64,000 nucleotides of DNA from a virus (taxonomy: Duplodnaviria; Heunggongvirae; Uroviricota; Caudoviricetes). How positions within the stretch are numbered: the first letter of the stretch is position 1; each line of letters opens with the position of its first letter. Both the position numbers and the translations under genes were made by a program. Positions 1 through 64,000 of this stretch are shown piece by piece. The notes under the pieces were generated by a model. That model searched no databases, was not told the DNA's origin, and saw only the letters and a list, made by a program, of their open reading frames with translations. The DNA is taken from positions 49,317 to 113,316 of IMG/VR virus record IMGVR_UViG_3300038968_000013. One strand, written 5' to 3'.

Positions 1-3000
1 GACGTTCGACGGCGTATCGATCTTCGCAAGCGAGAGCTTCAGAAGCTCGATCGAGGTGGCTGCGTTTGCTCCACCCTCGGCGAGAGACCCGAGCATCGCG
101 GCAATGGTTGCAAAGTCACGCTGCGACTGGTTGCCACCCTTGTCACCAATGATAGAGGTCTTGAAGACAAACCCTAGCGCCTCAAACTGCTTGATCTGCT
201 TGTCGGAAAGCCCGATGCTTTGACCCTGCAGCTTGATGAATTCACGAAGTCCTTCAGTGAACGTTCCTTGCCCACTGCTCTCGAAGTCCTTCGCGAAGTC
301 CTGTCCGAGGCTGCGATCGAAGTTACCCTTGATCCACTCCCCGTCCTGCCATACGGGGACGTTCCCCCAGAATGGCGCGAACCGACGCGACTCGTGCTTG
401 CGGCCCTTATCTTCAAGGAAGCCTTCAAATAGGTTACGGGTGACCGTTCCGCCTGTCTTCGGCTTTGTGAACATCGAGAAGAAGTACAGCGGGAGGATCA
501 TACCGGCGAGCGGGTTGCCGGGGTTCAGCGTCAGGAAGAGGTTTGCCCAGTCCATTGCACCAGCTCCACCGAACTGAGTGCGCTGGAACGAACCAAGAAG
601 GTTGCTCGCGTTGCTTCCACCACCGGGGCTTGTGCCACCGCCCCAGAATCCACCGCCCATAAATGACGACAGCGACCCAAGGCCCGCAGTGAAATTCGCA
701 ACGGCCATGGTGAACTTATCAAAACCACCCATGAAGAGCTTGCGCGTTCCTTCGTTACCGAAGACATTACCACGCCCCTCTTCAAGGGAGTTTAGCCCCA
801 TAAAGGCTTCGACCGCAGCAACGATCGCGGTAAGGATGCCGAAGCTTGCCCATGTGGTGTAGCTCGTTAGCGCATTCGCAATTCCACCAATGACACCAAC
901 CTGGGTTGCACCTTGTGTTCCCATTGCAACAGCTTCAGCCCCACTTGTTGCGCCAACGGGAACCGTCGAAGCCCCAAGCACCGCATCGCTGTACCCAACA
1001 AATCCGGGAGCGATATTCGCGAGACCTTCACCAACGGCACCGGCAATCTGAGACGAGGCACCACCGATCGCGACGTTAAACGCCTCGGTAATTGTGGCTC
1101 CACCGCGCCAAGCGTTGAAGCCGTTGTAGATGCCCTTGAGCACGGACACGACGGAGCCGGTATTCGATACGACCTGACCAAGGTTGCCGTTGACCGCGCC
1201 GAGACCAAACTGCGCAAGGCTGCCAGCTCCTTGAACCGCCTGGCCAGTCTGTCCAGTAAGGCCAAAGATACCGGCGATTGATCCGATGCCGTTTGCAACC
1301 TGACTCCAGCCGCCACCAGAACCATCGCCCCCGGTGCTCATTCCACCGAAGAGTCCGTTCCAGATACCACCAATGATATCAGCGCCACCCTTCACCATCG
1401 CGGGAAGATCGTTGAGGAAGTTCGCGCGGAACTTACCATCGAAGCCAAGCTTGTCCTTCAGCATCCCCTTCAGCATGTCGCCGAAGATTGCCTGTCCAGA
1501 CCGCTTGAAGATCTCCATCGCATCGAGACCCTTGTTGGTGCCCTGAAGGATACCGTCTACAAGGCCGTCGATGATGTTGTTGATCGACTCACCAAGATCA
1601 ATCGTGGTGTCCTCGATCTTCTTGCGCAGCTTTTCGATCGCCTGCTCTTGACGTGCAAGTAGCTCGACGTTTTCACCAGTCTGCCCATTTGATTCAGCCT
1701 GTGCCTTTGCCAGCTGAATCTCTGCTTCCTCCATCGAAAGCTTTCCGGCATGAACAAGTGTAAGAAGATCCAGCTCCTTCGCACGTAGCTCGATCGACTT
1801 ATTGACGCTTGCGTTTTCCTGCTGGGCGCTGCTGAGAATAGACTCCTGGTTCTCAAGGGTCGCCTTAGTGACCGCATCGCGAAGCAGCTGTTCCTTCTGT
1901 AGTGCAGGAATAGTCTTTGCGCGCTCTGCGAGTACCTTGGCTTCGGCAAGAGCTTCCGCCTTCTTAATGTCGACTGCCTTTACCGTCGACTGGTTGAGGG
2001 TCTGTAGCGCAACGATACGCGCCTGGATCATCTGGATATCGCGTGGTGTATCGTACAGAAGATCCTGAACCTTCTTCAGGTCAGCTTCAGCCCGCTGGAT
2101 CTCGATCAGCGCAACCTTCTCCTTCGCTAGCTGTGCCGCTAGCTCTGCGGACTTTGCGGACACACCCTTCTTGCCAGCGGCAACCAGAGCATCCGTCTCG
2201 GCCACAAGGCGAGCCTGCGCGATTCCTTCCTCGCGGATCTTGATCTCTAGCCGTGTGGCTTCGATCTCTTCCTTGAGGGAGTCGAGTGCATCGTTGGTCT
2301 TGGGCTTGTCCTTCGGAGGGTCGGTGCGCTTACCTTCTGGCGCAGGGGGTCCGTACGCGCCGATGGCGATACCAGGGATGGAGTTGGCAGCTGCGAGCGC
2401 CATGTTGTCGAGCGCCACACCAGCAGCAACAGCCTTGTTGTAAACGTCAAGAAGGTAGGTCTGGAGATTCTGGAAGTAGGTTTGCAGCGCCTGCTGCTTC
2501 TCTGGGTCCATCTCAAGGCTAAGCCCATCGAACACACCCAGCTCTTCGGCGGTCTTTTGGAGAGCGTCTACGCTGTTCTTAAACTCGGTGTTAAGGTTGA
2601 TCGAGTTGTTGACAAGATCCTTGATTCCCTGCGCAGCGTTCAGCGCATCCTGGCGTACCGCCTTCAGCGCCTCCTGCATCTCCTTCGAGGTTTGCGCAAA
2701 CTCGTTACTGCCATCTCCAACGTCCGTTAGCTTCTCGACGAGCCCATCAAACACGCCCGTGAGAGAGAGCGCGGCGGTGATCGCAATTGCGGCAAGCGCA
2801 GCAAGACGTCCCCACGGCAGCGCAAGAAAGGCTGCCCCGGTTTCGAGGATCGCGATACGGAGATTAGTGAAAGCAACGGTGAGAAGGATGATAAGTGTCT
2901 GCGCCCCCGCATACAGAATAGCGGTTTGTGCAATGGCGCTAGCGAGACCACCCATTGCCTTGATGACGTTATACATCATCTCAGCAAACTTACTCAGGGC

Positions 3001-4017
3001 AATCACACCATCCAGGATTAGGTCAGTGAGGTTAAAGAATCCGTTTGCAAGGGACGGAAGGAGATTCGCGAAGCCCCGGAGCGCGGTGTTCGCGGCTTGG
3101 TCGAAGATGTCGCGCATTCCGGCGACCTTCTCTGTGAGACCGATGACCTCCTTAACGCCACCACGGAGCGCGTTGACGAAGTTCTCGTTTTCGACGACCG
3201 ACTTACCAAACTCCTCGGACAGCGCCCCGAGCATCTGGGAAAGGATGCCCATCTGTCCAGAGTAGTTCTGAACCTGCGCTGCTGCTGATCCACCGAAGCG
3301 TGCCTCGATGATCTTCAGCGCCTGCTCAAGCTTATGCGCCTTCGTGGCACCTTCATCCACCACGATGCCGAAGCGCGAGAGCGTGGCAAACTGACCTTGG
3401 AGTGCCTTACCAATAAGGAGAGCCGCCGCATTGACGTCCTTACCCATCGCAGTTGACAGGTCGAGGGATGCCTTTGTCAGTCGCTCGATATTTTCTTTGG
3501 TTGCACCGAACGCGGTAAGCTGGCCGCTAATGTTGACAATGACATCATCACCGACGCCAGTTAGTCGCTGATACTCGGTTGCCAGCTCTAGGATCTTGTC
3601 CTTGAGTCCGGTTGTGCCTTCCCCTACGTTACGGAGAAGAACGTCGAGCTTCGCAACGGCAACCTGCTTCTCTGAGGCGGCGGTAACGGCGCTGCGAACC
3701 GCATCAGCAAAGAGAGAGAACCCGCGCTGAATCTGAACCAGGGTACCGCGTAGTGTGAAGAACGCGAGGTTCCCCTGGAACACGCCGCGAGTCAGATCGG
3801 TAACCGACGCCCCAGTCTTCCGTGCCGCATTCGAGGCGCCGTTAAGGGCATTCGACGTTTGCTGGACGGTTGTAGTGTGGACCTTGATGTTGCCGCTAGT
3901 CTTCGCAATGGCGTTAGAGAGGTTGCCAATCTCCTGGGTAAGCCTCTGCACTTCAGCAGCACTTGCGCCTACATCAACTCGGAGATTAACTGTAACGTCA
4001 TTGTTGGCTGCAGCCAT
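1..4017 (-). CDS. tail tape measure protein (partial; C-terminus lies beyond window start)
   Basis: Minus-strand ORF from ATG at 4017 stays open to position 1 (>1330 codons), so it is absent from the track. Translation is Ala/Gly/Gln-rich with long coiled-coil-like stretches and Gly-rich hydrophobic segments. It sits directly downstream of the G/G-T chaperone pair. Confidence 0.85.
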   Translation of the reverse strand, partial: MAAANNDVTVNLRVDVGASAAEVQRLTQEIGNLSNAIAKTSGNIKVHTTTVQQTSNALNGASNAARKTGASVTDLTRGVFQGNLAFFTLRGTLVQIQRGFSLFADAVRSAVTAASEKQVAVAKLDVLLRNVGEGTTGLKDKILELATEYQRLTGVGDDVIVNISGQLTAFGATKENIERLTKASLDLSTAMGKDVNAAALLIGKALQGQFATLSRFGIVVDEGATKAHKLEQALKIIEARFGGSAAAQVQNYSGQMGILSQMLGALSEEFGKSVVENENFVNALRGGVKEVIGLTEKVAGMRDIFDQAANTALRGFANLLPSLANGFFNLTDLILDGVIALSKFAEMMYNVIKAMGGLASAIAQTAILYAGAQTLIILLTVAFTNLRIAILETGAAFLALPWGRLAALAAIAITAALSLTGVFDGLVEKLTDVGDGSNEFAQTSKEMQEALKAVRQDALNAAQGIKDLVNNSINLNTEFKNSVDALQKTAEELGVFDGLSLEMDPEKQQALQTYFQNLQTYLLDVYNKAVAAGVALDNMALAAANSIPGIAIGAYGPPAPEGKRTDPPKDKPKTNDALDSLKEEIEATRLEIKIREEGIAQARLVAETDALVAAGKKGVSAKSAELAAQLAKEKVALIEIQRAEADLKKVQDLLYDTPRDIQMIQARIVALQTLNQSTVKAVDIKKAEALAEAKVLAERAKTIPALQKEQLLRDAVTKATLENQESILSSAQQENASVNKSIELRAKELDLLTLVHAGKLSMEEAEIQLAKAQAESNGQTGENVELLARQEQAIEKLRKKIEDTTIDLGESINNIIDGLVDGILQGTNKGLDAMEIFKRSGQAIFGDMLKGMLKDKLGFDGKFRANFLNDLPAMVKGGADIIGGIWNGLFGGMSTGGDGSGGGWSQVANGIGSIAGIFGLTGQTGQAVQGAGSLAQFGLGAVNGNLGQVVSNTGSVVSVLKGIYNGFNAWRGGATITEAFNVAIGGASSQIAGAVGEGLANIAPGFVGYSDAVLGASTVPVGATSGAEAVAMGTQGATQVGVIGGIANALTSYTTWASFGILTAIVAAVEAFMGLNSLEEGRGNVFGNEGTRKLFMGGFDKFTMAVANFTAGLGSLSSFMGGGFWGGGTSPGGGSNASNLLGSFQRTQFGGAGAMDWANLFLTLNPGNPLAGMILPLYFFSMFTKPKTGGTVTRNLFEGFLEDKGRKHESRRFAPFWGNVPVWQDGEWIKGNFDRSLGQDFAKDFESSGQGTFTEGLREFIKLQGQSIGLSDKQIKQFEALGFVFKTSIIGDKGGNQSQRDFATIAAMLGSLAEGGANAATSIELLKLSLAKIDTPSNV

Positions 4018-4047
4018 AGCAACAGTCCTATAGTGTGGGGTTAAGGT

Positions 4048-4913
4048 TTAGACATCATCCTCGTCATCGAGGACAATGATTTCATCTTCGCCGTTCAGGA
4101 TTTGAAGTGCGAGCTGAATACGGGAGAAGATGCGTTCCCGGTCTTGCCCTTCGATGTTGTACGTGGTGTACGCAAAGAGCATGCGGTCGGTATCGAGGTA
4201 CCAACGCGAGGTTTTGTCTTTGGGATCGGTGTGCTTGGCGCACGCGAGACGGAAGACCTTCAGAGCGAAGTTTCCGGCCTCTCCCGCAGCGATGAAAGGA
4301 CAGAGGTCACAGTCCTCATCTTCGGGGTGCTCTCCCACGCAACATGCGCGGCAGAGCCCTGGTCGCGGCGAAAACCCGTTGGCTGTCTTTCGTTCGCAGT
4401 CAAAACAGTCAACGGGCTTTGTCGCATTTTGGAGGTAGCGGAAGAGGCGGACTATTTTCCCAGGTCGTCTTCGTCCTGGGCCTTGTCCTCTTCGTCCCAT
4501 TCATCCATGACTTCCTTGATGCGGTTAGCATACTTGTCCGGAAGCGCATTCAGATAAATGAGTTCACTGTCTGCTTGGTTGAAGGGAAGCTCACCACCGT
4601 TCGACTCCTGGACCTTCTTCAGCTCCGTGAGTGCGTCCGGATAGATCGCAATCTTCAGTGGCCCGGTCAGCGTATCGATCGTGAGACCGCGCCAGCCCTT
4701 AACCACACGACGTGTGTACGCACGCGCATGCTTCTCGCGGTCGACTTCCGCCACACCCTTACGGCCTGGGGCGATACACGCCTTACCAATCATGTCTCGC
4801 TCTTTTGGAGAGAGCCAGTGAATGTTTACAACAAACTTGTCCGCGATTACGACTTCCTTCTCGCGGTCTGGGATCTCGTTTACCTTCCCAGAAAGAAAAC
4901 CACCAACTGCCAT
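4048..4913 (-). CDS. tail assembly chaperones G (4452..4913) and G-T fusion (T part 4048..4461, reached by -1 frameshift)
   Basis: Two overlapping minus ORFs, with the downstream one in the -1 frame. A GGGAAAA heptamer lies just before the upstream stop codon, and both have acidic C-termini. The position between the major tail protein and the tape measure protein matches lambda G/GT. Confidence 0.7.
4455..4461 (-). other. programmed -1 ribosomal frameshift slippery heptamer G_GGA_AAA
   Basis: Minus strand reads CTG GGA AAA TAG. Slipping back 1 nt gives GGG AAA ATA GTC CGC CTC TTC, i.e. G K I V R L F, which matches the downstream ORF translation exactly. Confidence 0.7.
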
Positions 4914-5008
4914 GTTACTTTCCTACCTGTACCTAGATAGAGTATGGTGGGGCAGGATGAACGCTCACGGTATGGTTTACGCCAGAGCCTGCCCCGATGT
5001 TTTGATGC

Positions 5009-6034
5009 TTAGGTGAAGACGAGCGTTAGTTCGCTGTCGTCGTTACCTGTTCCTACCGCTAGATTGTACTGCAGCTGCAGGGTGAGAAGACCAACGTCGT
5101 CTGCCTGCGTGACACTTTGCAGCTGACCCTTAGCAATCATCTGCATGCGCTTTCCAACTCCAGACCCGTGAGTAAAGTTGATGGTCTGGATGAAGCCGGT
5201 GCGAAGGTCATCGTAGAACTGCTGCGCATTAGCCGAGTCACAACCGATCGTGATCTGCAGCGTCGGTGAGCGCCCTACAATCAGCAGACCGTATAGACCG
5301 TCCGCTGAGTTCGCATCCTTATCTTCCTGAACGTCGATACCCGCATCAAGCGAGAACGACTTAAACTTCAGAGATGCCGCTGCAATTGTTCCCACGTTTG
5401 TGGTGATAGTGCAGCCCGAGCTTTCCATTGTTTCGGAAGTGTTACCCGCTGACTGGAAGTGCGCCGAGGTGACATTTTGTGCTGTCGTTACCGTGGGGTT
5501 ACCGTTAATGACACCCGTTAGCGTTGGATCAACCGTAATAACCTGACCCGCCGATCCAGCCATTGTGTACGTACCGAAAACACCCTTTAGCTTGTAAAGA
5601 AGTGCATTCGTGCCAACATCGGAACGCTGAACTTCGACAAGGCCGTCCTCGAAACCAGACGAGCGGAAGGTGTAGGTAAGCGAAGAAGATCCGGCCGATG
5701 CCGACTCAGACATACCGCACATGCGGAGAATGCGGCCAAGACGGAACTTCGGAGACTCGACTGTACCAGGGATCTGCGCCCCGCTGTTTCCGATTCCGAT
5801 AACCACAAGGCCAGGCGTCAGACGATAAAGCTGACGACCAACCGCATCGGAAGTCTTCGACATCGACTGACGAAGCTCCTGCAGGTTTACAAGGTCCGTA
5901 TCAATCTGAACCGGAGTGGTGTTCCGGAACTGATGGATACAGCTTGACATGTTGGGAGAGGTGCCGCCCCCATAGGTTGCCGTGGAGTTTACAGCCACAC
6001 TCATCGCAACGATACGTGATAGATGTGATGCCAT
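5009..6034 (-). CDS. major tail (tube) protein, putative
   Basis: 341-aa ORF immediately upstream of the chaperone pair, Gly/Thr/Ser-rich and beta-type in composition. The call rests on synteny. Confidence 0.6.
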   Translation of the reverse strand: MASHLSRIVAMSVAVNSTATYGGGTSPNMSSCIHQFRNTTPVQIDTDLVNLQELRQSMSKTSDAVGRQLYRLTPGLVVIGIGNSGAQIPGTVESPKFRLGRILRMCGMSESASAGSSSLTYTFRSSGFEDGLVEVQRSDVGTNALLYKLKGVFGTYTMAGSAGQVITVDPTLTGVINGNPTVTTAQNVTSAHFQSAGNTSETMESSGCTITTNVGTIAAASLKFKSFSLDAGIDVQEDKDANSADGLYGLLIVGRSPTLQITIGCDSANAQQFYDDLRTGFIQTINFTHGSGVGKRMQMIAKGQLQSVTQADDVGLLTLQLQYNLAVGTGNDDSELTLVFT

Positions 6035-6047
6035 ATTTCATTCCCCT

Positions 6048-7130
6048 TTACATAACGCCACTGCGTTTCATGTAGTTGGTAAGTGAGTTTGCGACTTGTC
6101 TCCCGGTTGACTCCCACGTCAAGTGTTGGATGGACCGTGATGCGCGCTTCCCCATTTGTAGAGCGCGTCGATAATCGCGCATGATTGATTCCATAGCCTC
6201 AATGGTGTCTGGAATACTTGCCAGCGCACTATTGAGAACTGTCTCTAAACCGTCGATCGTTGCATACCGATTGTTGTACGGCTGCCACGATACATATTTC
6301 ACCGTCTCGCTCGACGTGAAATCTAAGACACCACTGTACTTCGTAACGATGCACGGAAGCCCGGTGGACATTGCCTCGATCAGCGTCAAACCAAATCCTT
6401 CCGCTGCTGTCGGGAAAACGAACCCGTGGCTGCGGTGATAGGTTTCTGCGAGGTCTTTGACGTGCAGCTTCCGGAAATCGAGGACGATGTTATCCTTCCA
6501 AACGACTCCGGGTGAATGCTGCGTATACCCGTCTAGTAGCGCGCGACCAACCGCAGGTTCATAATCAGCGGTGGTCAGCTTGCAGTACAGGTGGCAGTCT
6601 TTCCTGCCGTAGAACTTCTTATTCCAGACAGCCTCGATAACGTCATACCCCTTACGAGCTGACGGGCTGCCAACAATGAGCCACTGGAACGAATCTCCCG
6701 CAGCCCAGGTCCGCTTCTTGTAGGGGAAGTTTTCGTGCTCCACCCCGAGCGGAATGATCTCGATGTCACACCCGACGTGCTTGCGAAAAATGTCGTAGCA
6801 AAACTGCGTCGGGACAATCAGGTGATCCGCGTTCCACAGATACGGTCGGTGCTCCTCTGGGAAATCTGCGGATTCCCACATCGAGAAGAGCACATTCTTC
6901 TTACCGCGAATCGGTCGGAAGTTGCGCGGCGAAGCAACGTGAAAGGCTACCTCGCTGCGCGGGTTGAGGGTGACGCCGTACTTCCGTACCGTAGTCAGCA
7001 GATGGCGGTTTGTCTCACACCATCCAAGATCCCACGTTTGGCCCTCGATATTGCGGTTGGTCCAGTGTACGCCAGGCATTACTGAAACAGCATTCCCAGC
7101 GCATCTTGCAGACGCTTCGTGCGAACCCAC
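6048..7130 (-). CDS. glycosyltransferase, GT-B fold (GT4-like)
   Basis: Motif EGFGLTLIEAMSTGLPCIVT matches the GT4 E-x7-E region. A likely internal start at M18 (7079) abuts the upstream gene with a 1-nt overlap. Confidence 0.8.
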   Translation of the reverse strand: MGSHEASARCAGNAVSVMPGVHWTNRNIEGQTWDLGWCETNRHLLTTVRKYGVTLNPRSEVAFHVASPRNFRPIRGKKNVLFSMWESADFPEEHRPYLWNADHLIVPTQFCYDIFRKHVGCDIEIIPLGVEHENFPYKKRTWAAGDSFQWLIVGSPSARKGYDVIEAVWNKKFYGRKDCHLYCKLTTADYEPAVGRALLDGYTQHSPGVVWKDNIVLDFRKLHVKDLAETYHRSHGFVFPTAAEGFGLTLIEAMSTGLPCIVTKYSGVLDFTSSETVKYVSWQPYNNRYATIDGLETVLNSALASIPDTIEAMESIMRDYRRALQMGKRASRSIQHLTWESTGRQVANSLTNYMKRSGVM

Positions 7131-7813
7131 TTCTCGAAGAACACCTTCGCGTTCTTTGGGTCCAGCACGTTCATGTCACGCGTGCCGCCGAAATTGTGCG
7201 TGACCTTCGCGTCGTACACCATGAGTGGATATTGACCGAACGCCTCAACTTGGCGCAGACAGTAATCCACATCTTCAAACGAGTAGAAGTACTCGGTGCT
7301 CAGTCCCCCGAGCGAGTCCCACGCATCCTTACGGACCAGAACACAGGCAAACGTCACCCACGGGCAGTATAGCGACTTGACCACATTCTCCGGGTCGATT
7401 CCCGCTTGAATGTGTACCGGCATCATATCACTGTGCCGGAAGCCGCAGCCCGCATGAATGAGCTGATTTTTCGTCGTAACGATCTTACAGCCCAAGAGAG
7501 GTAGCGCGCGCTGTTTCCATAGCGCATCAATACAGTCAGGGTCTACGATGACATCATTGTTGACGAGGAGAAGGTGTGACCCTATCGCCCCCCGTGCCCC
7601 GATGTTGTTCCCTTCCGAGAACGACGTATTGTACCCCGGCGTAATGATGGTCCATCCGTATTCACAGGCAATGTCGACCGTTTCTTGGTCGGTGCCATTT
7701 TGAATCAGGATCTTCTCCACAACCGGGAAACGATCCGGGATGGATGCCGCGAGACGTGCAAAGTAATCTGGCCGATCCTTCGACAGGCAGACTACGGTAA
7801 TACCTTCAACCAC
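7079..7813 (-). CDS. glycosyltransferase, GT-A fold (GT2-like)
   Basis: N-terminal VVCLSKDRPDYF is a typical GT2 start. LVNNDVIV provides a DxD-type motif. Confidence 0.7.
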   Translation of the reverse strand: MVEGITVVCLSKDRPDYFARLAASIPDRFPVVEKILIQNGTDQETVDIACEYGWTIITPGYNTSFSEGNNIGARGAIGSHLLLVNNDVIVDPDCIDALWKQRALPLLGCKIVTTKNQLIHAGCGFRHSDMMPVHIQAGIDPENVVKSLYCPWVTFACVLVRKDAWDSLGGLSTEYFYSFEDVDYCLRQVEAFGQYPLMVYDAKVTHNFGGTRDMNVLDPKNAKVFFEKWVRTKRLQDALGMLFQ

Positions 7814-7915
7814 TCCACAACTTCCATGTACCTAGAAAAGAGCCCCGTGTTGGAGTTTCACCACCAGTACGGTCCCTAATCAGGGGACCATACGCAAATG
7901 GCCAGGGCGTAAAAG

Positions 7916-8395
7916 CTAGCTCTTAACGTATGCTTCGCGGGGATTACCCAGCACGGTCGAGAATCGGGCTACGAATTGCACGTAGGCTCCGGGCTGAAAC
8001 TCATCGACCTCTGAAACCGCGACCATCGTTTGGTAGGGGACCAGATCTACTGATGCCCCACCAATGCTCCAAGGTGTGCCGGAAAGAAGAACTTGCTTCA
8101 CATCGGCTGCCATCTCGGCACCAACTTCTGCAGCAGAATAGCATGTTTGGCCACTGATTACAAGGTGTATGTCAAGTTCGGATTGGACCCCATCTACCCA
8201 AGTATTGAGGTTTTCTTCCTCGACGCCGCCCCAAATAAAGATACAGGGCTGAGCCGTCTGGGAATCGAGGGTAGCCTCATTAGGCATCAGCTCGTAGACT
8301 TCCCGGCAGTTAAACGAGTGACCGTTGGCCACCGAGATATTTCGGAGCGCAGCGGCTAGATCCTTGACGATTTGTGTACGAATTGACAGTGCCAT
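7916..8395 (-). CDS. tail terminator / tail completion protein, putative
   Basis: 159-aa ORF between the neck genes and the tail genes. Called by synteny only. Confidence 0.35.
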   Translation of the reverse strand: MALSIRTQIVKDLAAALRNISVANGHSFNCREVYELMPNEATLDSQTAQPCIFIWGGVEEENLNTWVDGVQSELDIHLVISGQTCYSAAEVGAEMAADVKQVLLSGTPWSIGGASVDLVPYQTMVAVSEVDEFQPGAYVQFVARFSTVLGNPREAYVKS

Positions 8396-9081
8396 TACTT
8401 CAAGTTCCCTAGGTCTAGGAGGTCGACTAGACGGGTCGCAATCGCGGGGCCGACATCAGGAACGATCCGGTCCCGAGCCTCCTGCAGGTAGCGGCGCCCA
8501 ACGCCCTTTCCTCCACCAATCTTCACATGGGTTGCCGCAGCAAAGAGCGGAATGACCTTATCCCGCTGTTGCCCACGACCCCGGTCTTCCCCACGGGTGC
8601 GGCGTCGCTTCCCGCGACCCTTAAGGGCCTTGACGCCGTAAAGCACGTCATTCCACCAGAAGGTCCGATCGAATAGCTCGCGAGCCTGGAGTGCGGTGAA
8701 CTTCGGTACCCCAGCTGCCGTCATAGCAGCCTTAAGGGGAATCGTCATGACCTTCGCCTTACGGGGCTCCGCGTCAGCTCCAAACTCCTGCGCACCACCG
8801 TAGATCGGAATCTTGCCATTCTCAGGCTTGAGGATTCCGAGCTTCGCCGTGATCGTGTCGTTATCCTTTTCGACCTTACCCATGATCGAGGCACGCAGCT
8901 TACCGGTGCGTGGGGTAAGGATCTTCCGCGTTAGGTTGTCCTTCGCGTACACTTCCGCCAGCTTCATCGACGCGCGCAGCGTATCTTCGGTCGCCTTGAC
9001 GATCTTCGTATCGATCGTCTTCAGGCGACGAACCAGCGCCTTGAGCGGCTTCAGGTCGACGGCGACCTTCACACTCGCCAT
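8395..9081 (-). CDS. head-tail joining (neck) protein, putative
   Basis: 228-aa ORF downstream of the gp6-like adaptor. It carries an Arg/Lys-rich insert. Called by synteny only. Confidence 0.3.
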   Translation of the reverse strand: MASVKVAVDLKPLKALVRRLKTIDTKIVKATEDTLRASMKLAEVYAKDNLTRKILTPRTGKLRASIMGKVEKDNDTITAKLGILKPENGKIPIYGGAQEFGADAEPRKAKVMTIPLKAAMTAAGVPKFTALQARELFDRTFWWNDVLYGVKALKGRGKRRRTRGEDRGRGQQRDKVIPLFAAATHVKIGGGKGVGRRYLQEARDRIVPDVGPAIATRLVDLLDLGNLK

Positions 9082-9659
9082 TACAGTCGAACCACCGCGT
9101 AGGCAGACAGAATCGAGTTCACTGCCGGAAGAAACTCCAGCGACGTGTAGGACGCAGAACTATTCCCAGTGCCCTGTGACTGCAGCCCCGACTTACTGGC
9201 TAGCTCGATCTCATGCCCCGCCTGTAGGATGCACGCGAACTTGATGTCGTCCGGAATCGGATCAAAGCCACCCACGTAGATTACCTGGACCGTGTTAAAT
9301 CCCTCAAGAAACGCGGTGTAGCGCAGCTTGAGAATTCCCGCCTCGGTGTCAACGCCGTACGACGTGGTGGACATGGCTGCAGCGGTTGAGAAATCACTCG
9401 TTGACGATTCCTTCACAGACGTCACGCTGGCAATCGGAAGTGCATGCAGCTGGAGCACTGACTGCTCTGCTGCTGGTGAGAAGTACTCCGTGTACGTATC
9501 CTTCGTGAACCGACGTCCGATCTTCTTCTCGAAGCGACTCGATACCGACTTGATCGCGAGCTGGTAGAATTCTTCGTCCGCAACATCGACCGTCGCCGCG
9601 CGAATCTTACGGAAGGATGGATGCAGCTTCAGTTCATCTAGTGTGCAAAACTCTGCCAT
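9081..9659 (-). CDS. head-tail connector (gp6-like adaptor) protein
   Basis: N-terminus CTLDELKLHPSFRKI resembles the gp6-like connector family start (..LDE.K.HLRI..). The position in the operon fits. Confidence 0.5.
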   Translation of the reverse strand: MAEFCTLDELKLHPSFRKIRAATVDVADEEFYQLAIKSVSSRFEKKIGRRFTKDTYTEYFSPAAEQSVLQLHALPIASVTSVKESSTSDFSTAAAMSTTSYGVDTEAGILKLRYTAFLEGFNTVQVIYVGGFDPIPDDIKFACILQAGHEIELASKSGLQSQGTGNSSASYTSLEFLPAVNSILSAYAVVRL

Positions 9660-10051
9660 TACGAGGTTACCTTCCGTAGGTTCTCAACGCGGAAACGAAC
9701 TTCGTGGGCGCCCTGCTTCGTTGGAGAGCCGTAGAAGAAATCGAAGCGCGCGATGTGCAGCTCTGTATTAAAACGCTCGTCGATGATTGGGTTGTCCGCT
9801 GACTGCATATTCCACGTCAGTAGCCCCGAGGTTGGATGGATCTCGACGTTGTTTGTGTTCTTGACGTCCTGCTCATTCCGCCCGTTGATGATATTCGCGG
9901 TCAGGGGTGACGGTTCGGGAACATCAGCATTGAACAGTGTCAGCGTAATCGCCGTAAGCGAGGCGAGCGGGATCACTGTCCCCGTCTCATCCTTGAGCGT
10001 GGCGGTATAAATTGCTGCGGTATCCTGTTTGACGCGGAAAGTATTGACCAT
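9659..10051 (-). CDS. hypothetical virion-module protein
   Basis: 130-aa ORF, translationally coupled to its neighbours. Confidence 0.4.
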   Translation of the reverse strand: MVNTFRVKQDTAAIYTATLKDETGTVIPLASLTAITLTLFNADVPEPSPLTANIINGRNEQDVKNTNNVEIHPTSGLLTWNMQSADNPIIDERFNTELHIARFDFFYGSPTKQGAHEVRFRVENLRKVTS

Positions 10052-10054
10052 GGG

Positions 10055-10486
10055 TTACTCTGTCAGTTGGTCGAGGGAGGTCTGAAACACCGTCTGCTTC
10101 TTTGCGGCTTCTTCGTCGGAGAGAGCAGAGCGATACAGATGCTCCGTTGAGCAGGCGGGACACAGGACGGTGTGACGCTCACCATCATATGGCGGCGCCC
10201 CAATTAGCTCTGAAATGTCCTGCCCGCAGTGTGTGCGGAGGTCCATCAGCTTTACGAGGCTGGTGTTCCACGCACCAAGCGTGTCTTCCGTGGGCAGCTC
10301 CGAAGCTCCGAGAATTTCGTTGAGCGCAATCGTCAGCTGCTTCAGCCCATGCCAATCCTGTTCGTCGATAAGGCGATGACGCTTGGCATTGATTGCACGC
10401 ATCCGATCTTCATGGAGACGGCGCGGCCCACGGCAGTAAACCTTGAGGAATCCCCTATTGAATTCCTGTTGCTGTGCATTCGTCAT
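10055..10486 (-). CDS. hypothetical virion-module protein
   Basis: 143-aa ORF in the same operon. Confidence 0.4.
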   Translation of the reverse strand: MTNAQQQEFNRGFLKVYCRGPRRLHEDRMRAINAKRHRLIDEQDWHGLKQLTIALNEILGASELPTEDTLGAWNTSLVKLMDLRTHCGQDISELIGAPPYDGERHTVLCPACSTEHLYRSALSDEEAAKKQTVFQTSLDQLTE

Positions 10487-11301
10487 TAGGTGCTGCTACC
10501 TACAATCTGTAGCGTGAACGTGCTCTTGAGCGCGCCCGTGCTATTCGAAAGCGTCTGCTTGATCCACAGACCTGAGGCTTCTCCCGCCGCGAGAACGCCC
10601 GCTGCTGCCACTTCACCAGACACCGCAGGAATCTGTGTTGCGGCATTCGTGGTGATGAAGGTGACGGAGCTTGGGCTAGACGGCGCCGTGAGACGGTTGG
10701 TTGTGGACTGCGCCGAACCGGTCGCAAATCCCCACTCGATTACGGTGTCCGGATCAGCGGTACACGCGATCGTGGCATTCGTAAGCGAGAGGGTTCCGTG
10801 ATTGTTCTTCGCGTAGATCTTTTCGTAACGATCGACAGGGGAGCCGGTGGGAGTCTGCGAGTCGTAGAACAGCACGCGCACGGCACGCTCACCCGCAGCG
10901 ATAGTCGTGAAATCCGGGGTGTCCCCATCATCCCTTATTGTAATCGTTCCCACCGCGTTGGTGAGTGCGGACCCAGATTGAAGGCGAACCTCCGCAAGTA
11001 GGATGCGCTCAAAGACCTTTGCACCTGTGGTAAAGGTGTTGGCGCTTGCTGAGATGTTGATGTCCTCAGTGTCAATAACACCGGTCGCGAGACGTCCAGT
11101 GATACGAACCTTCTTGTCGCCGTCGCTTGTTCCACTCGATGCCACCTCAACGGCGGTTCCCGTAGAACCAGGGATCTGTCCGGTCGAGAAGACTGGACGA
11201 GTCTTGGTTGTCGTTTCGATAGCGCCACCCGACGTTCCGCTGTCGGACGTCGGCATATTCGCGCTGGTGTAAAGTACTAGATCAGTAGCTGCGATACTCA
11301 T
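10486..11301 (-). CDS. Ser/Thr/Gly-rich beta-type structural protein (decoration or fibre candidate)
   Basis: 271 aa, very S/T/G-rich. The start overlaps the upstream stop codon. Confidence 0.4.
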   Translation of the reverse strand: MSIAATDLVLYTSANMPTSDSGTSGGAIETTTKTRPVFSTGQIPGSTGTAVEVASSGTSDGDKKVRITGRLATGVIDTEDINISASANTFTTGAKVFERILLAEVRLQSGSALTNAVGTITIRDDGDTPDFTTIAAGERAVRVLFYDSQTPTGSPVDRYEKIYAKNNHGTLSLTNATIACTADPDTVIEWGFATGSAQSTTNRLTAPSSPSSVTFITTNAATQIPAVSGEVAAAGVLAAGEASGLWIKQTLSNSTGALKSTFTLQIVGSST

Positions 11302-11313
11302 GTTGTTACTCCG

Positions 11314-12720
11314 TTAGTTCAAGACATCCTCGTCCGTAATGTCTGCGACAGTGACAGATTCGTCTGTGAAAGTTGCCATCTTTAGTTCTTCGGTAGCAGT
11401 AGCTAGCGTCAAAGCTTCCCCACTGATGGTGAGAACCTGTAGTGACTCTAGAACCATCTCCGCTGCACGGACCATCTCGTTTGTGAACTTGATGAACCGA
11501 ATCAGCGAGGGAAGGCCGATAGCCTCAAAAGGGATACCCTTAGAGCTAGCAACCTTTTGTAGGTTCTCGTAGGCTAGCTCGAAGGCTTTGATATTCTTCG
11601 TCAGGTTTTCAAAAGCCACCTGACTATCAGACCGTAGCGTTACTAGAGCTTCGATCTGAACGGCGCGAGACGCCGAGATAAGGCCCCCGCGTGCTTCGTA
11701 CGGAACCTCTGACGTCGATTGCACACCCGTCACGTTTTCAACGGGTACAATAAGGGAGGATGTACGGCTCCCGAGATTTTCTAGCGCGACATCGATCCCG
11801 TGCTGGATCTTAGAGACCGCCTCTAGGGCTGCCTGGCGAGACGCCTGGAGTCCTACCAGCGCCTCATACGCTCCGACCACACTTACCGCCGAAGTCTTAA
11901 GTGCCTCAAATTCTACCACAAATTGCACCGAAAGCATAGAAGATGTTGCTTCAAATGCTACCGGAACGCCCCGTGCTAGCCCGCTAAGGTTTTCCCAATG
12001 CGCCTGGACCGTAGCCTGGAGGGCTATGATGTTCTCGATCGTGGCGTCATGGGTAGAAACGACCTTCGCCAGCGCCTCGTAGGACGTGGCAAGATCCTTG
12101 GCAATTTGCTTCTTTGCCTCAAAGCTTACTGCCGAGCTGTTCATGGTGCCTGCGACCGCCTCCAGAAGAGGGGTCTGGGTGACCAGAATCCCGACAAGCG
12201 CCTCGAAGCTAATGTCCTGTGCCCGCGCCAGGGTGACCAGCGACTCAAAGCTTACCGTGCTTGGCTGGACCGCCCGGAGCAGGGCTTCAAATTGGTTCAC
12301 CCGGCTGGCCGCGAGCCCAACCACGTCCTCGTACGACGGGGTTAGACTCGTAGCCAGTGAGACCAGGGCTTCAAGAACGGCAGGTTGATTTGCCGCAACC
12401 GTATTCGTAGCTTCGTAGGAAACCTGCAGCGCCTTCGCCAGGCCGACGATATCCTCGTGTGAAACATCACTAGAGAGCGAGACTTTAACCAGGGCTTCGT
12501 AAACAGCCTGGAGCCCAAACGCGAGCGAGGTCAGGTTCTCAATACCTACCGTACTGCTGGCTACTTGCCCAACCAGTACCTCATACGCGATCGGAGAGAC
12601 GGTCGAGATCCCGACGATGTTCTCGTAGGCGACGCTGCGGGTCTGTTCTAGCTTGACGATGTTTTCGAAGACAGTCTGAACTTCGGTACCAACGTCGTTG
12701 TCATCAATCAGTAGTAGCAT
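11314..12720 (-). CDS. tandem 14-residue-repeat protein (x-S/A-Y/F-E-A/N-L/I core), function unknown
   Basis: About 30 consecutive repeats are visible in the translation (VAYENI, IAYEVL, AVYEAL, VSYEAT, PSYEDV, NQFEAL, VSFESL, ISFEAL...). Confidence 0.6.
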   Translation of the reverse strand: MLLLIDDNDVGTEVQTVFENIVKLEQTRSVAYENIVGISTVSPIAYEVLVGQVASSTVGIENLTSLAFGLQAVYEALVKVSLSSDVSHEDIVGLAKALQVSYEATNTVAANQPAVLEALVSLATSLTPSYEDVVGLAASRVNQFEALLRAVQPSTVSFESLVTLARAQDISFEALVGILVTQTPLLEAVAGTMNSSAVSFEAKKQIAKDLATSYEALAKVVSTHDATIENIIALQATVQAHWENLSGLARGVPVAFEATSSMLSVQFVVEFEALKTSAVSVVGAYEALVGLQASRQAALEAVSKIQHGIDVALENLGSRTSSLIVPVENVTGVQSTSEVPYEARGGLISASRAVQIEALVTLRSDSQVAFENLTKNIKAFELAYENLQKVASSKGIPFEAIGLPSLIRFIKFTNEMVRAAEMVLESLQVLTISGEALTLATATEELKMATFTDESVTVADITDEDVLN

Positions 12721-15700
12721 TAGTCAAAGTCACAAAAGTAGTAACCACACTGCTTATCCTGCGAGCATGGGAGTCCAATCTTACTATCTGCACCAGCTGA
12801 GCAAGCATAACAATCGGCTGCCGTAGAGCAGGCACGTCCCTTTAGAAAGCCACTCTGGCAGGTAGTGCTACAGGTCGGCGCAGTGTTGCAGACACCATCT
12901 GTCTTCTTCCCCAGGTTCCCAGCGAAATCCACATTTGCAGCACAGGCGCTAAGGAGATCACAGTAGGCGCTTGACCCCTCCTGAGTATAATGGACCTTAT
13001 CAGCCAAGTATGGGTGCGAGGCGTCCTTCGTAAGGATTGAAGCGCCACCCTTGTCAATGAAGTACTGGAACGAATCGACAAAATTTCCACCTGTCGCGAT
13101 TTGCTCGGCTACTAGCCAAGATCGCCAGGAAATGACATCTTGAGTTCCTTCAAACCACCCAGTCTGCTTCCCGTTTTCTACGCCCGAATTAGTCGGAGCT
13201 GAGGTCACCCAAACGTTCTCAACCACCTTACAGACTCCGCTATCGCATTGTCCACCGGAGCTACATGTTTGGCCATTCTGTGTCCCACCGCGACAGCGCA
13301 TCGTTGCCTTATCGTCAATTGATCGCTTGCCCCGAATCATACGCGCAAGGGTATTAGACGTTGCACAGATACCGCTACAGCCAACTGCTCCCGTGGCTGG
13401 GGTACACCCGCTGTAGGAGTCCGCATGAGTAGCCGCTGACGCGGTTGCGACTACGCTGGACCGTGCTGTTACGCAGACGTTAGAGCTACATGTCGTTGTA
13501 GTGATAGTGCCACAGGTACCACTTGGGCAGTCTGCTGGCTTTGTGCAGGAGAGCCCATTGTTTGCGCCGCCGGAGCACGTCGAGGGAAATGGGCCCGCAC
13601 CACCGAGGTGGCACTCTGAGCTTGAAGAGCAGGAGCAGGGCCCAGAGATGTTTGCTAACCCGAATGAGGTTGAGTTCTTAGCCATAGCGCAGAACGCCAC
13701 AAACGGGTAATCCTCTGAGTCCCAATTTGACGTCTCGGGACAGGAGCACTCTTTTCCCTGGTCGGTGCCGTACCCGCCAGCAGCTGTCCACGACTCACAG
13801 AACCCATTCTTTAAGATTCCCCCGTAGGACGAATTATTATAGGGAGCCGCCGTCGCAACCGGGTGAACCGTGTTGTTAGCGATCTGAATGAACGCTACAT
13901 CAATGGCTAGTCCACCTGTTCCAGTAATTGGAATGGTTGTGATCTTGTTTCCGGTTCCACTTTGCCCAGCCGCAAGCGTGTAGAAATCGCGATCGATGTC
14001 TCCCATGGAAGCACCGCCACGGGCCTGATCGTAGATAGCCGAAGCCTCAATCATGCTCGCCGCGCATGCAACCTTAACAGTAGATTGATCGGTTCGCGAA
14101 TCACCCATTAGGCCAACTCGCTTGTCACCCGGCAGCACATCGGAGGGGATCGGCGTGGGGCTTTGACTTACAACCTCTAGGTCCGCAAAAGTAATACGCG
14201 CCTGGTCCCCATTTTTGTGAAAAACGGTCTTATGAACCTCACCGATATAGTCATCAATCCCAGCATAGCTAATAGTGCTATTGTCGGGGTTTGTATTGAT
14301 GAGAAAAGGCACCGGGAAGTACAGCGTATCGCCAGTTCCGTCGTCTGGAACAAAGTTGTTCAGATCAAAGGATGTGCCAGTCTTAACGTTCGGCGTTCCG
14401 GCGATATCGCGGAGGCTGAGTTGCACGCCAGCCCCTAGGGTGTCGCTCCCCTCTGTGTCTTGCGCCGCAACATTAAAGACCGCAGCAAGCGGCGTAAAGC
14501 TACGGCTCGTTGGCTCCTGGAATTCAACCTCGCGGAGCCAGTCGGCATCATCGACACTAGTGTTTTCTGAAATACGAGTGGTGTTTCCATCCGGCTCGTT
14601 CGCAACGGTTCCGTTTCCGGTTAGACACTTATACTCATTGCCAGCCCCAGAGCACCCAGTCCCGACCCATCCTAGGTCCGCTCCGTTAGCGTCTACCCAC
14701 AGGGATTCAGAGACCCAGTTTGTTGATGGCGAGCTGCCTGTTTGCACAATCAGATTGTCACCAAAAACGCGCGAACGCTCTCCACTGTCATCCGGCCCAA
14801 AGAGCACACGATCCGGGGAAACAAGGCTGGTGTATGGACTTGTGAGGCCAGTTGTCGTACAGGATGCGTTAACGCATGACCCAGCAAGAGAGCAGTTGTT
14901 GCTATTGCAGTCCCCGTTTACAGTACAAGTCGCACCAGCGTTTGTGCCGCCAACGCAAGCCTTCATGAGGTTGTAAGTAGGCCACGTTGTGTTACACTCA
15001 CAGTCGGTATTCGTCGCGCAGGCTAGGTTCAGCGTTCCTCCGTTTGCCAGGCGGGAACGAATAGAGTCTCCCCCTGTGCATTTCCCCACCCGTTGAGTTC
15101 CAAGTCCGCGCTGATAAACGACGGGTAGATTGCTTGTGCATACGCCTCCGGTCCCGCAGTCTGCGTTGACGTTGCATACTGACCCGCTAGGGGCCGTTCC
15201 GGCAGTGCAGAGCTTGCCAAACTCGCCGCTATAGAACTTACAGGTTACTTCACCGGTTCCGTTTACCTGCTCAACTGCCATTACGTTTTGGCTGTTTTGC
15301 GCACGGGAAATTAGACCAAAGTAAGAGGGGGAGCACTTCGCCTCATTTGGGCGAAGCTCATCGCATTCGTTAATGCAGTGACAATCGCTTCCGTCGCAAC
15401 TAAGGGTTTCGTTTTCATCGCGAACGCACGCCGTTGGGTTGCTTCCCATTGAAAGGTAATCGGGACGGCCAGGTAGGCAATCCGCGACTGTAGTACAGGA
15501 TTGCCCGCATACGGTATCCACCATTTCAACCGACTGCTGGCATCGACCAACGACCTCCTGCGCATTCCCGTAAAGTACGGCAAAGTGCTCAAGGGGCTGA
15601 GAGCAAGCACCAGAGATAGTATTTAGACCCTGGTCTGTGCATGTCTGCCAATGATAAAGCGAACACCCCTTTTCGGTGCTTGTGGCAAGGGAGATAAGGG

Positions 15701-16157
15701 GACGACGCTGTGGCTTGCAGTACCCGCTTCCGCAGTTTGCTGCCGAGTTGCATGGGGAACCATTACGGGTCGGACCAACGCAAATGGGCATAGCCCCCAG
15801 CATAGGGAGCGTGTACATTCCGGCTAGGAGTTGCGTGTAAGTCGACCCGAGAAGCACGGTGCCGTTAGAATTGACTCCATCCGCGCTGCTACTGTCAAAG
15901 TCAATCAACATGCGGTTATTCACAGCCGACGTAAACAATGTTGTGTTGAGACTTGGCCAGTACGGATTAGTACTAGCAGAAATCGCGACGCTGTTAGAGC
16001 GATATCGCGGCGCTGTCCCTCCGACCCCACCTGTAAAGACCGAGGTCTTAACCGGCGTGTCGTTTGTTGCAACGTCCGATCCGGCAAAGAACTGAGTTGT
16101 TGCAGCTTGCGCAGGCGAAGCAAACAGTAAGAAGAAGTAGAGAATGATCCAATACAT
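12720..16157 (-). CDS. 1145-aa secreted Cys-rich protein
   Basis: Classic Sec signal peptide MYWIILYFFLLFASPAQA|AT. Many CxxGxC / CxSGxC-type Cys pairs (CGSGYC, CGTGGVC, CNSNNC, CDSGVC, CPSGTC). The start overlaps the upstream stop codon. Confidence 0.65.
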   Translation of the reverse strand: MYWIILYFFLLFASPAQAATTQFFAGSDVATNDTPVKTSVFTGGVGGTAPRYRSNSVAISASTNPYWPSLNTTLFTSAVNNRMLIDFDSSSADGVNSNGTVLLGSTYTQLLAGMYTLPMLGAMPICVGPTRNGSPCNSAANCGSGYCKPQRRPLISLATSTEKGCSLYHWQTCTDQGLNTISGACSQPLEHFAVLYGNAQEVVGRCQQSVEMVDTVCGQSCTTVADCLPGRPDYLSMGSNPTACVRDENETLSCDGSDCHCINECDELRPNEAKCSPSYFGLISRAQNSQNVMAVEQVNGTGEVTCKFYSGEFGKLCTAGTAPSGSVCNVNADCGTGGVCTSNLPVVYQRGLGTQRVGKCTGGDSIRSRLANGGTLNLACATNTDCECNTTWPTYNLMKACVGGTNAGATCTVNGDCNSNNCSLAGSCVNASCTTTGLTSPYTSLVSPDRVLFGPDDSGERSRVFGDNLIVQTGSSPSTNWVSESLWVDANGADLGWVGTGCSGAGNEYKCLTGNGTVANEPDGNTTRISENTSVDDADWLREVEFQEPTSRSFTPLAAVFNVAAQDTEGSDTLGAGVQLSLRDIAGTPNVKTGTSFDLNNFVPDDGTGDTLYFPVPFLINTNPDNSTISYAGIDDYIGEVHKTVFHKNGDQARITFADLEVVSQSPTPIPSDVLPGDKRVGLMGDSRTDQSTVKVACAASMIEASAIYDQARGGASMGDIDRDFYTLAAGQSGTGNKITTIPITGTGGLAIDVAFIQIANNTVHPVATAAPYNNSSYGGILKNGFCESWTAAGGYGTDQGKECSCPETSNWDSEDYPFVAFCAMAKNSTSFGLANISGPCSCSSSSECHLGGAGPFPSTCSGGANNGLSCTKPADCPSGTCGTITTTTCSSNVCVTARSSVVATASAATHADSYSGCTPATGAVGCSGICATSNTLARMIRGKRSIDDKATMRCRGGTQNGQTCSSGGQCDSGVCKVVENVWVTSAPTNSGVENGKQTGWFEGTQDVISWRSWLVAEQIATGGNFVDSFQYFIDKGGASILTKDASHPYLADKVHYTQEGSSAYCDLLSACAANVDFAGNLGKKTDGVCNTAPTCSTTCQSGFLKGRACSTAADCYACSAGADSKIGLPCSQDKQCGYYFCDFD

Positions 16158-17479
16158 TACATCACCGGAATAAAGTAAGTTGCGTTAGCTGACCCAGCAT
16201 TCGACCACGCGCACTGCACCCAAACGTCCGCAATATCCATCGCAGCTCCACTTGCAGAGGCGCTTTTATACCCACCAACCTCTAGGCCGTTAAGGTAATT
16301 AAGCCGCGTTGAAACCCCTGATCCGAACCCAGTGATGATGATGTTAAAGGTACTGTAGGTCTCGGCAGAGAGCGTAACTTGGGTATCGACAGGCGTCGGA
16401 GTCGCAGCTGGCGCCGTTGGACTTGGTGCAGGAATCGCAATATAGCGAAGCTGGTAAGTTCGATTCGTACCAGTAGTGCGTCCCGCCCTGGCTTGATAGC
16501 GGCACCCGTGAATAAAATCGACACCAGCTGCCGAAGCTGGAATTGCCGGGGTTGGCGTACCTGAGTCCCACGCCGCGAGACCCATGGTCTGTCCTGTGGT
16601 GTCGTCGCCTGCGTTTGACTGCGCATAGTTGTTGTCTGAGGTAGTCCCATCGTGATTCGCTGCCCAGACGTAGGACGCTGGCGAAGATTCCCATACCGCC
16701 CAAATGTTCGACGATCCGGTTCCGTTGTTAACCTTAGTAGAGGCTGGCCAGTTGTTGTACGTCCCGTTCGAGTCACCTTTTCGAATATTTACGTAGGTGT
16801 TCGGCGTCGGCATATCTCCGGTTCCGATGTAGAGGTCGTCAAACTTTTGATACTGGAAGTGATTACCAGAAACCGTTAGCGCAGCCGAGAGGGTAAGGGC
16901 ATCGATGTTCGTAATAGTACGACCAGTGTGAGTAGACCCAAGCTGGGACCACGTACCACCGGACTCTTGGTACCATTTTGTAGAGCCTGATCCGCTTCCC
17001 GTTACCACCTCAATTAAGAAGGGCACCCAGGTATTCGTTGGAAGGGCGTAAGTGTTTCCTGACTGCGCCCCATTTGTTTCTAGCGTTAGCGTGTAATCGG
17101 TTGTGCCGTTGGGGCAACTAAACTTTAGCTTGATGTCTCCCCAATCGGCAATCGCGCCGGTTGGGGTATTCGTGCAAGTTGTAAACGGGGTAACTTGAAT
17201 GCGGAAAAACAGGTAAACCGTTCCCGTAGCCCCAAGCCCTGTAACAACAGAACAAGTCCCGGATGTCCCAGACGACTTCTCCATGAGCACAAAGTAGTCA
17301 CCTGAAGCGGCCGACCCGCTATTGATCTTGGTCTGGGATAGTCCGGTATTACAGGCAAGGCCCTTTTCCCCCTGCTCAAAGCCTTCAGCCCAGAGCATCC
17401 CTGCTTGTACGTTCCCGCACAGAGTTAAAACAAAAAGAACTGCGGCAATTAGTCCGCGTCGACAGTGTAGGAAAAGCAA
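16157..17479 (-). CDS. 440-aa secreted protein
   Basis: Signal peptide ...AAVLFVLTLCGNVQA|GM. The body is Thr/Gly/Ser-rich. Confidence 0.55.
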   Translation of the reverse strand: MLFLHCRRGLIAAVLFVLTLCGNVQAGMLWAEGFEQGEKGLACNTGLSQTKINSGSAASGDYFVLMEKSSGTSGTCSVVTGLGATGTVYLFFRIQVTPFTTCTNTPTGAIADWGDIKLKFSCPNGTTDYTLTLETNGAQSGNTYALPTNTWVPFLIEVVTGSGSGSTKWYQESGGTWSQLGSTHTGRTITNIDALTLSAALTVSGNHFQYQKFDDLYIGTGDMPTPNTYVNIRKGDSNGTYNNWPASTKVNNGTGSSNIWAVWESSPASYVWAANHDGTTSDNNYAQSNAGDDTTGQTMGLAAWDSGTPTPAIPASAAGVDFIHGCRYQARAGRTTGTNRTYQLRYIAIPAPSPTAPAATPTPVDTQVTLSAETYSTFNIIITGFGSGVSTRLNYLNGLEVGGYKSASASGAAMDIADVWVQCAWSNAGSANATYFIPVM

Positions 17480-18942
17480 ATGTTGATCCGTTTCGCGTTA
17501 GAACCTGACACGTAGTCCAGGTCGATTTCATCACCAACGGCCACCTTACCCTCCGCTGCTTGGATAGTGGTCGTACACGCCCCACCTGTTGAGGTAGAGC
17601 AAGCAAGATCGCTTGTCGCAATATCGGCGGGAGAGCCGTCATCGCGTTGAATGTTGATTGTAGCTGCCGCTGAAGCCTCGCTACTAATCTCGCAACACAG
17701 CTGCGTGATTGTAATCGCACGAGCCTTATTCATCCAGATGGATGGAATATCGAGAGTGGCTGGATTAAGGGCCGAGGTTTCGTTGAAGATTGTAAAACAC
17801 GCCTGCTGCGTCTTCATGGCCACAGAGGCATAAGTGCTGTCGATGTCAACGCATGTCGGAGCTGCGTTGTCCGTAAGTGTTTGGGCAACTGTTCCAGCGC
17901 CACAGGCCCCCGCACCCGCCGCCGCTACGGATGAGGTTGCGAAGGTGGTCCCCGTCCCGCGTAAATAGCGACCGGAGGTTGCAGTGTTGTTGGCACCAGT
18001 GCCACCGTACGATTCGTCTAGTGGGGTGGAAATCTTGAGGCCCGTGAGGATACTTACCTCTTGGCCATCAAACTCAAGGTCGTTAAGCGTAGAGTCGTAT
18101 TCAATCGACATCTGTTGAGTTGTACCGAAGTACTTCTTAACGTCGTTCAGCATCCAAGTAGCGGGCATATTTCCGGTAGCAATTGGATCTGTAACCCGCA
18201 GTAGATTGGCCCCAGCGGAAACAGTCAGAACCCCTCCGGTTGCCGAACCAGAGAAATCCCCCGTGGTGAATTCGATTTTTTCTACCCGGTCGCCTGGAGA
18301 TACAACACCAATAGAGGCCCGGATGCTTGGAATTCGCCAACCGTAAGTAGAGCTTCCAAGGTACGAGCAGTAAAAGAAGCTCTGCCCATCCGTAGTAAGA
18401 TCATTGTCGATGCAGACGCGCCCAACCTCATCCGCAGCATCACAGTTGGCGGAAGAACAGGAGGTTGCATTTGGGAGTTCGACTTGCGCTGCGCCAAAGT
18501 CCTGCACCGTTGCCCCGTAGGTGTTAGCCTCATCCTCATAGCAAATCGCCGAGGGGAGCTTAGATCGTGTTGTGATGCCACTCGCATCAATGTCTGCATC
18601 CGCAACGGTCCCATTTGCAATCTCTGCGGTTCCAACAGCACCCGTTGCGATCTCTGTCGCGGTTACACCATCGGCCTTGATGCTGATAGCACCACTCGAC
18701 GCTGAGAAGTTGTTTGTGTTGAATGACGCGGCGCCCTTCTGAGAGGTCGAGGCATCGGGGATCGAGATGCTACACTGCCCTCCGCTAACACTTCCGGTCA
18801 GCGGAGGCGTGATGCTCGTTTCGAAGCAGGTATCGTACGCTCCACCGTAACTAATCGATGGAGGCGGATAACTGATCTGCGCCCACCCTGGCGTTGCGAG
18901 TAGGAGAACGAAAAGAATGACCAGGAGGTAACGCTTTACCAT
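17449..18942 (-). CDS. 497-aa secreted protein with fibre-like GTAEIANGTVADADI repeats
   Basis: Signal peptide MVKRYLLVILFVLLLATPGWA|Q. Contains the phage-fibre-like repeat IKADGVTATEIATGAVGTAEIANGTVADADI. Confidence 0.55.
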   Translation of the reverse strand: MVKRYLLVILFVLLLATPGWAQISYPPPSISYGGAYDTCFETSITPPLTGSVSGGQCSISIPDASTSQKGAASFNTNNFSASSGAISIKADGVTATEIATGAVGTAEIANGTVADADIDASGITTRSKLPSAICYEDEANTYGATVQDFGAAQVELPNATSCSSANCDAADEVGRVCIDNDLTTDGQSFFYCSYLGSSTYGWRIPSIRASIGVVSPGDRVEKIEFTTGDFSGSATGGVLTVSAGANLLRVTDPIATGNMPATWMLNDVKKYFGTTQQMSIEYDSTLNDLEFDGQEVSILTGLKISTPLDESYGGTGANNTATSGRYLRGTGTTFATSSVAAAGAGACGAGTVAQTLTDNAAPTCVDIDSTYASVAMKTQQACFTIFNETSALNPATLDIPSIWMNKARAITITQLCCEISSEASAAATINIQRDDGSPADIATSDLACSTSTGGACTTTIQAAEGKVAVGDEIDLDYVSGSNAKRINICFSYTVDAD

Positions 18943-19358
18943 TTTTGCACCCGGAGGGTCTTGTTGTTGGTTGTAGCTACACAGTAAACGTTCCCAGTAA
19001 AAATACCTGGACCATTCTGCTGATAGGAACCATTGTTTGGAATAGGAATCCCGTTGGTTGAGGCAACCGAGGAGTGGAATCCCATGTAGATTGTCGCGCC
19101 GGAATTGTTGTAGATGAGCCAGCCCACCTTCGAACCAGCCGCGACTACGATCTCAGGCGTATTGGCGGTATCAAGGGTTAGCTCGACGGGAGCTGTTTGT
19201 GTGGCGCCCGCCGTAACATTGCCGCCGTCTGGATCATCGAGAGAAACGCGCTGCACATAGCGAGTAACGGGCCCAGGGTCCGACACCTGATATGTCGCAA
19301 CGTTGTGGGTCGTCCCGGCTGTTGCGGTCCCCTTAACTACACTCGCCTTTGTTGCCAT
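18936..19358 (-). CDS. hypothetical small beta-rich protein (decoration candidate)
   Basis: 140 aa, Thr/Gly/Asn-rich, sited between the GT4 gene and the secreted-protein genes. Confidence 0.45.
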   Translation of the reverse strand: MATKASVVKGTATAGTTHNVATYQVSDPGPVTRYVQRVSLDDPDGGNVTAGATQTAPVELTLDTANTPEIVVAAGSKVGWLIYNNSGATIYMGFHSSVASTNGIPIPNNGSYQQNGPGIFTGNVYCVATTNNKTLRVQKW

Positions 19359-19361
19359 ACG

Positions 19362-20351
19362 TTACAGATCCTTAATGATATCAATGATACCTTGCGCGGA
19401 TCGTTCCCACGTAAACGCTTGAAGGTCTTGGTGAGCACGCTTTCCGACGATGAGCGAGTTGTCGTAATCGTGCATCACCGCTGCCATCTGCCTTGCGAGG
19501 CCCGGAAGATCCACGATCGCAAACTCGTACTTGCCTGTTGGGTTCGTAACTGCGGGGCCACCCATTGACGCTTCGATCCGCTCTAGCTTGTGCGGAGCAA
19601 AGAAGCAGTTACGGCGATTCGCAAACTCCAGCATCCCAGAGTACTCAGTGGTAATCGTGGGAAGCCCAGAGGACATCGCCTCGGCAACGGTCAAACCCCA
19701 GCCTTCGCCCATGGTCGGCATCACGAAACAGTGCGCCGAATGATACAGCTCGATCATTTCCTCGCGTGTAACATTTCGCCCATCCGTGATGGTGTTGCCA
19801 CGCTTGAAAACGTTCTGAAGATCTGGGTTGTGCGAGGTAGTTTTGATGTACAGTTCAACGAAGGGAATCTCTTTGAAGAAGTGATCCCAGACCACTCCTA
19901 GATTCCACCACCCCTTACGAGCATTAAAGGCGCCCACCCACAAGAAACGAAACTTCTCGTTCTGATCTTGTGAAATCGAGCGCCTTACGTAGGGGACATG
20001 ATCTGTCCCGAGAGGCACCACCTCCACGCGCTTCCCCGTCCACTTACGAAAGTATCGCTGGCAGAACTTGGAAGGCACGATGATAAGGTCGGCCTTGCGC
20101 ACCCGATCAAGCACATCTTGCGTGCAATCGGGTGTTTCGTACATCGTGATCAGAACATTAAACTTGCCTTGAAAGTGCTCAAACGCGTGCGGAGCACAGT
20201 AGGAAATATGAATGGGGCTGCGCCCGGAGATCTGAACCCCAAGCTTTTGAAACGCGGACTTCGTTCGAAAGATCGCGTTGTGATACCCGTAGTAGTTCCC
20301 GCCAGGAAGGTACTCGCCTTCCTTCGTGAACCACGAAACACTGACTGCCAC
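19362..20351 (-). CDS. glycosyltransferase, GT-B fold (GT4-like), paralog of 6048..7130
   Basis: EGWGLTVAEAMSSGLPTITT motif. Overall collinear with the 6048..7130 protein. Confidence 0.8.
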   Translation of the reverse strand: MAVSVSWFTKEGEYLPGGNYYGYHNAIFRTKSAFQKLGVQISGRSPIHISYCAPHAFEHFQGKFNVLITMYETPDCTQDVLDRVRKADLIIVPSKFCQRYFRKWTGKRVEVVPLGTDHVPYVRRSISQDQNEKFRFLWVGAFNARKGWWNLGVVWDHFFKEIPFVELYIKTTSHNPDLQNVFKRGNTITDGRNVTREEMIELYHSAHCFVMPTMGEGWGLTVAEAMSSGLPTITTEYSGMLEFANRRNCFFAPHKLERIEASMGGPAVTNPTGKYEFAIVDLPGLARQMAAVMHDYDNSLIVGKRAHQDLQAFTWERSAQGIIDIIKDL

Positions 20352-20382
20352 TCACTGAAGCCTGATCGTACCCAGATTAGGT

Positions 20383-20622
20383 TTAGCGACGGTTTTGACG
20401 CGTCATCATGCGGTGGTTCGGAGGAAAATCATCAGCCGCTGTCCCTGCCTTTGGAGGCGGTGGCGGTGCTGGCTCTTCACTCTCGAAAACTTCGAGCCGA
20501 ACGACTAGCTGTCGAATCCGCAGCTCTTCAGCTAGTGGGACCACGAAAATCGATCCCTTGGGATGCCAGACGCCATCGGCTGTCGCGACCGGCAGGATTG
20601 CTTGAACTTTGCTTAGTTTCAT
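20383..20622 (-). CDS. hypothetical small Pro-rich protein
   Basis: Track ORF 20383..20646, with the likely start at the internal MKLSKV. Confidence 0.3.
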   Translation of the reverse strand: MKLSKVQAILPVATADGVWHPKGSIFVVPLAEELRIRQLVVRLEVFESEEPAPPPPPKAGTAADDFPPNHRMMTRQNRR

Positions 20623-20694
20623 AACACAACAACGGGGGAAGAGCAAGAAATTCCCACTCTTCCCCCGCTTCCTGTTTTGATTCCCTACGACGGA

Positions 20695-22020
20695 TTAGCT
20701 GTAGGTCTTAGCGACCGACCACGAACCCGTGTTAGATCCATCAGCCTGATTTACGCAGACGAAAGCGAAACGCTCCATCACACGCATCACAAGCTCGCCA
20801 GTGGTGAAACCGGCGTGAGGCGAAATGTCGATCGACATACGCTTGCGATCACCGAAGATCGCGTGCTTGAAGTCACCGTAGATCAGGAACTTCGAGCCCG
20901 AAGTGTCATCCGCAGCCTTCGGCATCACTGTCGAAGTGTAAACCGGACGACCAAGCAGACGGCGAGGCGAGGCTTCCGTTACAGAAGACACGTTGTCCGC
21001 AAGGTTGAACGGACGACCGTTGTTGTCGACCATAGCGGTCTGGATCTGGTTCCACACGTAGTTGGACATGACCCATACGCCATTCTCCTGAAGCTTCTCA
21101 TCGACCTTATTGTAGATTGCAATCAGGTCGTTCCACTTGATGTTCTTGAACGAGGTAGAACCGGAAGGAAGGGTATGGATACCCGCCGTACCAGTCTCGA
21201 CCATTACACCAGTGAACGGAGTGTGGTCGGCACGAAGCACCTGGAAGTCTTCCGCAAGGGCCACAGCCTCTGCGAATACGTCGACCAGGAAGGACATCAG
21301 ATCCGGAGTCGAATCCTCGTCCACTTCGAGCGAGATGTTGTCCAGAGCCATGAGGCGAGTTGCCACCATCTCTGGACGGGTGAACGCCTGAGTCGACTGA
21401 CCTACGCCACTCGCTTCAGTTGTCACCGCCTTGTTTGCGCCAGACGACGTGATGTTCTGGCCTACAAGAGTCGTAGGGCCATAGGTCGCGACCGGTAGAC
21501 GCATGACCTCACGGGTCATCGGCATGATGCGGCAGAGCTTGCGAGCAAGACCAAAGTTGCTCACAAGGCGGATGATTTCGTTGGCCTGCTCCGGTGGAAC
21601 AAGCACACCACCGCCCGCGTCAGGAGTACCGCCAGTGTAGACGTTACCTTCCTTCTGCGTACGTGCGTTCTTCCAGAAATCATACTTCTCATCGAGGCCG
21701 CGAGCCTTGCGAGCAAGGTCCACAACCATCATTCCTACACCCTCACGGGCGCGCGCACGGGCATCTTCCCCATTAGCAGCGGTGTAGTGCTTTTCACCGC
21801 GAGGAAGCTGCTTGTCCATCTCGTCCATGCGCTTGTTGACGTTCTCTAGAAGCCCACGGGTCTGCTCAAGGGCCGCACGAACTTCGGCGGTTTCCTTATC
21901 AATCGCAGCTCCCTTGGACTCAAACTCACGGAGGGCGGTTTCTACCTTCTCCGTCTGCTCAAGAACCGCATCCTTCAGCTTGTAAAGGGGGTTCTCGTCC
22001 TTAACATGAATGTCAGCCAT
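20695..22020 (-). CDS. major capsid protein, HK97 fold, with N-terminal coiled-coil (delta/scaffold-like) domain
   Basis: 441 aa. The N-terminal 100 aa are coiled-coil. The position after the protease and the composition are typical of HK97-family MCPs. Confidence 0.75.
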   Translation of the reverse strand: MADIHVKDENPLYKLKDAVLEQTEKVETALREFESKGAAIDKETAEVRAALEQTRGLLENVNKRMDEMDKQLPRGEKHYTAANGEDARARAREGVGMMVVDLARKARGLDEKYDFWKNARTQKEGNVYTGGTPDAGGGVLVPPEQANEIIRLVSNFGLARKLCRIMPMTREVMRLPVATYGPTTLVGQNITSSGANKAVTTEASGVGQSTQAFTRPEMVATRLMALDNISLEVDEDSTPDLMSFLVDVFAEAVALAEDFQVLRADHTPFTGVMVETGTAGIHTLPSGSTSFKNIKWNDLIAIYNKVDEKLQENGVWVMSNYVWNQIQTAMVDNNGRPFNLADNVSSVTEASPRRLLGRPVYTSTVMPKAADDTSGSKFLIYGDFKHAIFGDRKRMSIDISPHAGFTTGELVMRVMERFAFVCVNQADGSNTGSWSVAKTYS

Positions 22021-22107
22021 TGCTGTATTTCCTAGTTGTTGTCTATGGCTGGTAGTTAACCAGCGAGTAAGAGTTTCTTGGTTCTTTGCCTACAAAAGAA
22101 CTGGGAG

Positions 22108-23322
22108 CTACCCGTTCTTTGAGCGAGCCTTAGTCTTCGTGACCAGCTCGCCGAGAATGTCCGCTGCGAGACTGCGCTGACGGATCTCTTCCTTGCGCGC
22201 ATTCATCGCTGAGCGAATGTCTTCGATATCTTCAAACTTAAACTCAGGCTCCTTAGGAGTCTCTGATTCACGCTTCCCCTCAGGCTCTGCGGCTGACTTG
22301 CCGGTGTCGGCGTCGCCATCAGCTTCCTGTGGCCCTGCGTTACGAAGCACTGCGGCGATCAGCTGCATTGCGTCCGTTAGCGCCTTGCGGTTTGCGGAGT
22401 TGAGCACCGCACCCTTGCGATTCTCCCCAACGGGGATCTCGTCAATGCGCTTCTCTAGTGACTCAAAACGAGCACCAAATTCCTTCATCAGCTTCTCTAG
22501 ATCCATGACTGTCTCGTCCTTGGTTCCCTCGGCTGCCAGATCAACGCCGACCTCAACAGGGGCCCGCTGTTCGTTCTCTGGGTCCGCATCGACCGTTTCG
22601 TCATCGTCACTCTCTACGATGCGCCACTCACCCGCCTTGAATTCATCAGGCAGGGTCTCGCGTACCTCGTAGATTCCACGCTCATTCTTGGTGGCCACAA
22701 ACCGCTCTGGGTTTAGTCCACGTTCACGAATGTTCGTGATCAGCGCATCAGGGTCCGCTGGGACCGGAACAACGCTGGTCTCCATCGCGTCAGTGCGAAT
22801 GAAGTTCCATCCCGTGTAGTAGCCGTCGCCATCGCGAATCGGCTCAGCTTCAAGGGTGCGCCACCCAAACGACACTGTGCGTAGATCGCCATTCACCAGC
22901 ATCTCAAAAATACTATCGGCGAAACGCTTGTGCTCCGTGTCAGTCGTAGTCTTGAGCGGGGTGAAGCGGATCTTCAGCACCTTCCCAAGCCCCTCAACGT
23001 TCGTCTTGCGGAAATCCACAATGCGACCGATCGGTGGCTGGTCATAACGGTGCGCCCACATCAGGACCGGGTTGGCCTTCAGATTACGAAGGTCAATGCC
23101 CTTGACCTGGATAGTGCTGCCGTCGCGCTTGATTCCTTCGCTAACGGCAATCGCCTCCACGACGGGGCCTGAGCTGGTCTCGTCAACCTTGCGTGCGCCG
23201 AACGCACTGTAGTTGGTCGCTACCGGCTGCTTATTGTCAGCAAGCGCCTCGGCAAAGCGAAGCGTCGCCATCTTGTCCCCATCAGGGGTATCCTTACGAA
23301 ACTTTAGATCCGTGATCTTCAT
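22108..23322 (-). CDS. prohead protease (HK97/S78-like) with C-terminal scaffold-like coiled coil
   Basis: Likely start MKITDLKF with an AGGAG RBS 6 nt upstream. Motifs PVLMWAHRYDQPPIGRIVDF and LRTVSFGW match the protease family. The C-terminus is acidic coiled-coil. Confidence 0.6.
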   Translation of the reverse strand: MKITDLKFRKDTPDGDKMATLRFAEALADNKQPVATNYSAFGARKVDETSSGPVVEAIAVSEGIKRDGSTIQVKGIDLRNLKANPVLMWAHRYDQPPIGRIVDFRKTNVEGLGKVLKIRFTPLKTTTDTEHKRFADSIFEMLVNGDLRTVSFGWRTLEAEPIRDGDGYYTGWNFIRTDAMETSVVPVPADPDALITNIRERGLNPERFVATKNERGIYEVRETLPDEFKAGEWRIVESDDDETVDADPENEQRAPVEVGVDLAAEGTKDETVMDLEKLMKEFGARFESLEKRIDEIPVGENRKGAVLNSANRKALTDAMQLIAAVLRNAGPQEADGDADTGKSAAEPEGKRESETPKEPEFKFEDIEDIRSAMNARKEEIRQRSLAADILGELVTKTKARSKNG

Positions 23323-23626
23323 TGATGCTCCTGTGATACTGTTCCTCGCGCGTGGCGATCGTATGGCAATTCGCGCAAAGCAAAGTGAGTTCCCCAAGGA
23401 GGAACCGTTGTAAAATGCGTTGCGCTTGTTGCAGATTTACTGCCGTCGCGCGGAAACCACGTCGCCGATCTTCAGCTCCGTCGTGGTATCGATGGTGAAA
23501 CTCTAACGCCCGCCAGTCTGAAAACCGGCATTGGGAGCATCTTCCACCGACTTGCTCAATGATCCACTGTCGGTATTCAAACCGACGTTCATGAGCCTGG
23601 GACTTCTCTTCCGCGCTATTAAACAC
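23294..23626 (-). CDS. HNH endonuclease
   Basis: EFHHRY...LLCANCH motif pair. Confidence 0.65.
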   Translation of the reverse strand: MFNSAEEKSQAHERRFEYRQWIIEQVGGRCSQCRFSDWRALEFHHRYHDGAEDRRRGFRATAVNLQQAQRILQRFLLGELTLLCANCHTIATREEQYHRSINEDHGSKVS

Positions 23627-23659
23627 TAATTACTGACAAAAATCAAGTGATTTACGTAT

Positions 23660-25957
23660 TTACTCGTCGTCATCGCCGCCCGCAGGGACGGTGGTGCAAC
23701 GACAGTTGCAAACATCAGCTGCCGACCCGAGGACATCACCTGGCCAGCGAAGCCCGTTACTGAAGGTTTCCCCAACAACGACAACCTCATAGTCGATATC
23801 GTGTCCAGCACGAACGAGGTCATCTTGACTTGAAAGCCAGCCATGGCGCTCGACACCCTGCTCTGCGTATTCAAGCGAACGCGCCTCGTTTACCGCCGAC
23901 AGCATTTCTGTCCGCGCGATGCGGTTTGCCCGCGAGGTTGTGAGGGTCATCACTTCCTTCGTGGCATCCTCCAGCGCCGCCGCTTGCTGGTTGATCGTAA
24001 GCCCTTCCATAGCGGTCTCAGCGAGCGAGGCCTGCAGCAGTTTACGTACCGTCTTTTCAATGTCCTGTGGCACCTGGCGAATCTGAATGACGCGCGTATC
24101 CAGCAGCGTCTTCATCTTGTGCGAGTCAATGGCGATGGGATCTTCGCCGAGCGTCATCGCGGCAGACTTGATACCCAGCTCAATGGCTGCCTTGTAGTGC
24201 TTACGCGAGAACTCCTCGATCTGGCTCTGCGCCTTTGGAACGTCAAACATGATGCCGTCAAGAAGATCATCAAGCACACCGCGCTTCTGCATGCGTACCG
24301 TCTTCTTGACCTTAGCGAGCATTTCCTTCCGCAGCCCGTAGAAGAAGTTATGCAGCTTGCGATAGAAGGCGTGCTCTAGCGGCACCAGCATGCGCTCAAA
24401 ATCCTCGGCCAGCTTGGCGCGGCGAGCTGAGCGAGTCTTGCCCTTGAAAGACTTCTCTCCGACCGCCTTCTCGACGGCCTTGTCCTTCTTCTTTTTCTTC
24501 TTGGCGCTCTCTACGGCGTCGTCAATTTCCTTCTGTTCCTTCTCGTCGTCATCCATCACGGCGTCATCAGTGGCGCCGTTCGACTGATCCTCAAGAAGGA
24601 GATCGTCCCCAAGCCCTGCCGGGTCACCAAGACCCATCACCATCGCCATGCTGGCTTGCTCACCAGCAAGCATACGGGCAGGAACGAGGTTGTTGGCCAC
24701 GAGCCAATCGTCACCCCATTCGACACTTTCGAAGCCAAGTGAAAGCACCCGATTGATCTGGTTGATCGGCCAGCCCATCTGGAAGAACTTCATGGCAATC
24801 TCTGCCTTCTCTCCCATGTCCTCGCGCATCGCGGGGATCTCATCGATGGCAAACCCAGCAACCTTCCCTGGTGCGTACGACTTCACCAGCGTCTTTTGCA
24901 GCACAGACGACAGACGGTTGATCTTCGGCACGATGTTGTTTTCGAACAGCATGCGCTGCGCCGACTCAACACCATCACGGCTCAGTCCTGCGCCCTGGAA
25001 GTCATTTAGTAGGGGCACAGGTACACGGAAGCAGGCAGCGATCTCCTGACGGGACCACTTACGCCCTTCCACAAAATCCATTTCTTTCTGCGAGAGACCA
25101 AGCTCTTCGAGCTGCATCCCCCCGTGAACAATGGCGACCTTGTGAATGTTGCGCGGCCCACCCCACTGGTCCTCGATACCCATACGAATCTGACGCATCT
25201 GCTCTTCCGTAAGGAAGATGTCATCCGGACGTGTCTCCGGTGGCGTGAAGGTCAGCTTCAGTGACGGGCTTGATCCGTTCAGAAAGAACTTCTCGTCGAA
25301 CACCTGGCGCGCAATGTCCGCACGAATAGACTTCATCGCGGCCTGCAGCGGCCCAATGCCCATGATCTGATTGTGTGATGCGGGGTCGGTGTACTTGAGG
25401 TGAATCAGCGAATCACCAGGGACGTTAAACGCCACCTTGCCAATCTTGACGGACCAGCTAACGAACTTCCCTGACGCATGCTCATAGTTCGGCGACACAT
25501 GCTGCACCCCGAGGGCGAGCAGTGAGCGAGGAAGTCCCCGCGAGTTGGGAAGGTCTGGCATGATCCAGGCATTCCCAGCCGCCTCTAGGTAGAGCGCAAT
25601 AGTTTCGATGAACTGACAGAAGTCGGCGTAGATGCCGGGGTAGGGGTCCGCAAGGAGGTCGAGCAGCGGGTCTTCCTTCACCGCAATCGGCAGCCCATCT
25701 TCGTCAGGCTGCTCTAGGTACATACGGTAGGGAACAGACGCCATCGCCTGCGAAATGATCGTCATACAGGCGTAGGTTGTGCTGTGATTGGAAAATGGGT
25801 CGCGGTAACCGGACTCGCCGCCGTAGGTCTGAATCTCACGACCCTCAATAAAGGCACGCTGGATTTCAGCTAGGCTCGTCGAACGCTGCTGTGGTGCAGG
25901 CGTCTTCGGTGCGAAGAACGGAAGGTTCTTTATAGTAGTTCGAAGGCGATCAAACAT
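23660..25957 (-). CDS. portal protein fused to MuF-like minor head protein domain
   Basis: 765 aa. The N-terminal ~430 aa are portal-like. A poly-Lys linker (KKKKKKDK) separates them from a C-terminal domain ending RAGHDIDYEVVVVGETFSNGLRWPGD, typical of Mu gpF / SPP1 gp7 domains. Confidence 0.75.
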   Translation of the reverse strand: MFDRLRTTIKNLPFFAPKTPAPQQRSTSLAEIQRAFIEGREIQTYGGESGYRDPFSNHSTTYACMTIISQAMASVPYRMYLEQPDEDGLPIAVKEDPLLDLLADPYPGIYADFCQFIETIALYLEAAGNAWIMPDLPNSRGLPRSLLALGVQHVSPNYEHASGKFVSWSVKIGKVAFNVPGDSLIHLKYTDPASHNQIMGIGPLQAAMKSIRADIARQVFDEKFFLNGSSPSLKLTFTPPETRPDDIFLTEEQMRQIRMGIEDQWGGPRNIHKVAIVHGGMQLEELGLSQKEMDFVEGRKWSRQEIAACFRVPVPLLNDFQGAGLSRDGVESAQRMLFENNIVPKINRLSSVLQKTLVKSYAPGKVAGFAIDEIPAMREDMGEKAEIAMKFFQMGWPINQINRVLSLGFESVEWGDDWLVANNLVPARMLAGEQASMAMVMGLGDPAGLGDDLLLEDQSNGATDDAVMDDDEKEQKEIDDAVESAKKKKKKDKAVEKAVGEKSFKGKTRSARRAKLAEDFERMLVPLEHAFYRKLHNFFYGLRKEMLAKVKKTVRMQKRGVLDDLLDGIMFDVPKAQSQIEEFSRKHYKAAIELGIKSAAMTLGEDPIAIDSHKMKTLLDTRVIQIRQVPQDIEKTVRKLLQASLAETAMEGLTINQQAAALEDATKEVMTLTTSRANRIARTEMLSAVNEARSLEYAEQGVERHGWLSSQDDLVRAGHDIDYEVVVVGETFSNGLRWPGDVLGSAADVCNCRCTTVPAGGDDDE

Positions 25958-25968
25958 CCAGGTGGTCC

Positions 25969-27441
25969 TTACATAACTCGGATTGACGCCGAGTAGTCAT
26001 ACTGTCGTTGGTTGGTGACCGTCGCAAAAGCTAGTAGTAGCGCGTCGGCACGATCGGGTGAGGGCAGTCCTCGCTTGAGAAGTTCATCCTTAGTTTCGAC
26101 ACGCCGTTGCGTTCCGTTACGTGCATAACGCACTTCCCGGTTACACAGCTGGTGCTGTAGCTCCTCGTCTCGTTGAGGGATGGAGATGCGGTCCATTGCA
26201 AGCTTACCGTCCACGAACCAAAGCTCATCTCCCCGACTGGCATAATGCTTAGGGTTCCGTGGCTTTGATCCGTTGTTAATTCCAGAGACAGTCCATCCCT
26301 GACTACGGAGAGCATCAATCACTCCTCCACCAATCCCGACTTCATCAACCACAATCAGCGTGTCATCCTGGCACTTCAGGAAGGCGTCTGGATCAAGGTC
26401 AAACTTATTCGGGTTCCCAAAGGGCTGCCGCCACCACATGGTTGCCGCCTGTACCGTCATCCCCGCAACTGACATCAGGTCGAGGCGCTTGTAGGTCTGA
26501 ATGTCCAGCACAAGGTTGCCGCGACGAACGAGGATCACGGTTTCACAGTCCCCGTACCGGGCAACGTCTACCCCAATCTGAATCGGGAGCAGCGGCATAT
26601 CCTCGCAGAAGCGGTCAAATGCCTGCTCCACCTCATCGTAACCGAAGATCGTCTTTCCCTCTGCGATCATCGGGAAGAGCCCATGGACCTTCGCCTGCAC
26701 AATCGGGGAATCTTCACCGTGTAGATCAATCAGGCGCTGGCTCGCTTCGGGGTTCACAAATGAAGACTCCCGTTGATCTACGTGCCGTGTAATCCAGTAC
26801 TTTTTGTATGACGGCTTGGTGAAGATCTCGTAGAAACGACCCGAGCGCCGTTGCGGGTTTCCAATGCAGAGACAGACGTTCCGAATGCCGCCCGTGAGAG
26901 TCGCCATCTTCGCGTCGAATTGTGCATCATCGACCCCGCTAGCCTCACTGATGACAATAAGAAGGTAGTCAGCATGGAGTCCCTGACCAGCTTCGGCATG
27001 GGCGTCCCCGGTTACCGCTGAGACACGTTTAGCCGCGATCGACTGGAAGGCCCGCCACCGCTCACCATATCCACGCACCTTTATTGTAGAGGGAGTCCAC
27101 TCCAGGAGCTGCGGTAGGTACTCAGAGTCGGAAATAACGCGTTGGATCTCCATCCAGAGCGATACTTGGATTTGCTGGGCACTCGCGGACATCGCCGCAA
27201 CCTTCGCGTACGGATGCACGAGCAGGAACCACACAATGGCCACCGACGCGAGGAAGTCTTTACCGACTCCTGTTCCCGCCGCGACCGCGACAAGATCGTT
27301 CGTGGCAAGAGACATCAGTACTTCCTCTTGCCACTTATCGAGCTTCTTTACTTGAGCAACTTCATAGGCAAACTTGACGGGATCTTTGCGGTAATCTTCC
27401 CATCGTGCCTGTAGTAGCTCTAGATCACTACTTTGACTCAC
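25969..27441 (-). CDS. terminase large subunit
   Basis: 490 aa with a P-loop-like AAGTGVGKD. The length and the position upstream of the portal fit TerL. Confidence 0.75.
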   Translation of the reverse strand: MSQSSDLELLQARWEDYRKDPVKFAYEVAQVKKLDKWQEEVLMSLATNDLVAVAAGTGVGKDFLASVAIVWFLLVHPYAKVAAMSASAQQIQVSLWMEIQRVISDSEYLPQLLEWTPSTIKVRGYGERWRAFQSIAAKRVSAVTGDAHAEAGQGLHADYLLIVISEASGVDDAQFDAKMATLTGGIRNVCLCIGNPQRRSGRFYEIFTKPSYKKYWITRHVDQRESSFVNPEASQRLIDLHGEDSPIVQAKVHGLFPMIAEGKTIFGYDEVEQAFDRFCEDMPLLPIQIGVDVARYGDCETVILVRRGNLVLDIQTYKRLDLMSVAGMTVQAATMWWRQPFGNPNKFDLDPDAFLKCQDDTLIVVDEVGIGGGVIDALRSQGWTVSGINNGSKPRNPKHYASRGDELWFVDGKLAMDRISIPQRDEELQHQLCNREVRYARNGTQRRVETKDELLKRGLPSPDRADALLLAFATVTNQRQYDYSASIRVM

Positions 27442-27664
27442 TCTTTACGTTCTTCTCCCCGGCTGCGACCATCAGCGCCAGCGCAGAGATAAACGGGCCC
27501 AGCTTCTGCCCGAGTCCTTCAATACCGGTAGGGATGGTGCCGTTGCGTACTAGCTCTCCCGCTAGGAAGACCGTCATACGAAAGCACCGCTCGAAGAACG
27601 TCTCGTCGTAGAGAAACTTCTTAATCCATTCAAGCATCGCTCTTCTTCTTTCCCCCGGCACCAA
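27428..27664 (-). CDS. hypothetical protein
   Basis: 78-aa ORF between the TerS candidate and TerL. Confidence 0.3.
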   Translation of the reverse strand: MVPGERRRAMLEWIKKFLYDETFFERCFRMTVFLAGELVRNGTIPTGIEGLGQKLGPFISALALMVAAGEKNVKSESK

Positions 27665-28109
27665 TCGCTAGCGCGAGAATGTCCAGCGCCTTACTGTTCT
27701 GGGCATCGCCCGCACGCTGAACGTGACCGAGATCCTGTGCCAGTTCCTTCAGCATCTCGGTCGTCTTATTCGCACCAGAGACATCGCGCTTTTCGAGCGC
27801 CATGTCGTAATTTGCACGTAGCTGTGCAATTAGCTGGCCGACGAGTTCGGCCCCGATTTCCCCATGCTGCATCGCCTTCGCCATCCCGATGTTCACGACG
27901 CGGAGGTCCGCGTTCACGATGCCTTCGGACGTCTTCAGGATGCGAGCAATCTGGCGTACCGCGTAGCGCATTTCGTATCGCAGAAACTCGACGCAGAGAC
28001 GCCGATCCTCGACAGAGAGCGTCTTCGGATCAACCTGATCCTTCGCAATCTGCTCGATGGTTTCACGAATAGAATTTAGCTTCTGTTGCTTGTCGCTGGT
28101 ACGCGCCAT
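27630..28109 (-). CDS. terminase small subunit, putative
   Basis: 159-aa helical protein directly upstream of TerL. Called by synteny only. Confidence 0.35.
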   Translation of the reverse strand: MARTSDKQQKLNSIRETIEQIAKDQVDPKTLSVEDRRLCVEFLRYEMRYAVRQIARILKTSEGIVNADLRVVNIGMAKAMQHGEIGAELVGQLIAQLRANYDMALEKRDVSGANKTTEMLKELAQDLGHVQRAGDAQNSKALDILALAIGAGGKKKSDA

Positions 28110-28112
28110 TGG

Positions 28113-28742
28113 TTATCTTTCGATGTCGTACTGCCGGTTCACAGCAGTCATGACAATTTCGGTGATGTCGACTTGTCCGTACGCATCACCGAGTGCGCGA
28201 ATCTTCGCTTGGAAGTCCGCGTGTTGGTCACTAGGTACCCACAGGATCACACGCTCAATGGGTGTTTCCTGCGGCTTGTTCTTTTCCGATTCGGGCGAGA
28301 TCGGGTCGTTCGGATCAAGCTGCTCCTTCTCTAGGAGATAGGTCAGCTCATCTTCGCCCCAGAGCCCCTTGAGGGAATTCTCATCCTCGTGGAGTAGGTC
28401 TTTCAGCACGTCGGTATTCCATCCGCCGCCTACTTCCTGGGAGCGATTGTCGAGCAGCGCCATGCGGACCTTCTTCTTGCCCTTGAGATCCTTGCGCCGC
28501 ACCGCGATGATTTCTGATCCGTCCGTGTCGACAACACGAACCTTGGTGATCCCTGCAGCCGTAGCCGCTTCGACCACACCGTTGCCAGCGATCAGTTCAC
28601 CGTCTTCGTCGATCAGAACTGACCGACCCATGCCCACTTCATGCACGCCGTCAATCAGCATGCTGATATTCTTCTCGGTATGAATCCGAGCATTCTTCGG
28701 ATCGTACTTCAGATCCTTAACTGACTTAATGTCCTTTGCCAC
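28113..28742 (-). CDS. ParB-like nuclease domain protein
   Basis: N-terminal KYDPKNARIHTEKNISMLIDGVHEVGMGRSVLIDEDGELIAGNGVVEAA resembles the ParB/Srx fold. Such proteins often sit near phage terminases. Confidence 0.55.
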   Translation of the reverse strand: MAKDIKSVKDLKYDPKNARIHTEKNISMLIDGVHEVGMGRSVLIDEDGELIAGNGVVEAATAAGITKVRVVDTDGSEIIAVRRKDLKGKKKVRMALLDNRSQEVGGGWNTDVLKDLLHEDENSLKGLWGEDELTYLLEKEQLDPNDPISPESEKNKPQETPIERVILWVPSDQHADFQAKIRALGDAYGQVDITEIVMTAVNRQYDIER

Positions 28743-28995
28743 GCTTTACCTCTCCACACGTTGGGAAGGGAACTTCCCCACGATCCATCCGGGCCAATCC
28801 GGAAAGATCCATGACCTCCACCGGCACTCCGTAGTTGTGGTACTTCCGATACGACAGTCGATACTCGATCATGAACGCCGGTTCGTGCCCGCGTTCGTGA
28901 CAGTAGTGACACATCCCAATCGTCATCGGGCCCAACCGCGACGCATACGTATTCACTGCGCCGTTCGGTGCTCCACAGCAGTCGCATTTACCCAA
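28726..28995 (-). CDS. hypothetical Cys/His-rich small protein
   Basis: 89 aa with a CDCC..CHYCHERGH pattern. Confidence 0.3.
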   Translation of the reverse strand: MGKCDCCGAPNGAVNTYASRLGPMTIGMCHYCHERGHEPAFMIEYRLSYRKYHNYGVPVEVMDLSGLARMDRGEVPFPTCGEVKRGKGH

Positions 28996-29848
28996 GGAGC
29001 TTCACCACTTCCTGGACAACTTCCTCCACGGACACATAGGTCGGACATGGATTGCGAAAGCCGTTACAGACTTCCTCGCAGTTACACCCGGTTCCCGGAT
29101 TCACGGGGTAGGTATTGCTGTAGGCGCGAAGATTTGAATCCTTCGGGCCAAAGACAATCACCTGAGGGGTACCCATGGCGGCTGCAACATGCATCAGTCC
29201 CGAATCTTGTCCGAGGTACAGGGAGCACCAGTTGAGTAGTCCCGCTGTCTCGCGCACCGAGAACGTGTCGATGTAACACGCGTCGGTGTCTTGTAGGATC
29301 TCGGTGCGACGTTGCCCAAAGCAATCGGGCGTTGAAGCACCAATCTCAATGATTGGATACGACTCACGCAGCTCCGACACGACCGCCTGCCACATGTCGA
29401 AGGGCCAACGACGCGACGGCCATCCTGCCCACGTATCGATGGCGATGGTGCCAGGGGAGATGTCACGACCGACTTCGAGTTCCTTATCGGTCAGAAACAG
29501 CTCAGGCATGCGGTACTCGTCGCGTGGGGTGAGCCCACACGCGGCAACGTACGCATCCACCATGTGCTGGTGACTATTGCCACCTAGCGGTAGCTCCACC
29601 TTTCGGGGAAGCTGCAGCATTTCGTGCGTCCCGTTGAATCGAGGGCTATGACTGAAGATCCAAGGACGACGAACGTTGACCTCGATCTTGAGGTCAGGGT
29701 ACGTGTGTCGTAGCGCACGTACAGCGCCGGTTACTGCTATCTCGTCACCGAGAGAGCCAAACAGTTCTAGAAGCATCGCTCCAGCCAATCGCTCATCACG
29801 ACTACAGCGTTGGCATAGGAATACGGTGATCCGTACTGCTTGTCCCAA
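28988..29848 (-). CDS. glycosyltransferase family 9 (heptosyltransferase-like)
   Basis: GQDSGLMHVAAAMGTPQVIVFGP matches the GT9 signature region. LLELFGSLGDEIAVTGAVRALRHTYPDLKIE matches the GT9 N-terminus. Confidence 0.7.
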   Translation of the reverse strand: MGQAVRITVFLCQRCSRDERLAGAMLLELFGSLGDEIAVTGAVRALRHTYPDLKIEVNVRRPWIFSHSPRFNGTHEMLQLPRKVELPLGGNSHQHMVDAYVAACGLTPRDEYRMPELFLTDKELEVGRDISPGTIAIDTWAGWPSRRWPFDMWQAVVSELRESYPIIEIGASTPDCFGQRRTEILQDTDACYIDTFSVRETAGLLNWCSLYLGQDSGLMHVAAAMGTPQVIVFGPKDSNLRAYSNTYPVNPGTGCNCEEVCNGFRNPCPTYVSVEEVVQEVVKLLG

Positions 29849-30393
29849 TTCTCCTTGCCCACCTCGTATACCTTGGGAGCAAGTTGATGCAGCATGATGC
29901 GCGGCGCGTTAGATTTTTGTGCCGCTTTGTCTAGCTCTCGATTGAAGCCCACTGGCCAAGTGAGACAGTAGTGAGAGCTGTTTACAATAATAGAGTGAAG
30001 TGTTTCAGCCGCTTCTTCGGGTCGATGTTTCTGGGCACCCGATCCGCCATAGTGGCTCTCGTCAACCCCGATGTGCTCTAGCGTTGAAATCGAGAGGACC
30101 GTGAGCCCCGTAAAATCGAAGCCTACCGCGTCAACCCGTTCGGCCTTGATGTACGGGTCATACGGGTCGAGCACCCGGTGCGGCACAATCGCGGCATCCG
30201 CGTTCGGCAGCACCTTCAGCGCGCGGCGATAGGGCACGTTAGGATCGTACCAGTACGGGGTCACAGCCCCGACTTCCACGATGTCCCACGGCTCTTTCAG
30301 GTCGCCGTACCACTCGGCCACGATGGGGATCTCAACCGCTCGCTCCCCTTCATTTACCGCGTAGCTTAATTCTTTGCCACGGAACAAAAACAC
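29767..30393 (-). CDS. putative SAM-dependent methyltransferase
   Basis: Weak motif I (DIVEVGAV) and motif LTVLSISTLEHIGVD of the class I MTase type. Confidence 0.3.
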   Translation of the reverse strand: MFLFRGKELSYAVNEGERAVEIPIVAEWYGDLKEPWDIVEVGAVTPYWYDPNVPYRRALKVLPNADAAIVPHRVLDPYDPYIKAERVDAVGFDFTGLTVLSISTLEHIGVDESHYGGSGAQKHRPEEAAETLHSIIVNSSHYCLTWPVGFNRELDKAAQKSNAPRIMLHQLAPKVYEVGKENWDKQYGSPYSYANAVVVMSDWLERCF

Positions 30394-31004
30394 TACAGCT
30401 TCTCAAATACCGCGATACCGCCCCAATTCAGGGACTCGTCGATCGCCATCTTCACGAGGCGCCAGTCGCTGCGGAGTTCCGGGAAGAGCCCGAGCTTGCG
30501 CAGAGCTTCCCGCGTCGCGGTGCCAAAGTCGACGTGATCCTTCGGACCACTACCTTGCCAGTCCATCTTGTTCTGGGCTGCAGGGGAGACGTCATGGAAC
30601 AGCATGAGCCCGCCCTTTTCTACCTTGTCGCCGTAGTGAAGCGCGTCGAGCATCACATGCGTGATGTCGTGCCCGCCATCCACGAACAGGAACTGCAGCG
30701 GAGCTGGGACGTGCATGTACACGTACTCTGACTCACCCTGCACAACGTTCGCGCCAGGGAACGGAGGTTGCTTCGCGCAGATAGCGCCAGCAGCGCCGTC
30801 GCGGTCATTGTCCACACCCCAATACTCAAACTCACGCCCGAGATCCTGGAGGTGCTGGGCGATACCACGAGAGGTGTCGCCGTGACAGATTCCAATCTCA
30901 CACACGCGCAGCTTCTGATCAGGAAAGCGACGCGCCACTTCTTCCAACGCCTCGGCTACTGCCGCCGCGTCGGTTGCACTAATGATTCCGTATGACTTGA
31001 GCAA
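30393..31004 (-). CDS. class I SAM-dependent methyltransferase (Methyltransf_24 / TylF-like)
   Basis: VCEIGICHGDTS ... LFVDGGHD motifs. Confidence 0.55.
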   Translation of the reverse strand: MLKSYGIISATDAAAVAEALEEVARRFPDQKLRVCEIGICHGDTSRGIAQHLQDLGREFEYWGVDNDRDGAAGAICAKQPPFPGANVVQGESEYVYMHVPAPLQFLFVDGGHDITHVMLDALHYGDKVEKGGLMLFHDVSPAAQNKMDWQGSGPKDHVDFGTATREALRKLGLFPELRSDWRLVKMAIDESLNWGGIAVFEKL

Positions 31005-31773
31005 CTTTTTCCACCACTTCTTCTACCGAGATTTCTTCGAGGCACGGGGCAATCCCGTGTACCGCCACATCACAATCCAACTTCCAGCACGGTGAGCAAA
31101 CAATCTGCGACTCGCACCACACGTCGTCAGGGTACCCCACGACGCTGCGCTGCTCCCGTCCACCAGCGATCACGACTGACCGAGTGCCAACGGCGTTCGC
31201 GAGATGCATTGGGCCACTGATAGGGCCAACGTGGCACAATGCATCTGCAAGCATAACGAGTGTTTCGGGTAGCGGCTTCCCCATACAGAGCGAGAGGCAC
31301 CCGATATCTGGGTCCGTGAGTCCACCAATCTGAACTACGTAGACGCCTAGGTCACGTACGTCACTAACAAGCTTCCGCCACTTCTCTAGCGGCCATCGCT
31401 TGGTATTCCCTGCCCATGCCCCTGCGGTGCTCTGCACGGTCACGTAGCGGAATTCCGAGAAGGCGTGGTTGCCTTCTACGCGCGCGAACAGCTGCACGCG
31501 CCCTGGAGGTTCAAGCCCCAGCTTGCGACACATGAACACAACCATGTGCTCATCGCCGCAGACCCGCATATCATCCAACTCCGGGAAACTTCTGGCGCCA
31601 TCCCATGGCACCGCTTCTCCGATGTAGGGGTTCCCGGCAAACAGTTCCGGGTATGCGGATGAAACTACCGGTCGAACACCACGCTGCTGATAAATCTCTC
31701 GCGCCACTGCCGAGAGAAGTATTGCATCGCCGATACCGGGACCGCCCGCGCTAATCCTCTCATACGAGAGCAT
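30979..31773 (-). CDS. glycosyltransferase family 9 (heptosyltransferase-like), second copy
   Basis: GIGDAILLSAVAREI N-terminus and GPISGPMHLANAVGTRSVVIAGG signature. Confidence 0.65.
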   Translation of the reverse strand: MLSYERISAGGPGIGDAILLSAVAREIYQQRGVRPVVSSAYPELFAGNPYIGEAVPWDGARSFPELDDMRVCGDEHMVVFMCRKLGLEPPGRVQLFARVEGNHAFSEFRYVTVQSTAGAWAGNTKRWPLEKWRKLVSDVRDLGVYVVQIGGLTDPDIGCLSLCMGKPLPETLVMLADALCHVGPISGPMHLANAVGTRSVVIAGGREQRSVVGYPDDVWCESQIVCSPCWKLDCDVAVHGIAPCLEEISVEEVVEKVAQVIRNH

Positions 31774-32383
31774 TGTAGGCGCAGAGAGGTCGATTCACGA
31801 ACAGAAACTCAAGGGGCTTCTTGTTGTAGATCGCCTGGTAGAACTCGCCGTCGTTCACGGACGAATTCACATTCCAGCGTTCGTCGCCCACTAGCTCGAT
31901 CGGGATGCAGCCTTGTGCCGTATCGATCCCGCATGGACGCACATTCTGTGGAGCCGCGATGCAGCGATACGAACCATCGAGGTTCACCTGATCGTAGAAG
32001 AAGCCCTTGCTAGGAAACTCCTTCATCAGGAACTGAATCGTCTCAAGATAGCTCGTGAGCATCAGGTTGTCGTCATCAAGGAAGCAGATGCGACACTTTC
32101 CACGCTCCGTGAGGTAGTCGAGGACTTCGTTACGCTCCGCTGTCCCGCCGATACCGGGAGACTCGCAGCGCGTCTTCACGACGTATATACCGTCTTCCCA
32201 TCCCTGCTTCTCTTGCAGGGGGATAAAGTGCGCATGCGACTGCCACCAGACAATCGGCAGCGTGCTCTTCTCCATCGACATGCGAATCGACTTCTCTACG
32301 AACGGCAGGTTGTCGAGGCGTGTTACCGGCGTGATGATGACGAACGGGTATTCAAACTCGTGTAGATTTACATCTAGCTTCAT
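31760..32383 (-). CDS. glycosyltransferase, GT-A fold
   Basis: Likely start MKLDVN. FVIITPVTR is a GT2-type N-terminus. CFLDDDN provides a DxD motif. Confidence 0.5.
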   Translation of the reverse strand: MKLDVNLHEFEYPFVIITPVTRLDNLPFVEKSIRMSMEKSTLPIVWWQSHAHFIPLQEKQGWEDGIYVVKTRCESPGIGGTAERNEVLDYLTERGKCRICFLDDDNLMLTSYLETIQFLMKEFPSKGFFYDQVNLDGSYRCIAAPQNVRPCGIDTAQGCIPIELVGDERWNVNSSVNDGEFYQAIYNKKPLEFLFVNRPLCAYNALV

Positions 32384-32880
32384 GGTTGCTTCTGCCCCTC
32401 GATCTTGCAGTGCCCCTCGATCCACCCTGAGGCAACCTCGCGCGTCTCCGGTGAGAGAGATTGGACTAGAGAGAACGGCGCAAACTCAGCGAGGATGATC
32501 ACCATGGCTGTAATTGCCGCTGCCTTATCTAGCGAGGCGTCTTCCGTTAGGATCTCAGCATGGGCCGCGAGCTTAAACATGTACCGCTCTGACAGCACAC
32601 AGCTTGGCGTGATGAATGCCGAGACACGCGCGACCGCAGGGTTGTTGAAGAATGTTGTGGACTCTTCGCCCCCAAGGTTGTTGCGCGCCGCTTCTTTCAC
32701 CATCCAGCGTTGGAAGAAATCCGAAGCGAGATACTTGACGTTCTCGTAAAAAACAGAGTCGAGATACTGACCTAGGTGGTCTTCCCCGGTGCCAGATCCT
32801 TGCGCAGATGGAAGCCATCCAACACTTGGCTCCATGCACCGACTCGCCGATTCGCTGAGACCACTGCCGCTAATCCACAT
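32380..32880 (-). CDS. hypothetical protein
   Basis: 166-aa ORF within the glycan island. No motif recognised. Confidence 0.3.
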   Translation of the reverse strand: MWISGSGLSESASRCMEPSVGWLPSAQGSGTGEDHLGQYLDSVFYENVKYLASDFFQRWMVKEAARNNLGGEESTTFFNNPAVARVSAFITPSCVLSERYMFKLAAHAEILTEDASLDKAAAITAMVIILAEFAPFSLVQSLSPETREVASGWIEGHCKIEGQKQP

Positions 32881-33386
32881 AGACCACCCTTACCCACGTA
32901 CGCTTTCGCGCCGAGCACCACTCCAGCTTGTAGAGTCGCAAAGTCACATACGCGTGCTTCCGCTCCTACAATGACACCTGACCCGATCATCACATGGCTG
33001 CCGAGTTCGGCACCGTCCATGATCAGGGCTCCAGGCATGACAATACTACCGACCCCGATCTTTGCTGAAGAGGCGATGACAGCCGTTGGCGCCTTCACGC
33101 TCCTGATCGGCCAAACCCGCTTCTCCTGACGGGCACTCAGCACAGGCGTAAGAGCCGCCGCGCGTTGCACCGGATCAGGATTCGTAAAGACCAGTTGCCC
33201 GGTGACGGGCATTTCCGCTAGCGCCTCGGTGAACCCGATGATGCGCAGCCCGTGAAACGTTGTCCCGATTTCGCCGTACCCGCGATCCGCGAGTACTTCA
33301 ATGTCCACCAACGGATTCGCATCCATCAGCAGATTTGCAACTGTGCGTGCTTCTTGGCTCGCTCCTACAAGAAAAACCTTCGACAA
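32772..33386 (-). CDS. sugar acetyltransferase, NeuD/PglD-like (left-handed beta-helix)
   Basis: N-terminal Rossmann-like MSKVFLVGAS... followed by hexapeptide-repeat stretches (IGVGSIVMPGALIMDGAELGSHVMIGSGVIVGAEARV). Confidence 0.6.
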   Translation of the reverse strand: MSKVFLVGASQEARTVANLLMDANPLVDIEVLADRGYGEIGTTFHGLRIIGFTEALAEMPVTGQLVFTNPDPVQRAAALTPVLSARQEKRVWPIRSVKAPTAVIASSAKIGVGSIVMPGALIMDGAELGSHVMIGSGVIVGAEARVCDFATLQAGVVLGAKAYVGKGGLCGLAAVVSANRRVGAWSQVLDGFHLRKDLAPGKTT

Positions 33387-33391
33387 CGGAC

Positions 33392-33775
33392 CTACCTCAG
33401 ACCCGCAAGAAGGTAGCTAACTGCGCTAGCTAGAACCTCAGGCTTGTCATGGAAAAACGCGATGCCCGTATTACACTTACGACACAGGAGACCACGCACT
33501 CGACCAGTAGCATGACAGTGGTCCACCGCAAGACGACCATTCTTAGCGCGCTCAGGGGACTTACAGATCGCACAAACGTGCCCCTGTAGCTTTAGGAGCG
33601 TTTCGTACTCAGCAAAAGATATCCCGTATCGCTTAACCTCAACCGCAATACGACACTGACCGCACTTGACGTGATTAGGGTTTTCCCTGCTGATGTATTT
33701 ATACTTTGCGTCGTGACCCTTCGCGCATGGTGTCTTCAGCTTACGAAGGATGCGACCCCGAACCGGTGCATCCAT
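33392..33775 (-). CDS. recombination endonuclease VII (Holliday junction resolvase)
   Basis: CAIC...LAVDHCHATGRVRGLLCRKCN matches the Endo VII zinc/HNH-like core. Confidence 0.65.
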   Translation of the reverse strand: MDAPVRGRILRKLKTPCAKGHDAKYKYISRENPNHVKCGQCRIAVEVKRYGISFAEYETLLKLQGHVCAICKSPERAKNGRLAVDHCHATGRVRGLLCRKCNTGIAFFHDKPEVLASAVSYLLAGLR

Positions 33776-33818
33776 TTACGCCGGTAGTTTCTCACAGAAC
33801 CCATTGAAAGTCAAGGAA

Positions 33819-34349
33819 TTACATGAGGTTTTTCCATGAAACCCGGTCGATGATGTTCGCGATGGTTTTGCGGGTCACCTTGTATTGTCGCGCAAGGTCG
33901 CCGAGCGTAAAGAGCTTCGAGGCGTACTTCTTTCGGATCGTCAATACTTCGGCCGGTCCCAAAGTAGCGCGGGGTTGTCCTGGACGACTGCCTGGACGCC
34001 CGCGTCCTTTAGAATAGCAGTCACGAATGTTAGCCTTTCGGGAGTCAACACGGATATGAGCTGGATTAACGCATAGCTTATTATCGCAAGCATGAAGGCA
34101 GTCTTGAGTACGCGGAATACTTGCAACATTATGTTCCAGCATGTAGCTGAACCGATGAGCCCCGAGAAGTCGCGGTCGTCCACTTGGCGTTTGTTCTCCG
34201 GTGTACGCGGCGCCGTAACCATCAGAGCTAACCGCGCCTTGCCACCACCAGCAGTCTGTTGTCTTTCGTACCTTCGCATAGAACCGATCCTTGATCAGCG
34301 ACGGCCATACCTTGGTTTCTATGGCGTACCCGTTGGGTGGTACCCGCAA
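33819..34349 (-). CDS. HNH homing-type endonuclease (HNH_3-like)
   Basis: HRFSYMLEHN ... CLHACDNKLCVNPAHIR. Confidence 0.6.
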   Translation of the reverse strand: MRVPPNGYAIETKVWPSLIKDRFYAKVRKTTDCWWWQGAVSSDGYGAAYTGEQTPSGRPRLLGAHRFSYMLEHNVASIPRTQDCLHACDNKLCVNPAHIRVDSRKANIRDCYSKGRGRPGSRPGQPRATLGPAEVLTIRKKYASKLFTLGDLARQYKVTRKTIANIIDRVSWKNLM

Positions 34350-34771
34350 AACTCACAGTCGCTATAACCGTGTCGAGTACAGACCGACATCATGGGGTCG
34401 CGCGGTTGTGGTCGCTCGATCGTTACCGTTGGTACTCCACCAAACCATGATGCTGACGAAAAAATCTGCGATGCCGGTGGCCCCGCATGTAGCTTGCATT
34501 CCTTCCGCTCGATCTCCGGATCGCAGATGATCTTCTGAAGGCCCATCAGGGCACGACATGCCCCGTGTGCTGCTTCCGTCTCGGCGCCATCTTCGGCGTT
34601 ACGAATGGCCACACTGAAATGCACAATCGCGCGTAGCAGATGTTCCTGCCACGTTTGATCGAGCCACTTGTGACCCTTGTTGCTATCGTGTGCTTCGAGT
34701 AGTTCGTCGACCCGCGCTAGTGCATCAACCAGCTCTGGCCCCAAAATTCGTGTTCTCTCTTGCTTCAGCAT
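34319..34771 (-). CDS. hypothetical protein
   Basis: Track ORF 34319..34864, with a likely internal start at MLKQER. Confidence 0.3.
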   Translation of the reverse strand: MLKQERTRILGPELVDALARVDELLEAHDSNKGHKWLDQTWQEHLLRAIVHFSVAIRNAEDGAETEAAHGACRALMGLQKIICDPEIERKECKLHAGPPASQIFSSASWFGGVPTVTIERPQPRDPMMSVCTRHGYSDCEFCGYHPTGTP

Positions 34772-35204
34772 CTTTCCTCTTCTTCCGCTCCTCAGCCTGT
34801 ACGATCTTTTTCGCATCCGCTTGCAACCGCTTAATGAACGCGTCTGCCTCAGGGGTACGGTCACCCTCTTTCAGGATGCGATACATCGTCCGCACCTCGT
34901 CCTTGCACCGCTCCACCCGTAGCTTCCAGATTGCCTCACGCAGCGCCGTGATCTTCGCACCACCAAACGAAATGATGCCGATGTCTTCCACGACGTCGAT
35001 TGCGGCGTTCTCTAGTCCGAGCCACGCCTTCTCGTATTCGTCTGACTGCTCCGGGTAGGTGTTCTTCCACATAGGCTCCGGAAGGACGATTTTCTTCTTT
35101 GGCTTACTTGCCACGACTCCACCTCTTCCGCTTCTTCTGTGTTCCGTGCTTCTTGTGATGCTTCCGGTTCTCGCCGCGATTCGGAGGACAGAGCGCGCAC
35201 CCAA
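34725..35204 (-). CDS. hypothetical protein
   Basis: 159 aa, helical and Lys/Glu-rich C-terminus. Confidence 0.3.
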   Translation of the reverse strand: MGARSVLRIAARTGSITRSTEHRRSGRGGVVASKPKKKIVLPEPMWKNTYPEQSDEYEKAWLGLENAAIDVVEDIGIISFGGAKITALREAIWKLRVERCKDEVRTMYRILKEGDRTPEADAFIKRLQADAKKIVQAEERKKRKDAEARENTNFGARAG

Positions 35205-35242
35205 GGTTCAATTGCCTACGGATGCGGTCATCCATCTGCGAG

Positions 35243-35653
35243 TTAACGTCTTCGGCCTTTAGTAGCGTCTTCGCCCGGTGGATCATACTCGACTACGAAT
35301 TCCTCCGTGGGCTTGCCGAGTTCTGCTGCGCGGTCGCGGGTCCAACCGCTTCCGTAAGATTTGGATCGGGACCAGGCGATACGAACCAGCCGCTCACATC
35401 GTTCCGCGATTTCTCGATTTCGAGACATATATCCGCGAAGTTTGCCTCGATTACCCCACTGCGCGACTTCGGGTAGAAAGATACATGTAGGGATTCCGCG
35501 TCGCGTGGCGGCTTCAGCTGCCAACGTGTCAACGCCCAGAGCCCCGCCAGATACCACCTCAGAAGGCTGATATTTGTCCAGAACCTCTTCCACAATCCGT
35601 TTCGCTTCTTCACTCTCACCTAACGCCACCGATCCTACGATTGCTAGTCGCAC
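35243..35653 (-). CDS. SLOG / DUF2493-like Rossmann protein (DprA-LOG superfamily)
   Basis: MRLAIVGSVALG...VVSGGALGVDTLAAEAA matches the pattern. Confidence 0.45.
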   Translation of the reverse strand: MRLAIVGSVALGESEEAKRIVEEVLDKYQPSEVVSGGALGVDTLAAEAATRRGIPTCIFLPEVAQWGNRGKLRGYMSRNREIAERCERLVRIAWSRSKSYGSGWTRDRAAELGKPTEEFVVEYDPPGEDATKGRRR

Positions 35654-35856
35654 GGAATCGCCTCCTCTAGTTGGATGCTCACCCGCAGGATCTGCGCGCC
35701 CTTATAGTGATGGCACCGCACCGCAGACTTCGCGTGGTTGATCTGGCGATACACCTTTGCGCGCTCGATCTTCTTGGTCAGCTTATGACCGCGCCCGCCG
35801 CAGAAGTATTCGCCGTTGTGCTCAACGATGTATCCCTTGAACGTCTCGTCAAACAT
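35644..35856 (-). CDS. hypothetical protein
   Basis: Likely start MFDETFKGY, which contains CGG..H.. Cys/His. The upstream part of the track ORF looks like non-coding shadow. Confidence 0.3.
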   Translation of the reverse strand: MFDETFKGYIVEHNGEYFCGGRGHKLTKKIERAKVYRQINHAKSAVRCHHYKGAQILRVSIQLEEAIPCD

Positions 35857-36061
35857 TATTGTTCCAGTGCTGCTGTCTGTGGAGAGCATCCTGGTCCATC
35901 TGGGTGACGTACACCATTTCGACGGTCCATAGCTCTGCGTAGTTGTCTCCGGACATCGTAAGCTGCGCGCCTGAGTGAATACCACTCCGCATCGGCAGCC
36001 ACACGACGGCCCGCTCGTCTCCTTTACGGAGCATGACTTGTTTCATTCGTTGGTTGGTCAT
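35849..36061 (-). CDS. hypothetical protein
   Basis: 70-aa ORF with protein-like composition. Confidence 0.3.
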   Translation of the reverse strand: MTNQRMKQVMLRKGDERAVVWLPMRSGIHSGAQLTMSGDNYAELWTVEMVYVTQMDQDALHRQQHWNNNV

Positions 36062-36303
36062 AAGAAAGGTGCCCCTTGCAGTATTGCGCCTCCGGTTTCA
36101 GCCGTCGCTTACTCCTGCTAGTTTTGATAAGGAGGAGGGGCTAGCTCTAAAGATTCCCGTACTCGATACACCAGTCGTACGCGTCGCGGTGCTCTACACG
36201 ATCCTGCCAGTCTTTTGGCTTCTCGGTATAGCGACGTTCGCGGTAGGTGTTGCCCTTGCCGCAGACCGGACAGTAGGCATACGTGATGTGGTACCAGTGC
36301 GGC

Positions 36304-36660
36304 CTAGGCGTGGGCATAGATGGTTTCTTTCCAGGCGAAAGGTAGGTCGTAGACGAAGTGGTAACGTTGCTTCAGGATCTCGACCATGCGCTTCCTGCCA
36401 TCCTCGTTGATCGAGTGGCAGATCACCGACACGCCGAACTTTGCGACGTCAGGGTTCCCGATCATCCACTGCGCGAGACCGGTGCCGTCCATTTCCGTGC
36501 CGAGGTCGTGATCGAGCATGATCACGTCGTACGGAAACGACATCAGCAGCCGTTGCGCGTGGTAGGGATTCTTCGCGTAGTCCGTCTCGTGGTGTGGATT
36601 ATTCCACGAGTACTCTTTGAACCGCTCGACCTCATCGTCCACAAACAACACCCGCATCAC
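36304..36660 (-). CDS. orphan response-regulator receiver (REC/CheY-like) domain protein
   Basis: MMRVLFVDDE...YDVIMLDHDLG shows the acidic pocket and phospho-acceptor Asp context of REC domains. No output domain is present. Confidence 0.5.
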   Translation of the reverse strand: MMRVLFVDDEVERFKEYSWNNPHHETDYAKNPYHAQRLLMSFPYDVIMLDHDLGTEMDGTGLAQWMIGNPDVAKFGVSVICHSINEDGRKRMVEILKQRYHFVYDLPFAWKETIYAHA

Positions 36661-36944
36661 ACCACCCCGTACTCGATCTTCAGGTTCTCGTCGCGCATCA
36701 TGTCATCCACGCGCGCATCGATTGACTCGTACCCACGAAGCCGCGCCGCTGTTTCCATCCGTAGCCAAGTTTGGAATTGCTTACTCTTAGCCATGCGGAG
36801 AAACGCGAGGCGCTTGTTCTCGTGCTGAGAACGCGTATCCTGCGCCGTGCCTACAGCTCCGCTAAAGACGGTGGCGACACCGACAGGCTGAAGACGTCTT
36901 CTGCTTCTTCTGGCCACCGTGACCAGATCCACGGAAGAATTCAA
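36657..36944 (-). CDS. hypothetical protein
   Basis: 95-aa ORF. Confidence 0.25.
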   Translation of the reverse strand: MNSSVDLVTVARRSRRRLQPVGVATVFSGAVGTAQDTRSQHENKRLAFLRMAKSKQFQTWLRMETAARLRGYESIDARVDDMMRDENLKIEYGVV

Positions 36945-37092
36945 ACTCTAGGTCTTTCGACCCCACACTAAAAAGTAGCTCTTTCATGCTTAGTCCGTTG
37001 TTACTGCTACCGCGATGTCGATAATCGCCTCACCGAGGCAGAAGAACATTTCCGCCACCTCGATCAATCCTCGCCACACCCATCCGCCGCGC

Positions 37093-37347
37093 TTAGGCTT
37101 TTTCATCTTCCCAGACGATCTCGGTTGCCCCATCGTGCCCATGGATTGCTTCAAGCACAGAGATGGAGTCGTAGATTGCCACACAGCTGGTCGGCTTTAA
37201 CCAGCTGAGGGCGCATTTCCCGTTCGTGAATTCGATTCCTTCCGCAACGACACCAGTTCCCGATACTCCGGAGATATCTTCGTTGCGTTGAAGCCAGAAT
37301 CTCTTGTTGGTCACCTTAGGTTTGTTACTGGTTTTCGATCGCCCCAA
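37093..37347 (-). CDS. hypothetical protein
   Basis: 84-aa ORF. Confidence 0.25.
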   Translation of the reverse strand: MGRSKTSNKPKVTNKRFWLQRNEDISGVSGTGVVAEGIEFTNGKCALSWLKPTSCVAIYDSISVLEAIHGHDGATEIVWEDEKA

Positions 37348-37747
37348 GCGTTACCTCGATGGATGCTACCGTTGCCTCGGTGACACTGATACTCTCCGAG
37401 GTGCCCGTCAGTACTACGTCGTCCTTCGTCCAGGTGACGATGACAGCGCACATACCAGCCGCCTTGCCTACAAGCTTCGGTACACCCAGCTCGTCTACCA
37501 CTTCGCCTACGTTCGAATCGTTGACGGAGTAGGCAAGCGTCCCGCCATCAAGCGAAACCACCTTCCCTGCCGCCGACTTCCCTGTCACTACAACGGTGAC
37601 CTTCTGCTCTGTGCTGATTGTTGCCATAGGATATCCTTTGTCGTCTAAGAGTTTAACTACAATGTATGCCGGTTCTGCATATGCGCGCGCGATGATGATA
37701 AGACACAGCAGGAACAGGCATACGGCGAGCGCCACCAGTTCGAACAT
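37325..37747 (-). CDS. membrane-anchored Ig-like (Big_2-type) protein
   Basis: Likely start MFELVALAVCLFLLCLIIIARAYA (TM or signal sequence) followed by a beta-rich Ig-like region. Confidence 0.35.
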   Translation of the reverse strand: MFELVALAVCLFLLCLIIIARAYAEPAYIVVKLLDDKGYPMATISTEQKVTVVVTGKSAAGKVVSLDGGTLAYSVNDSNVGEVVDELGVPKLVGKAAGMCAVIVTWTKDDVVLTGTSESISVTEATVASIEVTLGAIENQ

Positions 37748-37917
37748 GTTAGTGGGCGCAGTTACGAAACACAGGGGCACCACCCCATGTGATCTGAGGT
37801 ACTACTCGCATACCCCACTCACGCTTGCACGAGGTGCAATAGCGGACCTGGCATGTGTAGCAGTACACAATCGATGGATGCAGACAGTGCCAGTGGGTGT
37901 GGGTATGGTGCTGATGG

Positions 37918-38211
37918 TTATGCGTATAGGTCATCGTCTTCTTCTAGTTCCTTTGCTAGCTCTGCAGGGATCTCTGGACCGATCTTCACGGGGAACCCTT
38001 CCGGTTCCCACTCAGGGAAGAGTACTTCGCCTACCATGCAGAAAAAGTTATGCAGCCATGCTGCGGGTGGGATGAGCCAGTCGTAGACGACGTTCGTTCC
38101 GCGAAGGAAGTTCTCGCCGTCCTTTTCCCCGAAGTAGCAGGGGATTCCGTAGAAGCTGGCGTAATTCTGATACCTGTATGTTCGTCTCAAGTGCGCTCCA
38201 CGACTCGCCAT
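37918..38211 (-). CDS. hypothetical protein
   Basis: 97 aa with an acidic C-terminus. Confidence 0.3.
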   Translation of the reverse strand: MASRGAHLRRTYRYQNYASFYGIPCYFGEKDGENFLRGTNVVYDWLIPPAAWLHNFFCMVGEVLFPEWEPEGFPVKIGPEIPAELAKELEEDDDLYA

Positions 38212-38484
38212 TTCTTGAGAAGGCGGTCGACCAGCTCCTGGACGGAGGTGGTATGGGTATTGACAAGGAATTCAACGAGTTCTACGTATGACGCGTCGCG
38301 GTGGAGGCACCAGAAAGACATAGGTTGTGTAGTATTTTCATCCATGTTCTACAATATGCCGTGTGCGTTCCGCACTACTACTCTCACCTATTTCCGGGGC
38401 TTGCGCAGATCAGAAGGTTCCGCTAGCTATTCATCATCACGAAAGGAGGACGGTATCGCCAGCACGCGAACCGTTACATGAACA

Positions 38485-38841
38485 ATGCCGAAAACCATCA
38501 CATTCACCGAACAGCAGCTGCTGACGCTTCTTCGGGGAATCGCACCACAGCGCCAGACTAAGCTTTCCGTGAAAGACCTCGTACGTCTTTCTGGAAGCGC
38601 CGACCCCAACCTTCAGCTGTCGATTCGCGAAGCCATTCGCGCGACGCTGGAGGAACACGGGGAGTTGAAGTCTCGCGACATCAACTACCATCTGAAGCGC
38701 GACAACCTGCCTCTCGCTACCGCATCCACAAACCTCCCTGCACTCATTCAAACCACCCTCGGAACGATGCAAGCGAACAAGGAAGTCGTCCGACGTGGAA
38801 AGCGTGGACGCTCGACCTACCGACTCGCGAAAGCAGCGTGA
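38485..38841 (+). CDS. hypothetical DNA-binding-like protein
   Basis: 118-aa plus-strand ORF that converges on the terminator at 38937..38973. Confidence 0.4.
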   Translation: MPKTITFTEQQLLTLLRGIAPQRQTKLSVKDLVRLSGSADPNLQLSIREAIRATLEEHGELKSRDINYHLKRDNLPLATASTNLPALIQTTLGTMQANKEVVRRGKRGRSTYRLAKAA

Positions 38842-38936
38842 AGGGGGCGCTTCGAGAGACATACTAGCACCCCCACCACCACCCGTCAAGAAAAAGCGTG
38901 TGCGTGGTCTCGCCCCCCGTGCTGCGCACAAGAAAA

Positions 38937-38973
38937 GGGCCGGAACCCATCAGGGAACCGGCCCTTTCTCTTT
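38937..38973. terminator. bidirectional rho-independent terminator
   Basis: GGGCCGG(38937-43)...CCGGCCC(38958-64) stem with an inner CCC/GGG pair, followed by TTTCTCTTT. It is preceded by AAAAG, so it also works for the minus strand. Confidence 0.55.
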
Positions 38974-39318
38974 ACCGCTCCACATTGCCACCCCACCGGG
39001 CTGCAGCCGGGTGTGTGGACTGGACCCTCGTCATGGTCACACCGTCCGCGTTTCAACCCCTTCGCACTCGATCCTTCTCAGCTACTCCTTAGGACTCACC
39101 TTTTAAGGGCTTTGTTGGCCCTGCCAGCTGCAGGCTGGCGATGACCATCCCGTTTGGCTCCAGACCGAACACTACTCTTGGTGCGGATTTCCCTAGGCGT
39201 CCCTAGGGCATTGCTGTTGAAGGTCCTGCCCCCGTAGGGCTGCAACTAGCTCACCGGGCGACCTAGGCGCCTAGTACCCGTGTATTTTGCCGTGCAGCTG
39301 CCTACGGGGCACAGCTCG

Positions 39319-39542
39319 TTACGCCGCAGCCTGCGCCTTGGCTTCCTTCTTCTGCTTGTCGAACTCGTCGCAGCCGTCCGTGAGCATTGCCATCACGACG
39401 TCACGCTTGGTCACGCCCTGCGGACAGGACTTCGCGATCTTGCTGATGCGATCGAACAACGCGGGCGGGATCTTCACCGCCAGCAGCTTGTCTTCGTTCT
39501 CTTTCGCTTCCTTCTTCGTGAGCAGTTCCTTGATGTTCTTCA
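39319..39542 (-). CDS. ribbon-helix-helix (Arc/CopG-like) regulator, putative
   Basis: GTG start with a GGGAGG RBS 7 nt upstream. KLLAVKIPPALFDRISKIAK...VTKRDVVMAML fits an RHH beta-alpha-alpha layout. Confidence 0.4.
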
Positions 39543-39731
39543 CCGTGGTTCCTCCCTTTCGTGAGTGAGCTGCAACAGCTGACCACCGTACTACTACAGG
39601 TATGCTCAACTGTCAAGCCCAGAAAGCATGCCCCGGTCACTTCGTTTGCGACCGTCCAGGTGCGACGTACTCTCGCATACGTGAAACCATCTGTCAAGAG
39701 CGAAGAATTCATCAGCCATTCACCAGGGCAC

Positions 39732-39760
39732 TTGACACGGTGCGCCATATCCGCTAAAAT
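39732..39760 (+). promoter_or_regulatory. sigma70-like promoter TTGACA-N17-TAAAAT
   Basis: TTGACA at 39732-37, 17-nt spacer, TAAAAT at 39755-60. It lies upstream of the small operon ending at the terminator 40548..40599. Confidence 0.55.
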
Positions 39761-39791
39761 GGCTGCGAATACAGAGAAAAGGAGAATACAC

Positions 39792-39887
39792 ATGACGAAG
39801 ACAGACTCAATGGGAATCTTCGGAGTCGCATGGCTCGTCGTGCTGCTTGCATTCACGGTTTCTGCACGGTATGCTTTCCTTCCGTAA
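39792..39887 (+). CDS. small membrane peptide (31 aa)
   Basis: AGGAG RBS 8 nt before the ATG. MTKTDSMGIFGVAWLVVLLAFTVSARYAFLP has a single TM segment. It is below the track's length cut-off. Confidence 0.35.
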   Translation: MTKTDSMGIFGVAWLVVLLAFTVSARYAFLP

Positions 39888-39899
39888 GGAGGAAGCACC

Positions 39900-40196
39900 G
39901 TGCGATTCAAGACCCGCCCAAAAAAGACCAAGGCACTCCGGGCGCACGCAAAGCTCCGTGCGCTCCAACGCTACGACCTCGATCTCACCGCGAAGATGCG
40001 GCGCAAGATCATCGAGGAGATTCAGCAGCAACGTAGCATCCATCTCGAAACGCAATCCAATCGCGTCTCGATACACCTCGTCGAGATAGAGCAGCGCGAT
40101 ATCCGTGTGGTATACGACCGCACGCGCAAAGAAATCATTACCGTGCTGCCCCCGGAGAACGAGCATGCTCAAGTGGCTACCTGTCACGCTCTGTGA
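39900..40196 (+). CDS. hypothetical protein
   Basis: GTG start with an AAGGAGG RBS 7 nt upstream. 98 aa. Confidence 0.4.
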   Translation: MRFKTRPKKTKALRAHAKLRALQRYDLDLTAKMRRKIIEEIQQQRSIHLETQSNRVSIHLVEIEQRDIRVVYDRTRKEIITVLPPENEHAQVATCHAL

Positions 40197-40512
40197 TCCG
40201 CCACACTCCGTGTCGAGACCGAATCAGGTCGTCGATCTCGCAAACGACTTCCACGAAACCGGCTGGTATGGTCCCGCGCTCGTTGGGTATCCGCTCAACG
40301 GACGCATCCAGCTCCTGACCGGTTCGCATCGGTACGCTGCAGCTCGTCTCAGCGAGAAGGATCAGCTCCCCGTCTACTTGGTCTCACTCGCCGAGGTCGA
40401 GGCATTCTGGGGCAACGTCGGCCAATGGAAGCGCATTCTGAACAGCGCACCGCACGTCATCGCAGGATTCCCCGGCAAGCACTTTGTCGACCGTAAAGCG
40501 ATTCAACGCTAA
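40165..40512 (+). CDS. ParB-like (sulfiredoxin-fold) domain protein
   Basis: Likely start MLKWLP. LLTGSHRYAAARL resembles the ParB GxxR box. Confidence 0.45.
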   Translation: MLKWLPVTLCDPPHSVSRPNQVVDLANDFHETGWYGPALVGYPLNGRIQLLTGSHRYAAARLSEKDQLPVYLVSLAEVEAFWGNVGQWKRILNSAPHVIAGFPGKHFVDRKAIQR

Positions 40513-40547
40513 GGACGGACTCACCGGTCCCTGGCCAAAACTAGAAA

Positions 40548-40599
40548 AGCCTATCTCTCATTGGTGCGGTGGTTTCGCTACCAGAGAGATAGGCTTTTT
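40548..40599. terminator. bidirectional rho-independent terminator (long composite hairpin)
   Basis: AAAAGCCTATCTCTC ... GAGAGATAGGCTTTTT. The stem is 12 bp and encloses a structured 24-nt loop. It is flanked by an A-run and a T-run. Confidence 0.6.
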
Positions 40600-40798
40600 G
40601 CGTATTGGTACAGAAATAACGTACTACACGATGTGCGATCGATGCTACGCGGTATTCGCGTTGTCCTTGCTGTAGCACTCGTAGCAGCGCACCGGGTACC
40701 CACACCAACGGTGTGTCAGTGTTCCACACCGACAGCATCGTTTACGGCGGTACCCATAGCGACAGTCTTCGCAGGTTGCTGGATTGTGTTTCATAGAG

Positions 40799-40872
40799 CG
40801 GAACCGAGGGGGATCGAACCCCTAACCTTTCCCGTGACAGGGGAGCGTTCTAGCCAATTGAACTACGGCTCC
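40799..40872 (-). tRNA. tRNA-Asp (GTC)
   Basis: Manual fold. Acceptor GGAGCCG/CGGTTCC, D-arm GTTC..GAAC, anticodon loop CTGTCAC and T-arm AGGGG TTCGATC CCCCT. Confidence 0.6.
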
Positions 40873-40877
40873 GTGAG

Positions 40878-40951
40878 AGTCGATACCCGGATTCGAACCG
40901 GGACCGCTAGTTTGGAAGACTAGCATGCTAACCGTTGAACACTACATCGAC
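40878..40951 (-). tRNA. tRNA-Gly (TCC), probable
   Basis: Manual fold. Acceptor GTCGATG/TATCGAC, anticodon stem CTAGT/ACTAG with loop CTTCCAA, and T-arm CCCGG TTCGAAT CCGGG. The D-stem is weak, and the 5' end overlaps the ORF 40928..41182. Confidence 0.45.
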
Positions 40952-41182
40952 ATTGATATGACCGCCATCTGCGGTGGTATAGGGGGCGCAGGTTCTGATG
41001 TGGAACCCCTCGACCGTCTTGCCACTTCCCTCATGTATTGTACGGAAGTACTTCTGAGCCGCTTGGCAAGCACTGAGGACGTCTAGCGCCACTACCCTTA
41101 CGATTCGATTAACCGTCGAAGGCATACGACTGTCCGTAACCCTTGCCTCACACTCCACCACGTATACCTTCATTGTCATCAC
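40928..41182 (-). CDS. hypothetical protein (doubtful 3' end)
   Basis: 84-aa ORF. Its last 24 nt overlap the predicted tRNA-Gly. Confidence 0.25.
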   Translation of the reverse strand: MMTMKVYVVECEARVTDSRMPSTVNRIVRVVALDVLSACQAAQKYFRTIHEGSGKTVEGFHIRTCAPYTTADGGHINVDVVFNG

Positions 41183-41397
41183 TCAATCAACCCCGCTGCC
41201 TTACACCGCGCCTCGAATTCCCGCGACAAAATGCGGCATCCCTCCAGCTGTCGCTTCACGAACTCCCTATCCTCGATCAACCTAGCCGTTGGACATGGGC
41301 TGAGATTCGCACACCCACGGCAGAACTTCGGATTGGATGGCATCGCCTGATGGTACCCCCTGAGTACCTTCAACTCCTCGTCCGTGATCAAATCCAT
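41179..41397 (-). CDS. hypothetical Cys-containing small protein
   Basis: 72-aa ORF downstream of the minus-strand promoter at 41517..41546. Confidence 0.35.
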   Translation of the reverse strand: MDLITDEELKVLRGYHQAMPSNPKFCRGCANLSPCPTARLIEDREFVKRQLEGCRILSREFEARCKAAGLIE

Positions 41398-41516
41398 CCA
41401 CCCCTCTTCTGCAGGCTAGCTCGCTTGACATGGATTTGGGCAACCATGTCGTATTCAGGATTCGCTTCTGAGCTATCTGCCTCGTCGCCCGAAGTACAAG
41501 CGAATCGGCAAAAGGC

Positions 41517-41546
41517 ATTATACGCACACCCTCAAGAAGGCGTCAA
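41517..41546 (-). promoter_or_regulatory. sigma70-like promoter TTGACG-N18-TATAAT (minus strand)
   Basis: Reverse complement of 41517..41546 reads TTGACGccttcttgagggtgtgcgTATAAT. Confidence 0.55.
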
Positions 41547-41614
41547 GGTGTTTTTTAGCAGCAATTCCGCGTATTTAGGCCCAACCTCGCGGAATCGTTG
41601 AGGAAAATCGATTT

Positions 41615-41626
41615 TTCCCTAGGGAA
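41615..41626. promoter_or_regulatory. perfect 12-bp palindrome TTCCCTAGGGAA (candidate operator, copy 1)
   Basis: Exact palindrome followed by TCAAC. An identical copy lies 105 bp away. Confidence 0.45.
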
Positions 41627-41719
41627 TCAACGTGAGGGGCGCATCCCAAGAAGACGTGAGAAAAAACTCACCCCTTTTCCCTATATGACCGGGAAAAGTT
41701 CCCTATGCCTGCGTAAGTA

Positions 41720-41731
41720 TTCCCTAGGGAA
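41720..41731. promoter_or_regulatory. perfect 12-bp palindrome TTCCCTAGGGAA (candidate operator, copy 2)
   Basis: Identical to copy 1 and also followed by TCAAC. A CTTTTCCC/GGGAAAAG inverted repeat lies between the two copies. Confidence 0.45.
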
Positions 41732-41938
41732 TCAACAGGTCTGTTTTGTGGTCCCGTGCTTTAGGGCTTTGTTCATGGCGCGTTCAGACTCTCGAATCAA
41801 GGCACCCACAGCCTTGCCTATACGTTCGCGCTGAGCGTAGGTGAACGGATCGTTCGTCTCTACGCTGGCGAGTAGGAGCACGAGGCTCTGTACGTGAGTC
41901 TCGACCTTTTCTAGGTAGTCTCTGACGGTACGTGCCAT
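41732..41938 (-). CDS. hypothetical protein
   Basis: 68-aa ORF. Confidence 0.3.
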   Translation of the reverse strand: MARTVRDYLEKVETHVQSLVLLLASVETNDPFTYAQRERIGKAVGALIRESERAMNKALKHGTTKQTC

Positions 41939-42150
41939 AGCGTTACCGGATGCTTCGGGAAGAGGACGAACGACTGCAGCGGGAACTGTAGCTCAGTATC
42001 CCAAGCGACGGGCGTACCATTGACCACCACAGCCTTATTGTTGAACCATCGGCGTAGTTCGGACCCAGAAGCCTCGCCACGTTTCGCGCCCTCACGAGTT
42101 TGAAAGTGACAGACCTCATGCAGTTCCTTTAAGAAGTCGAGCGCCCTCAT
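41911..42150 (-). CDS. hypothetical protein
   Basis: 79-aa ORF. Confidence 0.3.
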   Translation of the reverse strand: MRALDFLKELHEVCHFQTREGAKRGEASGSELRRWFNNKAVVVNGTPVAWDTELQFPLQSFVLFPKHPVTLWHVPSETT

Positions 42151-42223
42151 TCCTCGAATGTACCATAAAAGCTAGCTGGGTACAATAGGTGGAGAAGGTT
42201 ACTTGTATGCCGGGTTCCCGGTT

Positions 42224-42502
42224 TTACTGCCAGACCGGCTTCGACATGTCGAGGATCTGTCCGAACTGATTGCGACAGTCTGCCAGACATGCCGGGGCCT
42301 TCTCGTGTTTGAACCGGATGATCTTCGCGACCCGTGCCGCCTGTGCCGCCAGCGCCACGCTGTTGGCGCGAGAGCAGAGATCCACCAGATACCGACATTC
42401 CGCTTCCTCGTTCGGAAGCGTCGCCGCCACCGTCTCTGGGTCTGCCTGTGCCGTTGCTGCCGTGAAGAGCACCATTGCTGCCGCGAGTATGATCTGCCTC
42501 AT
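42224..42502 (-). CDS. secreted 92-aa four-Cys protein (paralog A)
   Basis: Signal peptide MRQIILAAAMVLFTAATAQA. Near-identical to 45127..45405. Confidence 0.5.
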   Translation of the reverse strand: MRQIILAAAMVLFTAATAQADPETVAATLPNEEAECRYLVDLCSRANSVALAAQAARVAKIIRFKHEKAPACLADCRNQFGQILDMSKPVWQ

Positions 42503-42630
42503 GATGGTTCCTCCCTTTCGTGCGTCTTACTTCATTCCGAAGTACTGCTTCAACCGCTCCGGAAGCAGAATGATTGAATACCCGATGTAGAGCACTAAGC
42601 CAAGAGCAAACCAGCGAGCCTTGCGGACCA

Positions 42631-42867
42631 TCACACTCCCCACTCGTACCCGTCGTGAGAGTGCGCGGCTAATGCCTGGTACATGTTGTCGAAAAACTTC
42701 TTCCACGCAATGCGCCTACCCTCCGTAAGACCTATCGTGTCTATGGTCTCACGTACCCGTTCTTCGCTAAACAGATGTAGCAAGTGCCCTAGTTCCTTCT
42801 CGGACTGCACCGTGATGCTGATAGTGATGTCCTGAAAGGGGGTTTCAGGTGCGCGACGGAACTTCAT
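42631..42867 (-). CDS. hypothetical protein
   Basis: Likely start MKFRRAPETPF within the track ORF 42631..42942. Confidence 0.3.
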   Translation of the reverse strand: MKFRRAPETPFQDITISITVQSEKELGHLLHLFSEERVRETIDTIGLTEGRRIAWKKFFDNMYQALAAHSHDGYEWGV

Positions 42868-43223
42868 ACCAACACCCACGCCAGGAAGAAGTAGGTCAGC
42901 GCATGAAGGTACTGATCGAACCCCAGCAAGATCCAGAACCACTCGCTATTGTTCGGCAGTAAGCCGTAATGCGCACCAACGTTCATCTTGGCCCAATCGA
43001 TGTGGTAGTGAGCTACCCCGTCGACCACCATCGACAACATAGCGAGCGTCACGCTATCGCAGCACGAGAGCACAACCCAGAACGTTGCCAGCGCATGCAG
43101 CCCCGCGTGGAGAATTCCGCCAGGGTGACCGTACGTACCCTTATTGGTGTACATGTACGGATGCGCCTGCATCGGAAAGTCCACGATGAAATGCTTCGTG
43201 AATAGCCAGAAGAGTAGCGTCAT
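42864..43223 (-). CDS. polytopic membrane protein, His-rich
   Basis: 119 aa with 3-4 hydrophobic helices. Confidence 0.4.
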   Translation of the reverse strand: MTLLFWLFTKHFIVDFPMQAHPYMYTNKGTYGHPGGILHAGLHALATFWVVLSCCDSVTLAMLSMVVDGVAHYHIDWAKMNVGAHYGLLPNNSEWFWILLGFDQYLHALTYFFLAWVLV

Positions 43224-43954
43224 TAGCCCTCCATCCCCATGTCATACCCCGGATGATCCGGAATCAGGCTACCGAGATATGCTCGGTCCTGCGTGAAAAC
43301 CGGAGGACACCCATTTGTTCCCCAACCATGCGACAGGCACTCGCGCCAATACTGCTGCACACGACCGCGACGAAAGCCTTCCGGATGATTGTTCCAGTTG
43401 TCACCCTTCGCGTGAATCATGTCGTGTAGGTCGGGCGACTTCTTCCCGTGCAGTTCCTTGTGCGAGTAGTAGTGCTGCGCCAGCATCTGCAGGGAATTGC
43501 GTTCCGCATCCTGCTGCCGCCAGATGAAGTAGTTCATGACCTCGGTGCGATCTGGGATCACGAACACGCGCGCATCGAAGACAGCCGCCATGTCGACGCC
43601 CCAGCACCGGTTGAACGCGACCGATGCCGTTGCCGCCGCGATCGAGCACATTTTCTGCAGGTTGCCGTCGAACCACGCGTCGGTCTGAATCGAGTCGAAG
43701 TCCGTCAGGAGTAGCGAGATTTCGTCCGACTGCGTGAAGGCGAATTGGGTACCCTGAATGCTTTTGCAGAGCGCCAACGCGGTGACGTCCATCGCGTTCA
43801 TGAAGCCCTTATCGTATGGCTTCTCCATGTGACGAGTCAGCGTGTGAAACGCTTTCCCGTCGACACGGATGACGGTGTAGGTGCGCCGAGGAAGGGAAAT
43901 GCGGTACCGATCTTCGTACTGCTCCTTCATGCGATCACCTAGCGAGTCAGGCAT
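43223..43954 (-). CDS. tRNA-His guanylyltransferase (Thg1-like protein)
   Basis: YEDRYRISLPRRTYTVIRVDGKAFH, EKPYDKGFMNAMDVTALAL and AFTQSDEISLLL align with the Thg1 family blocks (..VVRLDGRGFH.., ..KPNDERALNLMN.., ..YGYSDEYSFVF). Confidence 0.65.
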   Translation of the reverse strand: MPDSLGDRMKEQYEDRYRISLPRRTYTVIRVDGKAFHTLTRHMEKPYDKGFMNAMDVTALALCKSIQGTQFAFTQSDEISLLLTDFDSIQTDAWFDGNLQKMCSIAAATASVAFNRCWGVDMAAVFDARVFVIPDRTEVMNYFIWRQQDAERNSLQMLAQHYYSHKELHGKKSPDLHDMIHAKGDNWNNHPEGFRRGRVQQYWRECLSHGWGTNGCPPVFTQDRAYLGSLIPDHPGYDMGMEG

Positions 43955-44249
43955 CCATTACCTCTTCCGCAACGTCGAACAGGTGGAAAACCAGCGGGCT
44001 GCCATCCTCGATGAACTGCACCGTTCCGATGAACTTCGAGACGTCAGGAACGTTGCAATGAAACCAGCCGGTTCCGAGGATCTTCACGATCCGATGTACC
44101 TTCTCCGCTTCTGGATCGACCCTCGCCCAGAGCACGATATCGTTGCCCTGCGCTCCGACCGAAAGAAGCTGCGCCCCCTTCGGCATAGTGATCGCCGAAT
44201 CTTGCAGAAACGGATTCGGGACCGGAACGATGTACTTGAAAATGACCAC
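43947..44249 (-). CDS. hypothetical protein
   Basis: 100-aa ORF. Confidence 0.35.
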   Translation of the reverse strand: MVIFKYIVPVPNPFLQDSAITMPKGAQLLSVGAQGNDIVLWARVDPEAEKVHRIVKILGTGWFHCNVPDVSKFIGTVQFIEDGSPLVFHLFDVAEEVMDA

Positions 44250-44250
44250 G

Positions 44251-44571
44251 CTACTCCCTCCCCTTCGTACGCTCTCCGATGACGCCGCCTTTCTTCACGA
44301 GCATGAAGCTCATTCCGTACGGCGACGCGAACCGGATGCCGTCCTGAGGATGACCGTGCGGCGGGATGCCAAGAATGCTGCGGCGCCCACCACAGGTGAA
44401 ATCCTTCCCGACGAACTCGATGTAGTCTTCGGGAAGACCACCAACCTCGGCGGGATCGGCCCACCGAATGTCGACCAGCTCAGTCTCCGCGAGCGCAGGA
44501 GAATCGCAATCCTCCTCGATCAGCCAGCCACCGATCCAGTCTGCTTTCTTGTCGATCAGATCCTGCCACAT
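44251..44571 (-). CDS. hypothetical protein
   Basis: Likely start MWQDLIDKK within the track ORF 44251..44733. Confidence 0.3.
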   Translation of the reverse strand: MWQDLIDKKADWIGGWLIEEDCDSPALAETELVDIRWADPAEVGGLPEDYIEFVGKDFTCGGRRSILGIPPHGHPQDGIRFASPYGMSFMLVKKGGVIGERTKGRE

Positions 44572-44602
44572 CAGTGCATCCTCCCTGATTCTTTCCTGAG
44601 TG

Positions 44603-44935
44603 TCAAGCCTTGAAGCAGTCGGGCACCGGAACGTCCGTCTCGTTCCCGTCGTCGTCCGGAGGGCCCACGAGAAACACGTCGCCCGCCAGGTAATCGCCAG
44701 GACGGAGATTGCGTCCCGCCATCTGCGTCGCACGGCGGTTGAGCGGCAACCCTTCCAGCTTTCCCTCTTCGTTACAGAAGAGAGAAACCTCGTGCCGAGT
44801 CCCCGCGAGGTTGAGCGTCATGGGAACCAGCTCGATGTAGCCACCGACCACCTTCTGCATAGCGTCGAGACCGTTCAGCTCTTCGAACCGCACCGGCTGG
44901 GTTTCGTCTGCCGGGATGATCATTGCCTTTGCCAT
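44603..44935 (-). CDS. DUF3846-like protein
   Basis: MAKAMIIPADETQPVRFEELNGLDAMQKVVGGYIE resembles the DUF3846 N-terminus common in phages and plasmids. Confidence 0.35.
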   Translation of the reverse strand: MAKAMIIPADETQPVRFEELNGLDAMQKVVGGYIELVPMTLNLAGTRHEVSLFCNEEGKLEGLPLNRRATQMAGRNLRPGDYLAGDVFLVGPPDDDGNETDVPVPDCFKA

Positions 44936-45126
44936 CGCGTCACACCTCCTTAGTGAATGACTGATGCTTTACTAGCGGTACCAGGGCTTCGTGTCAAGCC
45001 CCTTGATCAATCCGTAGAATCCGCCATCGCCACCGGCCCAACGGAAGATATGTCCCGTGCGTGTGTCGAGCGTATCTCCGCTGTTGAAGTACACCTTCGT
45101 GCCGATGATCATGTAGATGCCGAGGT

Positions 45127-45405
45127 TCACTTCCAGACCGGGGCGTTCATGTCGAGGATCTGGCCGAAGTTATTCCTGCAGTCGGCCAGGCACGCGGGAG
45201 CCTTCTCGTGCTTAAATCGAATAACCTTCGCGACTCGTGCCGCCTGTGCCGCGAGCGCCACCGAATTCGCGCGAGAGCACAGGTCCACCAGAAACTTGCA
45301 CTCTGCTTCCTCGTTCGGAAGTACCGCAGCTACCGTTTCGGGATCTGCATGCGCCTTCGATGCCAAACTGATGGCGAGAGCTACCGCCAGAATGATCTTT
45401 TTCAT
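45127..45405 (-). CDS. secreted 92-aa four-Cys protein (paralog B)
   Basis: Start MKKIILAVALAISLASKAHA inside the track ORF 45127..45621. The mature parts are ~90% identical to paralog A. Confidence 0.5.
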   Translation of the reverse strand: MKKIILAVALAISLASKAHADPETVAAVLPNEEAECKFLVDLCSRANSVALAAQAARVAKVIRFKHEKAPACLADCRNNFGQILDMNAPVWK

Positions 45406-45788
45406 CGCGTCTCCAATTCTTGTGTGATTTTGTTGATCCACTCTTGAAGGGAACGTCCCTCGTGATCTACCGGTTCCTCTGGTGCTTCCCCTGCTGCCAC
45501 TAACTGCTGACTGTACCATGTAAGGTACACTTGCTGAGACTGCAACTGCTCGCGAAGGATGATCAGGGAGCGCCCGTCGATCTTCTGGAGCCCGTACTTC
45601 GTGATCCAGCAGACCGGGCACTTACAAGAGAGCTTCTGAAAGACTTCTTCAGGCTTTCGCATTCCACAGACCTCGACCGCCCACTGTGCCGCATTGCAGA
45701 CGCGGTACACTTCGTCCTGGATAGGACCGTGAGCTGCAGCTGCGGACACGTACATGATGTCGTCGAGAACGGGCCAGCCTTCACTCAT
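45402..45788 (-). CDS. hypothetical Cys-rich protein
   Basis: Likely start MSEGWPVLDD. Stop and start overlap (ATGA) with paralog B. Confidence 0.35.
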   Translation of the reverse strand: MSEGWPVLDDIMYVSAAAAHGPIQDEVYRVCNAAQWAVEVCGMRKPEEVFQKLSCKCPVCWITKYGLQKIDGRSLIILREQLQSQQVYLTWYSQQLVAAGEAPEEPVDHEGRSLQEWINKITQELETR

Positions 45789-45982
45789 CGCTGCGCCTCG
45801 ATTGCGCCCAGCACTGCACGACACGCGGCTTCCAATTGCTCTCGTGCTGTTGCGTCCATTTCCGACAGCACCCGATCGGCCTGGGTATGGCCATCGGTAC
45901 GCATGAAGGCGATCAGAACGTCCTCGAAATCACGCCCGACTGCATGAATCCTGCTGACGATACCAAGAACCCCTCGCGGCAT
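45785..45982 (-). CDS. hypothetical protein
   Basis: 65-aa ORF. Confidence 0.25.
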   Translation of the reverse strand: MPRGVLGIVSRIHAVGRDFEDVLIAFMRTDGHTQADRVLSEMDATAREQLEAACRAVLGAIEAQR

Positions 45983-46185
45983 AACCCTTACCTCCCTTTA
46001 TTGTACGTTTAGGCTAGAGCGTTTACGGGGAGCCTTGCGCGACACAATGGAGACACGCGACCACTCACTCCCACTCCGATGTTGACATACGAAGTTGGCA
46101 GCTGCCGAGACCGAACGAAACGGACCTACTCGGCTAAACTGCGCTGCCTTTGAAACGACGAACCACTGTCTGTCGAATGTCATTG

Positions 46186-46431
46186 TCAGATAACCCGAAG
46201 GTGTTCGCAGAAAACGTACAGATTGTGCTTCACTGACGGGTGGTCCATCTTCACCGTTGCGCATTTCCCGTCGAGAGCAATCACGGTACCGTACTTCGCG
46301 CCGCGCATCCACAGGTCGCAAGCCGGATGCAACTCGATTCGATTCCCTACAGTAACCGTCTTTCCTTGGTAGTCCGTCATAGTCACCCCTCCAGTGCCCA
46401 AATCCATATCGACCTTCTCGGATTCTGTCAA
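46186..46431 (-). CDS. hypothetical protein
   Basis: 81-aa ORF, the last minus-strand gene before the repeat region. Confidence 0.3.
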   Translation of the reverse strand: MTESEKVDMDLGTGGVTMTDYQGKTVTVGNRIELHPACDLWMRGAKYGTVIALDGKCATVKMDHPSVKHNLYVFCEHLRVI

Positions 46432-46439
46432 GCTTTTTC

Positions 46440-47980
46440 TGGATGGATTTCTGATGATTCGTTATTTGTTCAACTTGGTAGCTAACTTAGGCGACTTGCC
46501 AGAGACGCTACTTTGGGCTGGATCAATTTGAAACTGGGTGGGTTATACATATGCGGGACTTTGGGGAGGAGCTATTCAGGGAAACGTGAAATATTATAGC
46601 GCGGGGGTACACTACAGAATAAGCTAACTCATTGATCCGACTGGGAAAACCAAATTGCCCAATGTTTTCGCGGGGTTAGGGGCTGGACAAGATCCGTGCC
46701 AGCCGATTGGCACGGGACTTGCTAGCGATCGTTGGCATGCGGATTATCCCTGCTAGATCGCGGGGTTACGCGCTTCCCCAAAACATGAGGGGTATCGCGG
46801 ACTTAGGGCACCTAATGAAATCAGGTACTTAGCGCCAATGTCCGATAATGTTCTATTATGTCAACTCGCCACTCCAATTAAATCAGGTACTTAGTTAGGC
46901 TCGCCGAATATTATTAGGTCGCGGGGCCGTTACGCCTAACGCGCTTTTCGGCCAGGTGTGGCATAATCCTTGCTAGAACCGACGCGTAAGGCGTTGGCAT
47001 GATTCTTGCAGGGTCGGGGATCGCTAGGGTGGCCCCCCCCTGTATCATTTCGTTACACCCTGTCTCATTTTAACACATATCGACCCATCCCTTAGTGCGT
47101 CATTATGTCGCACCTACCTTAGGCGAAAGTCGCTTCCTTAACAATTCCGGGCACTTACCCGAGCTGGCACGATTCTCGCGTATCTGATTCTTCTTTACTT
47201 TCGCGCACTTAGGTCTGGTATGGTACTAGTGACATAGGCGAAAGTAGGGCAGATTTTGACGGCGTGCGTCATTTTTCGCTAAACTTTCGCTTTTCTGGAC
47301 CATGCGCTAATCGAGCGGAAACCGGCATAGGCAACGCGTCAAGGTCGGTTGATACATTGGCATGGTCTCAGGGTTGCGCGTGTCCTAGGGCAATTGTGGA
47401 CGTTCTAGACCTACGTTCCGAATGACATAGGTTGTTTCGGTTGCTATCTATTAAGGGCGGTTCCCGGTTCGCCCGGTTGGTTCCCGTTCCCGTGGCCTCG
47501 GCGCGGTTGGCCACGGTTCCCGGTTCGCTCATGGTTCCCGGTTGAATTGGCCACGGGTCGCGGTTGGTTTTCTGGGCTAGACGCGCGCCCGCTAGCGTCT
47601 AATCGGGCGCGAATTTTCCCGGTTGGTAGCGGATTATGCGCTAAGTACCCGGAAACATTAGAAAAGAAAAATTACGATTGACGCATTTTTTTTGTTGACA
47701 ACCGCTTGCGGTTTCCTTAGGATCGGTTCCGTTGATAGCGCAACCCCGCATGACGGCGGTTCGCGGATTCCGTAGGGTGCAAGGTTGTTCGCCGTTTCGC
47801 ACGCGGTTCAACGGAACGTGCGTTAAGGTTCGCGGCGCGCTAATCCGTAGGCTTTGACGTCGGAACGTTGCCCGGTTCCGATACCATGCCACATAGGGCG
47901 GAAACATTGGGAACGCGGTTGACCCTCACTGCTAAACCGCGCGGAATTAACCGCGCCGTTTACCTAGGAGGGTTTCACCA
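46440..47980. repeat. 1.5-kb repeat-dense non-coding region (candidate origin / partition / control region)
   Basis: No credible ORF. Direct repeats TTGGCA(C/T)G..TGCTAG x4 (46700-47030), AAATCAGGTACTTAG x2 (46815, 46882), TAGGCGAAAGT x2, and CGGTTCC/GGTTCCCGGTT x>8 (47460-47900). Palindrome CCGTGCCAGCCGATTGGCACGG (46693-46716). Also contains a C8 tract (47035-42) and T8 tracts. Confidence 0.6.
47695..47723 (+). promoter_or_regulatory. sigma70-like promoter TTGACA-N17-TAGGAT preceded by an A/T-rich UP-like tract
   Basis: TTGACA at 47695-700, 17-nt spacer, TAGGAT at 47718-23. It points into the plus-strand module. Confidence 0.45.
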
Positions 47981-48153
47981 TGGCAAAGGTTGTCGGCAAG
48001 GTTGTTTTGCGTAACGGTAAGGTTGCAACGCACGGCGGTTGCGCGTTGCTGCGTCGTTCCCTTTCCGGTCTCACGGTTCGTGTCATGACGTCGCCGAACA
48101 TTCGGCGCGAAACCGTCATGGCGCACGCGTTGCGGTTGGCGGTTGCCCGGTAG
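47980..48153 (+). CDS. small hypothetical protein (57 aa)
   Basis: AGGAGG RBS 8 nt before the ATG at 47980. Translates MAKVVGKVVLRNGKVATHGGC... and is below the track's length cut-off. Confidence 0.3.
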   Translation: MAKVVGKVVLRNGKVATHGGCALLRRSLSGLTVRVMTSPNIRRETVMAHALRLAVAR

Positions 48154-48264
48154 GTAGCAAGTAGGACGCTCGCGCGGTTCGGAGCGTCTTACATGATATC
48201 AACCGGTCAAGGTTGGTTTCCCGTGTCGCATGGTGCGGCATAGTATCTAGGAAAGGTTCGAACA

Positions 48265-49188
48265 ATGGCGCACGAATTGGAAATGAACAACGGCGAAGCT
48301 TCCATGATCTATTCTGGCGAGCTTCCGTGGCATGGTCTCGGTTTTCGGATTCCGCGAAACGTTCCGTGGGAAATTGGTTTCGTGAAATGCGGCGCCGATT
48401 TTCATGTTCAGCGTGCGAAGCTTCAAACGGAAACCGGTTCGCACGTTCCGGGTCATTTCGCGTTGCAACGCACGGATACCGGGCGCGTGCTTTCCGTGGT
48501 CTCGGATCGGTATTCGGTGATTCAAAACGTGGACGCGTTCCGGTTGTTCGGCGAAGCATTCGGAAGCGCGGCGGTTTTGCATACTGCCGGGGTTTTGCGG
48601 CATGGCGCGGAAGTTTGGGGGTTGGCGGAATTGCCGCCCATGGCCATCGTCTCGCGCGAGATTCATCGTCGTTTTTTGCTGGTCACTACTGGCCACGGTT
48701 CGCGCAAAGCGTTGAAAGTGATTCCGACCGCAACGCGCGTCGTTTGCGCGAATACTCTCGCGGTTGCGCTCGGCGGTTCCACGGATGGAATTACCATCCG
48801 GCATTCCGGCGACGTCAACGCGAAGCTTGCCGCCGCTGGCGAAGCGTTGAACGCGGCATATGCCGAATTCAACGCCTATGCCGAAACGGCGGAACGGTTG
48901 GCAAATAAGACGTTGACCAATGGCGAGCGAACCGAATTGCTCGAAACGGTTTTCGGCGACAATTCGGAAGCGATCGACCGTTGCAAATTCCTTGCGGTTC
49001 ACGGCAAGGGTCAACGCGGTTCTGATATCGTCGGGAGCGCATACGCGTTGCTGGCGGGAATCACGGATTACGTAGACCACGAAACCCGTGCGGCGCGTTC
49101 CCGGAACGTCAACCGTCGTTTCGCGGTTGCGACGCTTGGCGCGGGCGCGCGCGTCAAGTCAAAAGCGTTGCAATTGCTCGCGGCGTAG
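48265..49188 (+). CDS. DUF932-like phage/plasmid protein
   Basis: 307 aa. N-terminal MAHELEMNNGEASMIYSGELPWHGLG is typical of the DUF932 family found in ICEs and phages. Confidence 0.5.
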   Translation: MAHELEMNNGEASMIYSGELPWHGLGFRIPRNVPWEIGFVKCGADFHVQRAKLQTETGSHVPGHFALQRTDTGRVLSVVSDRYSVIQNVDAFRLFGEAFGSAAVLHTAGVLRHGAEVWGLAELPPMAIVSREIHRRFLLVTTGHGSRKALKVIPTATRVVCANTLAVALGGSTDGITIRHSGDVNAKLAAAGEALNAAYAEFNAYAETAERLANKTLTNGERTELLETVFGDNSEAIDRCKFLAVHGKGQRGSDIVGSAYALLAGITDYVDHETRAARSRNVNRRFAVATLGAGARVKSKALQLLAA

Positions 49189-49191
49189 TTT

Positions 49192-49266
49192 GAACGCTAG
49201 ACGCGTGCGCTCGCATAGGCGCGCGTCTAGACGTTTGCACTAACGCGAACGGGAAAGGTTTAGACG
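49192..49266 (+). repeat. conserved intergenic cassette, copy b (GC-rich imperfect palindrome + GTTTGC-ACTAAC-GCGAAC hairpin + GGGAAAGG RBS)
   Basis: Shares about 60 bp with copies c and d. It ends 6 nt before the ATG at 49267. Confidence 0.6.
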
Positions 49267-49662
49267 ATGATTCAACGCATGTCGGAACCGGAATTGTTGG
49301 AACGGGCGGCAACCGCCGCACGGTTGGCAATGCGGGCGCGAACCGGAAACGGTTTCGCCTATTTTTTTCGCATGGCGGTTGAAACCGACCGCGAATTACA
49401 GGAACGCGCCGCAACGCGGGCGGTTGTTTCGGCAATGCTCGCAAGCGTTCCGGAAAACAACGCGCGCGCGCTGGCAACGCTCGCGGCATTCGGGCGCGCG
49501 TTCACCATGACGGCGGCAACCGAGACCAACGGCGACAACGGAAGCGACAACGGCGACGGCGGGTCAAAGGTTCGGCGACGAAAACCGCGACCGCAACCGC
49601 CATCGGGAACGCTCGCGGAATTGTTCGCGGCGAAGCTTGCGACCGCGAACGGGAAAGGTTGA
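49267..49662 (+). CDS. hypothetical protein
   Basis: 131-aa, Ala-rich ORF preceded by cassette b. Confidence 0.4.
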   Translation: MIQRMSEPELLERAATAARLAMRARTGNGFAYFFRMAVETDRELQERAATRAVVSAMLASVPENNARALATLAAFGRAFTMTAATETNGDNGSDNGDGGSKVRRRKPRPQPPSGTLAELFAAKLATANGKG

Positions 49663-49665
49663 CCA

Positions 49666-49890
49666 ATGAGCTATACCCTCACGAAACGGCAATTGACAAC
49701 GCTTCGCGCGGGGTTGACCCGCGCTATTGGTTCGGGCGATGCGGCGAAAGTAGCAAAGCAGGTTCGCGGCGCCCGCGTTGTTTTCGACTCGTTCGGCTAT
49801 CCCGATTGTTGGTCAAATTGGCAACGCGCATGGGACGATTTCTGCGCGAATGATGTTCGCTTTTTCGGCGAACCTAACCCGATGCATTAA
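49666..49890 (+). CDS. hypothetical protein
   Basis: 74 aa. Its GCGAACGGGAAAGGTT RBS module is embedded in the 3' coding end of the previous gene. Confidence 0.4.
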   Translation: MSYTLTKRQLTTLRAGLTRAIGSGDAAKVAKQVRGARVVFDSFGYPDCWSNWQRAWDDFCANDVRFFGEPNPMH

Positions 49891-49974
49891 ACGTGAAACC
49901 GCTAGACGTTGCGGAATCCGCGTTTATTGCGTGGTATGCCGCATGGGTTGTCGGCAACCTGCTTTTCTAGTGTC

Positions 49975-50056
49975 AACGTCGGGCGCGTGCGCTAGTCTCG
50001 GCGCGCGTCCTATCGTTTGCACTAAACGCAAACGGGAAAGCGAGACCGAAACGAAT
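49975..50056 (+). repeat. conserved intergenic cassette, copy c (hairpin GTTTGC-ACTAAAC-GCAAAC)
   Basis: Same architecture as cassette b. It precedes the ATG at 50057. Confidence 0.6.
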
Positions 50057-50797
50057 ATGGGAAAACTTTTGACCCTTGGAAGCTGCAACGCAAAAACCGT
50101 GAAAGGCGAAGCATTCGGGGTTTTGACCGGGATTCTTCACCTTGCGCCGGAACGCGCCAGCGGTTTCAATGTTTGCGCCTATGCGGGCGCGTGCGTCGCG
50201 CCATGTCTTAACACTAGCGGGCGCGGTCGACCCGAAACCCCGCTAGGTGAACGGATACAATCGGCGCGGTTGCGTAAGACGGCGCGGTTTTTTTCCGACC
50301 GCGCCGAATTCATGCGAGACCTTGTGCGCGACGTTGCGGCGGTTGAACGCAAAGCGAAACGGCGCGGCATGGTTCCGGCAATTCGGTTAAACGGAACGTC
50401 GGATATTCCATGGGAACGCGTAGCGGTTGGCGCGGCGCCGAATATCATGGCGTTGTTTCCTGACGTGCAATTTTACGATTACACGAAATACCCGGTAGCG
50501 CGGCGGTTGCTGCTTCCGCCGAATTACCATTTGACGCAATCGCTGGACGTTGGCCACAATTCGGAACGCGAAGCGTTGACCGCGCTTTCCATCGGGCGAA
50601 ACGTGGCGGTTGTTTTTCCCGTGGCGCGTTCCGGACCTTTACCCGAAACGTTTACGCTAGGCGCGTCAACGTTCCCGGTAATCAACGGCGACGCTTCCGA
50701 CCTTCGATTTACTGACCCGGTTGGCGTTATCGTGGGGTTGCGTGAGAAAGGTCGGGCGAAGCATGACGCAAGCGGATTCGTGCGGGCGGTTGCCTAA
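50057..50797 (+). CDS. conserved phage hypothetical protein
   Basis: Start MGKLLTLGSCNAKT inside the track ORF 49778..50797 and preceded by cassette c. 247 aa. Confidence 0.45.
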   Translation: MGKLLTLGSCNAKTVKGEAFGVLTGILHLAPERASGFNVCAYAGACVAPCLNTSGRGRPETPLGERIQSARLRKTARFFSDRAEFMRDLVRDVAAVERKAKRRGMVPAIRLNGTSDIPWERVAVGAAPNIMALFPDVQFYDYTKYPVARRLLLPPNYHLTQSLDVGHNSEREALTALSIGRNVAVVFPVARSGPLPETFTLGASTFPVINGDASDLRFTDPVGVIVGLREKGRAKHDASGFVRAVA

Positions 50798-50877
50798 ATG
50801 ACCGACGCAATGCGCGTTGTCTGGAATTGCGTTAAACTTGCCGTTGCGTTGTATCTGCTAGGACGGTTGACCCGGTA

Positions 50878-50955
50878 GCGTAAACGCTAGGCGCGTGCGC
50901 TGGTCTCGGCGTGCGTCTAGACGTTTCCACTAACGGAAACGGGAAAGGTTGCACG
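50878..50955 (+). repeat. conserved intergenic cassette, copy d (hairpin GTTTCC-ACTAAC-GGAAAC, compensatory change)
   Basis: The stem changes G-C to C-G at the same pair relative to copies b and c. It precedes the ATG at 50956. Confidence 0.6.
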
Positions 50956-51207
50956 ATGAATGTTCCTGAGATTGTTTGCGGCAATTGCGACCAATGGAAA
51001 CACGCAACGGGAAACGACGCGGCGCCGTTTGATTGCGTCAACCGTTGCACGGAACGCAAACTAGATCCGGTCTCGCGTTGCCGAACATGCGAGACGAAAC
51101 TTGACGCGCGTGCGCATGTGGACATGCGTTCCGACAATCGCGGCGCCTATTGCTCGCGCGTATGTTTGAACGGCGCGACGAAACTACAGGAAAGGTCGGG
51201 ATACTGA
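50956..51207 (+). CDS. Cys-rich zinc-finger-like small protein
   Basis: MNVPEIVCGNCDQW...CVNRC...CRTCE...CSRVC. Confidence 0.4.
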   Translation: MNVPEIVCGNCDQWKHATGNDAAPFDCVNRCTERKLDPVSRCRTCETKLDARAHVDMRSDNRGAYCSRVCLNGATKLQERSGY

Positions 51208-51210
51208 ACC

Positions 51211-51456
51211 ATGGAAATTTTCTATTCTGACGGTGGACACGGCGGACCTTACCCTAGCGTCTATGCCGCAGAATGCGCCGCTCGCGTCTATGTGAAACGG
51301 AACGCGCGTCTAGGTCGCAAAGTCTCGGTTCAAGTAAGACGGTCGACCACGGAAACGGAACCGGTTTCCACGGTTGACGTCAAAACGTGCATTGTGACGG
51401 CGGCAATTGACGGCGACGTCGAGACCGTGCGCAAATTGCTCATGGTGCTTTCATGA
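51211..51456 (+). CDS. hypothetical protein
   Basis: 81-aa ORF. Confidence 0.35.
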   Translation: MEIFYSDGGHGGPYPSVYAAECAARVYVKRNARLGRKVSVQVRRSTTETEPVSTVDVKTCIVTAAIDGDVETVRKLLMVLS

Positions 51457-51722
51457 GTCGACCACGGGTCAAACAATGGGAACGGTTGCCGTCATGGGAA
51501 CGCATGCCGGGTCAACCGAGACCGGAACCGGAAACGGAACCGCCGCTATGCTTCGCGTGCGGCGCGGCGTACGTTGACGCGGTTGGCGTTGCGTGCGGCG
51601 GTTGCGTGGACGATTGCGTTGCGTGTCGATACTGCCGAACCGCATACGCGTTGAGCAACCGCGACGATTGCGCCGAATGCGCGTTGACGGCGGCAATGTC
51701 GCGGCATGAATCCGAACGATAG
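51453..51722 (+). CDS. Cys-rich small protein
   Basis: 89 aa with multiple CxxC pairs. Confidence 0.35.
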   Translation: MSRPRVKQWERLPSWERMPGQPRPEPETEPPLCFACGAAYVDAVGVACGGCVDDCVACRYCRTAYALSNRDDCAECALTAAMSRHESER

Positions 51723-51749
51723 ACCACGGGCGGAACGCTTTGACCCTAA

Positions 51750-51780
51750 CCGGGCGAAGCGTTCCGCCCGGTTTTTTTTT
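51750..51780 (+). terminator. rho-independent terminator
   Basis: CCGGGCG(51750-56) AAGCGTTC CGCCCGG(51765-71), a perfect 7-bp stem, followed by T9. Confidence 0.65.
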
Positions 51781-52277
51781 GCCTACCAACCGCCAACCGC
51801 TAACCGCGCCAACCGCGAAACCCTACCTAGAACGCGCCACGTTGACCGTAGACGCGCGCGCGCCCTATCCCCTACCCTATCCCCTACCCTCGCCGTTGCG
51901 TTGCTCTAATCGAATCCTAGGACGTCGCCTAATAAATCGCGGGTCGCCGCGACCACGCACCTTTCGTGCCAACCTGATTCCCATTATTAAGAATGGGAAT
52001 GTAAATGTAACAATGACAATGTAATTCTTACATGTAGGAATGTAAGTTTTACAACGGGGGGTCGCGCAGGGAGGCAGCGCGGCGCAATAGCCCAAAAATC
52101 GCTTCGAACCGCTGGGAAAAATGACCTCTTTGGACCAACCGCCTAACCCTGTAAACAAACTCAACTTTTCGCAATTTTCGTTTTGAAAGTTTTCGTTTTG
52201 AAATTTCTTCACGAAAAATTTGCGGAATCGTGATATAATTATTGCGAATAATTGAGAGAGGGGGGGGGTGTTTTGAG

Positions 52278-52748
52278 ATGCCTTACCGAACAGCAGAGGA
52301 ACGAAAGCAATACGCGAAGCGTTGGAGAGAGCAGAACCCAGACTACTATAAGCAATGGAGCGAAAGGGTAAAGTTAGGTGAGCGCACGGTTAAGCCACAG
52401 GCGCGTGTGCCTTATTCAGCTAAAGGCAAGAATAAGTGGATTGAGCGGTATCCAGAGAAGTACAGGAAGCAGATGGAAGCCCAACGTGAGCGCAGGCTTG
52501 AGAACAAGAGGAAGCTTGTAGAAATGTTTGGCGGGAAGTGTGAGCTATGCGGGTACGACAAATACCTCGGCGCGCTGGACTTTGATCACATAGATCCAAG
52601 CACTAAGTCATTTAGTATCGGTGGACTTCTCCACGCTAGCCTTGAGAAGTGTGTCGAGGAGGCAAAGAAGTGTCGCCTTCTCTGCGCAAACTGTCACCGT
52701 GAGCACGGAGCCCGTCCGAAGCTGGACAAGTACAACGCTCTACAATAG
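52278..52748 (+). CDS. HNH endonuclease (homing-type), AT-richer than its surroundings
   Basis: GGKCELCGY...DFDHIDP...LLCANCHR. Likely ATG at 52278 (MPYRT); the track shows an upstream TTG start. A G9 tract lies inside the RBS region 52262-70, and a TATAAT box at 52233-38. Confidence 0.6.
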   Translation: MPYRTAEERKQYAKRWREQNPDYYKQWSERVKLGERTVKPQARVPYSAKGKNKWIERYPEKYRKQMEAQRERRLENKRKLVEMFGGKCELCGYDKYLGALDFDHIDPSTKSFSIGGLLHASLEKCVEEAKKCRLLCANCHREHGARPKLDKYNALQ

Positions 52749-52993
52749 AGGTGAGGGTTTCAATTTCCTGCTCCCTATCGGCTATCGACTTGAGGTGTGG
52801 ACTCGGTATCACCACCACACCATACGGCCAATCTTGCCTCACTTTATCGTGCGATCCTTAGCTATACACAATAGCCCAATCGCGAGCGTCAAAGCCAGGA
52901 AAAATGCATGCCCGTCTATCTCCGGAGCAGCGTTGCCCGATTGTGCTACGTGGTGACTGTTCTCACAGAACCAACCAAACCAATCGCACAGCA

Positions 52994-53452
52994 TTACTTT
53001 TCCTCGCAGTCTTTCGGTTGCCACTGGATACGCGGTACCCGATCTTCTTCATCGTGTCGTGCCACGACTAGCCGATTACACTTCGGTGGCCAGTACATCA
53101 CCAGCGGTACGTCAGCGTCGACAGGATTTGAGGCTTGCGAATCAAGTGTCGGTCGTTCCCCTACTGCCTTGAGCCAGTAGCGACGGTTCCCGAAGGCTTG
53201 GATCACGACGTCGCTAGTTGTACTCAGCTCACAATGCACTTGGCCATCGTTTGGAATGACCGCATCGCTTTGGGCTTGCGCCAAACTAGGCTCAGGCTTG
53301 CGTGTCGTGATTGGTGCCGAGAGGACTTCCCACCCTATTGTACGCTCACAATCCACCGGTTGGCTCCAGGTGAACGTCATAGGGATCGAAACAGGATTAG
53401 CGGCTGCCACCGACGATGCGAGGGCGGCAGCCGCGATTGACTTGAGAAACAT
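52994..53452 (-). CDS. secreted hypothetical protein
   Basis: Likely start MFLKSIAAAALASSVAAANP (signal peptide) inside the track ORF 52994..53524. Confidence 0.4.
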   Translation of the reverse strand: MFLKSIAAAALASSVAAANPVSIPMTFTWSQPVDCERTIGWEVLSAPITTRKPEPSLAQAQSDAVIPNDGQVHCELSTTSDVVIQAFGNRRYWLKAVGERPTLDSQASNPVDADVPLVMYWPPKCNRLVVARHDEEDRVPRIQWQPKDCEEK

Positions 53453-53453
53453 G

Positions 53454-53969
53454 TTAGTTGCTGGGCTCGACGCCATGGAGGATCGGCGGGGCGAGACGCG
53501 TTGGCGTCGGCGTCGGCGTAGCACTCCGAGTAGGCGTTGTTGTTGCCACGGGCGTTACCGTCCGCGTGCTTGTTGGCGTTGCGGTGGCTGTTGCGGTTGG
53601 CGTTGGTAGCGTCGCGAATCGGTCTGGCGTATCACACGGATCGACGCCACCACACCCGGTACACGATTCACCCGCTGTGTTTGATTGGCACAGGCGGAAA
53701 CGAATAGTGTCACCCGGTGAAGCAAGCGTAGAGAAATCTGCGCAAAGCACGCCCGGTTGTGGTGAAGGGCAAGGTGCTTGAACCGCCAGAACGTTCGTAA
53801 TGACGGTCTGTTGCGTTGGCGTGAGGCGCAGTAGTCGCGCCCCCGTTGCCGAGGAATCGAACGGAGCAAACCTCGCACGAAAGTTTTGATTGGTTTGCGC
53901 GTTAGCAAACTGCGCGAGGTATAGAATGAAAACGATGATCGCAGCTAGTGCGAAAAACAGCTTACGCAT
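53454..53969 (-). CDS. secreted protein with Thr/Pro-rich linker
   Basis: Likely start MRKLFFALAAIIVFILYLAQFANA|Q. The C-terminal stretch is TPTATATATPTSTRTVTPVATTTPTRSATPTPTPT. Confidence 0.4.
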   Translation of the reverse strand: MRKLFFALAAIIVFILYLAQFANAQTNQNFRARFAPFDSSATGARLLRLTPTQQTVITNVLAVQAPCPSPQPGVLCADFSTLASPGDTIRFRLCQSNTAGESCTGCGGVDPCDTPDRFATLPTPTATATATPTSTRTVTPVATTTPTRSATPTPTPTRLAPPILHGVEPSN

Positions 53970-54444
53970 GTGGCTTCTCCATGATCGACTGCACGATCGC
54001 GAGGGAGTTCTTTGCATTGATATGCAGCACGAACAATCCATTCGCCTCGATCCAGTCTTTGGCGTACTTGAGGTAATCGTCCACGAGGATATCTCCCGCG
54101 TGGCAGTATTTGTTCTTCAGGAACGAGCGCCCCACGGTACACATAGTGAAGCCCTTGAAATGCTCCTGGCCCCACGCGATCTTTTGCGCCTCGGACCACC
54201 CACCTTCTGGGCATCCGGTCAGGATCACGGGGCGGTACTTTTGTAGCCCGCGCATGAGATCCCAGGCGTCGGGCATAACGGGCAGCTCCGCGTAGAAGTT
54301 TGGCGCCTTCTCGCGAAGCTTAGCCCAGGCTTCTTCCCAACCGAGTTTTTCCTCGGTTTCCTTCATGGAGCCACCCATGAGGTCGGCGTACGCGCGGTCG
54401 AAATCCGCGAGCACGCCGTCACAGTCGATGAAGATCCGGCGCAT
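53962..54444 (-). CDS. HAD-family 5'(3')-deoxyribonucleotidase-like
   Basis: Likely start MRRIFIDCDGVLADFD, a HAD motif I of the NT5C type. Confidence 0.55.
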   Translation of the reverse strand: MRRIFIDCDGVLADFDRAYADLMGGSMKETEEKLGWEEAWAKLREKAPNFYAELPVMPDAWDLMRGLQKYRPVILTGCPEGGWSEAQKIAWGQEHFKGFTMCTVGRSFLKNKYCHAGDILVDDYLKYAKDWIEANGLFVLHINAKNSLAIVQSIMEKPHA

Positions 54445-54582
54445 TACCAAAGCTTGTTCCAGATCTTGCGGTACCGAGCTGCGAGAGTATCGTTGGTGCG
54501 ACCGTCGAACGTTTCGAGCGACCACACGACGATGACGGCGAGGTTCGCCACCACGAATGCTGCACCGATGAATCCCACCATG

Positions 54583-54711
54583 TTACTGTCCTCCCATCCC
54601 TACGATGATGTACTTGAAGTAAGCCGCGCCCGAGATAAACCCGAGCGCGACTCCCACACCCACCGCCACCCCAAACACCACCGACCGAAAAAACGTCTTT
54701 ACGTTGTCCAT
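54583..54711 (-). CDS. small membrane peptide
   Basis: MDNVKTFFRSVVFGVAVGVGVALGFISGAAYFKYIIVGMGG. The start overlaps the SPFH gene stop codon. Confidence 0.3.
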   Translation of the reverse strand: MDNVKTFFRSVVFGVAVGVGVALGFISGAAYFKYIIVGMGGQ

Positions 54712-55796
54712 TACTGTGCCTGCTTCAAGTCGACCATGGGCATCGCGGGACCGGAGACGAGGGAGAGTTTTCCATCCCACTTCCGAATACGTTCCCACTC
54801 GACCAGTGTCGGCGTGATTGACTTGGCGAGGATTTCGTTTGCTTGTGCCTCGGCCTTGGCGCGGATCAGCTGTGCATCGGCTTGTCCTTGAGCGAGCGCC
54901 TTAGCCTGGTCACCCTCGGCTTGCTTGGCGCGCACCATGTTCTCGGCTTGGATTGCAGCCTGTGTCGCGGCGATAGCCTGGTTGACTGCCTGCATGACCT
55001 TATCGTCGACCCGCAGTCCCGAGACGAAGGCGAACGATTCCACCTTGATACCGTCCGGTGCCATACGAGTCTGCAGCTCCTTGAGCACGTTGGCCTCTAG
55101 CTCGCGGCGCCCTTCTCCGAGAATGAGCATCGTGTCCATCGTCTGGCCATAGTGGGCCACGATGTCACGAATCTGAGAGCGCATGTATGTGTGTGTGATG
55201 CGTCCGATGTCCTGGCGGAACTTCACGAAGAGCTGCGGAATCTTCTCCGGTTCCAGCGAGTAGGCCAGGAAGACGTCGGCGTTCACGAGGCTCGACTGCT
55301 TCGAGTTGAACGTGATGCTCTCGTCGCCGGGGGACTCTGGGGTATCGTCCTTGGTGAATACCTGCTGCTGCAGGAAGATCGGGAACAGATGAATCTCGGT
55401 CTTGAAGGGGTTGTACACCTGAATGCCAGTAACGGCAGTCGCGTTAGCAACGCCCTTATCTGAGCCCCAGAGGTTCACCTTGACGCCTACGTAGCCAGGC
55501 GGCACCCGTGTATATCCACAGCCGCTACCTGTCAGCAGAAACGCGGACAGCGCCAGCGGCAGCAGCACGGCGGGGAACGATACCTTACCCACGTTCTCGG
55601 TGAGCCAGGCGAATCCCATGTAGAGTAGCGTCGCGGCCAGCATGAAATCGGCCAGACACACGAGCAGCCCAAAGATAGCGAGGAACGTGCTCTTCGCGGA
55701 CCACATTTCGATCCCGAGCGTCCACACCCCCACGACCACGAGTAGCGCGCAGATGACGCTACCTACGACTTGAACGAGAAACCGCAATCCACTCAT
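54711..55796 (-). CDS. SPFH/band-7 (flotillin/HflK-like) membrane protein
   Basis: N-terminal TM helices followed by an SPFH-like core, then an Ala/Gln-rich coiled-coil tail (AQAENMVRAKQAEGDQAKALAQGQADAQLIRAKAEAQA). Confidence 0.65.
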   Translation of the reverse strand: MSGLRFLVQVVGSVICALLVVVGVWTLGIEMWSAKSTFLAIFGLLVCLADFMLAATLLYMGFAWLTENVGKVSFPAVLLPLALSAFLLTGSGCGYTRVPPGYVGVKVNLWGSDKGVANATAVTGIQVYNPFKTEIHLFPIFLQQQVFTKDDTPESPGDESITFNSKQSSLVNADVFLAYSLEPEKIPQLFVKFRQDIGRITHTYMRSQIRDIVAHYGQTMDTMLILGEGRRELEANVLKELQTRMAPDGIKVESFAFVSGLRVDDKVMQAVNQAIAATQAAIQAENMVRAKQAEGDQAKALAQGQADAQLIRAKAEAQANEILAKSITPTLVEWERIRKWDGKLSLVSGPAMPMVDLKQAQ

Positions 55797-55822
55797 ACCA
55801 TCCTCCCCTTATTGTACTCGGT

Positions 55823-57544
55823 TTACTTAGCCTGCATTCGATACCGCAACTCCGACTCGTGCTGACTTCTCAGCGCGGTAAGGACTTGCGCAGAGTCGAT
55901 TGGAGTGTATAGCTCCCGAACCATGGCGACTCTTTCGTCCCAGCTGCGACTACGAAACGCCTCTGGCTTTTCGTACCATTCTTCGGGCACGTCGAAATCG
56001 CTAGCATTCGCGAGTACCGTATCGATAGTGTTTTTGATTGAACGTCCGGTGAAGTGTTCACTTTGCTTCCTGAAATCCTCGCACTCCATCCCGAGGTCGA
56101 GCCACGTATCCGCCATGTCAAAAGCGGGAGCCTTGTGCTTCGTCTGCGCCCTACGTGGACGGGACAGTGGCTCGTATCTCGTTGATGGAATCTTGACGAT
56201 ACCCTGTTTGGTGGCTTTGCGCAAGAGGAGCGCGATCAGATCCGCGTAATCCTCTGGCGTCTCCGGTCCCATGACTGGAAAGCGCGCGACGAATCGCTGA
56301 CGGAGAGCCGCGTCGGTGGCGGTCGGAGCATTCGTGGCTGCAATTGTGATGTATGAGCCCGAATAGGCTGAACCGACACCAGAGAAGAAATCCATCAGCC
56401 CCTTGAGAATGTCACGATCGCCGCCACCCATGCCGGGAGAGGAACGATCGCCACCCGCGAAGAGCAGATCCACGTCGTCGAGACACATGATCGAGAGACG
56501 ACCCGGATCTCTCAGGTCGTTCAGTAGATCATTTAGAAGCGTAGCTGTTTTGCCATACCATTCCGACTTCACGTCCGATGCACCCAGCGACTTGAAGTAG
56601 GTTGGCATACCGATTTGGTCAGCGCGACGCTGTAGCAGCGTCATCGCCATCCTCATGATACTGCTTTTACCAGTGCCCGGAGGTCCGTCCAGGAGGATGC
56701 TTTCGAGAATACCCCCCATTTCACAAAATGGATTCTTCCCGAGCTGTGGGTCGTAGCACGCGAGACGATCCATTTGCCGCCTGAGCTGTAGTACCGCAGC
56801 GTCGTTGCCGACGATCTCTTCCGGTTGAACCGGGACAAAGGAAACACTTGTAGCATCTTTTGCTTTCTCTACCGTTGTTCCCGTGATGGTGAACTTCTGG
56901 TATCGGAAGGTGACTTGATCGAGAGACGATCCGAGTGTCTTATGAGCACGGGCTTTAATCCGAGCTTGTTCAGCAACCCAGCTCCAGTAGTCGCGAGAAA
57001 TACTAAGCTCGTCGCCAACGATATGGACGATAGGATTGCCGTGCTGATCTTTTGCTTGAATGGCATCGATGTACCGTGCAAGGCAAAGCCCGAGGTCGCC
57101 GTCGATAGATCCACGGATATCTAGCTTCAGGATGCTTGTGTCGAGAGTTGCGAATTGACCTTCCCGACGTCGCAGCAGGCGAGCCGCTTCCACTTGAATG
57201 AAGCTCGCTGCTACGAACGTCGAGTAGGCAGAAATGAATGCTGCGCGTTCTTGAATCTCCGGAGAGATAACGCCACCGCGTGCTTGAAGCTCTTTGGCAG
57301 CCTCGCGCTGCCCGGTGCGTTCCATCAGATGGTCCACGAACCAGTAGTAGAAGCACACGGCTTGCCGAATGAGGAAAACGAGAGCCATTTCCTCAGGCAG
57401 GACTCGCCAGGTCTCTTGTGGCGAGAGGTCTTTCAGAATGTCTTCGAGGTCGCGTTCACCGTCGATCTTGGAGAGCGCCCGTTCGGCGGTCGCAATCCAC
57501 TTATCGAGGTCTTCAGCCTTGATGGGGAGGGCTTCGCGTTCCAT
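55823..57544 (-). CDS. AAA+ ATPase (classic-clade AAA domain) with ~330-aa N-terminal domain of unknown function
   Basis: Walker A LLDGPPGTGKSS, Walker B IMCLDDVDLL and sensor/Arg-finger region IAATNAPTATDAALRQRF. Confidence 0.7.
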   Translation of the reverse strand: MEREALPIKAEDLDKWIATAERALSKIDGERDLEDILKDLSPQETWRVLPEEMALVFLIRQAVCFYYWFVDHLMERTGQREAAKELQARGGVISPEIQERAAFISAYSTFVAASFIQVEAARLLRRREGQFATLDTSILKLDIRGSIDGDLGLCLARYIDAIQAKDQHGNPIVHIVGDELSISRDYWSWVAEQARIKARAHKTLGSSLDQVTFRYQKFTITGTTVEKAKDATSVSFVPVQPEEIVGNDAAVLQLRRQMDRLACYDPQLGKNPFCEMGGILESILLDGPPGTGKSSIMRMAMTLLQRRADQIGMPTYFKSLGASDVKSEWYGKTATLLNDLLNDLRDPGRLSIMCLDDVDLLFAGGDRSSPGMGGGDRDILKGLMDFFSGVGSAYSGSYITIAATNAPTATDAALRQRFVARFPVMGPETPEDYADLIALLLRKATKQGIVKIPSTRYEPLSRPRRAQTKHKAPAFDMADTWLDLGMECEDFRKQSEHFTGRSIKNTIDTVLANASDFDVPEEWYEKPEAFRSRSWDERVAMVRELYTPIDSAQVLTALRSQHESELRYRMQAK

Positions 57545-57663
57545 TAGTACGCCAGGAAGTAGTACACGTTAAGACTGCACGAGCCGAGAAGTAGGAGAAG
57601 CGAGACGCCCGAGACCCACATGAGGGTCGTAAGCGCATCCCCGATGCCACGTCCGTCCATTAC
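57544..57663 (-). CDS. possible 39-aa membrane peptide
   Basis: MDGRGIGDALTTLMWVSGVSLLLLLGSCSLNVYYFLAY sits between the coiled-coil and AAA genes. The upstream part of the track ORF is antisense shadow. Confidence 0.2.
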   Translation of the reverse strand, partial: VMDGRGIGDALTTLMWVSGVSLLLLLGSCSLNVYYFLAY

Positions 57664-58772
57664 TCGTGCCGTACGCCTTCGTGAGCCTCGCGCTCGACGT
57701 CCGCAAACTCTTTGAGGAAGTCGTTGACGTGACCGGTAAGCTGTTGCAGCAGCTCCCGCGAACGCTCTGGGCTGATTGCCGCGTGCTTGAGGCGCTGTGC
57801 CGCGATTTCGAGTGCCGCTCCTGCCACCGCCACGTTGTGATCCGTGATCACTTCCACGGAACGGTTGAGCGCAGGATCGACCGCCTGGTAGCGTTCCAGC
57901 TGAGCGCGCGCACGCACTGCCGTCATGGAGTTTTCGAGCACGACGGCCAGGTTCTGCCACTTCTCCAGCAGGTTCCGACGCATGCCGTGAACCGACTCGA
58001 TGGAGAGCGCAGCTGCATCCTTCGACTTCTGCAGCGTGGGGATGGCGCGCTGAGCCTCGGTGACGATGGTAATGAATTCCATCACGTCGAGACGCACCTT
58101 CTCCAGGTCACGCTTCAGAGCTTCGAATTCGGCTTCCTTCGCGGGCCGATCCTTCTGCTCGATGGTTCCGGACTTCAGCTCCAGGTCGAGCGCATTGTAG
58201 CGCCCTTCCAGCTCTGCTCTGCGCTGTTCCGCTTGGAGTTGACGCGGGGTCGCTTCCTTGAGCTTGGACAATACGGTATCGATGCTCTTCCCGTACGACT
58301 CGACGTTGGACACGTACTCCGCTTCTACCGTCCCCAACTTCTCGATCGTCTCCTGCACGAAGGTCTCGACTTCGCGACACGCCTCTTCGACCGAGGCAGT
58401 GTCGAGCCGCGAAACACGGAGCGCCTGAGCCTTGTTCATCGCCTTGTCGGAGAACTGCCCGAGGAACGCCAGGGTCTTTTCCTTGACGCCCCGGAATTCG
58501 CCCGACCGCGCGATTTGCAGCCCGATGGCCTCGATGCGCTGAATCACGTCAGAGCACAACGCCCGAAGCTCCTGCTCCATGGCGGCGCCCTTCTCGTGTG
58601 CGTCGGCCAACTTCTGGCTACCGTGCGTGACGCGTTGCTTGCCCTGCTTGACCTCGGTGGCTTGCCGTTCCTGCTTGATGTCCAGGTCCGAAATCACCGT
58701 GTCGTTCTGCAGCGATTCGCGGATAGCTGCCCGCCCGGTACGCTGCGCCGTTTGTTCCCTCACTTGCGCCAC
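57660..58772 (-). CDS. all-helical coiled-coil protein (TelA/YaaN-like?)
   Basis: 370 aa. GTG start with a GGAGGTGG RBS. Long heptad-like Glu/Arg/Leu-rich segments. The family assignment is tentative. Confidence 0.45.
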   Translation of the reverse strand: MAQVREQTAQRTGRAAIRESLQNDTVISDLDIKQERQATEVKQGKQRVTHGSQKLADAHEKGAAMEQELRALCSDVIQRIEAIGLQIARSGEFRGVKEKTLAFLGQFSDKAMNKAQALRVSRLDTASVEEACREVETFVQETIEKLGTVEAEYVSNVESYGKSIDTVLSKLKEATPRQLQAEQRRAELEGRYNALDLELKSGTIEQKDRPAKEAEFEALKRDLEKVRLDVMEFITIVTEAQRAIPTLQKSKDAAALSIESVHGMRRNLLEKWQNLAVVLENSMTAVRARAQLERYQAVDPALNRSVEVITDHNVAVAGAALEIAAQRLKHAAISPERSRELLQQLTGHVNDFLKEFADVEREAHEGVRHE

Positions 58773-58799
58773 TGTGCCACCTCCGTTTGATAGTATGCG

Positions 58800-58925
58800 A
58801 ACATGTTGTTTGTGACCATCTTTTTACCGGTGCTCTAACACTGAGCTACTTCCACATGTGGAAGGCTGGACTTTAACCAGCGACCCCCGGTCCTTCATGA
58901 GAACAGTCAACAGTCGGCTCGCAAG
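58800..58925 (-). ncRNA. Y RNA-like permuted tRNA mimic, E1
   Basis: Reading 5' to 3' on the minus strand, in order: leader GCGAGCCGAC, anticodon-stem 3' strand ACCGG, variable loop GGGTC, T-arm GCTGG TTAAAGT CCAGC, acceptor 3' strand CTTCCAC-A, a 1-nt link, acceptor 5' strand GTGGAAG, TA, D-arm GCTC AGTGTTA GAGC, A, and anticodon-stem 5' strand CCGGT. The 7-bp acceptor and 5-bp anticodon stems are perfectly complementary between the two halves. Confidence 0.5.
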
Positions 58926-59109
58926 CCGTTAACATTGGTCCCGATGCCGTGGACACAACCCCCGGCTCTCCCGCACCAACGCGGTTGTTCTGTGTACATG
59001 TCGGGCTACACCGAATCGTGCTGCCCCGGCCGGGTCAACAGCAGAGATTCATCTGGCAGACATTTAACCAACACGGTCTAGTTTCTGAACTACATCGGGA
59101 AAAGAAAAA

Positions 59110-59246
59110 GCGAGCATGTAGCTTCTTTGAGGAGTGTATTTTTGACGGTTGCTCTACCAACTGAGCTACATTCTTGGTTGCCCTTGAATGGCTGGATTCG
59201 AACCAGCGACCCACTGTGTGTGATAACCCTCAAACGTTCGGCTCGC
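59110..59246 (-). ncRNA. Y RNA-like permuted tRNA mimic, E2
   Basis: Same order as E1. T-arm GCTGG TTCGAAT CCAGC, acceptor halves CATTCAA / AAGAATG (5 of 7 bp) joined by a GGGCAACC loop, and D-arm GCTC AGTTGGTA GAGC. Leader GCGAGC pairs with trailer GCTCGC. Confidence 0.5.
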
Positions 59247-59328
59247 GAAAAATGACCCCGAAGTCATGCTAATTATGCATGAATACTCAGCCTCGATGAG
59301 CATCGGGGAGAGAAGCTGTTTCAAAAAG

Positions 59329-59411
59329 TACCGGTGACAGGATTCGAACCTGCAAGAGTTTCCCCTACTAGTTCCTAAGACTAGCGTGTACGCCAATGCC
59401 ACCTCACCGGC
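59329..59411 (-). tRNA. tRNA-Leu (TAG), class II
   Basis: Manual fold. Acceptor GCCGGTG/CACCGGT, anticodon arm CTAGT CTTAGGA ACTAG, a 13-nt variable arm and T-arm GCAGG TTCGAAT CCTGT. Collinear with E. coli tRNA-Leu. Confidence 0.6.
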
Positions 59412-59421
59412 AAAAAGAAAG

Positions 59422-59531
59422 TGGGTAGGGGTGGAGTTGAACCACCAAGTAAGCTCTCAAGTAGGCATACTCAACTAGTATTTTCAGCCCACCATCCAGC
59501 TATTCTCTGTACAACAAATGTACACCTACCC
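59422..59531 (-). ncRNA. 110-nt tRNA-like RNA (perfect 7-bp acceptor + T-arm, ~35-nt extra internal sequence)
   Basis: 5' GGGTAGG ... GGTGG TTCAACT CCACC CCTACCC A 3'. The D-arm is a 4-6 bp palindrome (G)TGTACA..TGTACA. No canonical anticodon arm could be placed by hand. Confidence 0.35.
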
Positions 59532-59595
59532 ATAGTCTCGGACAACGGATTGCGGTCTCACTGTACCGCGCTTAATCCCCGAGCTTAAAACGGTT

Positions 59596-59650
59596 GGGGC
59601 CAGGCTGGATTCGAACCAGCAGAGAGGGATGGCAAATCCCCCACGAACTG
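59596..59650 (-). ncRNA. tRNA-like 3' module (anticodon-like hairpin GGGGA TTTGCCA TCCCT + T-arm GCTGG TTCGAAT CCAGC + CTGGCCC)
   Basis: No matching 5' acceptor strand either upstream or downstream. It shares a GCTGGCAAAA submotif with E4. Confidence 0.3.
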
Positions 59651-60100
59651 AGCGGATCAAAGCGTGCAAGCTTTTGCCAGCTCAGCGACACTACCCGGTC
59701 TAGACTTCCTCAGCCCGCCGCCATTGCCAACCATGCGACTTACTGACCCCAGAAAACTAACCACGAACATAAAAGTGAAGAGCGAGCTGTCAGCTGGGTA
59801 CCCTTGATCTACTCGTACCGCCCCATTGATGCGAAGGCTTATCAGCTTCGTAGAGGGTATCACCCCAGGTGACTTGTCATCCATCTTACACCCCGGATGC
59901 ATAGGTGTGCTGCCTTCATCGGTGGACCTGACCTTTTCACTACTCAGTTAAACGTTGTTTCGAGGGCGCCTTGTCCGGTCTCCCCCTGGCTTTTTTATCA
60001 AAGTAGAGAACACTCTTCGATTGGCTCGTGGTTCTTGTCCCAGCAATCCTACCCCTCAGTGTGCTAATGAGTCTCAGATCTCAGCCGGGACCAAAACTAT

Positions 60101-60235
60101 ATACCCTGAACGTATGGGCGTCGATGCGGTTTAACGCTCTGCCATTGAGCTAACTCTGCAGGTTAGTGCAGAGCCTGGGACTCGAACCCAGATCTTTCGA
60201 TTATCATTCGAGAACACACCAACAGTCGGCTCAGG
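60101..60235 (-). ncRNA. Y RNA-like permuted tRNA mimic, E3
   Basis: Leader GTTTCACCCTGAGCCGACTGTTG..., T-arm CTGGG TTCGAGT CCCAG, acceptor 3' strand GCTCTGC-A, loop CTAACCT, acceptor 5' strand GCAGAGT, TA, D-arm GCTC AATGGCA GAGC. Head ACCCTGA pairs with tail TCAGGGT. Confidence 0.45.
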
Positions 60236-60284
60236 GTGAAACTTAGATTGTCAAAGAACAAGGTGGAGAACGAGTTACAGAAAG

Positions 60285-60365
60285 CAGGGATTAGTGGGAT
60301 TTGAACCCACATCAGCCGGTTTTTGCCAGCTTCGTCATCCAGTAGCGATAACCCTGCCTAGTTCG
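60285..60365 (-). ncRNA. tRNA-like module E4 (shared leader + T-arm GTGGG TTCAAAT CCCAC)
   Basis: Leader GAGAGCCGAAC matches those of E1-E3. The tRNA-like features are incomplete. Confidence 0.3.
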
Positions 60366-60380
60366 GCTCTCCGGATCTTT

Positions 60381-61043
60381 TTACAGCGCCACTTCGCGTG
60401 GCGTGTGAACTGACGGCATCGTAGCACCGATGGATGGCTTTGTCAAATCCTGATGCTTTGCCATCCAATCCTGCACGAACCAGAGCTGTCCACAGCCGCC
60501 GCCGATGTCGTCCTGTCCCGCAGGATCGAAGCAGCGCACCGAGTACCCGATCGTCTTCATCATGTCCATGAAGTTGGTCGCGAGGGTCCGCTGACGATGA
60601 TTCGCCGCAGCCACGCTCTCGTCCCGCTCACAGATGACGCTGATCGTTGCTTCCCACGTATCCGGGTGAAACAAGCGGCGCAGGTTGTTGACGTCCTGCC
60701 ACGATACGTTACCCGGATGCGCGCAGTAGTTGAAGAACGGGCGGCGCCCGGTGACGTTGTAGAAGCGATTGCCTTGGTACGCGATCTGCGCGAGGTTCAG
60801 CTTTGCCTTGAACGGAATGAGCTGATCGCGCTTCTCGTCGGTGCTCTCATGAACCGAGAATTGCAGCCCGATGGTAGGAATCTTCCGCGCCGCTTCCATG
60901 ATCGGGTCGTAATCGACGTCCGGAGCACTCGTGGAAATGAGCAGCGAGAAGTTCGGGTAGAGGAAGTACAGGTACTCCATCGCCCTGATCAGTTCCTTTT
61001 GGTTGAGCATTTGTTTACACCAATTGTAAGTAAGATAACCCAC
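60381..61043 (-). CDS. hypothetical protein downstream of rsr
   Basis: 220-aa ORF. No motif recognised. Confidence 0.4.
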   Translation of the reverse strand: MGYLTYNWCKQMLNQKELIRAMEYLYFLYPNFSLLISTSAPDVDYDPIMEAARKIPTIGLQFSVHESTDEKRDQLIPFKAKLNLAQIAYQGNRFYNVTGRRPFFNYCAHPGNVSWQDVNNLRRLFHPDTWEATISVICERDESVAAANHRQRTLATNFMDMMKTIGYSVRCFDPAGQDDIGGGCGQLWFVQDWMAKHQDLTKPSIGATMPSVHTPREVAL

Positions 61044-61160
61044 TACCCGGTCGGCTCACCGTATGCCGTTATGTCTGAGACGCGAACATGTAGACGCCTA
61101 GGGCTGTTTTCATTTAGGCAATGGTAACCCTAGAGCTATCGGCTCGCGCGTATCTTGTCG

Positions 61161-62777
61161 TTACAGACCCTTCGCGAACTCCGAGATTAGCTGCGGGGTG
61201 GCAGTGTCGAAGCCCACCACGTCGAGCTGACCCGGATCGTTTGGATCTGCGATGGTGAAGTTGGTCGCAGTCATGCCGACCGTTACCATCTTGCAGTCCT
61301 TCTTGTTCATGCGCGTACGGAACTGGCGCAGAGCAGTGCTCGCGTGCGTGTTCCCGGCCCAAACCTCGTTGTCCGTGATGATCACGAAGCAATCGACGTC
61401 GAGGCTATGCTGCATCGCGTACTTCATTGCGACCGCACCGTCCGTACCACCGAAGTTGGCGTCCTGAGCAGCGCGCGCAGCATCACGGAGCGACATGCCC
61501 GGATGGATACGAAGATCCTTGAAGTGATGCGCGAATCCACCGATGAAATAGTTGCTCTCGGTGTTTGCGATCACGAGCGCCATTGCTGCTGCGCCGATGC
61601 ACGGAGTCAGACCCGGCACGCCCGCGATGCTGCCGCCCGCCATCGAGCCCGAGACGTCGACTCCCAGGAAGAAGTTCTTCCCGGTCGGCTCGACCGCCTT
61701 GAACGCGAGGTAGAACGCCTCGTCGAGGGCCTTGACCACCTTCTGCGAAGGTGTCCAGGTCTTGGACATGTCGCGGGCACCACGCCCCGCCGCGTACGTC
61801 AGGTTCGCAGCCAGGATCTGAATCGGATGCACACGGCCCTTGATGATCGCGTCCTGGTTGCCCAGAAGCTTCACGATGTCCTTCTCGGCCTGCGACAGCG
61901 GCTTCAGCAGTCCGACACGCGTCATGGTCGCCAGGTTGCGGATGACCATGGTGATCCCGCCCGTCGACAGCAGCGCCTCCCAAACCTCTGGAGCGTTCAG
62001 CAGCTGCGTCGGGATGATCTCGCGCGGCAGGTTGAAATCGGTGATCAGCTGCACCGCAGTCTTCACGTCGGCCTTGGTAGCCCCCGTGATTGCCTGCATG
62101 ACACGCGCACCCTCGATCATGTCCGGACCCTTGGTGAAGTCTTCCTTCTTCAGGGCGAACTCGAAGACAGCACGGCGCATAGCATCGTCGGTCTTCGGAT
62201 GCGTCAGACGCAGGAGGTCACGATGCGACCAACCGTCACGCTGCTGGTACTTCACGACCTGCAGTGCCAGCTTGTCGACCGGCTTGGCAAGGTACCAATC
62301 ACGCACCGCGTTCTTCAGCGCACGACCCCAGCCACGATACTGGCGGGCGAAGGCGATGAAATGGAACAGATGCGTTCCAGTACGCGCGACCTTGTGCAGA
62401 TTGGCGAGCGCGTAACGCTTCACGTCGTCGCTACCCTCGGAGGCAGCGTATGCCAGTGCCAGCAGCGCCGGATCGTTCTTCGGCGCGCGACCGTCCTGCG
62501 AAATCTGGACGATCTCGTTGACGAGACGCATGCCATCCTCCAGGAGGCACGCCTTGACGGCGTTCAGGCTCTCCTTGGTGTGCTGGCGCTGGTCAGCGTA
62601 GTACGTCCCACCCTCGGTGCCGAGGATCAGGAAGCGACGCAGATGCATCCAATGCCCGGTGGCAAAAACGTAACCACCCGCATGGTTCTTCACCTGGCGC
62701 GCGTCCAGCGGCTCCGACTCCGGAACCGGCTTCGAAATCTCGTTCAGTAGATAGCTTCCCTTGCGTCCCATCGTCAT
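61161..62777 (-). CDS. rsr: Ro60/Rsr ortholog (TROVE domain + C-terminal vWA/MIDAS domain)
   Basis: GGYVFATGHWMHLRRFLILGTEGGTYYADQRQ...ISQDGRAPKNDPALLALAYAAS aligns with the N-terminus of the Ro sixty-related protein (..RFLILGSEGGTYY..RAPKND). GVDVSGSM is a MIDAS motif. Confidence 0.85.
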   Translation of the reverse strand: MTMGRKGSYLLNEISKPVPESEPLDARQVKNHAGGYVFATGHWMHLRRFLILGTEGGTYYADQRQHTKESLNAVKACLLEDGMRLVNEIVQISQDGRAPKNDPALLALAYAASEGSDDVKRYALANLHKVARTGTHLFHFIAFARQYRGWGRALKNAVRDWYLAKPVDKLALQVVKYQQRDGWSHRDLLRLTHPKTDDAMRRAVFEFALKKEDFTKGPDMIEGARVMQAITGATKADVKTAVQLITDFNLPREIIPTQLLNAPEVWEALLSTGGITMVIRNLATMTRVGLLKPLSQAEKDIVKLLGNQDAIIKGRVHPIQILAANLTYAAGRGARDMSKTWTPSQKVVKALDEAFYLAFKAVEPTGKNFFLGVDVSGSMAGGSIAGVPGLTPCIGAAAMALVIANTESNYFIGGFAHHFKDLRIHPGMSLRDAARAAQDANFGGTDGAVAMKYAMQHSLDVDCFVIITDNEVWAGNTHASTALRQFRTRMNKKDCKMVTVGMTATNFTIADPNDPGQLDVVGFDTATPQLISEFAKGL

Positions 62778-62927
62778 CCCCTCACATTCGGTTATCGGCT
62801 CACACGGTAGGTTTTAAGACACCACTTACCCGGCCCAGCCACGCTTGCGCTTTCGATTCGGCCCGTGTGCTCAGGAAACAGAGCTTATGCTATCCTGATG
62901 GTTGTGTCAAGCGGTCGCGCAGATTTT

Positions 62928-63098
62928 TTAGCAGTCGTCTTCTTCGAGAGCAGCGGCCCACGCGTCTTCGAGGTCGTAGGTGTCGAAAATTTCACCGCAG
63001 TTGTTGCATTCGAACTCGTAGACTTCACCGTCGATGTCGTCTTCCAGATAGTCCGACTCGACGTCTCTCGATCCACATTCGATACACCGCACCGCCAT
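62928..63098 (-). CDS. small acidic zinc-ribbon protein (56 aa)
   Basis: MAVRCIECGS...CNNCGEIF... has two CxxC pairs. It is below the track's length cut-off. Confidence 0.4.
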   Translation of the reverse strand: MAVRCIECGSRDVESDYLEDDIDGEVYEFECNNCGEIFDTYDLEDAWAAALEEDDC

Positions 63099-63099
63099 G

Positions 63100-63738
63100 T
63101 CATCCCCCTTGAATGATCGACAGGATATGTTGAGCGGAAATCGGCGCGTAGTTCCACACGTCGACTCCGACGTTGATACGCTTGTCGAGAACCTTCCAGG
63201 CTTCGTGAACGTGGCCGCAGAGCAACCACTGGTTCGGGTTGTACTCCGGACGAAACTCTTCGAACCGCACTTCGTCGGAATGATCCGCGTTGACGCGCGC
63301 TTCCAGATCCGGGAGGTGGGCGAGAGTTACAACGGGACCATCGATTCCCAGCTGCAGCTCCAGAGGTGGCTGCCAGATTTCAGAAATGCCACCCCACTCC
63401 TTGTATTGTGCTTCGTGCTTGTCGCGATGCTTCGTGGAATGCCCGTCGCGCCCCTTGTCCCAGCAGTTGTCATGGTTGCCAGGAACCACGATCTTGGTAC
63501 CCCGGCACCAGCTGAGCCACGGGACCGTTTCGGCACGCTTCCCCATGGCAACGTCGCCGACGTGAATGACGGTTGCACCTTCCGGAACAACCGCATTCCA
63601 GTTGAGCACAAGACCCTTGTTCATGCTGGGTACATCAGCCCATGGCCTCGTGCAGTACGTGAGGATATTGCCATGCCCCCAATGTGTGTCGGAGGTAAAG
63701 TAAAGCTTACTAATATCCTCCCATACTTTTCTGATCAT
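63100..63738 (-). CDS. calcineurin-like metallophosphoesterase
   Basis: FTSDTHWGH, IHVGDV, GNHD and GHVH form the dimetal phosphoesterase motif set. Confidence 0.65.
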   Translation of the reverse strand: MIRKVWEDISKLYFTSDTHWGHGNILTYCTRPWADVPSMNKGLVLNWNAVVPEGATVIHVGDVAMGKRAETVPWLSWCRGTKIVVPGNHDNCWDKGRDGHSTKHRDKHEAQYKEWGGISEIWQPPLELQLGIDGPVVTLAHLPDLEARVNADHSDEVRFEEFRPEYNPNQWLLCGHVHEAWKVLDKRINVGVDVWNYAPISAQHILSIIQGG

Positions 63739-64000
63739 CTACTTAGACTCCGTAGCCCCAGGACTATTATCAGCCCAACCAAGGCGAGTAAGAAGGCGTC
63801 GTTGTTGACTATGCCTCTGGTAATTGCGGCGCTGCCTCTCTCCCACCAAGTCAGAGAGGTCTTGTTTCTCGGCGGGACTGCGATCACTCTTCGCCTCGTA
63901 CGCTTTGATCGCTTGATCCAACGTCGAGTCCTGCATCCACCGCACCAGCAGCCTTCCCATCTTCCCTCCAAGGAAACGATATTTGGTTGATGCTGTCGTC
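63739..64000 (-). CDS. hypothetical protein (partial; the frame is open to the window end)
   Basis: The ORF has no stop between 63960 and 64000. Its stop overlaps the start of the phosphoesterase gene. Confidence 0.25.
   Translation of the reverse strand, partial: TTASTKYRFLGGKMGRLLVRWMQDSTLDQAIKAYEAKSDRSPAEKQDLSDLVGERQRRNYQRHSQQRRLLTRLGWADNSPGATESK

What the first reader, a model, noticed from the sequence alone, without database searches (positions are those of the whole stretch)
58800..58925. E1: circularly permuted tRNA-like gene (3' half - 1-nt link - 5' half)
On the minus strand a T-arm and acceptor 3' strand (CTTCCAC-A) are immediately followed by a perfectly complementary acceptor 5' strand (GTGGAAG), TA, and a canonical D-arm. 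The anticodon-stem 5' strand (CCGGT) sits at the 3' end of the element. Its perfect partner (ACCGG) sits at the 5' end, before the variable loop GGGTC. No 5' half exists upstream, and downstream the element runs straight into the RBS of the next gene, so tandem ordinary tRNAs cannot explain it. The fold is a tRNA with its acceptor end closed into a hairpin and its anticodon loop opened.
Basis: seen in the sequence. Interest (0 to 1): 0.8.

Follow-up and report, generated by a model that had tools for sequence, protein, structure and literature searches.

The report
Phage Y RNA with tRNA-like module
The "circularly permuted tRNA" is real, but it is the tRNA-like head of a YrlA-type Y RNA, a known class of small RNA that partners the Ro60 protein, and it is one of at least five such RNAs encoded just downstream of a phage Ro60 gene.

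Summary
On the minus strand, 58891-58826 reads AC-stem 3' strand, variable loop, T-arm, closed 7-bp acceptor hairpin, U8-A9, D-arm, AC-stem 5' strand. Rotated, ARAGORN calls it a tRNA.

It is not a free-standing permuted tRNA gene. The module sits on two further helices (P1, P2) formed by the ends of a 128-nt RNA (58923-58796). P1 carries the GAGC-CGA Ro-binding-type motif.

- A Ro60/Rsr gene (TROVE plus Ro60 vWA domains) lies 2.2 kb upstream on the same strand.
- Rfam's best match is YrlA, at 40.4 bits and E 2e-5 for the whole window. That is below the gathering score, as for every other phage copy tested.
- Orthologues in two related metagenomic phages keep all 34 base pairs, 16 of them through changes on both sides. 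The 19:56 elbow pair covaries too.
- A model built from E1 finds full-length matches beside Ro genes in seven other phage loci.

The literature already describes YrlA RNAs as resembling circularly permuted tRNAs with closed acceptor stems, including in phages. Verdict: a new, unannotated member of a known kind. The points of modest interest are the array of at least five Y RNAs, a 7-bp acceptor stem that may be an RNase P substrate, and a non-canonical elbow pair.

The parts
58796..58923 (-). P1 is UGCGAGC/GUUCGCA. The motif is GCCGACUG. P2 is UGACUG/UGGUCA. A large internal loop follows, then the tRNA-like module.
   Evidence: Fold. Rfam YrlA 40.4 bits, E 4.4e-7. Orthologue alignment with 34 of 34 pairs kept and 16 compensatory. 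CM self-hit boundaries 58796-58923.
58826..58891 (-). tRNA-like module of E1, 66 nt: AC stem (ACCGG/CCGGU), V loop GGGUC, T-arm, closed 7-bp acceptor-like hairpin (CUUCCAC-AU-GUGGAAG), U8-A9, D-arm, A26.
   Evidence: Sequence. The rotated sequence is called a tRNA by ARAGORN. The tertiary-contact nucleotides are present and the 19:56 pair covaries.
59110..59246 (-). Y4: a second full YrlA-type Y RNA. P1 is GCGAGC/GCUCGC. The Ro motif GCCGAACG is an exact match. It has a V hairpin with GGUUAUC and canonical T and D loops. A UUUUUCUUUU run follows at 59109-59100.
   Evidence: Rfam YrlA 35.9 bits. CM R1 86.9 bits. Orthologue L016 2765-2901 has a different acceptor stem.
60103..60237 (-). Y3: a third full YrlA-type Y RNA. 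P1 is ACCCUGAGC/GUUCAGGGU. It has a 7-bp acceptor hairpin plus T and D arms.
   Evidence: Fold. Rfam YrlA 26.5 bits. CM R1 51.4 bits, E 5e-11.
60265..60372 (-). Y2: a Y-type RNA with P1 GGAGAGC/GUUCUCC, motif GCCGAAC and a T-arm only (YrlB-like).
   Evidence: Sequence and fold. Stem census.
61080..61149 (-). Y1: a minimal Y-type stem-loop 12 nt after the Ro stop codon. P1 is GCGCGAGC/GUUCGCGU and the motif is GCCGAUAG. It has no tRNA module (YrlB-like).
   Evidence: Fold. Census. CM R1 30.4 bits, matching through P1/P2 only.
61161..62777 (-). Ro60/Rsr orthologue, the predicted protein partner. The database copy starts two codons later and is 536 aa.
   Evidence: Pfam TROVE 2.2e-42 and vWA_Ro60 8.5e-49. 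NCBIfam RNA-bind_Rsr E 1.7e-167. P0001 100% identical.
59328..59411 (-). tRNA-Leu(UAG), embedded in the RNA cluster between T2 and Y4.
   Evidence: ARAGORN and Rfam. Conserved in L016.

Best explanation
E1 is a phage-encoded Y RNA of the YrlA type. The 5' and 3' ends of a ~128-nt transcript pair to form P1 (with the G-A-G-C / C-G-A bulged-helix motif) and P2. This is the module that binds the ring-shaped Ro60 protein encoded 2.2 kb upstream. The distal end folds as an L-shaped tRNA mimic (T-arm, closed acceptor-like hairpin, D-arm, 5-bp anticodon-stem equivalent). In this family that end is the effector-binding module.

By analogy with characterised Ro60-Y RNA particles, the RNA gates the Ro60 cavity. 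It also tethers Ro60 to a host factor, either PNPase or a protein that recognises the tRNA elbow, to redirect host RNA surveillance and decay during infection.

E1 has a 7-bp acceptor stem with A at the discriminator position and U at -1, like M. smegmatis YrlA. It is therefore plausibly cut by host RNase P in the hairpin loop and CCA-tailed, giving a two-piece RNA held together by its helices.

Shown here: the anatomy, the homology to YrlA, the selection on every helix and on the elbow pair, and the linkage to Ro60. Inferred: Ro60 binding, the effector, RNase P processing, and the biological role.
For: 1. Anatomy: the fold gives terminal stem, internal loops and a three-way tRNA-like module. 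The rotated module is called a tRNA.
2. Family match: YrlA is the only Rfam family hit besides tRNA in the whole window. It hits three times, all in the cluster next to Ro.
3. Partner gene: Ro60 with TROVE, vWA_Ro60 and NCBIfam Rsr matches lies on the same strand, 2,238 nt upstream. That is within the 4 kb used to define YrlA loci (PMC4201824).
4. Orthologues in L016 (Ro 89% identical) and L015 (Ro 65%): 34 of 34 pairs and 102 of 102 cells are paired, and 16 pairs changed on both sides. Slid controls give 30-41% paired and 0-2 such pairs.
5. The tertiary 19:56 elbow pair covaries: U19:A56 in the window, A19:U56 in L016 and L015, G19:C56 in all canonical copies.
6. A CM built from E1 finds full-length matches beside Ro/TROVE genes in seven other phage loci (L001-L003, L005, L007, L008 and L015/L016 paralogues). 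It finds none in the two fetched regions without a Ro gene nearby that were tested as such (L004; L009-L013). Real tandem tRNAs score only 22 bits. Over 25 sequences, 94.8% of cells pair and 29 of 34 pairs are compensatory.
7. [quoted passage not shown] A crystal structure shows the tRNA L-shape and the C:G elbow pair. Phage phiLo Ro60 binds phage Y-like RNAs through a CGAA bulge and engages host PNPase.
Against: - The Rfam score (40.4 bits) is below the YrlA gathering score of 69. The model's middle helix is deleted in E1.
- The Ro motif is imperfect in E1 (GCCGACUG, one mismatch to GNCGAAN0-1G) and in L015 (GCCGCUUG). It is exact in L016.
- E1 lies downstream of Ro with an ORF and other RNAs in between, whereas in the other phages examined the Y RNAs sit just upstream of Ro.
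- No promoter or terminator could be assigned to E1. It abuts the RBS of the next gene.
- There are no expression, binding or processing data. Comparative support for E1-specific features rests on only three orthologues.
Confidence: 0.85

Rival explanations
1. A genuine circularly permuted tRNA gene. The transcript would be circularised and re-opened at the acceptor end to yield a functional decoding tRNA, as in Cyanidioschyzon merolae.
For: The gene order (3' half, short link, 5' half) and a perfect tRNA once rotated. Wang et al. note the resemblance of such pre-tRNAs to YrlA.
Against: - The sequence flanking the AC stem shows no conserved U33 or purine-37 anticodon-loop pattern in the three orthologues (AAAAAGA / AAAAAUA / AUAAUGA on the 3' side).
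- Those flanks instead run into P2 and P1, which are kept by covariation. No bulge-helix-bulge junction is evident.
- The element belongs to a 25-member family that is always next to Ro60.
- The tRNA-splicing endonuclease pathway this route needs is not known in bacteria (general knowledge).
Confidence: 0.02
2. A decayed remnant of two adjacent tRNA genes (3' half of one, 5' half of the next), with no function of its own.
For: Phage tRNA clusters are common, and a tRNA-Leu lies 400 nt away. Chen et al. warn that dimeric tRNAs can mimic YrlA hits. The proposed origin of YrlA is a tRNA dimer.
Against: - The acceptor 'halves' are complementary to each other. They stay complementary while changing at 6 of 7 pairs across the orthologues, as do the AC-stem halves and P1/P2.
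- A real tandem tRNA pair scores 22 bits with the E1 model, against 40-87 bits for independent Y RNAs.
Confidence: 0.03
3. A cis-acting element of the neighbouring genes: a structured 5' leader or processing signal for the downstream ORF, or a terminator for the upstream unit.
For: E1 and both orthologues end 11-20 nt before an RBS. Y4's closing stem is followed by a U-run. The CcrColossus homologue's 3' end is annotated as a terminator. An RNase P cut could define mRNA ends.
Against: - The genes downstream of the three orthologues are unrelated to one another.
- The same RNA type occurs in arrays and upstream of Ro in other phages.
- The conserved elbow tertiary pair has no role in a simple leader or terminator.
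- This reading could coexist with the Y-RNA function instead of replacing it.
Confidence: 0.07
4. A two-piece (circularly permuted) tmRNA gene.
For: Permuted order, with the T-arm and acceptor 3' strand ahead of the acceptor 5' strand.
Against: - ARAGORN, which models permuted tmRNA, finds none.
- There is no Rfam tmRNA hit.
- The third acceptor pair is G:C, not G:U.
- A canonical D-arm is present.
- There are no pseudoknots and no tag reading frame.
Confidence: 0.01

Closest known systems
YrlA of Salmonella Typhimurium (Rfam RF02553; crystal structure of the tRNA-like domain, Wang et al. 2018)
   Same: Same topology: terminal Ro-binding stem, anticodon-stem equivalent, T-arm, closed acceptor stem-loop, D-arm. 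The same tRNA tertiary-contact nucleotides are present (U8:A14, G15:C48, U54:A58, G18, a 19:56 pair). Encoded within a few kb of Ro60/Rsr.
   Different: E1 has a 7-bp acceptor stem (6 bp in Salmonella) and a short class-I variable loop with no V hairpin. It lacks the middle helix of the Rfam model, and its elbow pair is U19:A56 instead of G19:C56. It is phage-encoded, sits downstream of Ro and is not in an rtcBA operon. It scores below the Rfam gathering threshold.
YrlA of Mycobacterium smegmatis (Chen et al. 2014)
   Same: A 7-bp acceptor-like stem. That RNA is cleaved by RNase P in the hairpin and the 5' fragment is CCA-tailed. It occurs together with a second, simpler Y RNA (YrlB) that carries only a T-arm, processed from one precursor.
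   Different: Processing of E1 is untested. E1's hairpin loop has only 2-4 nt. The gene order relative to Ro is reversed. The window has five or more Y RNAs instead of two.
Yrl1/Yrl2 of Thermus phage phiLo with phage Ro60 (NAR 2025, PMC12135203)
   Same: Phage-encoded Ro60 plus several phage Y-like RNAs with a 5'-3' stem and a CGA(A) bulge. It offers a plausible functional model: a RYPER-like complex with host PNPase that attenuates PNPase.
   Different: The passages I read describe those RNAs as stem-bulge-stem Y-like RNAs lying upstream of Ro, with no tRNA-like module mentioned. E1 carries a complete tRNA mimic.
Circularly permuted tRNA genes (Cyanidioschyzon merolae and other algae; one archaeon)
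   Same: The 3' half precedes the 5' half. The acceptor end is initially closed, and the anticodon stem is formed by the transcript ends.
   Different: Those are processed into decoding tRNAs through circular intermediates. E1 has no anticodon-loop sequence, continues into conserved Ro-type helices, and belongs to the Ro-linked Y RNA family.
Deinococcus radiodurans Yrn1
   Same: A bacterial Y RNA with tRNA-like T (and partial D) features that tethers Ro60 to PNPase.
   Different: The orientation is opposite. In Yrn1 the loop between the arms is in the anticodon position and the acceptor end leads to the Ro stem. E1 has the YrlA orientation.

Membership tests
YrlA-type Y RNA (Chen et al. 2014; Rfam RF02553) | Encoded close to (within about 4 kb of) a Ro60/Rsr orthologue | tested here: met
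   Ro60 ORF at 61161-62777(-) with TROVE, vWA_Ro60 and NCBIfam Rsr matches. The E1 5' end is 2,238 nt downstream on the same strand.
YrlA-type Y RNA (Chen et al. 2014; Rfam RF02553) | The 5' and 3' ends pair into a terminal stem | tested here: met
   P1 (7 bp) and P2 (6 bp) are 100% paired in three orthologues, with 3 compensatory pairs in each helix. P1 is 91.5% paired over 25 family members.
YrlA-type Y RNA (Chen et al. 2014; Rfam RF02553) | Ro-binding motif GNCGAAN0-1G at the 5' side of the stem | tested here: inconclusive
   E1 has GCCGACUG (one mismatch). The L016 orthologue has GCCGAACG (exact), L015 has GCCGCUUG (two mismatches) and sister Y4 has GCCGAACG (exact). GAGC-CG is invariant.
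YrlA-type Y RNA (Chen et al. 2014; Rfam RF02553) | tRNA-like module in the order T stem-loop, closed acceptor stem-loop, D stem-loop, with tRNA-type conserved nucleotides | tested here: met
   The T, acceptor and D helices are 100% paired in the orthologues. U8, A9, A14, G15, G18, A21, A26, G46, C48, U54, U55, A58 and G53:C61 are all present, and 19:56 is kept as a Watson-Crick pair by covariation.
YrlA-type Y RNA (Chen et al. 2014; Rfam RF02553) | Reaches the Rfam gathering score (69 bits) | tested here: not met
   40.4 bits. All other phage Ro-linked copies tested also fall short, at 26-42.5 bits. The threshold therefore excludes phage members generally, not E1 in particular.
YrlA-type Y RNA (Chen et al. 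2014; Rfam RF02553) | Physically bound by Ro60/Rsr; T and D loops modified by TruB and DusA | not testable with these tools
   Requires RIP or EMSA and modification mapping.
Circularly permuted tRNA gene (decoding tRNA after processing) | 3' half upstream of 5' half, joined by a short linker | tested here: met
Circularly permuted tRNA gene (decoding tRNA after processing) | Transcript ends can rebuild a 7-nt anticodon loop (U33, anticodon, purine 37) at a processing junction | tested here: not met
   The flanks of the AC stem are not conserved as a loop. They lead into the covarying P2 and P1 helices.
Two-piece (permuted) tmRNA | tRNA-like domain with G3:U70, a tag reading frame and pseudoknots; detected by ARAGORN or Rfam | tested here: not met
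   No tmRNA call. The third acceptor pair is G:C. No tag ORF.
Canonical tRNA | Contiguous cloverleaf with an anticodon loop | tested here: not met
   Not called by ARAGORN or the Rfam tRNA model in native order. It is called only after artificial rotation and insertion of a loop.

The most novel reading that the evidence does not exclude
The E1 lineage (7-bp acceptor stem, A73-like base, U at -1, a complete set of class-I tRNA tertiary contacts, but an A:U or U:A elbow pair) may be a processed, split tRNA mimic. Host RNase P would cut the hairpin and the CCA-adding enzyme would tail it. The result would be a Ro60-bound RNA with a free tRNA-like acceptor end, which could be charged or could dock onto tRNA-handling or tRNA-targeting host factors. 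On this reading, the array of five to eight Y RNAs with different heads (none, T-arm only, full tRNA mimic, altered elbow) gives one phage Ro60 a panel of adaptors or decoys for different host RNA-decay, repair or anti-phage tRNA-nuclease systems.
Probability: 0.1. Interest if true: 0.6.

Novelty: new member of a known kind. Interest (0 to 1): 0.3.

Why it matters
This is a correct rediscovery of the tRNA-mimic anatomy of YrlA Y RNAs in an uncultured tailed phage with no close relative in the deposited phage collection. Its value is mostly for annotation.

- Phage Y RNAs are missed by Rfam's gathering threshold.
- They were left unannotated in every public phage record examined. One had only its 3' end marked as a "terminator", and one is probably mis-called as a tRNA.
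- The locus gives a compact natural series of Y RNAs with graded tRNA-likeness beside a single Ro60 gene.
- Within that series, the E1 lineage swaps the elbow base pair while keeping it paired.
- The series could help identify what the tRNA-like module binds, which is still an open question for this RNA family.

Tried and rejected
- Megablast of the locus against deposited phages found no match.
- Exact look-up of the 538-aa Ro ORF found nothing, because the database copy starts two codons later. A single-protein scan of IMG/VR found nothing either.
- An IMG/VR scan for E1's exact T-arm returned six contigs. All hold non-permuted tRNA-like elements, not E1 relatives.
- Two further pattern scans returned nothing: the Y3/Y5 5' signature, and the permuted T-arm-to-D-arm pattern with the UUAAAGU loop.
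- The promoter/terminator scan gave nothing assignable to E1.
- The raw count of GAGCCGA in the window is not above chance. Only its clustering together with stem closure is informative.
- Relaxed and intron-tolerant ARAGORN runs on the cluster gave mutually inconsistent calls, so I did not use them.
- The supplementary tables of Chen et al. listing the phage YrlAs are not held.
- The permuted-tRNA, tandem-tRNA-remnant, tmRNA and pure leader/terminator readings were considered and rejected, as set out under the rival explanations.

Full report
**1. Observation**

- The module runs from ACCGG (58891-58887) through GGGUC, the T-arm GCUGG-UUAAAGU-CCAGC and CUUCCAC.
- It continues through A-U, GUGGAAG, UA, the D-arm GCUC-AGUGUUA-GAGC and A, to CCGGU (58830-58826).
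- The RBS GGAGG (58784-58780) and the GTG start at 58772 of a 370-aa ORF follow.
- One slip: two nucleotides, not one, separate the 7-nt acceptor arms. CTTCCACA/TGTGGAAG is a 16-nt palindrome.

ARAGORN and Rfam's tRNA and tmRNA models do not call the locus in its native order. The 5' half and the 3' half were rotated and joined with each of five arbitrary 7-nt loops. Every construct was called a 75-nt tRNA. The tRNA-like anatomy is therefore real.

**2. What surrounds it**

A permissive Rfam scan gives YrlA (RF02553, "Y RNA-like") as the best family for E1.
- The match covers 58806-58901 at 40.4 bits, with E 4.4e-7 locally and 1.9e-5 for the whole 64-kb window.
- Two more YrlA hits lie upstream on the same strand, at 59123-59234 (35.9 bits) and 60115-60214 (26.5 bits).
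- Nothing else in the window matches any of the 4,227 families except three tRNAs.

The 538-aa ORF at 61161-62777(-) is a Ro60/Rsr orthologue.
- Pfam gives TROVE at 2.2e-42 and Ro60 vWA at 8.5e-49. NCBIfam gives RNA-bind_Rsr at 1.7e-167.
- The E1 5' end lies 2,238 nt downstream of its stop codon.

The window is a tailed-phage genome, with portal, large terminase and major head protein genes. It has no close DNA relative among deposited phages.

**3. E1 is larger than the tRNA-like module**

Folding 58795-58925 gives a Y-RNA architecture.
- The ends pair: UGCGAGC at 58923-58917 with GUUCGCA at 58802-58796.
- Further interrupted pairing and a large internal loop follow.
- The 5-bp stem ACCGG/CCGGU then carries the T-arm, the closed acceptor hairpin and the D-arm.

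Reading 61200-59300 and folding the candidates shows the same closing design in four more RNAs on this strand. The design is 5'-NNN-GAGC-CGA..., paired with ...G(U/C)UC-NNN-3'.
- Y1 (61149-61080) is a minimal stem-loop that starts 12 nt after the Ro stop codon.
- Y2 (60372-60265) has a T-arm only.
- Y3 (60237-60103) has a full T/acceptor/D module.
- Y4 (59246-59110) has a full module, the motif GCCGAACG and a trailing U-run.

In a census, five such stems close with at least 7 bp, and Y4 closes with 6 bp, all inside 2.4 kb. Elsewhere in the window only one minus-strand site (inside the Ro ORF) and one of 15 plus-strand sites close. The chance closure rate is about 10%.

**4. Comparative evidence**

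The closest Ro60 proteins are P0001, P0002 and P0003.
- P0001 is 100% identical. Its loci L017-L019 are identical to the window across the RNA region, so this is the same phage found in other samples.
- P0002 is 89% identical and lies on the 3.3-kb contig L016.
- P0003 is 65% identical and lies on the 71-kb groundwater contig L015.

Both L016 and L015 carry arrays of GAGCCG-type RNAs downstream of Ro. Each array ends with an E1 orthologue just before an RBS: L016 2918-3061 and L015 8327-8459.

I aligned the three orthologues (A1) and scored the proposed six-helix structure.
- All 34 pairs form in all three sequences (102 of 102 cells).
- 16 pairs change on both sides: P1 3, P2 3, AC stem 2, T stem 2, acceptor 6 of 7.
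- With the 3' partners slid by 1-3 columns, only 30-41% of cells pair and 0-2 pairs are compensatory.

The tertiary elbow pair also covaries.
- Canonical copies combine T-loop C56 with a D-loop GG.
- E1 has UUAAAGU with AGUGUUA, giving A56:U19.
- L016 has UUUGAAU with AGCUGAUA, giving U56:A19.
- L015 has UUUAACU with AGUGAUA, giving U56:A19.

This is selection on an L-shaped tRNA fold, not on a string of hairpins.

**5. Family-level evidence**

With Rfam's YrlA model, five other Ro/TROVE-encoding phages show hits 10-900 bp upstream of their Ro genes.
- The phages are Gordonia Cashline, Mycobacterium Sparky and Tonenili, Microbacterium FuzzBuster and Caulobacter CcrColossus.
- The hits score 31-42 bits, below the gathering score like E1.
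- None is annotated as an RNA in the records.

A covariance model built only from the three E1 orthologues gives the following.
- It recovers Y4 (86.9 bits), Y3 (51.4) and Y1 (30.4).
- It finds full-length matches next to Ro in the other Ro-encoding phage loci except L006. Several are in tandem: four in a Mycobacterium abscessus prophage, up to four in CcrColossus and two in Cashline.
- It finds nothing in a Ro-less tRNA cluster (L004).
- A real tandem tRNA pair scores only 22 bits.

Over the 25 aligned sequences, 94.8% of cells pair and 29 of 34 pairs show changes on both sides, against 34-43% pairing when slid. That alignment is fitted to the model, so the slid control is the fair comparison.

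**6. What is known**

- Chen et al. 2014 (PMC4201824) defined YrlA RNAs as Ro60-linked RNAs. They have a GNCGAAN0-1G Ro-binding motif and a tRNA-like domain made of a T stem-loop, an acceptor-like stem-loop and a D stem-loop. The paper reports them in 254 bacteria and 22 phages.
- In the same paper, M. smegmatis YrlA has a 7-bp acceptor stem. It is cleaved by RNase P and CCA-tailed in vivo.
- Wang et al. 2018 (bioRxiv 10.1101/312249) solved the domain. They found the tRNA L-shape and its tertiary contacts, including the T-loop C: D-loop G elbow pair. [quoted passage not shown]
- A 2025 study (PMC12135203) showed that a phage Ro60 binds phage-encoded Y-like RNAs through a CGAA bulge. It forms complexes with host PNPase that slow the enzyme.

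**7. Mechanism**

Shown here:
- the RNA's architecture;
- its homology to YrlA;
- purifying selection on all helices and on the elbow pair;
- its genetic linkage to Ro60.

Inferred:
- P1 and its C-G-A bulge bind the phage Ro60.
- The tRNA-like head recruits a host factor, either PNPase or an elbow-recognising tRNA-binding protein.
- The particle redirects host RNA surveillance or decay during infection.
- E1 and its orthologues keep a 7-bp acceptor stem, an A at the discriminator position and a U at -1. [quoted passage not shown]

The genes after the three E1 orthologues are unrelated. E1 is therefore the last unit of an RNA cassette, not a dedicated leader.

**8. Rivals**

- A true permuted tRNA gene is excluded. 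The "anticodon" flanks are not loop-like and continue into covarying helices.
- Tandem tRNA remnants are excluded by the compensatory changes.
- A permuted tmRNA is excluded by the ARAGORN and Rfam results, the G3:C70 pair and the absence of a tag ORF.
- A leader or terminator role may coexist with the Y-RNA function but does not explain the conserved elbow or the Ro linkage.

**9. Verdict**

Features that go slightly beyond the textbook case:
- the size of the array (at least five Y RNAs here, about eight GAGCCG-type sites in L016);
- placement downstream of Ro;
- the very tRNA-like class-I geometry of E1;
- its non-G:C elbow pair.

Interest is modest.

Noticed in passing
window 59592-59750 (-); L015 8153-8279: T1 is a ~159-nt tRNA-like RNA. 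It has an 8-bp acceptor stem (GGGGUCAG/CUGGCCCC), a canonical T-arm (GCUGG-UUCGAAU-CCAGC) and the 3' tail A-ACC, but a long branched interior. Neither ARAGORN nor Rfam calls it. A counterpart in L015 keeps the acceptor stem and the T-arm, each with one compensatory pair, while the interior differs. Its identity is unknown.
   Followed up: partly
window 59422-59531 (-): T2 is a ~110-nt tRNA-like RNA just upstream of tRNA-Leu. It has a 7-bp acceptor stem (GGGUAGG/CCUACCC), a T-arm (GGUGG-UUCAACU-CCACC), a palindromic hairpin (UGUACA...UGUACA) in place of the D-arm, a long middle arm and a U-run. It is nearly identical in L016, so there is no covariation to use. It is not called at default settings.
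   Followed up: partly
window 60381-61043 (-) and 61010-61060 (-); L016 1775-1877: A 220-aa ORF between Y1 and Y2 weakly resembles only the C-terminal half of the RlmN/Cfr radical-SAM RNA methyltransferases (NCBIfam Cfr E 2e-7, RlmN E 4e-6). It has no CxxxCxxC half. Its start overlaps the 5' half of a Y-type RNA (GGUGAGCCGACCGGG...) that is complete in L016. The ORF therefore replaced or interrupted a Y RNA in this phage.
   Followed up: partly
window 58924-59104 (-): A ~175-nt stretch between Y4 and E1 is absent from L016, where the two RNAs are only about 15 nt apart. It folds stably (-59.8 kcal/mol) and contains a GAGAGCCGG site with no matching closure. It may be a degenerate Y RNA or an insertion.
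   Followed up: partly
window 43223-43954 (-): This ORF has a Thg1 (tRNA-His guanylyltransferase / 3'-5' polymerase) domain (Pfam PF04446, E 3.5e-28). Members of that family repair tRNA 5' ends. Together with Ro60, the Y RNAs and three tRNAs, it suggests the phage invests in tRNA and RNA maintenance.
   Followed up: no
L009-L014 (IMG/VR contigs): E1's exact T-arm (GCUGG-UUAAAGU-CCAGC) occurs in six viral contigs, in non-permuted tRNA-like elements. In some, the anticodon arm is replaced by a short hairpin (for example GCGGG-GCAA-CCCGC). In three, the acceptor stem is extended outward by flanking complementary sequence. This topology resembles the D. radiodurans Yrn1 orientation. I did not check whether Ro genes lie nearby.
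   Followed up: partly
L008 3726-3861 (Mycobacterium phage prophiGD43A-5); L003 4978-5091 (CcrColossus): Public records leave these Y RNAs unannotated. In prophiGD43A-5 an annotated tRNA-Thr(tgt) overlaps the 5' part of the best Y-RNA match. It uses the Y RNA's V hairpin as its 'anticodon arm', so it is probably a miscall. Four Y-like copies sit upstream of that phage's Ro gene. In CcrColossus only the 3' end is annotated, as a terminator.
   Followed up: partly
window 54711-57544 (-); L015 9624-10862: An AAA+ ATPase (573 aa) and an SPFH/Band-7 protein (361 aa) lie downstream of the RNA cluster. A Band-7 gene also follows the cluster in L015, so it may belong to a conserved neighbourhood.
   Followed up: no
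window 62771-62777 (-): The longest Ro ORF (538 aa) starts two codons before the start used in the database copies (P0001, 536 aa). This is why the exact-sequence look-up of the 538-aa product failed.
   Followed up: yes

What the first reader, a model, noticed from the sequence alone, without database searches (positions are those of the whole stretch)
58905..60362. Shared leader motif GAGCCGA(A)C at the 5' edge of four tRNA-like modules
Minus-strand leaders are GCGAGCCGACTGTTG (E1), GCGAGCCGAACGTTTG (E2), CTGAGCCGACTGTTGG (E3) and GAGAGCCGAACTAGGC (E4). A conserved strand at the base of each module is what a common protein-binding helix would show, for example the Rsr-binding stem of Y RNAs. 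It could also be a common promoter-proximal or processing signal.
Basis: partly seen in the sequence, partly recalled or inferred. Interest (0 to 1): 0.6.

Follow-up and report, generated by a model that had tools for sequence, protein, structure and literature searches.

The report
Ro60-binding motif of phage Y RNAs
The shared GAGCCGA leader is the docking site for the phage's own Ro60 (Rsr) protein at the base of a row of small Y RNAs, several of which mimic tRNA; this kind of RNA-protein pair is already described, so the finding is correct but ordinary.

Summary
All four quoted leaders are in the window, on the minus strand. The bare 7-mer is not enriched over the whole window. But 8 of its 11 copies lie on one strand within 4 kb. 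The longer pattern GAGCCGA-N8-12-GTTMTC occurs 5 times against 0.03 expected.

The motif sits just downstream of a phage Ro60/Rsr gene (61161-62777, minus). It forms the 5' strand of a basal helix (GAGC pairs with GYUC) followed by a CGA(A) internal loop. The base pairs outside the core covary across this phage, three relatives and about 45 other phage Rsr loci. Modules E1-E3 have the permuted tRNA-like core of YrlA Y RNAs. E4 has only a T-arm.

I found three more modules (E0, truncated E0b, E5) and further motif copies in the rsr leader.

The motif matches the published YrlA signature GNCGAAN0-1G. It also contains the CGAA motif shown by mutagenesis to matter for Ro60 binding in Thermus phage phiLo.

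Verdict: new members of a known kind, modest interest. Binding, transcription and processing are inferred, not shown. One possibly new lead: some related phages carry a permuted copy of the site next to the rsr ribosome-binding site.

The parts
62882..62910 (-). Promoter-like site upstream of rsr (TTGACA-17 nt-TAAGCT)
   Evidence: Read from the sequence. The same arrangement is seen in relatives L206 (TTGACA-17-TAAGCC) and L005 (TTGACA-17-TAAGTA). The consensus scan did not call it, so it is inferred.
62858..62864 (-). Motif variant GGGCCGA(A) near the predicted 5' end of the rsr mRNA
   Evidence: It matches the family-wide GRGCCGR consensus. Its function is untested.
62795..62801 (-). Unpaired GAGCCGA copy 18-24 nt upstream of the rsr start codon
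   Evidence: L206 is identical here, L004 has GAGCTGA, and L005 has GGGCCGAAAAGG at a similar distance. The leader has no stable fold (z +1.3).
61161..62777 (-). rsr, a Ro60 ortholog (TROVE + vWA_Ro60). Public gene calls start at 62771.
   Evidence: Pfam; PDB 2NVO 1e-129, 9NEN 9e-100, 1YVP 4e-98; homologs in 362 phage records.
61080..61149 (-). E0: 70-nt hairpin-type Y RNA module (YrlB-like). Motif at 61145-61139, 3' strand CAUGUUC with GUUC at 61087-61084.
   Evidence: Sequence; fold; non-seed hit of model R1, 32.8 bits, E 6e-6; homologs in L004, L005 and L206.
61011..61060 (-). E0b: 5' half of a Y RNA module (motif 61057-61051), cut off by a 624-bp deletion
   Evidence: The module is intact in L004 (1775-1877) and L206 (5742-5846). 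Deletion mapped. Weak R1 hit at 61001-61060, 21.4 bits.
60381..61010 (-). 5'-truncated remnant of an RlmN/Cfr-like radical SAM gene, lying inside the array (neighbour, not part of the motif)
   Evidence: Homologs are about 310 aa with PF04055. The full gene is present in L206, and the window copy lacks the CxxxCxxC region.
60265..60372 (-). E4: module with a T-arm only. Motif at 60369-60363, 3' strand GUUCUCC (GUUC at 60271-60268). An alternative 3' strand, CUUGUUC, ends the module at 60252.
   Evidence: R1 hit 23 bits. Homologs in L005 (7853-7969) and L206 show covariation in the inner helix: GCAGGG/CCCUGC, CUUGGG/CCCAAG, GUAGG/CCUAC.
60103..60237 (-). E3: YrlA-type module (T-arm, closed acceptor-like hairpin, D-arm). 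Motif at 60232-60226, 3' strand ACGUUCAGGG (GUUC at 60111-60108).
   Evidence: Rfam YrlA 26.5 bits; fold; R1 99 bits, but it is a seed of that model.
59759..60033 (-). E5: 275-nt module with variant motif GAGCCAA (60027-60021), GUGUUCUC at the usual spacing, and 3' strand UAUGUUCGUGG (GUUC at 59768-59765). It has 6 outer base pairs and an interior of unknown type.
   Evidence: The same variant is conserved in L206. The L005 homolog (7977-8143) has the canonical GAGCCGA. No Rfam hit inside it.
59110..59246 (-). E2: YrlA-type module. Motif at 59244-59238 (GCCGAACG fits GNCGAAN0-1G exactly), 3' strand CAUGCUCGC (GCUC at 59115-59112).
   Evidence: Rfam YrlA 35.9 bits; fold; R1 88.7 bits, seed.
58796..58923 (-). 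E1: YrlA-type module. Motif at 58920-58914, 3' strand CAUGUUCGCA (GUUC at 58802-58799).
   Evidence: Rfam YrlA 40.4 bits, E 8e-7; fold; R1 89.8 bits, seed.

Best explanation
GAGC-CGA(A) is the conserved 5' half of the Ro60/Rsr-binding module of a set of phage Y RNAs. The set lies immediately downstream of the phage's own rsr gene.

In each module, GAGC plus 2-6 preceding bases pairs with a 3' strand ...(C/A)AU-GYUC plus the complementary bases. This closes the RNA. CGA(A) opens an asymmetric internal loop. About 10 nt later, GUUAUC or GUUCUC starts the variable distal domain. That domain takes four forms:
- a permuted tRNA-like domain of T-arm, closed acceptor-like hairpin and D-arm (E1-E3);
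- a T-arm only (E4);
- a plain hairpin (E0);
- a 275-nt domain of unknown type (E5).

Inferred, not shown here: Rsr binds the helix and CGA(A) loop of every module. The modules are made from the rsr transcript or a longer one, and their ends are defined and protected by bound Rsr. The differing distal domains tether Rsr to different partners, such as host PNPase or tRNA-handling enzymes, as in the known Ro60-Y RNA-PNPase complex.
For: - Ro60 ortholog directly upstream on the same strand.
- Sub-threshold Rfam YrlA hits on E1-E3 with the T / acceptor-like / D order. RNAalifold recovered the basal helix, T-arm, acceptor-like hairpin and D-arm on its own from 20 modules of 13 contigs.
- Leader statistics.
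- The same leader and 3' strand flank unrelated interiors in relatives L004, L005 and L206.
- Model R1 found 103 hits in the roughly 77 searched phage Rsr loci that had been fetched by protein similarity alone. All 103 are on the rsr strand and none lies inside rsr.
- Consensus over 123 distinct hits is GRGCCGRA...GGUUAUC at the 5' end and C(U/A)UGYYC at the 3' end.
- The basal helix is 94% paired. All 8 pairs show compensatory changes, including the core A-U to G-C change.
- A check with no pairing requirement gave 11 of 40 candidates with at least 3 outer pairs on the rsr strand. A shifted-partner control gave 1 of 40 and the opposite strand 1 of 38.
- Literature: GNCGAAN0-1G motif and YUAY in YrlA; M. 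smegmatis YrlA and YrlB are processed from one precursor (PMC4201824). In Thermus phage phiLo, each nucleotide of CGAA contributes 3-4 fold to Ro60-Yrl2 affinity (PMC12135203).
Against: - No binding, expression or end-mapping data exist for this phage.
- Rfam YrlA scores (40, 36 and 26 bits) are below the gathering score of 69. Known phage members score about the same: Catera 36, Cashline 42.
- The fourth base of CGAA varies here (A in E2 and E4, C in E1, E3 and E0b, U in E0). E5 has CAA in place of CGA, and that G was invariant in 118 aligned relatives.
- The module ends in alignment A2 were chosen by pairing, so alone is biased.
- Alignment A3 is fitted to the model, so its pair counts lean towards the structure.
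- No promoters or terminators were found for individual modules, so the transcription and processing steps are inferred.
Confidence: 0.88

Rival explanations
1. The motif is an RNA processing signal: a nuclease site that cuts the modules out of a polycistronic precursor. On this view it is not, or not only, a protein-docking site for Rsr.
For: The modules are packed head to tail with no promoters or terminators of their own. E0 starts 13 nt after the rsr stop. The next gene's ribosome-binding site follows E1 within about 20 nt. M. smegmatis YrlA and YrlB are processed from one precursor (PMC4201824).
Against: The same CGAA-type motif has been shown to contribute to Ro60 binding in another phage (PMC12135203). 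The motif is found only next to rsr genes and only on their strand. The helix is short (6-9 bp) and interrupted, unlike RNase III substrates (my own knowledge). Processing and Rsr binding do not exclude each other.
Confidence: 0.07
2. The motif is a promoter-proximal or initially transcribed element, with each module having its own phage-specific promoter.
For: The motif is always at the extreme 5' edge of a module. One sigma-70-like site (TTGACA-17-TACGAT, 60446-60418) lies about 45 nt upstream of E4.
Against: Promoter-like sites in the region number 3 against 2.0 expected. There is no -35/-10 pair upstream of E0, E3, E2 or E1. A DNA-level element would not need a covarying complementary strand 60-270 nt downstream. 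The E4 site lies in coding sequence, where TTGACA encodes part of a conserved peptide.
Confidence: 0.03
3. The shared leader is only a trace of recent tandem duplication of one tRNA-like gene, with no selected function.
For: E1, E2 and E3 are clearly paralogous. Tandem arrays are prone to duplication and deletion, as the 624-bp deletion in this window shows.
Against: E0, E4 and E5 have interiors unrelated to E1-E3 yet keep the leader, its spacing to GUUMUC, and the 3' strand. The core is invariant and the flanking pairs covary in phages whose Rsr is only 40-50% identical.
Confidence: 0.02

Closest known systems
YrlA Y RNA-like RNAs (Rfam RF02553; Chen et al. 2014, PMC4201824), including those of mycobacteriophages
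   Same: Encoded within 4 kb of a Ro60 ortholog on the same strand. They carry a 5' motif GNCGAAN0-1G (E2 GCCGAACG fits exactly), YUAY at the start of the variable region (UUAUC here), and a permuted tRNA-like domain of T-arm, closed acceptor-like hairpin and D-arm (E1-E3). Model R1, built from the phage modules, hits the YrlA region of Mycobacterium phage Catera at 75 bits and of Gordonia phage Cashline at 84 and 66 bits.
   Different: The modules lie downstream of rsr, whereas 82 of 103 hits in other phage loci lie upstream. There are six to seven modules in this one locus. The 3' strand (C/A)AUGYUC is clearly conserved and paired, whereas the paper says only the 5' strand is recognisable in the Salmonella and M. 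smegmatis RNAs. E1, E3 and E0b have CGAC and UUCUC in place of CGAA and UUAUC. Scores are below the Rfam gathering score.
YrlB of S. Typhimurium and M. smegmatis (PMC4201824)
   Same: A second, shorter Rsr-bound RNA carrying the same 5' motif. The M. smegmatis YrlB has a possible T-arm only and is processed from the same precursor as YrlA. E0 (hairpin) and E4 (T-arm only) match these descriptions.
   Different: There is no sequence homology, and the assignment rests on architecture only.
Yrl1 and Yrl2 of Thermus phage phiLo with phage Ro60 (PMC12135203; PDB 9L5Y, 9KOP)
   Same: Phage-encoded Ro60 with adjacent small RNAs that have a 5'-3' stem flanking an internal bulge carrying CGAA. Binding was shown by EMSA, and single substitutions in CGAA weakened it 3-4 fold. 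A complex with host PNPase was also shown.
   Different: The phiLo RNAs lie upstream of the gene, and there are two of them. The tool search found no mention of tRNA-like domains in that paper. The phiLo protein is only remotely similar to the window's Rsr (E 6e-6).
Metazoan Y RNAs (conserved bulged helix with GGUCCGA contacted by Ro60; Stein et al. 2005 as cited in PMC4201824)
   Same: The 5' and 3' ends pair to form the Ro-binding helix. The conserved 5' strand NNNCCGA runs into a bulge or loop. The distal part of the RNA varies and binds other proteins.
   Different: The sequence is GAGCCGA, not GGUCCGA. The interruption is an internal loop rather than a single bulged C. These are phage genes, probably processed from an operon transcript, not RNA polymerase III genes.
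D. radiodurans Yrn1/Yrn2 and the Ro60-Y RNA-PNPase (RYPER) complex (Chen et al. 2013, as cited in PMC4201824)
   Same: It provides the working model: the Y RNA tethers Rsr to an effector and gates access to the Rsr ring.
   Different: Yrn1 has a different order of tRNA-like elements and arose independently, according to the paper. No PNPase contact can be inferred here.

Membership tests
YrlA / bacterial-phage Y RNA (Chen et al. 2014; Rfam RF02553) | Encoded within about 4 kb of a Ro60/Rsr ortholog, on the same strand | tested here: met
   rsr is at 61161-62777 (minus). All modules lie at 58796-61149 (minus), 12 nt to 2.4 kb downstream.
YrlA / bacterial-phage Y RNA (Chen et al. 2014; Rfam RF02553) | 5' motif GNCGAAN0-1G | tested here: met
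   E2 GCCGAACG fits exactly. E4 GCCGAACU lacks the final G. E1 and E3 GCCGACUG, E0b GCCGACCG and E0 GCCGAUAG each differ at one position (the second A). E5 GCCAAUCG lacks the CGA G. The consensus over 123 related phage hits is GRGCCGRA(N)G.
YrlA / bacterial-phage Y RNA (Chen et al. 2014; Rfam RF02553) | Permuted tRNA-like domain: T stem-loop, closed acceptor-like stem-loop, then D stem-loop | tested here: met
   Met for E1, E2 and E3 (cmscan alignments; RNAalifold, with compensatory changes in all three elements). Not met for E4 (T-arm only), E0 or E5.
YrlA / bacterial-phage Y RNA (Chen et al. 2014; Rfam RF02553) | Score at or above the Rfam gathering threshold (69 bits) | tested here: not met
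   Scores are 40.4, 35.9 and 26.5 bits. The threshold is also missed in Mycobacterium phage Catera (36.1), which has a Ro60 gene and belongs to the group of mycobacteriophages in which YrlA was reported, and in Gordonia phage Cashline (42.2). It therefore does not discriminate for phage members.
YrlA / bacterial-phage Y RNA (Chen et al. 2014; Rfam RF02553) | Conserved YUAY at the start of the variable (V) region | tested here: met
   UUAUC in E0b, E4 and E2; UUACC in E0; UUCUC in E1, E3 and E5, always 9-11 nt after GAGCCGA. GGUUAUC is nearly invariant in 118 aligned relatives.
Y RNA in the general sense (Ro60-bound RNA) | 5' and 3' ends pair to form the helix that carries the Ro-binding sequence | tested here: met
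   The basal helix was predicted independently by RNAalifold. It is 94% paired with compensatory changes at all 8 pairs in 123 sequences, and slid controls give 25-55% pairing. Unbiased control.
Y RNA in the general sense (Ro60-bound RNA) | Physical association with Ro60/Rsr | not testable with these tools
   This needs EMSA or immunoprecipitation. The closest experimental support is for the CGAA motif of phiLo Yrl2 (PMC12135203).
Y RNA in the general sense (Ro60-bound RNA) | Expressed as a discrete, stable small RNA | not testable with these tools
   No transcript data are available. No intrinsic terminators or module-specific promoters were found.
   ARAGORN and Rfam call only tRNA-Leu (59329-59411) in this region. 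E3 and E4 reach only 22 bits on the tRNA model against a threshold of 29.

The most novel reading that the evidence does not exclude
The Rsr-binding motif also acts as a translational operator on the rsr mRNA, so that Rsr limits its own synthesis and the Y RNA array titrates it. This would resemble ribosomal proteins that bind a mimic of their rRNA site in their own mRNA.

In the window, a GAGCCGAU copy sits 18-24 nt before the rsr start, and a GGGCCGAA copy sits near the predicted 5' end of the mRNA.

In 13 of 68 distinct phage rsr leaders that were fetched by protein similarity alone, GRGCCGAA lies 20-24 nt before the start codon. There it is paired, through a loop of 0-5 nt, with an upstream (C/A/U)UUGCUC-plus-flank strand. 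That recreates the whole Rsr-binding helix in circularly permuted form, right next to the ribosome-binding site. The flanking pairs covary among these leaders.
Probability: 0.2. Interest if true: 0.6.

Novelty: new member of a known kind. Interest (0 to 1): 0.3.

Why it matters
The locus adds an uncultivated tailed phage lineage to the phages known to carry Ro60 with Y RNAs. The lineage is seen in at least six public metagenome samples. It shows one Rsr gene serving a row of six to seven RNAs, and at least eight in relative L206. These RNAs share one docking module but carry very different distal domains.

That is a convenient natural test set for which part of a Y RNA binds Rsr and which part recruits partners.

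The comparative data also show that the 3' strand and the helix are under selection. Earlier work left this open. The practical use is a sharper search pattern for phage Y RNAs than the current Rfam model, whose threshold misses even the model's best matches next to the Ro60 genes of Mycobacterium phage Catera and Gordonia phage Cashline.

Tried and rejected
- Megablast of the locus against GenBank phages found nothing. A single-protein scan of IMG/VR also found nothing. Relatives came from protein clusters and contig look-ups instead.
- An exact-sequence look-up of the 538-aa ORF failed because public gene calls start two codons later.
- I first took ACAGCUCGC near 59790 as the 3' partner of E3. 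It is not. E3 closes at 60103, and the region beyond it belongs to E5.
- I considered E0b to be a complete 60-nt module whose 3' strand AUGCUC holds the start codon of the 209-aa ORF (weak R1 hit). Comparison with L206 shows the junction is a 624-bp deletion scar, so I treat that pairing as fortuitous.
- The rsr leader of the window has no stable fold (z +1.3), and the permuted hairpin seen in other phages is absent here.
- A pattern scan for the permuted operator in IMG/VR returned 72 loci, of which 62 are chance matches with no hairpin and no Rsr. Likewise, most of the 120 loci from the leader pattern scan are chance matches. Only 7 had an Rsr gene within the stored stretch.
- My first regex module caller was too permissive. 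I replaced it with a covariance model.
- Rfam at gathering thresholds reports no Y RNA at all in the window.
Full report
**Observation.** The minus strand of 58500-60800 contains the four leaders exactly as quoted: E1 58922-58908, E2 59246-59231, E3 60234-60219 and E4 60371-60356. The 7-mer GAGCCGA is not over-represented in the window as a whole (11 found, 13.6 expected). Eight of the 11 copies, however, lie on the minus strand between 58914 and 62801 (Poisson P about 1e-8). The extended leader GAGCCGA-N8-12-GTTMTC occurs 5 times against 0.03 expected, always in this locus and on this strand. Only three copies lie elsewhere in the 64 kb.

**Context.** The window is a tailed-phage genome with major head protein, portal and large terminase. 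The ORF at 61161-62777 (minus), directly upstream of the modules, is a Ro60/Rsr ortholog. It matches Pfam TROVE and vWA_Ro60, D. radiodurans Rsr 2NVO at 1e-129 and Xenopus Ro 1YVP at 4e-98. It has homologs in 362 GenBank phage records, all below 60% identity.

At gathering thresholds Rfam finds only tRNAs. With E-value reporting, the YrlA (Y RNA-like) model hits E1 (40.4 bits, E 8e-7), E2 (35.9) and E3 (26.5). The alignments show the YrlA order of T-arm, closed acceptor-like hairpin and D-arm. The same model scores the RNAs next to Ro60 in two cultured actinophages no better: 36 bits for Mycobacterium phage Catera and 42 for Gordonia phage Cashline. Falling below the gathering score of 69 is therefore not informative for phage members.

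**Anatomy.** Each module folds with its two ends paired. From outside in, the parts are:
- 2-6 variable bases plus GAGC, paired with GYUC plus the complementary bases;
- an asymmetric internal loop whose 5' side starts CGA(A) and whose 3' side usually ends (C/A)AU;
- an inner helix;
- GUUAUC or GUUCUC, 9-11 nt after the motif, which opens the distal domain.

E0 (61149-61080) is a 70-nt hairpin starting 13 nt after the rsr stop. E0b starts at 61060. E5 (60033-59759) is 275 nt, has six outer pairs, and carries the variant GAGCCAA. E4 has a T-arm but no D-arm or closed acceptor-like hairpin.

**Relatives.** The same phage is present in three other public assemblies (L001-L003, 100% identical). 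Three relatives were recovered: L004 (Rsr 89% identical), L206 (locus DNA 94% identical across rsr) and L005 (Rsr 65%). All carry rows of modules that begin NN-GAGC-CGA and end CAU/CAC-GUUC-NN. The outer pairs differ from module to module: GC/GC, CCU/AGG, GGA/UCC, GGU/ACC, AU/AU, CAC/GUG, GUGU/ACAC.

L206 shows that the window carries a 624-bp deletion. It removed the 3' half of E0b, two further modules, and the N-terminal CxxxCxxC part of an RlmN/Cfr-like radical SAM gene. The 209-aa ORF at 61010-60381 is what remains of that gene.

**Wider test.** I fetched 80 IMG/VR loci by Rsr protein similarity alone. In these, GAGCCGA occurs 83 times on the rsr strand and 31 times on the other.

I aligned twenty YrlA-type modules from 13 contigs. 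GAGCCG and the 3' UG.UC were invariant. RNAalifold on its own predicted the basal helix, T-arm, acceptor-like hairpin and D-arm.

A covariance model (R1) built from that alignment was run over 625 kb, both strands. It found 126 hits. All 103 hits in the protein-fetched loci are on the rsr strand: 82 upstream of rsr, 21 downstream, none inside. In the window it also recovered three non-seed modules: E0 (32.8 bits), E4 (23.0) and E0b (21.4).

Over 123 distinct hits the leader consensus is G-R-G-C-C-G-R-A ... GGUUAUC, and the 3' consensus is C-(U/A)-U-G-Y-Y-C. The basal helix is 94% paired. Compensatory changes occur at all eight pairs, including an A-U to G-C change inside the core. Slid controls give 25-55% pairing.

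Two cautions apply. The module ends in the 20-sequence alignment were picked by pairing, so one search is biased. The 126-sequence alignment is fitted to the model. A check with no pairing requirement still gave 11 of 40 candidates with three or more outer pairs on the rsr strand. The shifted-partner control gave 1 of 40 and the opposite strand 1 of 38.

**Comparison with the literature.** Chen et al. 2014 (PMC4201824) describe in YrlA and YrlB a 5' motif, GNCGAAN0-1G. They liken it to the GGUCCGA that Xenopus Ro60 contacts. They also describe a conserved YUAY at the start of the variable region, the permuted tRNA-like domain, location within 4 kb of Ro60 on the same strand, presence in 22 phages, and processing of M. 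smegmatis YrlA and YrlB from one precursor.

The window's E2 (GCCGAACG) fits the motif exactly, and E1, E3, E4, E0 and E0b differ at one position. UUAUC matches YUAY, and three modules (E1, E3, E5) have UUCUC instead.

A 2025 study of Thermus phage phiLo found two Y RNA-like RNAs by their CGAA motifs. It showed binding to the phage Ro60. Each single substitution in CGAA weakened binding 3-4 fold. The RNAs and Ro60 also formed a complex with host PNPase (PMC12135203).

**Mechanism.**
- Shown here: the sequence pattern, its pairing and covariation, its exclusive association with rsr, and the YrlA-type fold of E1-E3.
- Inferred: Rsr binds each module at the helix plus CGA(A) loop.
- Inferred: the modules are co-transcribed with rsr. 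A conserved TTGACA-17-TAAGYN site lies about 100 nt upstream of rsr. No terminators or module promoters were found, and the next gene's ribosome-binding site follows E1 directly.
- Inferred: the modules are trimmed to the Rsr-protected helix.
- Inferred: the different distal domains recruit different partners.

The rivals are all less likely, and the processing signal is compatible with the main reading. The processing-signal, promoter and duplication-remnant ideas are set out, with evidence for and against, in the rival explanations section.

**What is somewhat new.**
- The number and variety of modules behind one rsr gene: six to seven here and at least eight in L206. Among loci with any hit the median was two.
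- Clear selection on the 3' strand and on helix formation, which the 2014 paper left open.
- E5, a large module of unknown interior that carries a G-to-A change at a position invariant elsewhere. The change is conserved in L206.
- Motif copies in the rsr leader.

On the last point, in 13 of 68 distinct rsr leaders from other phages, GRGCCGAA lies 20-24 nt before the start codon. It pairs through a very short loop with an upstream (C/A/U)UUGCUC-plus-flank strand. This recreates the Rsr site in permuted form beside the Shine-Dalgarno sequence, with covarying flanks. A pattern scan confirmed that the tight hairpins occur only in front of rsr, although most raw matches were chance. My literature search found no report of Rsr autoregulation. 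In the window itself the leader copy is unpaired and the leader has no stable fold, so for this locus the idea stays speculative.

**Verdict.** The element is a new member, in fact a set of members, of a known kind. Interest is modest.

Noticed in passing
L136, L141, L145, L154, L155, L165, L168, L170, L130, L133, L134, L197, L184: the 50 nt before the rsr start codon (about position 2950-3000 in most of these loci): The rsr leaders of several phage clades carry (C/A/U)UUGCUC+flank, a loop of 0-5 nt, then flank'+GRGCCGAA, ending 3-5 nt before the Shine-Dalgarno sequence. This is the Rsr-binding helix in circularly permuted form, with covarying flanks (CGUG/CACG, CAUG/CAUG, CGC/GCG, CAG/CUG). 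It may be a translational operator for Rsr autoregulation. My literature search found no report of this.
   Followed up: partly
window 60381-61010 (minus); L206 6001-7047: An RlmN/Cfr-like radical SAM gene sits inside the Y RNA array in this phage group. JGI annotates homologs as 23S rRNA A2503 methyltransferase. In the window it is cut down to its C-terminal 209 aa by a 624-bp deletion. The same deletion removed half of module E0b and two whole modules. All four independent assemblies of this phage share it.
   Followed up: yes
window 59593-59751 (minus): A tRNA-shaped RNA of about 157 nt. It has a 9-bp acceptor stem (GGGGUCAG/CUGGCCCC), a canonical T-arm (CUGGUUCGAAUCCAG), a D-like arm and a very long, branched 'anticodon' arm. 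No tRNA finder or Rfam model calls it. The shape is conserved, with covarying acceptor stems, in L206 (GGCGUCAG/CUGGCGCC) and in L005.
   Followed up: partly
window 59421-59534 (minus): A second tRNA-shaped RNA of about 112 nt. It has a GGGUAGG/CCUACCC acceptor stem, a T-arm, an atypical D hairpin and a roughly 60-nt insert. It is about 95% identical in L004 and also present in L206, and it lies just upstream of the genuine tRNA-Leu(UAG) at 59329-59411. It is not called as a tRNA.
   Followed up: partly
window 59759-60033 (minus), interior of E5, especially 59790-59900: A block of about 110 nt (…AUGCAUCCGGGGUGUAAGAUGGAUG…CUACGAAGCUGAUAAGCCUUCGCAUCAAUGGGGCGGUACGAGUAGAUCAAGGGUACCCAGCU) is highly conserved between the window and L206. 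It has no Rfam match. An 81-aa ORF overlaps it, but the ORF looks spurious. It may be a new structured domain carried on a Y RNA scaffold.
   Followed up: partly
window 58924-59109 (minus), between E2 and E1: A 186-nt spacer that folds stably (-59.8 kcal/mol). It is partly conserved in L206 and contains a motif-like GAGAGCCGGGGGUUGUGUCC. Its nature is unknown.
   Followed up: no
L206 8060-8350: In the relative L206, an ORF with an HNH-endonuclease-like signature (…CANCHQ…) lies between the tRNA and module E2, inside the RNA array. It is absent from the window.
   Followed up: no
window 40798-40951 (minus): Tandem tRNA-Asp(GUC) and tRNA-Gly(UCC) genes lie elsewhere in the phage genome. The junction between them gives a weak false hit of the Y RNA model (T-arm of one plus D-arm of the next).
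   Followed up: yes
Rfam RF02553 as applied to L209 (Mycobacterium phage Catera) and L210 (Gordonia phage Cashline): The Rfam YrlA gathering score (69 bits) excludes the YrlA-type RNAs next to Ro60 in cultured actinophages (36 and 42 bits). Routine annotation will therefore miss phage Y RNAs. A model built from phage modules scores them at 75-84 bits.
   Followed up: yes

What the first reader, a model, noticed from the sequence alone, without database searches (positions are those of the whole stretch)
59110..59246. E2: second permuted tRNA-like module with a GNRA-capped acceptor hairpin and leader/trailer pairing
It has the same 3'-half/5'-half order as E1 and the same variable loop (GGGTC), T-stem (GCTGG/CCAGC) and D-stem, so it is a paralog. 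The acceptor halves are joined by GG-GCAA-CC. The leader GCGAGC and trailer GCTCGC are complementary and enclose the whole module. Chaining the acceptor helix, the tRNA-like core and this enclosing leader/trailer helix gives the Y-RNA-like architecture.
Basis: seen in the sequence. Interest (0 to 1): 0.7.

Follow-up and report, generated by a model that had tools for sequence, protein, structure and literature searches.

The report
Phage Y RNA with tRNA-like domain
E2 is a YrlA-type Y RNA, a small non-coding RNA with a tRNA-shaped domain that partners the Ro60/Rsr protein encoded 1.9 kb upstream on the same strand of this phage genome; it is real and well supported, but it belongs to an RNA family described in 2014.

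Summary
The leader GCGAGC (59246-59241) pairs with the trailer GCUCGC (59115-59110). They enclose a 7-bp second helix, a 5-bp anticodon-stem-like helix, the variable loop GGGUC, a T arm, a GCAA-capped acceptor hairpin and a D arm.

The window is a tailed phage. E2 lies 1.9 kb downstream of a Ro60/Rsr gene (TROVE + vWA) on the same strand. It carries the published Rsr-binding motif GNCGAAN0-1G (GCCGAACG).

Rfam YrlA matches E2 at 35.9 bits (E 1e-5), below the family's 69-bit cut-off. None of 19 other phage rsr loci reaches that cut-off either.

A covariance model built from E2 found 59 relatives in 83 sources, 82 of them rsr loci. All 59 are on the rsr strand. A structure-free MAFFT/RNAalifold alignment recovers the leader/trailer helix, T arm, acceptor hairpin and D arm with many compensatory changes (93.9% paired against 33-43% in slid controls). 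A family model built without this lineage scores E2 at 134.7 bits.

E2 is one unit of a roughly seven-module Y-RNA array interleaved with tRNA-Leu. Interest is low to moderate.

The parts
59110..59246 (-). E2: complete YrlA-type Y RNA module, from P1 5' strand to P1 3' strand
   Evidence: Rfam YrlA 35.9 bits, E 1e-5. Family model R2 134.7 bits. MFE architecture.
59241..59246 (-). P1 5' strand (leader GCGAGC), which pairs with 59110-59115
   Evidence: Read directly from the sequence. The P1 columns are 99.3% paired, with 5 of 6 pairs changed on both sides, in the structure-free alignment A7.
59235..59242 (-). GCCGAACG, matching the published Rsr/Ro60-binding motif GNCGAAN0-1G; it overlaps the last 2 nt of P1
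   Evidence: Sequence. Motif definition in PMC4201824. Column profile G48/49, C47/49, G45/49 among relatives.
59228..59234 (-). P2 5' strand UUUGAGG, which pairs with 59126-59132 (CCUCAAA)
   Evidence: MFE fold. 95.7% paired, with all 7 pairs changed on both sides, in the model-fitted alignment A6.
59222..59227 (-). GUUAUC motif at the top of P2, conserved across the family (the paper's YUAY)
   Evidence: Column profile: U45/48, U38/48, A36/49, U35/48, C36/46.
59213..59217 (-). P3 5' strand ACAGU (tRNA positions 39-43), which pairs with 59145-59149 (ACCGU) with a central A.C mismatch
   Evidence: The columns are anchored by the adjacent conserved arms in A7. Examples of covariation: ACCGG/CCGGU, UCUGG/CCAGA, ACUAA/UUAGU.
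59208..59212 (-). Variable loop GGGUC (tRNA positions 44-48; C48 can form the Levitt pair with G15)
   Evidence: Read from the sequence and mapped onto standard tRNA numbering.
59191..59207 (-). T arm GCUGG-UUCGAAU-CCAGC
   Evidence: 100% paired in A7.
59169..59190 (-). Acceptor-stem-like (AS) hairpin closed by a GCAA tetraloop (59178-59181)
   Evidence: The L004 ortholog rebuilds this helix with a different sequence (CAUGUGUAG/CUACAUGUG). All 7 pairs show compensatory changes in A7.
59151..59166 (-). D arm GCUC-AGUUGGUA-GAGC, preceded by U8 A9 at 59168-59167
   Evidence: 100% paired in A7.
59110..59115 (-). P1 3' strand (trailer GCUCGC), followed by a U-rich tail at 59097-59109
   Evidence: Sequence. 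The family 3' consensus is C-W-U-G-Y-Y-C.
61161..62777 (-). Ro60/Rsr gene, the presumed protein partner
   Evidence: Pfam TROVE 2.2e-42 and vWA_Ro60 8.5e-49. More than 7,900 homologs.
58797..58922 (-). E1: paralogous YrlA-type module (P1 GCGAGC/GUUCGC)
   Evidence: Rfam YrlA 40.4 bits, E 5e-7. R2 85.4 bits.
60103..60237 (-). E3 (my label): YrlA-type module with a long variable stem-loop (P1 ACCCUGAGC/GUUCAGGGU)
   Evidence: Rfam YrlA 26.5 bits. R2 63.6 bits. MFE z = -3.79.
59329..59411 (-). Genuine tRNA-Leu(UAG) embedded in the array, 82 nt upstream of E2
   Evidence: ARAGORN. Rfam tRNA 45.1 bits.

Best explanation
E2 is a YrlA-class Y RNA encoded by a tailed phage.

Proposed mechanism:
1. It is probably transcribed from the minus strand, with the rsr gene or from a promoter inside the array, as part of a polycistronic run of Y-RNA modules and tRNA-Leu. 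It would then be cut out by tRNA- and RNA-processing nucleases.
2. Its 5' and 3' ends pair (P1). Together with the adjacent GCCGAACG motif they form the module that docks on the outer surface of the ring-shaped phage Ro60/Rsr protein.
3. The distal part folds into an L-shaped tRNA mimic (T arm, closed acceptor hairpin, D arm, 5-nt variable loop, anticodon-stem-like P3). This acts as the effector-binding module. It tethers or gates a partner at the Ro60 cavity, so that structured RNAs are remodelled or degraded during infection. By analogy the partner is the host exoribonuclease PNPase, or an unidentified factor that recognises tRNA shape.

What is shown here: the sequence features, the structure supported by covariation, the family membership and the linkage to rsr. 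What is inferred from characterised relatives: expression, Rsr binding, the partner and the biological role.
For: 1. Linkage to rsr. Ro60/Rsr (TROVE + vWA_Ro60) lies 1.9 kb upstream on the same strand. YrlA RNAs are defined as lying within 4 kb of rsr on the same strand (PMC4201824).
2. Motif. GCCGAACG fits GNCGAAN0-1G at the expected 5' position.
3. Rfam. RF02553 YrlA matches full length at E 1e-5, and also matches E1 and E3.
4. Search with the E2 model. R1 over 642 kb (83 sources, 82 of them rsr loci; both strands) gave 59 hits, all on the rsr strand and next to rsr. In the 64-kb window the only hits lie in the rsr-downstream array.
5. Covariation. On the model-fitted alignment, 96% of cells are paired against about 41% in slid controls. 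On the structure-free MAFFT alignment, RNAalifold recovers P1, T, AS and D. My structure including P3 gives 93.9% paired against 33-43%, with a covariation score of 0.718 against 0.14 or less.
6. Ortholog. The copy in L004 (Rsr 89% identical) is 87-91% identical, yet it rebuilds the AS helix with a different sequence while keeping P1, P3, T and D.
7. Leave-lineage-out model. Family model R2, built from 30 sequences of other phage and metagenome loci, scores E2 at 134.7 bits, the top hit.
8. Tertiary contacts. All the nucleotides needed are present: U8-A14, G15-C48, G18/G19 with U55/C56, U54-A58, G46-G22-C13, A9-A23-U12 and A26.G44 (sequence mapped; criteria).
9. Precedent. Thermus phage phiLo Ro60 binds two phage Y-like RNAs and assembles with host PNPase (PMC12135203). 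Caulobacter phage CcrColossus carries an 82% identical core 0.9 kb upstream of its TROVE gene.
Against: - E2 scores 35.9 bits against the Rfam YrlA gathering score of 69, so it would not be annotated automatically. None of 19 other phage rsr loci reaches that score either, so the threshold appears too strict for phage members.
- The MFE energy alone is not significant (z = -1.89).
- There are no expression, processing or binding data for this RNA.
- The A expected to pair in the metazoan-type bulged Ro helix faces another A in E2 (CAUG instead of the family's CUUG).
- R2's training sequences were recruited with an E2-derived model, so that test is not fully independent.
- The effector (PNPase or other) is unknown even for the characterised YrlA RNAs.
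Confidence: 0.88

Rival explanations
1. E2 is a tRNA-shaped RNA that acts independently of Ro60. It could be a decoy or sponge for host enzymes or defence nucleases that bind tRNAs. Alternatively it could be a processing 'punctuation' signal, so that RNase P, RNase Z or RNase E cut the polycistronic transcript, with the Ro60 linkage incidental.
For: - The array is interleaved with a genuine tRNA-Leu. In L004 that tRNA ends 6 nt before E2's P1.
- Many phage rsr loci sit inside tRNA clusters.
- M. smegmatis YrlA is cut by RNase P (PMC4201824).
Against: - All 59 hits are on the rsr strand next to rsr.
- The GNCGAA motif, the GUUAUC motif and the P1 3' strand are conserved outside the tRNA-like part. 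A Ro-independent role does not explain this.
- E2 has no anticodon loop to attract anticodon nucleases.
- Its acceptor hairpin is 5 bp plus two A.A mismatches rather than the 7 bp associated with RNase P cleavage.
Confidence: 0.07
2. E2 is non-functional debris. Candidates are the junction of two decayed tandem tRNA genes, an attP-type tRNA fragment, or a dying paralog of E1.
For: - The junction of the tandem tRNA-Gly and tRNA-Asp genes at 40844-40908 gives a local hit to the family model, because it has the same T arm - acceptor/acceptor - D arm order.
- E1, E2 and E3 are paralogs.
Against: - Compensatory changes preserve every helix across 25-55 relatives.
- The L004 ortholog shows a rebuilt AS helix with conserved cores.
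- E2 is the best-scoring match to the family consensus.
- The enclosing P1/P2 helices and the Ro motif are not features of tRNA gene junctions.
Confidence: 0.03
3. E2 is a true permuted tRNA gene, or half of a split tRNA, that is matured into a decoding tRNA, as in Cyanidioschyzon merolae. Alternatively it is a permuted (two-piece) tmRNA.
For: - The 3'-half / 5'-half order of the arms matches a permuted tRNA gene.
- The acceptor halves are joined by a short loop.
- A leader/trailer helix could mimic a processing motif.
Against: - There is no anticodon loop: P3 opens into 8- and 12-nt joining strands and then P2 and P1.
- The acceptor end is closed by GCAA, with no discriminator or CCA.
- ARAGORN calls neither a tRNA nor a tmRNA here.
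- Rfam tRNA and tmRNA families do not match E2 at E <= 10.
- There is no tag reading frame and no pseudoknots.
- The enclosing helices carry Y-RNA motifs.
Confidence: 0.01

Closest known systems
YrlA (Y RNA-like A; Rfam RF02553) of Salmonella Typhimurium, Mycobacterium smegmatis and others (Chen et al. 2014, PMC4201824; structure: Wang et al. 2018, 10.1101/312249)
   Same: - Same strand as rsr and within 4 kb of it.
- 5' GNCGAAN0-1G motif.
- The order variable loop - T arm - closed acceptor hairpin - D arm, with near-invariant GGUUCGAnUCC and GUAGCUCA..GGUAGAGC.
- Nucleotides for the tRNA tertiary contacts.
- 5' and 3' ends paired, three nested helices, and no free CCA end.
   Different: - E2 is below the Rfam gathering score (35.9 against 69 bits).
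- In this phage family both strands of the Ro-binding helix are conserved (GRGC-C-GR / U-G-Y-Y-C). The paper states that only the 5' strand is recognisable in the Salmonella and M. smegmatis RNAs.
- The host genome is an uncultured tailed phage.
- The locus has no rtcBA/RtcR context.
YrlA-like RNAs of Caulobacter phage CcrColossus (upstream of TROVE gp139; one overlaps a feature annotated 'terminator' in GenBank)
   Same: - The core is 82% identical to E2 over 74 nt.
- It has the same GGGUC variable loop, the same A.C mismatch in the middle of P3 and the same GCAA-capped acceptor hairpin.
- There are five tandem modules next to a tRNA.
   Different: - The CcrColossus modules use a different terminal helix and Ro motif (GGGUGGCGUAG ... 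GUUCCCCCACC).
- They lie upstream rather than downstream of the Ro60 gene.
Yrl1/Yrl2 of Thermus phage phiLo with phage Ro60 (PMC12135203, 2025)
   Same: - Phage-encoded Ro60 with adjacent Y-like RNAs that carry the CGAA motif in a stem-bulge-stem.
- Shown to bind phage Ro60 and to form complexes with host PNPase. This is the best functional precedent.
   Different: The search of that paper found no mention of a tRNA-like domain (0 occurrences of 'tRNA-like'). E2 carries a complete tRNA mimic.
Deinococcus radiodurans Yrn1 (RF01053), metazoan Y RNAs and nematode sbRNAs
   Same: - Terminal helix with a bulged C next to G-A (GGUC-C-GA / UUGACC, compared with GAGC-C-GA / U-GCUC here).
- UUAUC-type motif above the helix.
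- The role of tethering Ro60 to an effector (the RYPER complex with PNPase in D. radiodurans).
   Different: - Metazoan Y RNAs have no tRNA-like domain.
- In Yrn1 the T and D elements are in the opposite orientation.
- No Rfam match of E2 to these families at E <= 10.
Permuted tRNA genes (Cyanidioschyzon merolae) and permuted tmRNA genes
   Same: The 3' half (T arm) is encoded upstream of the 5' half (D arm).
   Different: E2 lacks an anticodon loop, a free acceptor end, a tag ORF and pseudoknots. It is not called by ARAGORN or by the tRNA/tmRNA covariance models.

Membership tests
YrlA-class Y RNA (Chen 2014; Rfam RF02553) | Encoded within about 4 kb of a Ro60/Rsr (TROVE) gene, on the same strand | tested here: met
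   The rsr gene is at 61161-62777 (minus strand; TROVE 2e-42, vWA_Ro60 8e-49). E2 starts at 59246 (minus strand), 1.9 kb downstream.
YrlA-class Y RNA (Chen 2014; Rfam RF02553) | GNCGAAN0-1G motif near the 5' end (proposed Rsr contact) | tested here: met
   GCCGAACG at 59242-59235. The motif is defined and is conserved in relatives.
YrlA-class Y RNA (Chen 2014; Rfam RF02553) | Nearly invariant T-like and D-like stem-loops separated by a variable acceptor-like (AS) stem-loop, in the order V-T-AS-D | tested here: met
   T and D are 100% paired, and AS is 93% paired with compensatory changes in all 7 pairs.
YrlA-class Y RNA (Chen 2014; Rfam RF02553) | Nucleotides for the tRNA tertiary interactions, including the Levitt pair (15:48) | tested here: met
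   G15-C48, U8-A14, G18/G19 with U55/C56, U54-A58, G46-G22-C13 and A9-A23-U12 are all present by sequence mapping. The 3D fold itself was not tested.
YrlA-class Y RNA (Chen 2014; Rfam RF02553) | 5' and 3' ends pair to form the stem that encloses the tRNA-like domain | tested here: met
   P1 is 6 bp and P2 is 7 bp. P1 is 99.3% paired with 5 of 6 pairs covarying on the structure-free alignment. P2 is 95.7% paired on the model-fitted alignment.
YrlA-class Y RNA (Chen 2014; Rfam RF02553) | Score at or above the Rfam gathering threshold (69 bits) | tested here: not met
   E2 scores 35.9 bits, E 1e-5. No YrlA match reaches the threshold in 19 other phage rsr loci that carry clear homologs. This is a curation cut-off, not a biological feature.
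YrlA-class Y RNA (Chen 2014; Rfam RF02553) | Bound by Rsr in vivo; carries tRNA-type modifications (pseudouridine 55, dihydrouridine) | not testable with these tools
   Requires RIP/EMSA and modification mapping.
Genuine or permuted tRNA gene | Anticodon stem closed by a 7-nt anticodon loop | tested here: not met
   P3 opens into joining strands and then P2 and P1.
Genuine or permuted tRNA gene | Acceptor stem with a free or processable 3' end (discriminator, CCA); called by tRNA detectors | tested here: not met
   The acceptor hairpin is closed by GCAA. ARAGORN makes no call, and Rfam tRNA has no match over E2 at E <= 10.
tmRNA (including permuted) | Tag reading frame and pseudoknots; detection by ARAGORN or Rfam | tested here: not met
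   no tmRNA call in the window.
Metazoan-type Y RNA / sbRNA | Bulged terminal helix GGUC-C-GA / UUGACC, plus a match to Rfam Y_RNA or sbRNA models | tested here: inconclusive
   A helix with a possible bulged C and a G.U pair is present (GAGC-C-GA / U-GCUC), but the next pair is A.A. No Rfam Y_RNA or sbRNA match for E2. Simple modules in other phage loci do reach the gathering score of sbRNA family RF01656.

The most novel reading that the evidence does not exclude
E2 may be one adaptor in a programmable set. The 2.4-kb stretch downstream of the phage rsr gene holds about seven Y-RNA modules. All share the Ro-docking stem (GAGCCGA ... CAYGYUC), but their distal domains differ:
- two class-I-like tRNA mimics (E1, E2);
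- one class-II-like tRNA mimic (E3);
- one non-permuted tRNA-like domain (M3);
- one plain hairpin (M1);
- one module with an unassigned interior of about 210 nt (M5).
They are interleaved with tRNA-Leu and two unclassifiable cloverleaf-like RNAs.

On this reading, the phage loads one Ro60 ring with a panel of adaptors that each recruit a different host partner. The E2 subtype (GCAA-capped acceptor hairpin plus a conserved A.C mismatch in P3, shared with the distant Caulobacter phage CcrColossus) would recognise a specific, still unknown tRNA-binding factor rather than PNPase.
Probability: 0.3. Interest if true: 0.5.

Novelty: new member of a known kind. Interest (0 to 1): 0.25.

Why it matters
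For the finding itself the value is mostly in annotation. E2 is a clean, near-consensus example of a YrlA Y RNA in an uncultured phage, and Rfam's gathering threshold misses it. That threshold also missed every homolog in the 19 other phage rsr loci tested, so a phage-trained model would recover a substantial hidden population.

The alignment also shows that in phage Y RNAs both strands of the Ro-binding helix are conserved and covary, as in animal Y RNAs.

The wider locus could be a useful experimental system for two open questions: what the tRNA-like domain of Y RNAs binds, and why phages carry Ro60. It offers seven modules with different distal domains on one transcript-sized stretch.

Tried and rejected
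- The search for related loci with the single Rsr protein found no relatives in the viral or genome collections. An alignment of Rsr homologs was needed.
- blastn of the region against phage genomes returned only tRNA-Leu matches and the CcrColossus core.
- An exact-pattern search for E2-lineage orthologs in IMG/VR found only CcrColossus itself.
- The metagenome pattern search gave 13 loci that share only the tRNA-like core and not E2's P1/P2. Lineage-level orthologs are therefore limited to L004 and identical contigs.
- A home-made regex-plus-pairing scan for Y modules was too unspecific: it gave about a dozen chance hits per strand. I dropped it in favour of covariance models and manual reading.
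- MAFFT alignments did not align the 3' strand of P2. Support for P2 therefore comes only from the model-fitted alignment and from single-sequence folds.
- MFE z-scores for E1 and E2 are unremarkable and were not used as evidence.
- The permuted-tRNA, tmRNA and attP-remnant readings were considered and rejected, as set out under the rival explanations.

Full report
**1. What is there**

The finding lies on the minus strand. Read 5' to 3' from 59246 to 59110, the elements are:
- leader GCGAGC (59246-59241), which is P1;
- CGAACG;
- UUUGAGG, the P2 5' strand (59234-59228);
- GUUAUC (59227-59222);
- ACAGU, the P3 5' strand (59217-59213);
- variable loop GGGUC (59212-59208);
- T arm GCUGG-UUCGAAU-CCAGC (59207-59191);
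- acceptor-like hairpin CAUUC-AA-GG-GCAA-CC-AA-GAAUG (59190-59169);
- U-A;
- D arm GCUC-AGUUGGUA-GAGC (59166-59151);
- A;
- ACCGU, the P3 3' strand (59149-59145, with a central A.C mismatch);
- a 12-nt joiner;
- CCUCAAA, the P2 3' strand (59132-59126);
- a 10-nt joiner ending in CAU;
- trailer GCUCGC (59115-59110);
- a U-rich tail.

The minimum-free-energy fold gives the same architecture, although its energy is unremarkable (z = -1.89).

Two paralogs fold the same way. E1 (58922-58797) is 69% identical to E2. A module I call E3 (60237-60103) is 59% identical.

**2. Context**

The window is a tailed phage. PHROGs finds a portal protein, a large terminase and a major head protein.

E2 sits in a non-coding stretch 1.9 kb downstream of a 538-aa Ro60/Rsr ortholog at 61161-62777, on the same strand (Pfam TROVE 2.2e-42, vWA_Ro60 8.5e-49).

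ARAGORN and Rfam at gathering thresholds find only a genuine tRNA-Leu(UAG) at 59329-59411 in this stretch. With E-value reporting, Rfam's YrlA model (RF02553, 'Y RNA-like') matches three places full length, all below its 69-bit gathering score:

| Module | Bits | E-value |
|---|---|---|
| E1 | 40.4 | 5e-7 |
| E2 | 35.9 | 1e-5 |
| E3 | 26.5 | 5e-3 |

**3. Comparison with the published definition**

Chen et al. 2014 (PMC4201824) define YrlA RNAs by these features:
- location within 4 kb of rsr, on the same strand;
- a 5' GNCGAAN0-1G motif thought to contact Rsr;
- nearly invariant T- and D-like stem-loops separated by a variable acceptor-like stem-loop, preceded by a variable region;
- the potential for the tRNA tertiary contacts, including the Levitt pair.

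They reported such RNAs in 254 bacteria and 22 phages. E2 meets each criterion:
- GCCGAACG at 59242-59235 fits the motif.
- Mapping E2 onto tRNA numbering gives U8-A14, G15-C48, G18/G19 with U55/C56, U54-A58, G46-G22-C13, A9-A23-U12 and A26.G44.

The crystal structure of the Salmonella YrlA domain shows a close tRNA mimic that lacks a free CCA end. Its acceptor, anticodon-like and variable regions vary in size between species (10.1101/312249). E2's differences fall inside that range.

**4.

Collecting homologs. The Rsr protein has thousands of homologs. Identical contigs (L001-L003) add no variation. A contig with an 89% identical Rsr (L004) carries an E2 ortholog that is 87-91% identical. In that ortholog P1, P3, T and D are unchanged, but the acceptor hairpin is rebuilt with a different sequence (CAUGUGUAG-GCAAU-CUACAUGUG). 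This is a textbook compensated helix. An alignment of Rsr proteins then retrieved 80 IMG/VR loci out of 372 viral contigs that encode a Ro60 relative.

Search with an E2 model. A covariance model of E2 (R1) searched over 642 kb on both strands gave 59 matches at E <= 1. All are on the rsr strand and adjacent to rsr. In the window itself the only hits lie in the rsr-downstream stretch.

Covariation on the model-fitted alignment:
- 96.0% of cells form standard pairs, against about 41% when partners are slid by 1-3 columns.
- 35 of 36 pairs show changes on both sides.
- This alignment leans towards the structure it was fitted to.

Covariation on a structure-free alignment. I also ran MAFFT plus RNAalifold on 25 full-length hits. 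This recovers an 8-bp leader/trailer helix, the T arm, a 7-bp acceptor hairpin and the D arm, and 18 of 24 predicted pairs show compensatory changes. Counting my own structure (P1, P3, T, AS, D) on that alignment gives:
- 93.9% of cells paired, against 33-43% for the slid controls;
- a covariation score of 0.718, against 0.14 or less;
- P1 at 99.3% paired, with 5 of 6 pairs changed on both sides.

P2 could not be tested this way, because MAFFT does not align its 3' strand.

Leave-lineage-out model. A family model built only from 30 sequences of other loci (R2) gives these scores:

| Module | Bits |
|---|---|
| E2 | 134.7 (the best hit) |
| E1 | 85.4 |
| E3 | 63.6 |

The training sequences were recruited with R1, so this is supportive rather than fully independent.

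**5. Family features seen in the alignment**

Across 55 distinct relatives:
- The 5' side reads G-R-G-C-C-G-R-A (G 48/49, C 47/49 and G 45/49 at the core).
- The 3' side reads C-W-U-G-Y-Y-C.
- A GUUAUC motif follows P2.

This can be drawn as GRGC/GYYC with a bulged C and a G.U pair, like the GGUC-C-GA / UUGACC Ro-binding helix of animal Y RNAs. In E2 the next position is A.A rather than A-U.

Chen et al. state that only the 5' strand is recognisable in the Salmonella and M. smegmatis RNAs. In the phage family both strands are conserved and the distal P1 pairs covary.

None of 19 phage rsr loci with clear homologs yields a YrlA match at the Rfam gathering score. The sub-threshold score of E2 therefore reflects the model's seed and not a defect of E2.

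**6. Closest sequence relative**

The closest named relative is in Caulobacter phage CcrColossus.
- A 74-nt core is 82% identical to E2. It has the same GGGUC loop, the same A.C mismatch in P3 and a GCAA-capped acceptor hairpin.
- It lies 0.9 kb upstream of the TROVE gene gp139 on the same strand, next to tRNA-Gln, and overlaps a feature annotated as a terminator.
- CcrColossus has five tandem modules with a different terminal motif.
- It is one of the phages named in the literature as carrying Y-like RNAs.

**7. Mechanism**

Shown here:
- sequence motifs;
- a structure supported by covariation;
- linkage to rsr;
- family membership.

Inferred from characterised relatives:
- P1 plus GCCGAA docks on the outer rim of the Ro60 ring (X. 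laevis and D. radiodurans data cited).
- The tRNA-like domain is the effector-binding module.
- The ribonucleoprotein tethers or gates an exoribonuclease such as PNPase. Precedents are RYPER in D. radiodurans and Salmonella, and phage phiLo Ro60 with its Yrl RNAs and host PNPase (PMC12135203).

Processing from a polycistron that includes a tRNA has precedent in D. radiodurans (Yrn2-tRNA-Asp-Yrn1). It fits the fact that in L004 tRNA-Leu ends 6 nt before E2's P1.

RNase P cleavage with CCA addition, as in M. smegmatis, seems unlikely for E2. Its acceptor hairpin has two A.A mismatches where a 7-bp stem would be needed.

**8. Rivals**

- A decoding permuted tRNA or a tmRNA is excluded by the lack of an anticodon loop, a free acceptor end, a tag ORF and pseudoknots, and by negative ARAGORN and Rfam calls.
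- Non-functional tRNA debris is contradicted by the compensatory changes and by E2's near-consensus score. The junction of the tandem tRNA-Gly and tRNA-Asp genes (40844-40908) does give a local model hit, which shows how such an arrangement can arise.
- A Ro-independent tRNA-decoy or processing role cannot be excluded. It does not explain the conserved Ro motifs or the strict strand linkage.

**9. Verdict**

E2 is a new member of the known YrlA Y-RNA family in an uncultured phage.

The more interesting material is the surrounding array of about seven Y modules with different distal domains, two unclassified cloverleaf-like RNAs and an RlmN-like ORF fragment. These were noticed in passing and only partly followed up.

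Noticed in passing
window 58797-61149, minus strand: The whole stretch downstream of rsr is an array of Y-RNA-like modules. Each is bracketed by (N)nGAGCCGA... and ...CAYGYUC(N)n, and the flanks pair and covary.
- M1 61148-61081: plain hairpin; R1 E 0.005.
- M2 from 61060: 5' half only.
- M3 60372-60265.
- E3 60237-60103.
- M5 60031-59761.
- E2.
- E1.
L004 has about eight such modules and CcrColossus has five.
   Followed up: partly
window 60265-60372, minus strand (M3): This Y-type module (P1 GGAGAGC/GUUCUCC, GAGCCGAAC, GGGUUAUC) has a tRNA-like interior in the normal, non-permuted order. P2 acts as the acceptor stem, and the T arm is GUGGG-UUCAAAU-CCCAC. That is reminiscent of D. radiodurans Yrn1. 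Scores: weak Rfam tRNA 21.6 bits; Deinococcus_Y_RNA 16.7 bits, E 8.8 (not significant); R2 24.3 bits.
   Followed up: partly
window 59761-60031, minus strand (M5): A 271-nt module with Y-type P1 (CCACGAGC/GUUCGUGG), a variant motif GAGCCAAUCGAAG and P2 (GAAGAG/CUCUUC). It encloses about 210 nt with no Rfam match and no counterpart in L004. The fold is not distinctive (z = -1.0).
   Followed up: partly
window 59422-59531 and about 59595-59716, minus strand: Two cloverleaf-like RNAs that neither ARAGORN nor Rfam tRNA calls.
- The first has a 7-bp acceptor stem GGGUAGG/CCUACCC, a T arm GGUGG-UUCAACU-CCACC and a central arm of about 60 nt. Its MFE z is -3.75 and it is 95% conserved in L004.
- The second has a T arm CUGG-UUCGAAU-CCAG and long extra arms.
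Their function is unknown.
   Followed up: partly
window 60381-61043, minus strand: An ORF of 209-220 aa sits inside the array, where L004 has the 3' half of module M2. It has no Pfam or PHROG hit. It shows weak similarity to the C-terminal half of the radical-SAM RNA methyltransferases RlmN and Cfr (PDB 6fz6_A E 0.017; 9p0p_A E 0.02) and ends in ...DDIGGGCGQLW. The matches cover only the C-terminal half of RlmN/Cfr (chain residues about 196-341), so the ORF appears to lack the N-terminal half of those enzymes.
   Followed up: partly
window 40844-40908, minus strand: The junction of the tandem tRNA-Gly and tRNA-Asp genes gives a local hit to the YrlA family model (28.8 bits). T arm + acceptor 3' strand + spacer + acceptor 5' strand + D arm reproduces the 'permuted' order. 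This suggests a simple evolutionary route to YrlA from a tandem tRNA pair.
   Followed up: no
L012-L084 (19 IMG/VR rsr loci): No YrlA match reaches the Rfam gathering score in any of these loci, although all carry homologs detectable with R1. Simple Y modules in L025 and L027 reach the gathering score of the nematode sbRNA family RF01656. Many loci sit inside large tRNA clusters, and L048 has a permuted tmRNA nearby.
   Followed up: partly
E2 59147/59215 and 59178-59181; L087 2995-3072; L019, L079: A non-canonical A.C (or C.A) pair occupies the middle of the anticodon-stem-like helix P3 in E2, its L004 ortholog, CcrColossus, L019 and L079. The GCAA-capped acceptor hairpin is shared by E2, L004 and CcrColossus. 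These may mark a subtype with its own partner, or correspond to the kink seen in the YrlA crystal structure.
   Followed up: partly
window 60418-60446, minus strand: A sigma-70-like promoter match (TTGACA-17-TACGAT with an upstream TG, 10 of 12) lies at the 3' end of the inserted ORF, just upstream of M3. It could drive transcription of the distal array. It is a consensus match only: the region has 3 such sites against 1.8 expected.
   Followed up: no
window 54711-58772, minus strand; L005 11624-12862: The genes downstream of the array are a 370-aa protein with no family hit, a 573-aa AAA ATPase and an SPFH/Band_7 protein. An SPFH/Band_7 gene also follows rsr in the related phage contig L005. 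This may be a conserved module with Ro60.
   Followed up: no
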